NCBI GenBank assembly: GCA_050178385.1
Contig: JBFXGD010000027.1
Location: 1 to 29,296, forward strand
Direction of reading: 5' to 3'
Length of the DNA: 29,296 bases
DNA from: Calditrichaceae bacterium
GTDB lineage: Bacteria; Calditrichota; Calditrichia; Calditrichales; JBFXGD01
Positions 1-29,296 of this stretch are shown one piece after another (within the stretch, counting starts at the first letter, position 1; each line of letters opens with the position of its first letter). The notes under the pieces are model-generated. The model did no database searches. It was not told the DNA's origin and saw only the letters and a list, made by a program, of their open reading frames with translations. Both the position numbers and the translations under genes were made by a program.

Positions 1-1
1 A

Positions 2-937
2 GACAACCTTTATTTTTAGAACACGCGGTATCTGGTTTAGATCATTTATAATTTCAATTGTTTTGAAAGTGTAGGTTTTTGCAATTTGAATAACCTTTTC
101 CGGCTGAGATCCCGTCATTTCAAAAAACGCGTAATCGCAGCGGGGTGCACTGTCATCCGCCAGGAGAGATATAATTCTTCTGTAGAACGATAAACCGTCA
201 CCTTGATCGGTCAAAGCCGTTAATGGTTCATGTTCTCTTACTTCATTCTGAAGCGAACTGATTTCATCCATCGCGATATAAGGAGGATTGGATACCAGTA
301 TAGAAACGCTTTCGGGAAAATGAACTGGCCAGGGATTAAAAATATCGTGCTCCAAAAATTGTATGACGGATGCCTGGTCATTCGCGGACGGTTTGTTGTT
401 TGATTCAGAAAGCAGATGAAGTTCCGCTGAAATATTATTTAGCACCGCGTTTTCCCGGGCGACTTCTAATGCATTAGCCGAAATGTCAGTCGCAAAAACC
501 CGTGTTTCGGGCCAGAGCACCCTTATGCTGACCGGGATGCATCCGCTGCCGGTTCCGATATCCATAATTACAGGAGTCACACTCTGGTATTGATCTTTTA
601 ACTTCAGGATTTCCTCAACCATGATTTCGGTCTCAGGTCTGGGAATCAGCACATCGGGGCTGACTTTAAATGAAAATCCCATAAACCCGGTTTCGCCGAG
701 TATGTATTGCAGCGGCTCATGGCTCAGACGTCTTTTAATAAAAGCTCTGAAGCTATCAAGTTCGTCCGGCAGGATTGGCCGCTCAAAATTCATATACAGC
801 TGAACACGGCTGAAATTGAGAACTTTTCCCAGTAATTCCTCGACATTCAGCCGGGCGTTTTCTATTTTTTTTTCTTCCAAATATTTCGTTGTGGTATTCA
901 GAAGATTCAGTAAATTCCAGGTTTGTACTTTGTCCAT
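2..937 (-). CDS. prmC: Release factor glutamine N5-methyltransferase PrmC (HemK); 3' end runs off the left edge
   Basis: Manually translated from ATG at 937: MDKVQTWNLLNLLNTTTKYLEEKKIENARLNVEELLGKVL...RRLSHEPLQYILGETGFMG...VLIPRPETE...MDIGTGSGCI...LVSNPPYI...DLNQIPRVLKIKVV. Contains the LIPRPETE, SAM-binding DxGTGSG and NPPY motifs. Absent from the ORF track because its stop lies outside the window. Confidence 0.95.
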   Translation of the reverse strand, partial: MDKVQTWNLLNLLNTTTKYLEEKKIENARLNVEELLGKVLNFSRVQLYMNFERPILPDELDSFRAFIKRRLSHEPLQYILGETGFMGFSFKVSPDVLIPRPETEIMVEEILKLKDQYQSVTPVIMDIGTGSGCIPVSIRVLWPETRVFATDISANALEVARENAVLNNISAELHLLSESNNKPSANDQASVIQFLEHDIFNPWPVHFPESVSILVSNPPYIAMDEISSLQNEVREHEPLTALTDQGDGLSFYRRIISLLADDSAPRCDYAFFEMTGSQPEKVIQIAKTYTFKTIEIINDLNQIPRVLKIKVV

Positions 938-1088
938 AAGAAATTAAAATATAAAATGAATTAATGATTTTCAAAGCAATTATTGTTTCACTTTTTAATA
1001 TAGTGAAAATTGTCTGTTAAATATAGTTAAAAATAGTTTAGAAGCTGTCTGACCGGAAATTGTTCCCTGGTTTTTTGTATAAATTATT

Positions 1089-1117
1089 TTGCATTTAATC
1101 GGAAAAATTATTAAAAT
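1089..1117 (+). promoter_or_regulatory. Sigma70-type promoter of the heme operon
   Basis: TTGCAT (1089-1094), 17-nt spacer, TAAAAT (1112-1117), ending 35 nt upstream of the ATG at 1153. Confidence 0.65.
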
Positions 1118-1118
1118 C

Positions 1119-1132
1119 TGACTGGTCAGTCA
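1119..1132. promoter_or_regulatory. Palindromic operator, probable TetR-family binding site
   Basis: TGACTG-GT-CAGTCA has perfect 6-bp inverted arms, lies immediately 3' of the -10 box and covers the expected start site. A TetR gene lies in the same operon. Confidence 0.6.
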
Positions 1133-1152
1133 TCTAATAGTTGAGGAACCAG

Positions 1153-1977
1153 ATGCAGTTTCTAATCAGTTTTATGAACACGATTTTGCCATTGCTTTAT
1201 TTCGCGACGACATTTTTTTATGCCCGGTATTTTTGGCGCGAAGACAGTTCGGCGAAACGGTATGTGACACCCATGCTGCAAGTAACTGTATTAATACATT
1301 TTATTGATGTTGTGATAAGGGGGATTTATTACAAGCATTTTCCGCTGGCGACCATTTTCGAAGCTTCCACCGTTCTGGCGCTCTCTGTAGCCGCCATTTA
1401 CATGTATATTGAATCACGCATAAAGGAGAAATCTACAGGATATTTTATTCTTGTGTTCGTGTTTTTTATGCAGGTGATATCCTCGGCGTTTATAGACTTC
1501 GTCCATGTGATTCCAGAAATACTTCATGACCGTCTGTTTATTTTTCATACAAGCGCGGCCATCCTTGGATACTCTGCATTTGCTATTTCCGCGATTTACG
1601 GTTTAATGTATTTGCTGCTTACGCACGACATTAAAAGCAGCCGGTTTGGAGTCATTTACAGCCGTTTACCTTCCCTTGAAATTCTAAACGAAATGAATCT
1701 CAAGGCGGCGACAACCGGTTTCTTTTTTCTGACAATCGCCATTGTACTCGGCGAAATCTGGACAAAAAAATTATACGGCACCTTGCTTCATTTTGACTAT
1801 AAAATTTTAATTGCGATAATCACGTGGTTTATTTACGGACTTGAGATCTTTGGTAAAAAGATATTCGGATGGAGCGGAAAGCGGTTGGCGATTTTGTCAA
1901 TCAGCGGATTCGCCATTATTATATTTTCAATGATTGCCGTAAACACGTTTTTATCATCATTTCACAGATTCGATTGA
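1153..1977 (+). CDS. Cytochrome c assembly family membrane protein (CcsA/HemX-like)
   Basis: About 8 hydrophobic segments; His in LIHF and FIFHTS; RLPSLEIL motif; degenerate WWD region GEIWTKKLYGTLLHFDYK. GAGGA RBS favours ATG 1153 over TTG 1141. Directly upstream of hemA. Confidence 0.85.
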   Translation: MQFLISFMNTILPLLYFATTFFYARYFWREDSSAKRYVTPMLQVTVLIHFIDVVIRGIYYKHFPLATIFEASTVLALSVAAIYMYIESRIKEKSTGYFILVFVFFMQVISSAFIDFVHVIPEILHDRLFIFHTSAAILGYSAFAISAIYGLMYLLLTHDIKSSRFGVIYSRLPSLEILNEMNLKAATTGFFFLTIAIVLGEIWTKKLYGTLLHFDYKILIAIITWFIYGLEIFGKKIFGWSGKRLAILSISGFAIIIFSMIAVNTFLSSFHRFD

Positions 1978-1984
1978 TTAAATT

Positions 1985-3268
1985 ATGGATAAAAATATTT
2001 TTCAAATATATCTGCTTGGTCTCAACCACCGCGTAGCCACCGTTGATATTCGTGATCACGCGGCATACGCCGAGAATGAGCTTCCCGCCGCGCTTGAAAA
2101 GTTACTGAAATGTGACGGGATAGAAGAGGGATACATTCTCTCGACCTGCAACAGAACGGAAATTTATGTGCTGGCCGGGTCGTCGCCCGATGTTCGTTCG
2201 ACCCTGGAAAACTTCTTAAAAGCCACCCGCAAATCATTTGATCCCGCTGATTTTAAGGTGATGTATTTTTATGAAGGCGATGCCGCGATCGGGCACCTCT
2301 TTAAAGTCGCGGCGGGGATGGATTCAATGATTCTCGGTGAACCCCAGATCCTCGGGCAGGTTAAAGACGCTTACAGGATTGCGTCGGGTTTGGGTTCGAC
2401 AAAACTTATTTTAAATCGACTGCTTAATTTAGCGTTTACGGTTGGCAAGCGGGTGCGGACAGAGACTGCAATTGCTATGGGCGCTGTGAGTGTGGCCTTC
2501 GCCGCCGTGGAACTTGCGCAAAAGATTTTCAAAGATCTGAATAAACATAAAGTTCTGTTAATTGGTGCGGGGGAAACCGGCACACTGGCGGCGCAGCATT
2601 TGATAGAAAAGGGTGTTAAACAACTTCTCATAAGCAACAGGACATATGAAAAAGCCGCGAAGCTGGCGGATGACTTAAACGGGACTGCTGTTCCATTTGA
2701 TGAAATGCATTCAGTTTTGCCGGAAGTGGATGTGGTTATCGGGGCAACAAGCGCGCCGGATTTCATCCTGTCGGAATCAGATATCCGGGAGATTCAGGGG
2801 CGACGTGGTTCCCGCCCGCTCTTTTTGATAGATATCGCGGTGCCGCGTGATTTTGATCCAAAAATCAATCGACTTGAAAATGTATTTTTAAACGATATGG
2901 ACGGATTACAGCAAATTGTCGATAAAAATCTGGATAAACGCAGACAGGAAATCCCGGAAGCCCTGATTATCATCGATCAGGAGATATCGAATTTTACCGC
3001 GTGGAAAAAATCCCTTCAGGTGACGCCGACAATCATAGCCCTGCGCGAAAAATTGGAAGAAATACGCCGCCTGGAACTTGATAAACACAAACACCGCGTG
3101 AGTGATAAAGAACTGGAACAAATGGAAATGATTACCCGCGCGGTAATTAATAAAGTGCTGCATCTGCCTACGGTGCAACTCCGCGGATATAACAACGGAC
3201 AATTGGAAGGCCTTCTGCGCATAGACGTGGTTAGGGAAATGTTTGGACTGGAGGAAGATAATGAGTAA
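1985..3268 (+). CDS. hemA: Glutamyl-tRNA reductase
   Basis: GLNHRVA, catalytic STCNRTE, DSMILGEPQILGQVK, NADPH-binding IGAGETG, DIAVPRD. Confidence 0.98.
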   Translation: MDKNIFQIYLLGLNHRVATVDIRDHAAYAENELPAALEKLLKCDGIEEGYILSTCNRTEIYVLAGSSPDVRSTLENFLKATRKSFDPADFKVMYFYEGDAAIGHLFKVAAGMDSMILGEPQILGQVKDAYRIASGLGSTKLILNRLLNLAFTVGKRVRTETAIAMGAVSVAFAAVELAQKIFKDLNKHKVLLIGAGETGTLAAQHLIEKGVKQLLISNRTYEKAAKLADDLNGTAVPFDEMHSVLPEVDVVIGATSAPDFILSESDIREIQGRRGSRPLFLIDIAVPRDFDPKINRLENVFLNDMDGLQQIVDKNLDKRRQEIPEALIIIDQEISNFTAWKKSLQVTPTIIALREKLEEIRRLELDKHKHRVSDKELEQMEMITRAVINKVLHLPTVQLRGYNNGQLEGLLRIDVVREMFGLEEDNE

Positions 3269-4196
3269 GACGGTACGCATAGGAACACGTGATAGTGAGC
3301 TCGCGATATGGCAGACGCGCTGGGTTCGGGAAAAATTGAATGAGCTGGACCCCGTGATAAATATTGAAATTATAGAGGTTAAAACCATTGGTGACAAAAT
3401 ACTGGATACGCCTCTGTCTAAAATTGGTGACAAGGGACTTTTCACAAAGGAAATCGACCGGGCGCTGCTTGATAATGAAATAGATTTCGCGGTGCACAGC
3501 ATGAAAGATGTGCCGACAGCCATACCTGAAGAACTTACAATCGCGGCTATCACCGGAAGATGGCATGCAAATGATATTTTGATATCGAGGAATAATCTGA
3601 CAATCGAAACTCTGCCCGAGGGAGCGACGATAGCGACGGGGAGTCTTAGAAGAAAAGCGCAACTGTTAAATTACCGAAAAGATTTCAGAATTATTGACCT
3701 TAGAGGCAATCTGAATACAAGATTCAGAAAGTTTGACGAAGCGGATTGGGACGGTATGGTTCTCGCTCAGGCCGGTGTGGAGCGTTTAGGCTGGCAGGAC
3801 AGAATATCGGAACGCATTCCATTAAACATTCTTCTTCCCGCTGTCGGCCAGGGGAGTTTCGCGATTATTTGCCGAAAAAATGACAATGACACCAGGAATC
3901 TGCTAAAACCGCTTCACGATGATCATTCAGCAGCCGGGATACGCGCTGAGAGAGCCTTGCTGCATAGACTTGAGGGAGGATGCCAGGTGCCTATCGGGGC
4001 ATACGGTGAGATCGTTCAAAATCGACTGCGGTTGAAAGCATGCGTTTCAAGTCTTGACGGCGAGACACTCATTGAAGATGTAGCGGAAGGTGAGATCAAT
4101 TCGCCGGAAGAATTAGGTATATTGGTCGCGGAAAAACTGATTTCCTTGGGTGGAAAAGAAATATTGGACCGCATTATAATGGAAAACCGCGCATGA
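3261..4196 (+). CDS. hemC: Hydroxymethylbilane synthase (porphobilinogen deaminase)
   Basis: IGTRDSELAIWQ, GDKGLFTKE, VHSMKDVP, RGNLNTR, LEGGCQVP cofactor Cys. Start set at ATG 3261, overlapping the hemA end. Confidence 0.98.
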   Translation: MSKTVRIGTRDSELAIWQTRWVREKLNELDPVINIEIIEVKTIGDKILDTPLSKIGDKGLFTKEIDRALLDNEIDFAVHSMKDVPTAIPEELTIAAITGRWHANDILISRNNLTIETLPEGATIATGSLRRKAQLLNYRKDFRIIDLRGNLNTRFRKFDEADWDGMVLAQAGVERLGWQDRISERIPLNILLPAVGQGSFAIICRKNDNDTRNLLKPLHDDHSAAGIRAERALLHRLEGGCQVPIGAYGEIVQNRLRLKACVSSLDGETLIEDVAEGEINSPEELGILVAEKLISLGGKEILDRIIMENRA

Positions 4197-4852
4197 GAAA
4201 ATCAAATCCACAACTTCATAGTGAAAGGCGATGTCAGATTCTGAATATCGCGGAGGAAATGTTCGCCTCGCAGAAATTTCATGAAGTGCTGATGGATGAG
4301 GTGGCGAGAAGGGCAAATATTGCCAAAGGAACCATCTATAATTATTTCAGAAACAAAGAAGAACTTTTTCTTTCAATTATAATCAGAAAACTGGAAAATC
4401 TGTTGCACCTGTTATGCGAAAGGGTTGATCATAATACTGACGCGCTGACAACGCTCCGCAGAGTAGTAATCCATATGTACAGTTTTCTGGTAAAATATCC
4501 TGATTTTTTCAGAATCTGGTACAGGGAAAAAATCAAATTTTCCGCCGGGAGCGGCGATAAAATTGATCAGATGTATCACCAGATACGGGAATTAATGGTT
4601 CGGACTCTTGAACGATGCATCGATGAAGGAATTATTTCGCCGGATGAGAATCTGCTGTTCAAAACAGATCTGATTTTGGGTATCATTGACGTGGCGGTAA
4701 TTAGAGCACAAAATTTGACCGTGGATGAACAGCGGGCTGAAAGGGTGCTTATGTTTGAATTCATCCTGAATGCAATCGGTACGCCACACGCGCTTACTCT
4801 GCATGAAATTGGGATCGATCTGCCCATAAAAGAGGCGGTTATTAATGAGTAG
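4193..4852 (+). CDS. TetR/AcrR family transcriptional regulator
   Basis: N-terminal HTH ILNIAEEMFASQKFHEVLMDEVARRANIAKGTIYNYFRNKEELF. ATGA overlap with hemC and 8-nt overlap with hemD. Confidence 0.93.
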   Translation: MRKSNPQLHSERRCQILNIAEEMFASQKFHEVLMDEVARRANIAKGTIYNYFRNKEELFLSIIIRKLENLLHLLCERVDHNTDALTTLRRVVIHMYSFLVKYPDFFRIWYREKIKFSAGSGDKIDQMYHQIRELMVRTLERCIDEGIISPDENLLFKTDLILGIIDVAVIRAQNLTVDEQRAERVLMFEFILNAIGTPHALTLHEIGIDLPIKEAVINE

Positions 4853-5648
4853 CTTAAGCGGGAAAAAAATATTAATCTGCCGGGGCAGGGAGCAGTCCCT
4901 GGAACTGGATGCAGGGCTCCGGGAAAAAGGGTCCGATCCTGTTTTTTTTGCTCCGTTTACCGTGGATATAATTGATCCCAATAAGGAAATGGCCATAGAA
5001 CGGGAATTGAAAAATCTTGACCGTTATGACCTGATTCTTTTTGGAAGCCCGAACGGTGTGTCCTCTTTCCGTCACTACATGAACCGGTATCTTATATCAG
5101 ATAAAGTAATGAATAGGATTGGTGTGGGTATTGTTGGAAACAAAGCGGCAAAGAGATTTGAAAGATTGTTCCCGAAAACAGATATCAGGTATAAAGCTTC
5201 ATCATTAAAAGACCTCCTCGAAAAAACCGGTAAATCCTCGGATGACAAAAAAATAAATATATTGAATCTAACCAGTGAGCAGTCCTTATTAAATATTCAG
5301 TTGGAGATCCCTGATAATATATCACTGGTACGTCTGCCCATTTACAAAACAGTCGCAAATACGGAGATAGATGAAAACAGTGTCGGGGAAATAAATAAAT
5401 CAAAATTTGATATGGTTGTTTTCAGCAGTCCGAGTTCTTATGACTATTTTGTCGGGCAGATAGGAAAAGCCTTTCTGATGTCCGGAATTTCAGTGGCGGC
5501 ATTTGGCAAAACAACAGCCGGTCACATTAAGAAAAACGGGTTTAAGGCGGATGTGGTCCCTGTCAACGCGGAAACAGATAATTTAATCATGGCGATTGAA
5601 GCATTTTTTGACAGAATAAATTCCGGGGTGATCACTGCCGGCGGATAA
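4845..5648 (+). CDS. hemD: Uroporphyrinogen-III synthase
   Basis: LSGKKILICR, ILFGSPNGV, IYKT, VFSSPSS, AAFGKTTA; operon context. Confidence 0.9.
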   Translation: MSSLSGKKILICRGREQSLELDAGLREKGSDPVFFAPFTVDIIDPNKEMAIERELKNLDRYDLILFGSPNGVSSFRHYMNRYLISDKVMNRIGVGIVGNKAAKRFERLFPKTDIRYKASSLKDLLEKTGKSSDDKKINILNLTSEQSLLNIQLEIPDNISLVRLPIYKTVANTEIDENSVGEINKSKFDMVVFSSPSSYDYFVGQIGKAFLMSGISVAAFGKTTAGHIKKNGFKADVVPVNAETDNLIMAIEAFFDRINSGVITAGG

Positions 5649-5719
5649 TATCGGTCAGTTGAATATTCAAAAATAAAGCGTAAACATATATTTCGAAAGA
5701 CGGGAGTTAGGACATAATT

Positions 5720-6754
5720 ATGGATGAAAATACAAATCACCTCTTTATAAAGGCATGCTTAGGGCAGCCTGTTGAACGCACACCGGTCTGGATGATGCGT
5801 CAGGCGGGTCGTTATTTGCCGGAATACCGGCAGATCAGACAAAAATATAATTTTACGGGTATGTATAAAACACCGGATGTGGCGACCGAAGTCACCCTTC
5901 AGCCGGTGGATATTCTGGGAGTCGACGCGGCTATCCTTTTCTCGGATATTCTTGTTGTTCCAGAAGCGATGGGGATGGAACTGCATTTTATAGAAGAGAA
6001 GGGTCCTCAGTTTCCGGATCCCCTGCGGTCCGAAAAACAGATCCGCCAATTACCGGCCATCAACGTGGAAAATGAACTCGGCTATGTTTTGCAGGCCATC
6101 AGAAATATCAGGCAGGAATTGAACAATCGCGTTCCTCTGATCGGATTCAGCGGAGCTCCCTGGACGCTTGCCACTTATATGATAGAAGGAAGCGGCTCCA
6201 GAAATTATAAATATATCAAAACATTACGATTCGGGAATCCGGCGTTATTGCATGAATTGCTGGAAAAAGTGACGATCACGGTAATCGACTATTGTAAAGC
6301 GCAGATTGAAAACGGGGTTCAGGCGGTACAGTTGTTTGACAGCTGGGCAGGCATGCTGGACGAAGAAGGATTTTACGAATTTGCGCTCCCTTATGTGCAA
6401 AGAATCATTAAGGAAATACGCAAACCCGGAGTTCCCATCATTTATTTCGCAAAAGGGGCAATGGCATGGCTCGATAAACTAAGCCTTTCCGGCGCTGATG
6501 TACTGGGACTTGACTGGACAATTGATCCTGCCAGAGCTGTGGAATTAATCAATAATAAAACCGCGCTGCAGGGCAATCTTGATCCTACTGCTCTTTACGC
6601 GCCGCCCGCTGAAATCCGCGGTCATGTCAAAAAAATGCTAAAAGGATTTAGTGGCGCGGCCGGTCATGTCGCCAACCTGGGGCATGGAATTTTACCGGAT
6701 ATACCGGTGGATCACGCGCGGGCATTCATAGACGCTGTAAAAGAGGAAAGTTGA
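5720..6754 (+). CDS. hemE: Uroporphyrinogen decarboxylase
   Basis: PVWMMRQAGRYLPEY, AAILFSDIL, GFSGAPWTLATY, QGNLDP, NLGHGI. Confidence 0.98.
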   Translation: MDENTNHLFIKACLGQPVERTPVWMMRQAGRYLPEYRQIRQKYNFTGMYKTPDVATEVTLQPVDILGVDAAILFSDILVVPEAMGMELHFIEEKGPQFPDPLRSEKQIRQLPAINVENELGYVLQAIRNIRQELNNRVPLIGFSGAPWTLATYMIEGSGSRNYKYIKTLRFGNPALLHELLEKVTITVIDYCKAQIENGVQAVQLFDSWAGMLDEEGFYEFALPYVQRIIKEIRKPGVPIIYFAKGAMAWLDKLSLSGADVLGLDWTIDPARAVELINNKTALQGNLDPTALYAPPAEIRGHVKKMLKGFSGAAGHVANLGHGILPDIPVDHARAFIDAVKEES

Positions 6755-6818
6755 GATTTCCGGGAATCATTAGTCAGGGACTGATAATCCATTTATTTAA
6801 CCAAAAGAGATCAATATT

Positions 6819-8216
6819 ATGAATAAATCACTAAACTTAGATATCGCCCTCGAACTTCTGAAAAAATATGACCGTCCGGGGCCGAGATATACAAGCTACC
6901 CAACCGCTCCGCATTTTCATGAGGGATTCGGCTCAAGGGAGTTTGAAGAGGAAATTATACGGACAAATGAGGTTGGCCAAAACGGCGATTTATCTCTCTA
7001 TTTTCATTTACCGTTTTGTCAATCGCTGTGCTATTATTGCGCCTGCAATGTGATTATTACTCACAGTTCAGATCGTAAGGCCTCGTATGTCGATTATCTT
7101 AAAAGAGAAATAGATGCTGTAAGCAGCAGGGTAAATCCAAACAGAAAAGTTGTTCAGCTCCATTGGGGCGGGGGAACGCCGACATATCTTTCAGCGGAGC
7201 AGATAGAAGATATCGCTTTGTACATACGCGATCATTTCAATTTTGCGTCCGATGCCGAAGTAAGTATTGAAGTCGATCCAAGAGCGCTGACTCCGGCTCA
7301 TCTGCCGGTTTTGAGAAAGGTAGGTTTTAACAGAATCAGTATGGGGGTTCAGGATTTTGATCCCAAGGTTCAGGAAGCGGTTAACCGCATACAGCCGGAA
7401 GAAATGACGCGCGGGGTCATTCAGGAAAGCCGGGATCTCGGTTTTGATTCGATTAATGTGGACCTGATTTATGGTCTGCCATATCAGTCGGTCGATACTT
7501 TTGCCAAATCAGTAGATAAAATTATCGAAATTTCACCGGATCGTCTGGCGGTTTTTAATTATGCGCATGTGCCCTGGATGAAAAAGCATCAGAACATAAT
7601 TAAACCGGAAACGCTTCCTTCAGCCGGAGAAAAATTGTCCATTTTGAAGATGGTGATCGAAAAGCTGACCGGCGCCGGTTATGTGATGATCGGTATGGAT
7701 CATTTTGCAAAGCCGGGTGATGAACTTAGCGTCGCTCTTCGGGAAAAAACGTTATACAGAAACTTTCAGGGATATACTACCCGGGCAGGGGCAGAAGTTT
7801 ACGCCATGGGTATCACTTCTATCAGCCAATTGCACAATGTTTACGCGCAGAATGTCAAGACAACTAAAGAATATGAAACAATGATTGACAGCGGAAAACT
7901 ACCCGTTTCTCTGGGTTATCGTCTTAATGATGACGATCAGGTGAGAAGGCATGTCATTACAGAACTTATGTGTAATAATGTTGTTGAAAAAGCGGAAGTG
8001 AATAAAAAGTATGGAATCGATTTTGATTCTTACTTTGCCGATTCTATAGCTCAGTTGGATGAATTTGTCAATGACGGGCTTGTAAGTCTGCAGCCGGACC
8101 GGATTCAGGTTCATGAAAATGGCCGTCTGGTGGTGCGGAATATCGCGATGGCTTTTGACGCGTATCTTGAAGCGGATCGCCAGAAACAAAAGCCAATTTA
8201 CTCCAGAACAGTTTAA
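6819..8216 (+). CDS. hemN: Oxygen-independent coproporphyrinogen III oxidase (radical SAM)
   Basis: KYDRPGPRYTSYPTA, HLPFCQSLCYYCACN (CxxxCxxC), HWGGGTPT, IGMDHFA, RNFQGY, C-terminal YSRTV. These are true HemN features rather than HemW. Confidence 0.97.
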   Translation: MNKSLNLDIALELLKKYDRPGPRYTSYPTAPHFHEGFGSREFEEEIIRTNEVGQNGDLSLYFHLPFCQSLCYYCACNVIITHSSDRKASYVDYLKREIDAVSSRVNPNRKVVQLHWGGGTPTYLSAEQIEDIALYIRDHFNFASDAEVSIEVDPRALTPAHLPVLRKVGFNRISMGVQDFDPKVQEAVNRIQPEEMTRGVIQESRDLGFDSINVDLIYGLPYQSVDTFAKSVDKIIEISPDRLAVFNYAHVPWMKKHQNIIKPETLPSAGEKLSILKMVIEKLTGAGYVMIGMDHFAKPGDELSVALREKTLYRNFQGYTTRAGAEVYAMGITSISQLHNVYAQNVKTTKEYETMIDSGKLPVSLGYRLNDDDQVRRHVITELMCNNVVEKAEVNKKYGIDFDSYFADSIAQLDEFVNDGLVSLQPDRIQVHENGRLVVRNIAMAFDAYLEADRQKQKPIYSRTV

Positions 8217-8232
8217 TCAGGTGGATAGGATT

Positions 8233-9675
8233 ATGCCAAAGATTGAAACGATCGATACTGTCATTGTAGGAGCCGGGATATCGGGTCTTACTACTGCGCA
8301 CAATTTGGTGAAAAAGGGAATTAAGGTAAAAATTCTTGAAAAAAACAGCAGAGCCGGCGGCTCAATCCGCACAGAGGAGAAAGACGGATTCCTGGTAGAA
8401 TACGGACCCAACAGCGCGCTCGAAACCACTCCGCTGCTAGGTGAACTTTTCAAAGAACTGAAAATAGATCATCAGTTGATATATGCCAGTGAAAAATCCA
8501 ATAATCGATATATTGTACGTGGCGGGAAACTCCAGGCTTTACCAATGAAAGCGCTGGATTTTTTAAAAAGCAGTCTTTTCTCAACAAACGCAAAGTTAAG
8601 ACTCTTTAAAGAACCGTTTATCGCCCCATCACCTGCAGAAACCCGTGAAACCCTGGCTGAGTTTGTGGAGCGGCGTCTTGGGAAAGAATTTCTGGATTAT
8701 GCGATTGATCCGTTTGTGGCCGGTGTTTTTGCCGGATTACCGGAAAAATTATGTGTTCAGAGCGCGTTCCCGAAGCTTTATGAAGTGGAACAAAAATATG
8801 GGAGCCTGATAAAAGGGACCATAAGGGGCGCGCGTGAAAGAAAAAAAAGCAAGGAAACCTCCAAACAGCATGCGAAAATGTTTTCATTTGAAGACGGATT
8901 ACAGACTGTTATTAATGCTTTGGTAAAAGAAATTGGAGACAATCTTGTTGCTGATGCGGAAATAACAGGGATATCAAAGAGTAAGGATGGCGGTTACGAA
9001 GTTTCATACCGGAATGAAGGAGAAGAGATCTTAATCCGGACAAAATCGGTTTTATTGACCGTACCCGCTCATGTGTACGAAAAACTTCCAATCCATTTTG
9101 AATTAACTCCGGGAGATTTTTTCAAGACAATTCCTTATCCGCCCGTAACAATGGTTTTCTTTGGATACAAAAAGAAACCGGAAAATGTCAATCTTGACGG
9201 ATTTGGATTTTTAATTCCGAGAAAGGAAAACAAAAAAATTCTTGGCTCCATCTGGAGTTCGACGATTTTTCCGAATCGCGCGCCGGAAGGAGGGGCGGCA
9301 TTTACGACCTTTGTCGGCGGCAGCCGCCAGCCGGAGAACGCGATGCTGAGTGAAGACAAGATTACTGAAATGGTGGAAGAAGATTTTAAAAGCCTGTTGG
9401 GTATCAGCCAAAAGCCGGATGTTGTGGTGATTAAACGATGGGAAAAGGCAATACCTCAGTATAATCTTGAGCATATTGAAATGATCGGCTCGGTTGAAAA
9501 ATTTGAACAAATGAATCCGGGTATGTTTATTTCCGGTAATTTCAGAGGCGGTATTTCAGTAGCCGATTGTGTAAAGCAAGCAGATGCGATGAGTGGGGCC
9601 GTTTCGGAGTTTTTTGAGAAAAAAGTCAAAAAAATCAATTATCAAAACGCGTCAAAAACAGTAACAGATAAATAA
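8233..9675 (+). CDS. hemY: FAD-dependent proto/coproporphyrinogen oxidase (HemY family)
   Basis: IVGAGISGL dinucleotide fold, RAGGSIRT, EYGPNS, GFGFLIP, RWEKAIPQY, GISVADCV. Start moved to ATG 8233 (AGGA upstream) because the track start at 8113 overlaps hemN. Confidence 0.93.
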   Translation: MPKIETIDTVIVGAGISGLTTAHNLVKKGIKVKILEKNSRAGGSIRTEEKDGFLVEYGPNSALETTPLLGELFKELKIDHQLIYASEKSNNRYIVRGGKLQALPMKALDFLKSSLFSTNAKLRLFKEPFIAPSPAETRETLAEFVERRLGKEFLDYAIDPFVAGVFAGLPEKLCVQSAFPKLYEVEQKYGSLIKGTIRGARERKKSKETSKQHAKMFSFEDGLQTVINALVKEIGDNLVADAEITGISKSKDGGYEVSYRNEGEEILIRTKSVLLTVPAHVYEKLPIHFELTPGDFFKTIPYPPVTMVFFGYKKKPENVNLDGFGFLIPRKENKKILGSIWSSTIFPNRAPEGGAAFTTFVGGSRQPENAMLSEDKITEMVEEDFKSLLGISQKPDVVVIKRWEKAIPQYNLEHIEMIGSVEKFEQMNPGMFISGNFRGGISVADCVKQADAMSGAVSEFFEKKVKKINYQNASKTVTDK

Positions 9676-9722
9676 ATCTTATAATACGGTTTATCAGCCG
9701 ATAAAATTATGGAGTACAGACG

Positions 9723-10700
9723 ATGTTCAAACCTTATTACAGACCACGGCGTCTGCGCAGGAATCCGCAAATACGAAATCTTGTCCGTGAGACGATCTTA
9801 ACCCCGGATGATCTGATTCTGCCATTATTTGTAGCAGCGGGTAAAGATATCAAAAAACCGATCAGCAGCATGCCGGGACATTTTCAGCTTTCTCTTGAAC
9901 ATCTTGTCAGAGAAGTACAAACCATACGGGAAAAGGGAATCCAATCAATTATTTTATTCGGTATTCCCGAACACAAAGATGCCTTTGGCACAGATGCCAC
10001 AAGTGATGATGGTATCATCGCGAAAGCAATAAGTGAAGTAAAAAAAGCCGTTCCGGATATGTATGTTATTTCGGATGTATGTTTCTGTGAATATACCGAT
10101 CACGGCCACTGCGGCGCGCTGGTAGGTCATGATGTTGATAACGATGCCACATTGGAAATGCTTCAGAAACAGGTGCTGGTTCAGGCAAAGCATGGAGTAG
10201 ATATGGTAGCTCCTTCGGGCATGATGGACGGAATGGTAGGAGCCATCCGTCAGGCGCTTGATGGTGAGGGATATATCAATATTCCGATCATGAGCTACGC
10301 GGCTAAATACGCGTCCGGATTTTATGGCCCGTTCCGGGAAGCGGCGGAATCGACTCCGGCGTTTGGAGACCGCAGCACCTATCAGATGGATCCGGCGAAT
10401 GCCGATGAGGCGATGCGTGAAGTCGCGCTTGATGTTGAAGAGGGAGCCGACATCGTTATGGTTAAACCGGCCATGCCTTACCTGGATCTTATCCAACGAA
10501 TCAAAACGGAGTTTAGAATGCCCACAGCCGCGTATCAGGTATCCGGTGAATTTGCCATGCTTAAGGCGGCTGCCGAAAAAGGCTGGTTGGATCATGATCG
10601 TGTGATGATGGAATCACTTACATCGATAAAACGCGCCGGCGCGGATATGATAATCACTTATTTCGCCAAAGAAGTCGTTGATGTGCTGGGGAGGAAGTAG
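9723..10700 (+). CDS. hemB: Porphobilinogen synthase (ALA dehydratase)
   Basis: RPRRLR, Zn-binding [40 protein letters not shown]. Confidence 0.98.
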
Positions 10701-10731
10701 GAAGTTGGAAGTAAGAAGTGGGAATTAAGAG

Positions 10732-10784
10732 CGTTAAGAGAAAAGAGTGTAAGAGTTGAGAATTTGGGCACGATGCTCGTGCCC
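10732..10784 (+). repeat. 53-bp direct repeat copy A, ending in hairpin GGGCACGA-TGC-TCGTGCCC
   Basis: Ungapped manual alignment with 11115-11167 gives 44/53 identities. Confidence 0.85.
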
Positions 10785-11007
10785 TAAGTAGGAAGTGGGA
10801 AGTAAGAAGTTTAAGAAAAAAGATAAAAGAAAAAAGAAAAAAGAGTTAAGAGTAGGGGCGTCTCAATCCGGGAACGCGATGTCATAGTCAACCGCGGTGA
10901 AACCGGTTAATCTACCCGTATGTCATGCCGCAGGCATCTTTGGCTACCTTGGAAGGATGTAGAAAAAAAGATTCTTTGGGGCGAATTTTCTGTTCAGCAG
11001 GAGACTG

Positions 11008-11078
11008 ACCCTCCCCTCGATCCCCTCCCTTATGCAAAAGGGAGGGGAAGGGCATGATTTATCAGGACCGGGGAGGGT
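11008..11078. repeat. Nested inverted repeat (REP-like element)
   Basis: Outer arms ACCCTCCCC (11008-11016) / GGGGAGGGT (11070-11078). Inner 11-bp stem TCCCCTCCCTT (11021-11031) / AAGGGAGGGGA (11038-11048) with loop ATGCAA. Confidence 0.85.
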
Positions 11079-11114
11079 TAGAAGAAATCGAAAGTAAGAA
11101 AAGAAAAGTAAGAA

Positions 11115-11167
11115 CGTTAAGAGTTAAGCGTGTAAGAGTTAAGATTAGGGGCGCGATGCTCGCGCCC
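11115..11167 (+). repeat. 53-bp direct repeat copy B, ending in hairpin GGGCGCGA-TGC-TCGCGCCC
   Basis: Same hairpin as copy A with a compensatory A-T to G-C pair change. Confidence 0.85.
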
Positions 11168-11321
11168 AAGAAAAAAGAGTTAAGAAAAGAAGGTTCAACT
11201 ATTGTGTTGTTGAAATCTTCGGAACGATAATTTACCTGTTATCTAAAACCGGAATTTTGATCAGATTTTGAATGCTGGCAAACAGTCTTTGGAAAATATA
11301 AATGTAATAACGGAGTTTTGC

Positions 11322-12611
11322 ATGTTATCACAGGATAAAAGTAGAAAATTATTTGAAAGATCACAAAAAGTGACTCCCGGTGGTGTAAACTCACCGGTTC
11401 GCGCTTTTAAATCGGTTGAAGGAACCCCCGTTTATTTCTCTCACGGGAAAGGTTCCCGTACGTTCGATGTGGACGGTAACGAATACATTGATTATGTGGG
11501 ATCATGGGGCCCGCTCATTCTTGGATACTCGGATGCAAGAATTATTTCGGCCGTAAAAGATGAAGCAGAAAAGGCGACAAGTTTTGGAGCGCCGACCGAG
11601 CTGGAAATTGAACTGGCGGAACTCATCACAAAAATAATGCCCTCTGTTGAAATGGTACGAATGGTAAACTCTGGCACAGAAGCCACAATGAGCGCCGTCC
11701 GTTTAGCGAGGGGATATACAGGCCGTGATAAAATCATCAAATTCAGCGGCTGCTATCATGGACATAGCGACAGTTTTCTTATTCAGGCCGGATCGGGTAT
11801 GACAACTCTCGGCACTCCTAATAGTCCGGGTGTGACTGCTTCTACAGCTGAAGACACGCTGATCGCACGTTATAATGATCTTGGTTCTGTTAAGGAGTGG
11901 ATTTCAAAGTTTCCGGATCAGATCGCGGCAATCATCGTAGAACCGGTTGCCGGTAATATGGGGGTTATTCCTCCTGCGGAAGGATTTCTTGAAGGGTTAA
12001 GGAAAGTTACAAGTGATAATGGAATAGTATTGATTTTTGATGAAGTGATGACCGGTTTCAGAGTCGCCAAAGGCGGCGCGCAGGAAGTCTATAATATAAA
12101 ACCGGATTTGACAACTCTTGGTAAGATCATCGGCGGCGGAATGCCGGTGGGCGCATACGGCGGAAAAAAAGAAATTATGGAGCAGATATCCCCGTCAGGT
12201 CCCGTTTATCAGGCAGGAACGCTTTCAGGGAATCCGCTTGCCATGAGAGCCGGTCTGGAAACGTTAAGGATTCTAAATGAGCCCGGTTTCTATGAGAAAC
12301 TGGAGGAAAAAGCCAAACTATTGGACAACGGGATCCGTGAAAATCTAAAACGTCTCGGAATGCCGCTGTATCAGACCAGAGTGGGTTCAATGGGGTGCCT
12401 GTTTTTTAATACTGAAATGGTACACGATTATGACAGCGCCGTCCGTTCAAATACAAAAAAATACGCCAAATATTTTTGGAATATGCTCGAGGAAGGCGTA
12501 TATCTGGCGCCTTCTCAGTTTGAAGCATTCTTTATCTCCGCGGCGCATTCGGAAAACGACATTAAAAAGACCGTTGAAGCAAATTACCGCGCGTTAAAAA
12601 ATGTGCTTTAG
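11322..12611 (+). CDS. hemL: Glutamate-1-semialdehyde 2,1-aminomutase
   Basis: [39 protein letters not shown] lysine in [24 protein letters not shown] favours ATG 11322. Confidence 0.98.
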
Positions 12612-12671
12612 CGATTTGGTGATCGAAAAATTAAACGGCTTTCAACATAAGCATTAAATATCTGAAATTTT

Positions 12672-12709
12672 AAACCGTTGGCTGATTAGATAGTCAGCGG
12701 TTTTTTTTT
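12672..12709 (+). terminator. Rho-independent terminator ending the heme operon
   Basis: AAACCGTTGGCT-loop-AGTCAGCGGTTT stem (two G-U pairs) followed by a T9 run. Confidence 0.75.
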
Positions 12710-12820
12710 GAATGGCAAAATAGGTATGTGTTATAGCTGAAAAAATAAATTGCAAAAGGGCGGCATTTTTTTAAATTTACGCTTCGATTATGATTTAATG
12801 AAACTATATACGCGGATGAC

Positions 12821-14989
12821 ATGACTGATTCGGAAATGCTACAATTAATAGCCAGGGAACTGGACCTAAACCTTATTCAGGTAAAAAACACGGTGGAATT
12901 ATTAGACACAGGGAATACGGTTCCGTTCATTTCACGATACCGAAAGGAAGTCACCGGCTCACTGGATGAAAACCAGATACGGGATATTGAAGAACGTATT
13001 CAATATTTAAGGGCTTTGGAAGCGCGAAAAGAAACGATCCTTAAATCTATCGAAGAGCAAGGGAAACTTACTCCCGAGTTAAAGGAAAAAATACAAAAAG
13101 CCCAGAAATTGCAGGAAGCCGAAGATCTTTATCTGCCATATAAACCCAAAAAAAGAACACGGGCGACCGTCGCGAAAGAAAAGGGACTCCAGCCGCTGGC
13201 GGATATGATGTTAAATCAGGAAATCAATTCGGGAAATCCGGAAGAATATGCCGAACAGTACATTAATCCAGATAAAGAAGTGAATACAGCCGAAGATGCC
13301 CTGCAGGGGGCAATGGATATTGTCGCGGAAACGGTGAGTGATGACGCGGAGGTGCGAAAAATTATCCGGAAAATTACCTTTGATGAGGGGCTGATTATTG
13401 TCGATGGAAAAAAGATGCAGGAACGTACGCCCTATGAAATGTATTATGATTATTCCGAAGCTGTATCGAAGATCCCTCCGCACAGGATTCTTGCCATTAA
13501 TCGTGGAGAAACAGAAGGAATTTTAAAAGTTTCATTCGATGTTCAGGTAGATAAAATGACGTCTGAAATCGAACATCTGTATATCAGAAATAAAGCGTCA
13601 ATTTTTACGGAACAGTTAATTTTGGCCATTAAAGACAGTTACAATCGTCTTGTGGCTCCTTCCATTTTTCGGGAAGTCCGAACGGCCTTGACCGAAAAGG
13701 CGGATGAACACGCGATTAATGTGTTTGCCACAAATTTGAAAAATTTACTGTTACAGCCTCCTGTAAGAAGAAAAATGATCATGGGAATTGATCCCGGTTT
13801 TAGAACCGGATCTAAGGTTGCCGTAATCGATAAAACCGGAAAATATCTTGAAGGTAAAACAATTTATCCACATCCGCCGCAGCAACAGTATTTTGAAGCA
13901 AAATCAACGATCAGAAGTCTTGTAAATAAATATGATGTCGATATAATTGCCATCGGTAACGGAACGGCCAGCCGTGAAACAGAGCAGATGGTCGCCGATG
14001 TCATTGCCGAAATGAAGGACGAGAAGAAGCTGTCATATATCATTGTAAGTGAAGCCGGAGCGTCGGTATATTCGGCTTCAAAGATTGCTCAGGAAGAATT
14101 TCCTGATCTTGAAGCCAGCATGCGCGGCAATATTTCCATTGCCCGCCGATTGCTTGATCCTCTCGCGGAACTCGTAAAAATTGATCCGAAAAGTATCGGG
14201 GTCGGACTATATCAGCATGATGTAAACCAGAGAAAGCTCGCGCATACTTTGGGACAGGTTGTTGAATCCGGGGTGAATTCAGTTGGCGTGAATCTAAATA
14301 CCGCTTCTGCATCACTCTTACGGCATGTTTCGGGACTCACAAGCAGGACGGCGGAAAACATTGTAAAACACCGTGATAAAAATGGCCCGTTCAGGGACAG
14401 GAGCGAGATAAAGACCGTGGATGGTATAGGAGCGGTGGCATTTGAACAGGCGGCTGGATTTATGCGTATTCCCGACGGAGAAAACTCATTGGACAATACA
14501 TCCATACACCCGGAATCGTATAAGGCCACAAAAATACTGCTCGAAAAATTTAATATTTCCGACATAAAGGAGGAAGGTAAGAAGCTCAGATCAAAAATCG
14601 AACACGCGAACATTGAATTGTCTGATTTGCTTTCAGAACTTGGAATCGGTGAGCCTACCTTTAGGGATATCCTTCTAAACCTGGAAAAGCCCGGATTGGA
14701 TCCACGGGATGAAATGCCTAAGCCAATTCTTAAAAGCGATGTATTAAAAATGGAAGATCTTAAAGAAGGAATGGTTTTAAAGGGGACTGTTCGTAATGTC
14801 GTTGATTTTGGAGCGTTTGTTGACATTGGCGTTAAGCAGGATGGGCTGGTCCACATCAGCCGGATGGCCAAACGTTATGTAAAAAACCCGATGGAAGTGT
14901 TGGCGGTTGGCGATGTAATTGATGTAAAGGTGGTGTCTATCGACTTTGAACGGGGGCGTATAGGGTTAACTACGGTCCTGGAAGATTAA
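12821..14989 (+). CDS. tex: Tex family RNA-binding transcription accessory protein (YqgF/RNase H-like, HhH, S1)
   Basis: TVPFISRYRKEVTG, LYLPYKPKKRTRA, GIDPGFRTG, IGNGTASRET, EAGASVYSAS, GVGLYQHDV, C-terminal S1 FGAFVDIGVKQDGLVHIS. Confidence 0.97.
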   Translation: MTDSEMLQLIARELDLNLIQVKNTVELLDTGNTVPFISRYRKEVTGSLDENQIRDIEERIQYLRALEARKETILKSIEEQGKLTPELKEKIQKAQKLQEAEDLYLPYKPKKRTRATVAKEKGLQPLADMMLNQEINSGNPEEYAEQYINPDKEVNTAEDALQGAMDIVAETVSDDAEVRKIIRKITFDEGLIIVDGKKMQERTPYEMYYDYSEAVSKIPPHRILAINRGETEGILKVSFDVQVDKMTSEIEHLYIRNKASIFTEQLILAIKDSYNRLVAPSIFREVRTALTEKADEHAINVFATNLKNLLLQPPVRRKMIMGIDPGFRTGSKVAVIDKTGKYLEGKTIYPHPPQQQYFEAKSTIRSLVNKYDVDIIAIGNGTASRETEQMVADVIAEMKDEKKLSYIIVSEAGASVYSASKIAQEEFPDLEASMRGNISIARRLLDPLAELVKIDPKSIGVGLYQHDVNQRKLAHTLGQVVESGVNSVGVNLNTASASLLRHVSGLTSRTAENIVKHRDKNGPFRDRSEIKTVDGIGAVAFEQAAGFMRIPDGENSLDNTSIHPESYKATKILLEKFNISDIKEEGKKLRSKIEHANIELSDLLSELGIGEPTFRDILLNLEKPGLDPRDEMPKPILKSDVLKMEDLKEGMVLKGTVRNVVDFGAFVDIGVKQDGLVHISRMAKRYVKNPMEVLAVGDVIDVKVVSIDFERGRIGLTTVLED

Positions 14990-15023
14990 AAAAAAAGACT
15001 CACGGCCTCGTGATTCTTTTTTT
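14988..15023. terminator. Bidirectional terminator between convergent tex and receiver genes
   Basis: A-run, AGAcTCACG-GCCT-CGTGAtTCT stem, T-run. Confidence 0.7.
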
Positions 15024-15031
15024 AATATGCA

Positions 15032-15409
15032 TCACGATTCATCAATCAATTCCAGAACCATATCTTTTAGCTGAGTGATTGTAAAAGGCTTTTTCAAAAA
15101 ACGCTGCCGGGTGCTCATGGGAGTGTCGGCAAATGACTGGTCGTTCTCAAATCCGGACATAAAGATCGCGAGAGACTCCGGTAAAAATTTTTCAATCTGT
15201 CTGTAAGTTTCTTCACCTGACATATTCGGCATATACATATCGATTAGCAACAAACCAATCTCATCTTTGTGTTTGGAAACAATTTCAATCGCTTCCATTC
15301 CGTTGTTTGCCTGGTAAGAGGTAATATCCATCAGAGACAACACTTCCGCAATAATCTCCCGGAGCGCTTCTTCATCATCAACAATCAATGCTTTTTTTGT
15401 GTCAAGCAA
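15032..15409 (-). CDS. Single-domain response regulator (REC only)
   Basis: ALIVDDE, phosphoacceptor in LLIDMYMPNMSG, MSG, FLKKPF; no output domain. Confidence 0.92.
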   Translation of the reverse strand: MLDTKKALIVDDEEALREIIAEVLSLMDITSYQANNGMEAIEIVSKHKDEIGLLLIDMYMPNMSGEETYRQIEKFLPESLAIFMSGFENDQSFADTPMSTRQRFLKKPFTITQLKDMVLELIDES

Positions 15410-15557
15410 AAGTGCCTACCTTAATAATTAAATTTGTTAAAAACCGGAGTCAATTCTTGTCTGAATTATTCCAAAATTAAGAGAAAAATCAATTATATCC
15501 AAATTTGATTGCGGATATGTGGAAAATTTAAAACAGAATTCTATTTATCGATCCTAA

Positions 15558-17717
15558 CTATTTCTCGCTCATAGTTGTGACACCATCCCAATCCGGGCCG
15601 GGACTTGTAAATTTGAAATCAATGCATCTTTTCCTGTACATCTGGGACGGAGAATCTTCGGGTACTAATTTGAGACAATATTCAAACAGATCTATGGCCT
15701 CTTTCCAATTTTGTTGCCTGTATTCTATGATCCCTTTATGATATAATTCAAGCATTTCAAGGTAACTTTGGTTCAGAGACGCGCTTCGTTCGGCGATTAA
15801 TTCGAAAACTTCAATCGGTTTTTGTTTTCCTTTTACTCTTATCAGATCCAGTGGACGGGTAAAAAATTCATCTTTCACAATGTCATTTGTGAATTCGCTG
15901 ATCATGATTTCAGTTCCGTAGAATTTGTTCGCCCCTTCCAGACGGGATCCTAAATTTACATGATCACCCATGACGGTATAGTCAAATACATTTTTTGAAC
16001 CCATGTTTCCAACGATAACTTCACCTGTATTAATCCCGATTCTGGCTCGCAGCAAAGGTCTGTTATCCTTTTTCCAGTCAGCGCGCAATTTTTCAAGCTG
16101 GCGCTGCATTTCGAGAGCCGCAATGCAGCCGGCTCTGGCATGATTGTCATAAAATACAGGCACACCAAATTCGGCCATGATGGCGTCGCCTTCATATTTA
16201 TCTATAATACCGTCATTCTTCAAAACTATATCTGTCATAGATGTCAGATATTCGTTGAGCAAAGAAACGAGTTGCCGCGGGGAGAGTTTTTCAGAAATGG
16301 TTGTGAATCCCACCACATCTGAGAACAAAACAGTCACAACGCGTTCTTCGCCGCCGAGTGTTAACGTTTCGGGATGATTGATGATCTCCTGTACAACTTT
16401 TTCGGGAACATAATGCGCAAATGCGCCGCGCAGGACCCGTTTATCGCGCTGAGACAACAGATACTGATAAACCGTATTTCCGACAAAGCTGAAGAGTATG
16501 ACAAGTACCGGGCTGACAACCTGTAAAAAAATATTGAACTGTTTAAAAACGTAAACTGAGATAAGTACATACCCGATTGTGATACCGATGGTTACAAACA
16601 AACCCCATGTTGTATGCACAAAGCGCGTAATAAAAAAGATACCGGCCGCCAAAAAGAACATTATCAGAAGACTGATGATTAAGGAAGGTGTTTTCAGATA
16701 ATTATTTTCAAGAATGGCAAGTATGGCATTTGCATGAATCTCAACTCCGGGCATTTCAGTTTTGACCTGTACTCCTTCGGCTGAATAATGCTCGAGAAAA
16801 GGTGTTGGAAAATTATCATGCAGTTCATGCATCGTTGATCCGATGAGTACAATTTTATCCTTAAATTTACCTGAATATTTTAATCCCGCGGGAATGCCAA
16901 GTTCAGGATCACCGGGATCATCAAATGAATCAATATCATACTCATCCCTAAGATCAAAATCTTCATCATCAAGAATGCTGTCAAAGGAATAATACGGGAA
17001 TGTAAACGCCGGTCCTTTATAATTTATCAGAAAGCTGTTTGGGTCAAATTTAGGGATCTGATAGCCGGGCAGATAGAAAAAATTTCTATCTGTTTTTAAG
17101 GCAGTGGAATTGTTTGTTCCTTCCTTCGCCCGGATCATCTGCGCGGCAAAAGATGGCAATAAAGAGTCATTGTATTGTTGACCGACAAGGTAACGCCTGT
17201 AGAAACCGTCAATATCAGCTTCAATAGCCACCAGGCCCCAGGGTGTGTTACCGGATAAAAATTTCTCGTAAGGCGGGATGATAGTCGTGTATGTATAGTT
17301 CTGAGATGTCTGAAGCAGTTTGCCCACCAGAACCACATTGTTATATGAAGAAAGGACACGGGTAAGTTCATCATCCTGTTCCGGTCCGTATTTATCAGGC
17401 TGATCAAAAATGACATCAACTCCGATTGCGGCGGCTCCGGCTTCTTCAAGATTTTCAATGACATGGGCAAAATATGATCTCGGCCATGGCCAGCGGTGCG
17501 GTGTTGATTCATCTGACTGATCATCGATCCCAACAATTACTACCGGGCTGTCCTCAAGAGATTCAGGCCCGCGCAGCGCGAAGCGGAGATCCAGAAGCTT
17601 TAGTTCAAGTGTCTGAAACGTCGCGGTATAACTTAAAAGAAAAGCCAGAGAAACCGACATTATTATAACAAGAAGAAAAATAAAAGGATTATAATTAGAC
17701 ATAGATGTTTTCATCAT
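15558..17717 (-). CDS. CHASE2-domain membrane-bound class III adenylate cyclase with C-terminal TPR-like tail
   Basis: N-terminal TM; CHASE2 motifs (IVGIDD, WPWPR, GVDVIF, DIDGFYRR, MPGVEIHAN); 3 TMs; cyclase motifs LFSDVVGFT, DKYEGDAIMA, GNMGS, YTVMGDHVNLGSRLEG, VKGK. The Lys and Thr specificity residues indicate ATP as substrate. Confidence 0.95.
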   Translation of the reverse strand: MMKTSMSNYNPFIFLLVIIMSVSLAFLLSYTATFQTLELKLLDLRFALRGPESLEDSPVVIVGIDDQSDESTPHRWPWPRSYFAHVIENLEEAGAAAIGVDVIFDQPDKYGPEQDDELTRVLSSYNNVVLVGKLLQTSQNYTYTTIIPPYEKFLSGNTPWGLVAIEADIDGFYRRYLVGQQYNDSLLPSFAAQMIRAKEGTNNSTALKTDRNFFYLPGYQIPKFDPNSFLINYKGPAFTFPYYSFDSILDDEDFDLRDEYDIDSFDDPGDPELGIPAGLKYSGKFKDKIVLIGSTMHELHDNFPTPFLEHYSAEGVQVKTEMPGVEIHANAILAILENNYLKTPSLIISLLIMFFLAAGIFFITRFVHTTWGLFVTIGITIGYVLISVYVFKQFNIFLQVVSPVLVILFSFVGNTVYQYLLSQRDKRVLRGAFAHYVPEKVVQEIINHPETLTLGGEERVVTVLFSDVVGFTTISEKLSPRQLVSLLNEYLTSMTDIVLKNDGIIDKYEGDAIMAEFGVPVFYDNHARAGCIAALEMQRQLEKLRADWKKDNRPLLRARIGINTGEVIVGNMGSKNVFDYTVMGDHVNLGSRLEGANKFYGTEIMISEFTNDIVKDEFFTRPLDLIRVKGKQKPIEVFELIAERSASLNQSYLEMLELYHKGIIEYRQQNWKEAIDLFEYCLKLVPEDSPSQMYRKRCIDFKFTSPGPDWDGVTTMSEK

Positions 17718-17738
17718 TCGAACCCGTTGGTGATTGAT

Positions 17739-17766
17739 AAAAAATAAAGGTTCCCTTTCGGGAACC
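17739..17766 (-). terminator. Terminator-like hairpin between the beta-barrel gene and the cyclase gene
   Basis: Minus strand reads GGTTCCC-GAAA-GGGAACC followed by TTTATTTTTT. Confidence 0.7.
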
Positions 17767-17780
17767 CATGTCTTTAAGAA

Positions 17781-20147
17781 TTAAAAATTTATCTCATAGC
17801 GCGTACTGAGAATCGAATCGGACCAGTCGGCATTGTCACCGTAATCTATGTAATCATATCTAAGAGATAGATTACCATAGGATAGATTTCTCAAAGTCAA
17901 TCCGGTTGTATAGTTGATGCGGTTATAATTTTCATCCAGTGTAGTGCTTGATGTGCTTATATCCTGTAAGGTTATGTTCAGGAACGGTCTTAAATCGCTC
18001 TTCATCACCGCGTTTAAGATGCTGTAGTCAAGCCCGATAAATATTTTATTGATATCTGTGTTACGTTCCGTGTCATTTTTTCCAAAAATACTTGATGACT
18101 GTGAGTAGCTGAACTGAGTAGTGAGAGGAAATGAAAATTTATTGCGAATTCCGATACTGTAAAGAGTGAACTCTGACTGATTGGATTCAGTAGCAGCATC
18201 ATCTCTTAAATAGTTGGAGGCACTAAAAGTAGCGGTATTTTCAACACTTCCGGTTTTGAACTTATAACTTGATGACAGGCCGATTCGCTGGGTTGAATTG
18301 TCTTCCGGAAAAAGCAGGGAATCAGAAGTAGTCGGATCCAAATCATTTTTTCGGGATTGGTTTCCATAGGAAAGAGTAAGACTGGGCAGATTCTGCATTG
18401 GAAAATAGGATATAGCTCCTCCCACATCCGTATTGCTTGTCTGCGCATTGTCCTGATCAAGATTATCGTCAAATGCTTTGAAATAGATATTGAGATAAAC
18501 CTGATTGCTTAAAAGCCGCACATTGTCATTGATAAAAATCCCGCGGATGCCTTTTAATAAATATGGATTTCCCGGAGTTGTATAATCGGGATCTATGCTT
18601 TTATATGTAAGCTTCAAATTGTGTCTGAAATAATTGAGGCGTGTTTCGAACTGCATCGCGATACTTGGGATCGGCGCGAGGCCCTGACTGATTGTCAGAA
18701 ATCCTGTTTTGTCCATGAAGTTTACAAATGCTTCCGCCAGGTCTTTTTCTGAGCCGGTCAGATCATATCTGTCCGCCAGGGTATCAAAATCCACTTCGGT
18801 AGATGCGTCGTTATTTATCATGCTGGCGTGAAAACTGCCCAAAAATTGAATTCTGTGGCCGTCAAAATCGAGATTTAGAGTACTACCCATGACCAATGCT
18901 TCGCGCGGATTAGCGCCGTATTTAATTGAATTGGGATCATCTTTGCCGTTGACAAGATCCAATCCCCAGCTTACATGAGAGCCAAATTTAAATTCAGGTC
19001 TGATGCTGAAGAAAGACTGCTCATAACTTCCATATCGGGTAATTCTATCCTGATCAGTGTCAAAAAGCCCTTCAACTGCTCTGGCGGTCTGTCCAACACT
19101 TACATCCAGGTTAAAATACCTGAGATTCACCCCAAAACCCACTCCAAGAACTCTCCGGTCCCAGAAAGCAAGCGGGTCATAGTAGGAAGTAAAATCTCCC
19201 CCCTTTAGATAAATATTGGAATTGTCCCAAAAATTATAACGCAGCCGAATTCCAAATCGGTTCTCAGACTGACTGTTATAGCTTTCTTCCGAGCTCATCA
19301 AACCGGACGCGCCGATGTCAAAAGCGTTATAGCTCCCGTTAAAATCAAATCCCCCCCGGAAATAATTATCGGAAGTTTCAGAAATATTCTGATAACGGTT
19401 GTCGATAAAAATATTTGTACGTGAGGTGAATCCAGTTTGTCCTGATATTGTTTCGTTAATTTTAAACGACCAGTTTTTTTGCGCAAGCAGATTACCATTT
19501 TGATCATACACTTTAAATTCAGCGTCATGAGGGCCGGAACGAATTGATTTTGGGAGGAAAGTGTACAGATTTTCCTCTCTTATCAATAAAGTTGATAAAT
19601 TTATTCCGTCGATCAACAGGCGTGTTCGTGTAAAATCAACAAGGTCAAGGTCAAACGGGATGGACACGGCGATCATAAATTCATCATGCGCGACCGCTTC
19701 AAAAGGCTCCGGACTGAGAAGGAGAAGTTCGTAAGGGGTTGAAGCCGGACCTGTCTGCTGTTCTTCCTGCGGAGCAATCTCCATTCGGAACGGATTGACA
19801 TCAGGGGTGTACTCCGGTAGAGAAAGAACTTCGCCTGACGCACCTTCAAAAGCAAAATAGTATTCAACAGCACCGGATTGAATATTTTCCGTCGGGAGAT
19901 CGGCATAGAGACTAAATCCGTCATTTTTTAATTTAACAGAGTTGAATTCATGCTCTCCCTGACTCCTGTAAAGCAGAGTCGCGTTATAGAAACGTTCCTG
20001 GCGGTCGAGTATTCTTATCTCCAGATGCGCTATTTCGCCGTTGATGACGGGATCCGGAACTTCGTGCGCGAGCTGCCTGGAAATTGATCCGGCTGAAACG
20101 ATCTGAATGAAAAACACGATGAATACGAATATTAAAAGATTCTTCAT
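17781..20147 (-). CDS. Predicted outer-membrane beta-barrel protein with N-terminal beta-sandwich domains; function unknown
   Basis: Signal peptide MKNLLIFVFIVFFIQIVSA; AGGAG RBS before ATG 20147; alternating amphipathic beta strands over the C-terminal ~550 aa; terminal ...STRYEINF BAM-type motif. Confidence 0.75.
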   Translation of the reverse strand: MKNLLIFVFIVFFIQIVSAGSISRQLAHEVPDPVINGEIAHLEIRILDRQERFYNATLLYRSQGEHEFNSVKLKNDGFSLYADLPTENIQSGAVEYYFAFEGASGEVLSLPEYTPDVNPFRMEIAPQEEQQTGPASTPYELLLLSPEPFEAVAHDEFMIAVSIPFDLDLVDFTRTRLLIDGINLSTLLIREENLYTFLPKSIRSGPHDAEFKVYDQNGNLLAQKNWSFKINETISGQTGFTSRTNIFIDNRYQNISETSDNYFRGGFDFNGSYNAFDIGASGLMSSEESYNSQSENRFGIRLRYNFWDNSNIYLKGGDFTSYYDPLAFWDRRVLGVGFGVNLRYFNLDVSVGQTARAVEGLFDTDQDRITRYGSYEQSFFSIRPEFKFGSHVSWGLDLVNGKDDPNSIKYGANPREALVMGSTLNLDFDGHRIQFLGSFHASMINNDASTEVDFDTLADRYDLTGSEKDLAEAFVNFMDKTGFLTISQGLAPIPSIAMQFETRLNYFRHNLKLTYKSIDPDYTTPGNPYLLKGIRGIFINDNVRLLSNQVYLNIYFKAFDDNLDQDNAQTSNTDVGGAISYFPMQNLPSLTLSYGNQSRKNDLDPTTSDSLLFPEDNSTQRIGLSSSYKFKTGSVENTATFSASNYLRDDAATESNQSEFTLYSIGIRNKFSFPLTTQFSYSQSSSIFGKNDTERNTDINKIFIGLDYSILNAVMKSDLRPFLNITLQDISTSSTTLDENYNRINYTTGLTLRNLSYGNLSLRYDYIDYGDNADWSDSILSTRYEINF

Positions 20148-20173
20148 AATAAGCTCCTGGTGCAAGGAATTGA

Positions 20174-20857
20174 TTACTTAATTTTCTTTGCCTTGAATTT
20201 CAGCGTTTTTCTTAGTCCCTGATCATTCTGAAATTCAAATTCAAATTCATCGATTGATTCTTCATCGTCATCAAGTTGCGGTTTCTCGCCGGGTTTTGTT
20301 TTACGCACGATTGGTTTGGCGTTTAGTGAGCTGACATAACCGGTCTCACCTTCTCTCAGCAAAGCCGATCCTTTTTCATTACTTAGTTCAACAACGCCAT
20401 CTTCTCCGAAATAAAATGTCCCCCCCTTAAATTCCTGAACTGTCCAAAAAATGGTGCCTTTAACAGAAGCTACGGATGTGGGTGTAGATACCCGGTATGA
20501 AGCTTTTTGACTGGTTATTTTTGAGAAGATTGTACCGACTTCGACAAAGATGTTTTTGGCGATTCCGGCATCTTCTTTAGTAGTGTTTATGACACATGTG
20601 GAATTAGGGCGTATCCGTACCAGACTCGCGTCATCAATAAATTTGATTGCTATGTTGCCGTCTTTACCTGTAACAACCTGATCGCCGGATTCCAGACGGT
20701 AACCGCGATTAATCTTTGAATCTATTTTCGAGTCTGCTTTTTTTACACTGACGCTGCCCTTGGATTTTATAACAACGGCAACAGGATTGGCTGAAAATGA
20801 CAGGCCAACCGCAAGCAAAAGGATGATAGAAATAAAATTGATTCTTAAGTTCTTCAT
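20174..20857 (-). CDS. Secreted FecR-domain protein
   Basis: Signal peptide; LESGDQVVTGKDG, FIDDASLVRIRPNS, VSTPTSVASVKGTIF, GVVEL match the FecR-like domain seen beside CHASE2 cyclases. Confidence 0.85.
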   Translation of the reverse strand: MKNLRINFISIILLLAVGLSFSANPVAVVIKSKGSVSVKKADSKIDSKINRGYRLESGDQVVTGKDGNIAIKFIDDASLVRIRPNSTCVINTTKEDAGIAKNIFVEVGTIFSKITSQKASYRVSTPTSVASVKGTIFWTVQEFKGGTFYFGEDGVVELSNEKGSALLREGETGYVSSLNAKPIVRKTKPGEKPQLDDDEESIDEFEFEFQNDQGLRKTLKFKAKKIK

Positions 20858-20867
20858 ATCCAGCCCC

Positions 20868-21971
20868 TTAGTTACTGCTTTGTAAAATTAAATCAAGAAT
20901 TTCTACTTTTTGGCCTTTGTATTTATTTATAAGCTCATAGAGTTCCTGGGAAGTGATTTCCTGTCCGTTTATCCGCACCGATTTTAGATAGTAATCCAGC
21001 AGGCTCTTTGATATCTCGTCTGCTCGTTCAGCTCCTATAAAATCAGCAAGAAGATCTTCAATGTCGCCTTTAATCAGAAAATCCTGCAAATTGGACATAT
21101 TCGAAGGATCCATGAGTTTAAACTGCCAGACTTCACTGAACAGAGCGTCTTCTCCTGCTGATGTGGGGATAAAAGACCTGACAAGCCAGTAATATGTTTT
21201 GCCAAATTCCAGCGGCAAAGCGCCAATGGCAGGATATTGGATCGAAAGGGATGATACCCTCTCTGAAGCCCAGCTTGGAGTCATATTCAATATATCATCT
21301 ATTGTCTGAACGCCTCGTCTTTTCTCAAAAACCAGTACCTGGTAATCACCGCTGGTGCCGATCCATTGGAATAACGGAAATTCCATATAGATTTCTTCCG
21401 GGCTGCCATAACCGATCAAATTTCCCGGTGTAACGAGCTGAATTAGGGATGGGTTACTGATACTGAAAAAGATTTTATCATCGCTAAAATTTCCGGTCGG
21501 TGTGAATATATCGATCCGTAAATTATAATTACCTACGGGTAGCCGGCCGGAGGAGAGCAAATCTTTCTGTAATTCATTTCCTGCTTCTTTTACGCCGCTC
21601 TCATAAAAGTGGACAGAAGACTGGCCGTTAAAATCAAATTGATTGTTGATGAGAACAATGTTGTCTGTGGAGTAGGGTCCCCCCGATGGGAGTGTAAAAT
21701 CGCGCGATTTTGCCAGGAAAAGAGGCTCAGAATCACGGGTGATTCTGATTTCCATCCTGCTGTTTGGTATTGCGGGGCCTGAATTTATAATGTCAACTTC
21801 AAATAATCTCTTGCCCTTGCCCGTTTGCATGAGATCAAGATCAGATAAGTAGACAATTTTGTAGACGTCCGTATCAAGCAAACGGATATTTAAATTAACC
21901 TGAGCGCCTGAATATGAAAAACTAAGCAGAATAATGGCTGCCATGAAGCTTTTCAGAATAAAATTCTTCAT
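20868..21971 (-). CDS. Secreted hypothetical protein with Ig/FN3-like domains
   Basis: Signal peptide ending SYSGA-Q; GGGAGG RBS; IQLVTPG...PLFQW...YQVLVFE...LEFGKTYYWLV FN3-like pattern. Confidence 0.75.
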   Translation of the reverse strand: MKNFILKSFMAAIILLSFSYSGAQVNLNIRLLDTDVYKIVYLSDLDLMQTGKGKRLFEVDIINSGPAIPNSRMEIRITRDSEPLFLAKSRDFTLPSGGPYSTDNIVLINNQFDFNGQSSVHFYESGVKEAGNELQKDLLSSGRLPVGNYNLRIDIFTPTGNFSDDKIFFSISNPSLIQLVTPGNLIGYGSPEEIYMEFPLFQWIGTSGDYQVLVFEKRRGVQTIDDILNMTPSWASERVSSLSIQYPAIGALPLEFGKTYYWLVRSFIPTSAGEDALFSEVWQFKLMDPSNMSNLQDFLIKGDIEDLLADFIGAERADEISKSLLDYYLKSVRINGQEITSQELYELINKYKGQKVEILDLILQSSN

Positions 21972-22206
21972 ATCTCGATCCTCCCGAATCTATGTATGAA
22001 AGGAAATATATGATTATAGATAATTTGGTTCATGATTAAAGTCACATGTGCCTGTATTAAAAAAAGAATTGCAAACTGCAAAAGAATACAGCTATTTACA
22101 TTTTAAATCAATCAAAGAAAAAAATATTTTCATTCACATGCTAAAATGATTCATCACGATTCACAGTTGAATTATTAAATCGGGGTTTACAATTTCCGGT
22201 TAAATG

Positions 22207-23028
22207 TCATAAACCGGAAAATATTTCTTCAACAATACCGGCCACGAGGGCTAAAAATTTCTCTTTCACGCGGTTGGCGGTGACAGTCACCTCTTCATGA
22301 GAAAGTTTTTCAGCGCTGATACCGGTGGCAAAATTGGTGATACACGAAATACCGATGACTTTGATACCCGCGTGCGCGGAAGCAATGACCTCCGGAACGG
22401 TTGACATGCTCGCCGCGTCACCGCCGAACTTTTGAATCATTTTTACTTCTGCGGCTGTTTCGTACGTTGGTCCTGTGGATGTCCACAATACACCACGTTT
22501 GAGCGCGATATGATTTTCCAACGCAATCCTGTCTATCAGATCGAAATATTCGGTGGCATAGGCGTCTGACATGTCGGGAAATCTGGGTCCTTCATATTGA
22601 GACGGTCCGGTCAACGGGGACTGGAACATAAAATTTACCTGATCGGTTATCAGCATCAGGTCACCTGGCACAAAGCGCGGATTCACGGTGCCGGCTGCGT
22701 TGGTCACCAAAAGTACCTTGATCCCGAATGCCTGCATGATGCGCACAACAAATGTTACCTCATCCTGAGTGTAGCCTTCGTAATAATGTGTGCGTCCCTG
22801 AACCGCCATCAGTTCAACTCCCTTATGACTGCCAAACACAAGATAGCCTTCGTGTCCGGCGACAGTTGATTTTGGATAATGCGGGATTTTGCTTGTGGGA
22901 ATTTTTACTTTATTCTCAAGAGTATCGGCATATGCTCCGAGACCGCTTCCGAGTATGACCGCGGCTTTTGGTTTCATTGATGTATAAGATAAAATAAATT
23001 TTTGCGCTTCTTTGATTTTTAAGTTCAT
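22207..23028 (-). CDS. punA: Purine nucleoside phosphorylase (trimeric PNP-I type)
   Basis: ILGSGLG, STVAGHEG, QGRTHYYEG, TNAAG, GPTYETAAE, MSTVPE, ITN, LSHEEV. Confidence 0.93.
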   Translation of the reverse strand: MNLKIKEAQKFILSYTSMKPKAAVILGSGLGAYADTLENKVKIPTSKIPHYPKSTVAGHEGYLVFGSHKGVELMAVQGRTHYYEGYTQDEVTFVVRIMQAFGIKVLLVTNAAGTVNPRFVPGDLMLITDQVNFMFQSPLTGPSQYEGPRFPDMSDAYATEYFDLIDRIALENHIALKRGVLWTSTGPTYETAAEVKMIQKFGGDAASMSTVPEVIASAHAGIKVIGISCITNFATGISAEKLSHEEVTVTANRVKEKFLALVAGIVEEIFSGL

Positions 23029-23570
23029 TTTGTTCCGCTTTCGAAATAGGTCTTTATAAATACTTTAAAATATAATATAAATGAATAAAAAATGCCTGCT
23101 GCCGCGGCAATACTGGCCAACTCAAAAAGTTGCCTATAGCCGAGAATAAATAACAGTATGGCTACAGCTATGATATTTACAGTTATTTTCCCGGGCATGT
23201 TTGATGGTTCGACCACGCTTTTTTTGTTCAGAATGAACAAAGATCCGATCAAAATAAGAACATCCCGTCCAACTATAACTATTAAAAACCACAATGGCAG
23301 ATCCTGATATAAATAAAGAGCAATGACTCCTCCGCCAATAGCAATTTTATCCGCGACAGGGTCGAGGATTTTCCCAAGTTCTGTGATCTGATTCAGCTTT
23401 CTGGCAAAATATCCGTCAAGAAAATCGGTCAGCATGGCCAACAAGGTTACCAGCAACAAAATCAGGTTCTGTTTTTCTCTGATCAAATAAAAAAACGGAA
23501 AAATGACAAATATTCTGCTAAAACTCAAACAATTTGAAAGTGTAAATATTTTTTGATTTTTCAATTCCAT
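23025..23570 (-). CDS. CDP-alcohol phosphatidyltransferase (PgsA-like)
   Basis: TDFLDGYFARKLNQITELGKILDPVADK signature; GRD; hydrophobic. Confidence 0.92.
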   Translation of the reverse strand: MELKNQKIFTLSNCLSFSRIFVIFPFFYLIREKQNLILLLVTLLAMLTDFLDGYFARKLNQITELGKILDPVADKIAIGGGVIALYLYQDLPLWFLIVIVGRDVLILIGSLFILNKKSVVEPSNMPGKITVNIIAVAILLFILGYRQLFELASIAAAAGIFYSFILYFKVFIKTYFESGTK

Positions 23571-25276
23571 TCCACTAAAAAGGGCATAATCGCTAATGGC
23601 TGATTTTGAATTTGTCCTATATGTGCCAATAAAAAATCAATCTGCTCAATATAAGATTTATTCTTTACAGAGATAGCGTCAAAGAGCTGATAGAACAGCG
23701 ATTTTTCTTTGGGATAATAAACCAGCCGCACGGATTCATTCTCCGGTATGCCGCTCATTTTTTTCGCGACATCAATGGCAGTGTAAAAAGTACCTGTTTT
23801 ATCAATTAACCCGTTGTTGAATGCCTGCGAGCCTGTCCAAACGTGGCCCTGGGCAAGTGATTCAGTCTTTTCATATGAAATATCGCGGGCGGCAGAGACC
23901 ATTCCGACAAAATCAGTATAAAAACTTTCGATTAATTTATATACAATAGCTCTTTCTGATTCGCTCCATGGTTTCATGATGGAGAAAAGCCCCGCGTTTT
24001 TTCCGCGTCCGAGCTGCTCGATATTGAGATCCAGTTTTTTATATAAGCCGGTAACATTAAATTTCCCGGCATAGATTCCAATGGAGCCCACGAGACTCGC
24101 GGGATTGGCGATCACAGTGTCGGCGCCCATCGCTATATAAAATCCGCCCGATGCTCCGTAGTCTGAAATGGAGGCGATCACCGGTTTTTTTTCAGCCGCT
24201 TTTTTTATAGCGGCCCATATTATCTCTGAAGCGGTGGCGGATCCTCCCGGACTGTCAATTCTTAAAATGATTGCTTTTACACTACCGGAAGCCGCGGCTT
24301 TTTCCAATTCGCTGACAATGGTTGATGATCCCATCACTTTCCCGAAGACAGGATCTTCCCCGTCACCTCCGCTCGCGATTGTTCCGGAGCAATTGATAAC
24401 CGCAATTTTCGATTTATTTCTGATACTCAGTGAACTGGCCGGAACGGACGCGTACCGCGTCGCGGAAATTTTTGTAGGCTTTTTGTCACCGGTTTTTAAT
24501 TTTTCCTGTACATCTGATAAAAAGGCTGTTCCGTCTATTAATCCAAATTGCCGGGCTTCTTTACCTGTAAATCCGGAAAAATCATTTATCAGTTTATTAA
24601 CGTCTCCGGCGGGAATCGATCTTTTTAAAGAGATGGTTTGGATAATGTCTTCATAGTATTCATCAAGGATGGATCCAAGAACTTCCTTCTGATCCGGAGA
24701 CATTGTGCGTCTTGTATAAGGATCGGGCGCGTTCTTGTATTTTCCGATTTGAATAAATTCGGCCTGAATGCCAAACTTATCAAAAAGGCCTTTATAAAAC
24801 ATAATTTCAGAACTAAGACCCGTAATGAATAAATTTCCTGACGGAGGCATGAATATGGAATCACAAGCGGTTGCCAGATAATATTCTTTTGTCAGGGGTG
24901 TTTCAACATAGGCGAATATTTTTTTCCCGCTTTTTTTATATTCATCAATTATGACGTGTAGTTCCTGCAGCTTTGCATATCCGGTTTGAAGAAAGTTGAT
25001 CTGTAGAATAACGCCGTTGATACGGTCATCAACAGCAGCTTTTTCAAGGTCTTCACGAATTTTTTTCATATCAAGTGAAGCCCGCCCGAAAAAATCTTCC
25101 AGCGGGTCAGGCGGAACATATTCAGCCAATTCTCCGGAAATCTGAATATGCAGATACGAATTCGGAGAAACCGTTGGTTCCGTATCCAGAAGCGAATTCA
25201 GCAGGAAAACGACCGCGATAACAAGGACGATAAATACAGACAGAATCACCGCAAGCCATTTTAAAAATGTCTTCAT
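23561..25276 (-). CDS. sppA: Signal peptide peptidase SppA (protease IV, 67K type)
   Basis: N-terminal TM; two S49 domains; GKYKNA catalytic Lys, RIDSPGGS, ASGGFYIA catalytic Ser, GSIGI, GHVWTG. Alternative TTG start at 25282. Confidence 0.95.
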   Translation of the reverse strand: MKTFLKWLAVILSVFIVLVIAVVFLLNSLLDTEPTVSPNSYLHIQISGELAEYVPPDPLEDFFGRASLDMKKIREDLEKAAVDDRINGVILQINFLQTGYAKLQELHVIIDEYKKSGKKIFAYVETPLTKEYYLATACDSIFMPPSGNLFITGLSSEIMFYKGLFDKFGIQAEFIQIGKYKNAPDPYTRRTMSPDQKEVLGSILDEYYEDIIQTISLKRSIPAGDVNKLINDFSGFTGKEARQFGLIDGTAFLSDVQEKLKTGDKKPTKISATRYASVPASSLSIRNKSKIAVINCSGTIASGGDGEDPVFGKVMGSSTIVSELEKAAASGSVKAIILRIDSPGGSATASEIIWAAIKKAAEKKPVIASISDYGASGGFYIAMGADTVIANPASLVGSIGIYAGKFNVTGLYKKLDLNIEQLGRGKNAGLFSIMKPWSESERAIVYKLIESFYTDFVGMVSAARDISYEKTESLAQGHVWTGSQAFNNGLIDKTGTFYTAIDVAKKMSGIPENESVRLVYYPKEKSLFYQLFDAISVKNKSYIEQIDFLLAHIGQIQNQPLAIMPFLVEWN

Positions 25277-25292
25277 AATCAAAGCCCGTTAT

Positions 25293-26606
25293 TTATAAGG
25301 TGATCAGAAATCCGGCAATTGTAGCCGTCATAAAAGTTGCCAAAGATCCGCCGAGAACGGCGAGTAATCCGTATTTGGCAAGATCACTCCTTCTTGTCGG
25401 CGCGATTCCTCCGATTCCTCCGATTTGAATGGCGATAGAAGAAAAGTTCGCGAATCCGCAAAGGGCGTAAGTCGATATAATGACCGCTTTTTCACTTAAC
25501 ACTCCGGTTGGTATCAATTGAGAAAGATTTAGGTAAGCGATAAACTCATTTAATACGACTTTCTGTCCGATCAAGGAACCGACATTAACGGCATCAGCCC
25601 ATGGTACGCCAATTACCCAGGCAATGGGACTGAGCACATAACCCAGGATAATTTCCAATGAGACCGGGGCGCCGGAGGCGGTTGTAAGTCCGAACATACC
25701 GGTCAAAATACCTTCCAGTATCCAGTTAATCATAGCTATAAGAGCGATAAAGGCCAAAAGCATTCCGGCGACATTGAGCGCTAATTTCAGACCGTCGGCT
25801 GCTCCGGTGGCTGCGGCTTCAATGACATTGGAGGATGTCTTTTCTATTTCGACCTTAACCTGGCCCATCGTAAGAGATTTCTCTCTTTCAGGGACAAGAA
25901 TTTTAGCAATCACTATTGTTGCCGGTGCCGCCATAATACTGGCGGACAGCAGGTGTTTCGCGTAATATAATTGTTGCGCGGGATCTGCGCCGCCTAAAAG
26001 ACCTACATAAGCAGCAAGCACACCGCCGGCGATTGTTGCCATACCCCCGACCATAAGAGTAAGCAGCTCGGATTTCGTCATGGTTTCAACATAGGGCCGG
26101 ACAACAAGCGGGGCTTCGGTTTGACCAATAAAGACATTCGCGGCCACAGAAATCGATTCAGAGCCGCTGATATTTAAAAGTTTAGCCATTACCCAGGCCA
26201 TTCCCTGAACTATTTTTTGCATGATTCCCAAATGGTACAAAACGGACATAAGGGATGAAAAAAAGATGATTGTAGGCAATACCTGAAAAGCAAAAATGAA
26301 TCCGGCTCCGGTGGACTTCAGAGCATCTGGAAAGGCTTGGCCGAATTTTCCCTGATCAGCCAGCGCGCCAAATACAAATGCGGATCCCTCACCGGTGAAG
26401 GAAATAATTTGTACAAAAAAGTTGCCGATATAATTAAAAAATGTGGCTCCCCACGGCGTAAGAATAACAAAAATCGCGAATACAATCTGCATCGCAAGGC
26501 CTATCGCCACTTGTTTCCAGTTGATTTTCTTTTTATTGTTCGAAAAAAGAAACGCTAAACCGATTAATGTTATTAAACCAAACACAGCAAATAAGAAATC
26601 ATTCAT
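25293..26606 (-). CDS. nupC: Concentrative nucleoside transporter (CNT/NupC family)
   Basis: FAFQVLPTIIFFSS, NVFIGQTEAPL, GMATIAGGV, NEFIAY, LCGFANFSSIAIQIGG. Confidence 0.95.
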   Translation of the reverse strand: MNDFLFAVFGLITLIGLAFLFSNNKKKINWKQVAIGLAMQIVFAIFVILTPWGATFFNYIGNFFVQIISFTGEGSAFVFGALADQGKFGQAFPDALKSTGAGFIFAFQVLPTIIFFSSLMSVLYHLGIMQKIVQGMAWVMAKLLNISGSESISVAANVFIGQTEAPLVVRPYVETMTKSELLTLMVGGMATIAGGVLAAYVGLLGGADPAQQLYYAKHLLSASIMAAPATIVIAKILVPEREKSLTMGQVKVEIEKTSSNVIEAAATGAADGLKLALNVAGMLLAFIALIAMINWILEGILTGMFGLTTASGAPVSLEIILGYVLSPIAWVIGVPWADAVNVGSLIGQKVVLNEFIAYLNLSQLIPTGVLSEKAVIISTYALCGFANFSSIAIQIGGIGGIAPTRRSDLAKYGLLAVLGGSLATFMTATIAGFLITL

Positions 26607-27190
26607 TCTGATTTATTCTCCTTCTCTTCTTCCGCAGGCGGTACAAAGCAATTTCGGCACCGGGCTTCATAGATATCCGTCGCTCCCACAAGAATTCTTT
26701 CAGTGTCACCCGATTTTCTGTACGTATGATTAGCGGGGTTTCCGCAAATAGTACATATGGCATGTGTTTTTGTGATGTATTCGGCAATGGCGAGAAGCTG
26801 CGGAATTGATCCAAATGGTAATCCTCTATAATCCTGATCCAGGCCGGCTACAATGACCCTTTTTCCCATATTGGCCAGAGTCTGGCAAATTTTAATGATT
26901 GACTCGTCAAAAAACTGAGCTTCATCGATGCCCACAACCTGCGCTTCAAGAGCATAAGTCAGAATTTCTTCCGGTTTTTGTATGGTTCTTGAATTAATTT
27001 TCTGAAAATCATGGGATACAATCTGTTGTTTACTGTATCTGTCATCAATTTTAGGTTTGAATATTTCAACTTTTTGTCTGGCTATTGTCGCCCTTCGAAG
27101 CCGGCGGATCAGCTCCTCCGTTTTTCCGCTGAACATGCTTCCGCAGATAACTTCGATCCAACCCGTGTGCTGTTTCACTACATGCATCAT
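26603..27190 (-). CDS. tdk: Thymidine kinase
   Basis: GSMFSGKTEEL P-loop, IDEAQFF, AGLDQDYRG, Zn-binding CTIC...CRNC. Confidence 0.97.
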   Translation of the reverse strand: MMHVVKQHTGWIEVICGSMFSGKTEELIRRLRRATIARQKVEIFKPKIDDRYSKQQIVSHDFQKINSRTIQKPEEILTYALEAQVVGIDEAQFFDESIIKICQTLANMGKRVIVAGLDQDYRGLPFGSIPQLLAIAEYITKTHAICTICGNPANHTYRKSGDTERILVGATDIYEARCRNCFVPPAEEEKENKSE

Positions 27191-27216
27191 AATTAGAAAT
27201 ATATCCTATTTTTAAT

Positions 27217-27843
27217 TCAGTTTCTGGTTCTTAGAAGTGATTCGATTTTTGTAGTCAATAAATCTATGGCGACTAAATTTTTTCCTCCGCGCGGGATGAT
27301 AATATGGGCGTGACGTTTCGAAGGTTCAACAAATTGGAAATACATCGGCCTTACAGTCTCGGTATATTGTGTAATAACCGATTCAACCGATCGGCCCCGT
27401 TCGTTTATGTCTCTCCGCAGCCTCCTGATAAAACAGATATCCGGATCTGTATCGATAAAGACCATTATATCCATCAAATCCCGAAGACCGAGCTCGCTCA
27501 ATATTAAAATACCTTCCAAAATTACTATGGCATGAGGACCAACTTTCTTCGTTTCATCAAGCCGGCTATGCGTCTTATAGTCATAGACAGGATGTTCTAT
27601 TGGTTCACCATTCAGCAATTGCTTGATATGTTTCTGCAGCAGGCGGTGATCAAAAGAATCAGGGTGATCAAAATTCCTTCCGGTCCGTTCATCAAACGGA
27701 ATATTGGAAAGGTCATGATAATATGAATCTTCCTGAATCATCAGAACTTTTTCTGAACCCAGTTTCTCAATGATTGTATTTGCGACAAGTGTCTTGCCTG
27801 AGCCCGAAGCGCCGGCAATGCCGATAAGGATATTTTTATTCAT
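27217..27843 (-). CDS. udk: Uridine kinase
   Basis: GIAGASGSGKT, DSYY, NFDHPDSFD, EGIL, RRLRRDINERGR, IIPRGG. Confidence 0.97.
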   Translation of the reverse strand: MNKNILIGIAGASGSGKTLVANTIIEKLGSEKVLMIQEDSYYHDLSNIPFDERTGRNFDHPDSFDHRLLQKHIKQLLNGEPIEHPVYDYKTHSRLDETKKVGPHAIVILEGILILSELGLRDLMDIMVFIDTDPDICFIRRLRRDINERGRSVESVITQYTETVRPMYFQFVEPSKRHAHIIIPRGGKNLVAIDLLTTKIESLLRTRN

Positions 27844-28244
27844 TTCCGGCTCAGCTGTGATTCTTCAAATGCATAAGGCAGTAATTCGCTTAATTTTAAT
27901 ATTTTTTGATTTTTTCCATCGGTTAAAATCACATCAATTTCAGGAGCATAATCGTATAATAATTGTCTGCAGGCACCGCACGGGGAGCAGAACTTACCGT
28001 CAATGGCGGTGATTGCGATTGCTTTAAATTTCGTAGCTCCTTCAGAAAGAGCTTTTGCCAGAGCGACCCTTTCGGCGCAAATAGTCAAACTGTAGGAACT
28101 GCTCTCAATGTTACATCCGGAAAAAATCGCGCCATTCTCATCGAGCAGAGCGGCACCAACCCGGAAGTTAGAATATTTTGCCTGAGAATATTTGCGGGCA
28201 TCTTTCGCCGCATTAATTAATTTACCGGCATCGTAATTAGGCAT
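27840..28244 (-). CDS. cdd: Cytidine deaminase (tetrameric type)
   Basis: YSNFRVGAAL, GCNIE, CAERVA, SPCGACRQ, LLPYAF. Confidence 0.97.
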   Translation of the reverse strand: MPNYDAGKLINAAKDARKYSQAKYSNFRVGAALLDENGAIFSGCNIESSSYSLTICAERVALAKALSEGATKFKAIAITAIDGKFCSPCGACRQLLYDYAPEIDVILTDGKNQKILKLSELLPYAFEESQLSRK

Positions 28245-28276
28245 GGCAAATCCATTTTTTTGTATTAAAGTAATAT

Positions 28277-28305
28277 AATTTAAGATTTTTTAGAGGAGAA
28301 TACAA
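28277..28305 (-). promoter_or_regulatory. Possible sigma70 promoter of the nucleoside salvage operon
   Basis: Minus strand TTGTAT (28305-28300), 17 nt, TAAATT (28282-28277), upstream of cdd. The region is AT-rich, so a chance match is possible. Confidence 0.4.
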
Positions 28306-28381
28306 AAGGATATTCATAAAGAAGGCACCTCCTATGCCCATTAAACCTTTTGTTGAAAAAGTGATAAATTAGTTTCTGGTT

Positions 28382-28825
28382 TTAAAAGGGAAGATCATCC
28401 GATTCATGTCCTTCATCCGCGGACGGTTTTTCTGATACCTTGCTGTCATCAGCAGCAGGTTCATCCTGATATTTGGATTCACTATCACCTTTTGAGCCAA
28501 GAAGCTGAAGGTCAAGGGCTATTATCTCTGTTTTGTACTTTTTTTGGCCTTGCTGGTCTTCCCAACTGCTGGTTTGAAGACGTCCCTCTAAATAGACTAA
28601 TTTGCCTTTTTTTAAATACTCGCCGACAAATTCAGCCGTTTTTCCAAATGTGACGATGTTGTGCCATTCGGTTTTATCCGTCCATGAACCTTCGGCATCC
28701 TTCTGTCTGTGATTTGTTGCCACAGAAAAGCTCGCGATAGCGGTTCCGCCCGGCGAATACCGCATATCGGGGTCTTGTCCAAGCCGACCGATGATAATAG
28801 CTTTGTTCACAGTTCCTCGTGACAT
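28382..28825 (-). CDS. ssb: Single-stranded DNA-binding protein
   Basis: VNKAIIIGRLGQDP, TEWHNIV, EGRLQT, acidic C-terminal DDLPF; GGAGG RBS. Confidence 0.98.
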   Translation of the reverse strand: MSRGTVNKAIIIGRLGQDPDMRYSPGGTAIASFSVATNHRQKDAEGSWTDKTEWHNIVTFGKTAEFVGEYLKKGKLVYLEGRLQTSSWEDQQGQKKYKTEIIALDLQLLGSKGDSESKYQDEPAADDSKVSEKPSADEGHESDDLPF

Positions 28826-28867
28826 GAGTCCTCCAATGTTGGTGTAAGTTTGAAAGAAAGGTTGTTT

Positions 28868-28912
28868 AGAAAAATAGCCTCAGAACAGAATAAGACGAGT
28901 TCAGAGGCTATT
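28868..28912 (-). terminator. Hairpin plus U-tract downstream of the small peptide genes
   Basis: Minus strand AATAGCCTCtGAAC...GTTCtGAGGCTATT followed by further Ts. Confidence 0.6.
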
Positions 28913-28977
28913 AAAGTTAAAAAAAATATCAAAAAATACAAGTTTAAATATTTAAAATGTCATTAACTAATTGTTCC

Positions 28978-29133
28978 TTAAGGTTTCGGACGTGGTGGCG
29001 GTGGTAAAGGAACGATAGTTGCGAATTCGGCGCCGGATCTTGGGCTGGCATCTGTGGTAGCCGTACTTAGTATCGTCATAAATATGGCCGCTGCGAAAAC
29101 GAAAGTTACGATTATTGCTGCAATCTTTTTCAT
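28978..29133 (-). CDS. Small secreted proline-rich peptide precursor, copy 1 (51 aa)
   Basis: Manual translation MKKIAAIIVTFVFAAAIFMTILSTATTDASPRSGAEFATIVPLPPPPRPKP*. AAGGAG RBS (29146-29141) 7 nt before the ATG; Sec-type signal peptide; an adjacent paralog differs mostly at synonymous sites. Below the ORF track's apparent 60-aa cutoff. Confidence 0.88.
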   Translation of the reverse strand: MKKIAAIIVTFVFAAAIFMTILSTATTDASPRSGAEFATIVPLPPPPRPKP

Positions 29134-29187
29134 GTGATAACTCCTTAATGCAATGTTTTTTGTGATTCTTTCAATTAACCGCTTTGA

Positions 29188-29296
29188 TTACGGTTTTGGG
29201 CGCGGGGGCTGAGGTAATGGAACAATAGTAGCGAATTCAGCGCCGGATCTTGGGCTTCCGTTTGTTGATGCGACGTCCACGGCAGTAAAGACGATT
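29188..29296 (-). CDS. Small proline-rich peptide precursor, copy 2 (5' end beyond the right edge)
   Basis: Manual translation ...IVFTAVDVASTNGSPRSGAEFATIVPLPQPPRPKP*. The last 22 aa are 21/22 identical to copy 1. Confidence 0.85.
   Translation of the reverse strand, partial: IVFTAVDVASTNGSPRSGAEFATIVPLPQPPRPKP

Follow-up and report, generated by a model that had tools for sequence, protein, structure and literature searches.

What do two tandem small open reading frames (ORFs) at the end of a Calditrichaceae contig encode, and are they the peptide-signalling genes that they resemble at first sight? The stretch of DNA analyzed here (the window) is the entire contig C27 (29,296 nt) of the genome assembly G000, which amounts to 3.9 Mb in 320 contigs with a GC content of 41.8%. 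A preliminary description of the window had reported two co-oriented small ORFs 54 nt apart that share a 22-residue core, and had interpreted them as exported signalling peptides or RiPP-like precursors. Both were present in the ORF list on the minus strand, and their translations matched letter for letter. Copy 1 consists of MKK, a hydrophobic helix, a linker, and the stretch F-A-T-I-V-P-L-P-P-P-P-R-P-K-P. The coordinates of these genes and of the other features mentioned in the text are collected in Table 1.

Table 1. Features of the array, of its surroundings, and of the remainder of the window (positions refer to the window unless another contig is named)
Feature	Position	Strand	Basis or remark
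Copy 1, 51-aa small-protein gene	28978..29133, stop included	minus	ORF list, ATG start; profile match E 3.4e-20
Copy 2, last 35 codons and stop	29188..>29296	minus	ORF list; contig end cuts gene
Copy 2 in full, 51 aa, ATG	L001 (contig C15) 105..260		213-nt overlap, bridging contig in X1
Spacer, copy 2 stop to copy 1 start, 54 nt	29134..29187	minus	read from sequence
Shine-Dalgarno AAGGAG of copy 1, 7 nt before ATG	29141..29146	minus	read from sequence
T/G variant, Gln/Pro in copy 2	29210 (C15 position 127)	minus	overlap mismatch, X1 reads
Intrinsic-terminator-like hairpin and UUUUCU	28868..28911 (hairpin 28874..28911)	minus	fold, dG -15.7 kcal/mol
ssb, single-strand DNA-binding protein	28382..28825	minus	Pfam SSB E 4.4e-39
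119-nt tandem repeat	L001 (C15) 370-609, outside window		110-350 nt upstream of copy 2 ATG
SppA, 573 aa	23561-25282	minus	Peptidase_S49 E 3.4e-73
ORF, 367 aa	20868-21971	minus	no Pfam match at E<=1e-5
ORF, 794 aa	17781-20165	minus	no Pfam match at E<=1e-5
CHASE2-adenylate/guanylate cyclase	15558-17717		
Stand-alone receiver	15032-15409		
Haem biosynthesis cluster	1141-12611	plus	
Gap of ~1.3 kb in haem cluster	6755-8112		without ORF of at least 90 aa
TetR-family gene	4193-4852		interrupts haem cluster

The first point to settle was the extent of the array, which the contig end interrupts within copy 2. The last 213 nt of C27 are the first 213 nt of contig C15, with a sole mismatch at 29210, and in the public run X1 one contig covers positions 29120-29296 and then continues with the letters of C15. 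The overlap and this bridging contig together place C27 and C15 next to each other. Since G (Pro) was the only letter read at 29210 in X1, the Gln codon is a variant of the G000 assembly, and the other allele makes the core identical at 22 of 22 residues. In C15, copy 2 was found to possess its own ATG, an AAGGAG 7 nt upstream of it (the same as in copy 1), and a hydrophobic N-terminus, which rules out that it is the tail of a larger protein. Going upstream from copy 2, one finds, in order, a 119-nt tandem DNA repeat, genes for DUF2085 and DUF4199 membrane proteins on the opposite strand, and prfA; beyond prfA, C15 carries an ORF that we take to be DUF1385-like, rpmE, rho, and folC. Names of C15 neighbors given without a Pfam scan rest on reading of their translations. 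The array had been expected to continue past the right edge; instead it comprises two copies only. A third copy hidden at the contig break was considered and rejected, as both C15 and the X1 contig run into unique upstream sequence. A profile search of G000 retrieved this one array only. As for the break itself, it coincides with the T/G strain variant exactly 127 nt into C15, and it resembles a k=127 assembly bubble more than a collapsed repeat.

The remainder of the window contains a haem biosynthesis cluster encoding glutamyl-tRNA reductase, porphobilinogen deaminase, HemD, URO-D, an amine-oxidase-type oxidase, ALAD, and a class-III aminotransferase. Elsewhere, the 794-aa and 367-aa ORFs flank a FecR-like gene and lie beside the cyclase and receiver genes.

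Codon comparisons indicate that both ORFs are real protein-coding genes under strong purifying selection. Across the 22 core codons the paralogues differ by 10 synonymous and 0-1 non-synonymous changes (CCG/CAG at 29210, depending on the allele), which reproduces the count of ten plus one made previously and attributes the single replacement to the assembly variant. The genome G001, from the same genus, has two genes of the copy-1 type and a single gene of the copy-2 type, three in all. Copy 1 of G000 differs from the two copy-1-type orthologues by 16 and 22 synonymous changes with 0 non-synonymous ones, bearing out the proposal that selection acts on the peptide. Between copy 2 and its orthologue the corresponding figures are 12 synonymous and 3 non-synonymous. 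Run X1 also contains another, related strain, in which ssb and the array carry many synonymous differences: all nine differences listed between this co-occurring strain and copy 1 fall on third codon positions, and 19 more were counted across the stretch. The segment upstream of the core had been described as diverged. This holds for the paralogues of G000, which have an identical core but N-termini that disagree at 15 of 29 residues. It does not hold for orthologues: between these, the 29 N-terminal codons have accumulated 9-12 synonymous changes and 0 non-synonymous ones, a constraint as strong as that on the core. A Shine-Dalgarno motif was located 5-7 nt from the ATG in 19 of the 22 genomic copies of relatives, and AAGGAG-N7-ATG occurs in all five copies of the genus. 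Taken together, these features far exceed what chance would produce, and the frame is apparently translated, or at least selected as though translated. Among the public sequencing runs listed as containing the stretch, none was an RNA run.

A comparison of the two species also bears on how the copies evolve. Only 2 synonymous differences (pS 0.11) separate the core of the copy-1 type from that of the copy-2 type in G001, compared with 10 in G000 (pS 0.55); the N-terminal halves of the two types are saturated in both genomes (pS 0.86-0.95). When the G001 locus (L003, 1082-1653) is set against the window, these values appear to be signs of gene conversion between copies.

Searches for relatives yielded a family with a narrow range. 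Neither copy 1 nor any of 25 members matched a Pfam or NCBIfam model above threshold (sub-threshold matches only), and the literature searched by Calditrichota small proteins and by motif strings contained no mention of the family, in agreement with its having been unrecognizable at first reading. An exhaustive phmmer search against 1.84 billion representatives returned eight proteins at E<=0.001. A profile of 25 members, searched against 5.8 billion clusters, returned 61 clusters at E<=0.01, all of 51-82 aa, and wherever the source gives a name it is only "hypothetical protein" from Calditrichaeota MAGs. The search across the genome and its relatives that had been suggested at the outset was run with a profile of 42 members. 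It detected the family in 21 of the 86 Calditrichota genomes, at 1-4 tandem copies per genome. By family, matches were found in 1 of 1 genomes of f1 (plus our own genome), 9 of 10 of f2, 1 of 1 of f4, 8 of 10 of f6, and 1 of 17 of f5 (a weak match), and in none of the 26 genomes of f3 (one complete genome included), the 4 of f7, or the 16 of f8. Two copies are present in G000, three in G001, four in G002, and two to four in G013, G017, G044, and G046; one family carrier is a "Calditrichia bacterium" MAG. No longer or fused forms occurred among 7999 scored candidates, which is weak evidence, no relative was detected in viral contigs, and the best score in the protein atlas (0.80, to unnamed clusters) was at shuffle level. 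The family is restricted to part of Calditrichota, lacks a curated model, and is new to annotation; the kind itself, a small exported or single-pass protein family overlooked by annotation, is familiar. With a fixed syntenic site, no viral relative, and a single array in G000, its inheritance is vertical and non-mobile.

An alignment of 92 unique sequences provided the consensus. It opens with M1, K2, and K3, followed by a hydrophobic segment with F13 (88%), I17 (77%), N23 (59%), and a small residue (S/A/T) at positions 16 and 20. After a variable linker (positions 26-36) comes the motif Y37 (91%), A38, S/T39, I40, V/I41, P42 (90%), I/L43, P44-P46 (80-86%), two variable positions, and P49 (86%). 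The C-terminal tail is variable and charged, being RPKP in our own genus and Lys-rich in f2, and in a large subfamily it ends in two basic residues, Gly, and usually Cys. A homodimer structure prediction for copy 1 with the family alignment scored 0.03, where the mark is 0.42.

We then asked which genes accompany the array. Within the order, ssb is located directly downstream and on the same strand in 9 of 9 loci from nine genomes, and prfA is on the upstream side in 8 of 9, directly so in 7; in G001 and in our own genome two opposite-strand genes are inserted between prfA and the array. The syntenic block reads folC-rho-rpmE-prfA-[array]-ssb-cdd-udk-tdk-nupC-sppA. In G010 (f3), which has no family member there, prfA is followed by a 370-nt gap and ssb-cdd-udk, and no remnant ORF was found in that prfA-ssb gap. 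Among the matches listed in a subfamily-alignment search of genome and metagenome contigs were two loci of the Gly-Cys-ending subfamily, namely L051, a "Calditrichia bacterium" MAG that matches the f6 genome G050 in sequence, and L052, a metagenome contig. Both have array-ssb-cdd, continued by udk-tdk in L051, so the adjacency to ssb spans two orders. The link to ssb is not obligatory, as arrays in five other f6 genomes, which are more divergent and have 2-4 copies, adjoin hflX instead (5 of 5 loci, convergent in 4). Other neighbors in these f6 loci were a hybrid histidine kinase upstream of the array (2 of 5), IS genes (2 of 5), and sodA (1 of 5). A cognate receptor, peptidase, or modifying enzyme had been anticipated nearby; beside the arrays of the nine order loci and the five f6 loci, no conserved receptor (TPR protein or sensor kinase), peptidase, exporter/transporter, or modifying enzyme was found. 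The peptidase SppA is encoded 3.7 kb downstream in the same co-oriented syntenic block, a proximity that is probably coincidence since the block persists in a genome without the family.

Between the array and ssb lies a hairpin of 12 pairs, in runs of 8 and 4, which a pattern scan missed because of its 12-nt loop. It starts 66 nt past the stop of copy 1, and the element ends 48 nt before the ssb ATG. Nine of the ten loci from the order have an equivalent hairpin after the final copy (dG -15.7 to -19.7), and within the order the distance from the last array stop to the hairpin is 53-99 nt; the hairpins of L051 and L052 are weaker (-9.5 and -11.6). Out of 12 loci examined, the ssb start could be located by pattern in nine, and in all nine the U-run is 27-48 nt from the ssb ATG, Shine-Dalgarno motif included, a distance too short for ssb to have a promoter of its own behind the hairpin. 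Judging from this spacing, ssb is probably transcribed by read-through of the hairpin or from a promoter lying before it. Folding revealed no alternative pairing with the hairpin arms that would make a translation-controlled attenuator. Promoter scans for sigma-70 were at shuffle level with a consensus that may not be that of the host phylum; for the same reason, the lack of an antisense promoter-like site on the plus strand of 28300-29296 is a weak test. By eye, no sigma-54 type -24/-12 element was seen upstream of copy 2, and Rfam searches of 28300-29296 and of C15 1-1200 returned nothing relevant.

The 119-nt repeat upstream of copy 2 has 3 units in G001 and, in G000, 2 units that are 80% alike. 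It occurs nowhere else in our own genome, was not found in 13 loci of other genera searched, and has neither an Rfam match nor a significant RNA fold (z -0.81). The region upstream of copy 2 is 88% identical between the two species, while the synonymous sites of the adjacent ORFs differ by 30-57%. The repeat may be a set of regulator-binding sites for the array promoter.

Where, then, does the protein end up? Among family members the best 19-residue Kyte-Doolittle window has a median of 2.52 and the uncharged run a median of 19 residues, and an AF2 model placed a helix at residues 2-28 with a mean pLDDT of 80.7 (93-97 over the first 20 residues). Together with the positive N-terminus, this hydrophobicity and the modeled helix point to membrane targeting, with the C-terminal part predicted to lie outside the cytoplasm. 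The export-type N-terminus previously noticed is thereby upheld as a prediction for both copies, each of which has its own start, ribosome-binding site, and hydrophobic N-terminus. Whether the helix is cleaved or kept, the Tyr/Pro-rich motif is predicted to end outside the cytoplasm. A profile search of the PDB gave eight matches, all at E >= 0.79 and seven of them on N-terminal export signals, and the sub-threshold NCBIfam similarities, including those to Phr, NprX, Spy, and Asr, likewise fall on N-terminal export signals. A lipoprotein was rejected, as no Cys follows the hydrophobic segment.

Retention of the helix as an anchor and its removal by signal peptidase appear evenly balanced. On the one hand, conservation is periodic at 90-100 degrees, along one helical face (F13, 16, I17, and 20), with 234 of 10,000 permutations reaching the observed value; the N-terminal constraint between orthologues described above also favors retention, and past the core no alignment position has a conserved small pair at (-3,-1), the best reaching 46%. 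On the other hand, the layout fits an ordinary n-h-c signal peptide of 22-25 residues, some small-residue (-3,-1) site exists in 84 of 92 members, and divergent f6 copies carry sites of the A-S-A / G-S-A type. The divergence of the paralogues at 15 of 29 N-terminal residues around an identical core is, moreover, the pattern that a disposable signal peptide would show.

The explanation that we favor, and to which we give an even chance of being correct, is that the array gives rise to small envelope proteins, abundant and particular to this lineage, which dock onto a partner in the envelope through their polyproline segment. The genes would encode a Calditrichota-restricted family of small (51-73 aa) envelope proteins, in which the basic MKK and the hydrophobic helix would send the protein to the inner membrane and leave its N-terminus on the cytoplasmic side. 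The motif [YF]-A-[ST]-I-[IV]-P-[IL]-P-P-P-x-x-P and the short charged tail would thereby be placed outside the cytoplasm, and the rigid polyproline stretch would most likely dock onto an envelope or periplasmic partner. The array may form the promoter-proximal part of a transcription unit that the hairpin and U-run, 27-48 nt before ssb, would end. Expression of ssb is then probably by read-through, and since ssb is essential and abundant, such read-through would imply that the small proteins are made at least as strongly. Copy number (1-4) presumably changes via tandem duplication accompanied by gene conversion.

Several of the same observations can be read differently. Sec-exported peptides of ~22-35 residues, cleaved by signal peptidase and serving as diffusible signals or as Pro-rich antimicrobial or effector peptides, are in our judgment unlikely. 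Such peptides would account for an n-h-c layout and a length that cleavable signal peptides typically have, for the possible (-3,-1) sites and the A-S-A/G-S-A sites, for the sub-threshold matches to the signal regions of Phr, NprX, Spy, and Asr, for paralogues with an identical core and differing N-termini, and for the hybrid histidine kinase upstream of two f6 arrays. However, no receptor, Opp-type importer, exporter, peptidase, or modifying enzyme is conserved in the 9 + 5 loci; between orthologues the N-terminus is held as constant as the core; the possible cleavage sites do not share a fixed position; the C-terminal part is cationic in some subfamilies but not consistently so; and such peptides would need to cross an outer membrane. 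The operon geometry with an essential housekeeping gene would also suggest constitutive rather than density-regulated expression. The initial proposal of exported signalling or RiPP-like precursors is thus retained as regards the export-type N-terminus and not upheld as regards a pheromone or RiPP cassette, which the neighbors do not support. A bolder version, to which we assign little probability, postulates a new class of abundant Sec-exported Pro-rich peptides of a diderm phylum, released to the periplasm or medium with their synthesis hard-wired to the ssb operon; there they could be, for example, signals, protease-resistant inhibitors or decoys, or Pro-rich antimicrobials. In a related bold reading, the invariant PPP would make the output of the array and read-through into ssb a gauge of EF-P or proline-tRNA capacity.

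Two further explanations concern the small size and the position of the genes. P-P-P is an EF-P-dependent ribosome stall motif, and the proteins might accordingly be cis-acting leader or arrest peptides in which a polyproline stall, modulated by membrane targeting, tunes hairpin read-through into ssb. The place of the array directly upstream of ssb with the hairpin and U-run in between, and the translation factors prfA and hflX as neighbors, are what such a role would lead one to expect. Fujiwara et al. (2024, PMC10987492) list four criteria for monitoring substrates: (i) an ORF upstream of secA, secDF, or yidC; (ii) an N-terminal signal or TM; (iii) a conserved C-terminal sequence; and (iv) a spacer of >30 residues from the localisation signal to the end of the motif. 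Our family displays the second and third of these features, but its arrays are not upstream of sec or yidC genes, and only ~18-25 residues separate the helix end (24-28) from P46-P49. Moreover, the stop precedes the hairpin by 53-99 nt and the fold offers no alternative pairing to the hairpin arms, the presence of 1-4 copies, each with a strong Shine-Dalgarno motif, is unlike a leader, the convergent f6 arrays (4 of 5 loci) have no downstream gene to regulate, and G010 keeps prfA-ssb without the family, so that we regard this role as highly improbable. Tandem small membrane peptides resembling type I toxins and held in check by antisense RNAs seem very unlikely to us. The family does share features used in a published search for such toxins, which include a length of <70 aa, a TM region, a polar or charged C-terminus, and tandem repeats (Fozo et al. 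2010, PMC2887945): it has <70 aa, one predicted TM, a polar or charged C-terminus, tandem repeats in one intergenic region, a lineage-restricted range, and no horizontal spread. Against this, 19 of 22 copies have a near-consensus, well-spaced Shine-Dalgarno motif, the geometry would imply co-transcription with the essential ssb and thus genes that are not silent, the conserved and predictedly extracytoplasmic Tyr/Pro motif is unlike a simple charged tail, and the ~54-nt spacers are too short for a separate antitoxin gene. An antisense promoter-like site is likewise missing from the plus strand, which counts for little as the sigma-70 pattern may not fit the phylum. The remaining probability belongs to an explanation outside those listed.

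Should the abundance that the operon geometry suggests prove real, these proteins could count as a major envelope component peculiar to the lineage, and a defined polyproline ligand would offer a handle for finding the partner. The genes are strongly selected yet invisible to current annotation, in a phylum that is poorly studied, and the array keeps a fixed place before an essential gene across two orders while its copy number varies. On the practical side, the analysis provides an HMM-ready family definition and corrects the expectation of a pheromone cassette.

How the family relates to known systems can be stated for four of them. With the RRNPP pro-peptides of Firmicutes (Phr/NprX/PapR), the comparison drawn in the preliminary description, it shares the small size of the precursor, an N-terminal export segment that is basic and hydrophobic, and conservation of the C-terminal part. 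This likeness goes no further than the first ~21-38 residues, which match export-signal regions below threshold. Specifically, TIGR04429 Phr_nterm aligned with residues 1-21 in 10 of 25 members below threshold (best E 0.00091; the one listed score, 13.6 bits, compares with a cut-off of 25), NprX had a best E of 0.041, and copy 1 and copy 2 themselves matched neither. Nor was a cognate TPR receptor of the Rap/NprR/PlcR/PrgX type found beside the arrays of our own locus, the nine order loci, or the f6 loci. Our family differs from RRNPP pro-peptides in belonging to an outer-membrane phylum, in having a Tyr/Pro motif of ~13 residues as opposed to a pheromone of 5-8 residues, in occupying a housekeeping locus upstream of ssb, and in its strongly constrained N-terminus. 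Small single-helix proteins such as MgrB, AcrZ, KdpF, and CydX have ~30-60 aa and one TM helix with a conserved packing face, are often missed by annotation, and are single-copy and usually encoded beside the genes of their partner. By contrast, our family forms tandem arrays with no partner gene nearby, has a polyproline tail, and showed no similarity to any curated Pfam or NCBIfam model. Type I toxins (Ldr, Ibs) resemble it in their single hydrophobic helix, tandem copies in one intergenic region, and narrow vertical distribution; the corresponding features here are 51-73 aa, a Kyte-Doolittle median of 2.52, an AF2 helix at 2-28, and charged tails. They are unlike it in that our family has a strong, exposed Shine-Dalgarno motif, probable co-transcription with an essential gene, a conserved polyproline motif in its putative ectodomain, and no room for an antisense RNA gene. 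Finally, SecM, MifM, VemP, and ApdA/ApdP are also encoded by small ORFs of narrow range upstream of another gene, with an N-terminal localisation signal and a Pro-containing C-terminal motif. In these Sec/YidC arrest peptides the downstream gene is sec or yidC, whereas here it is ssb or none, and our family combines a shorter spacer with multiple tandem copies and a motif of the form hydrophobic-P-x-PPP rather than a RAPP-like one.
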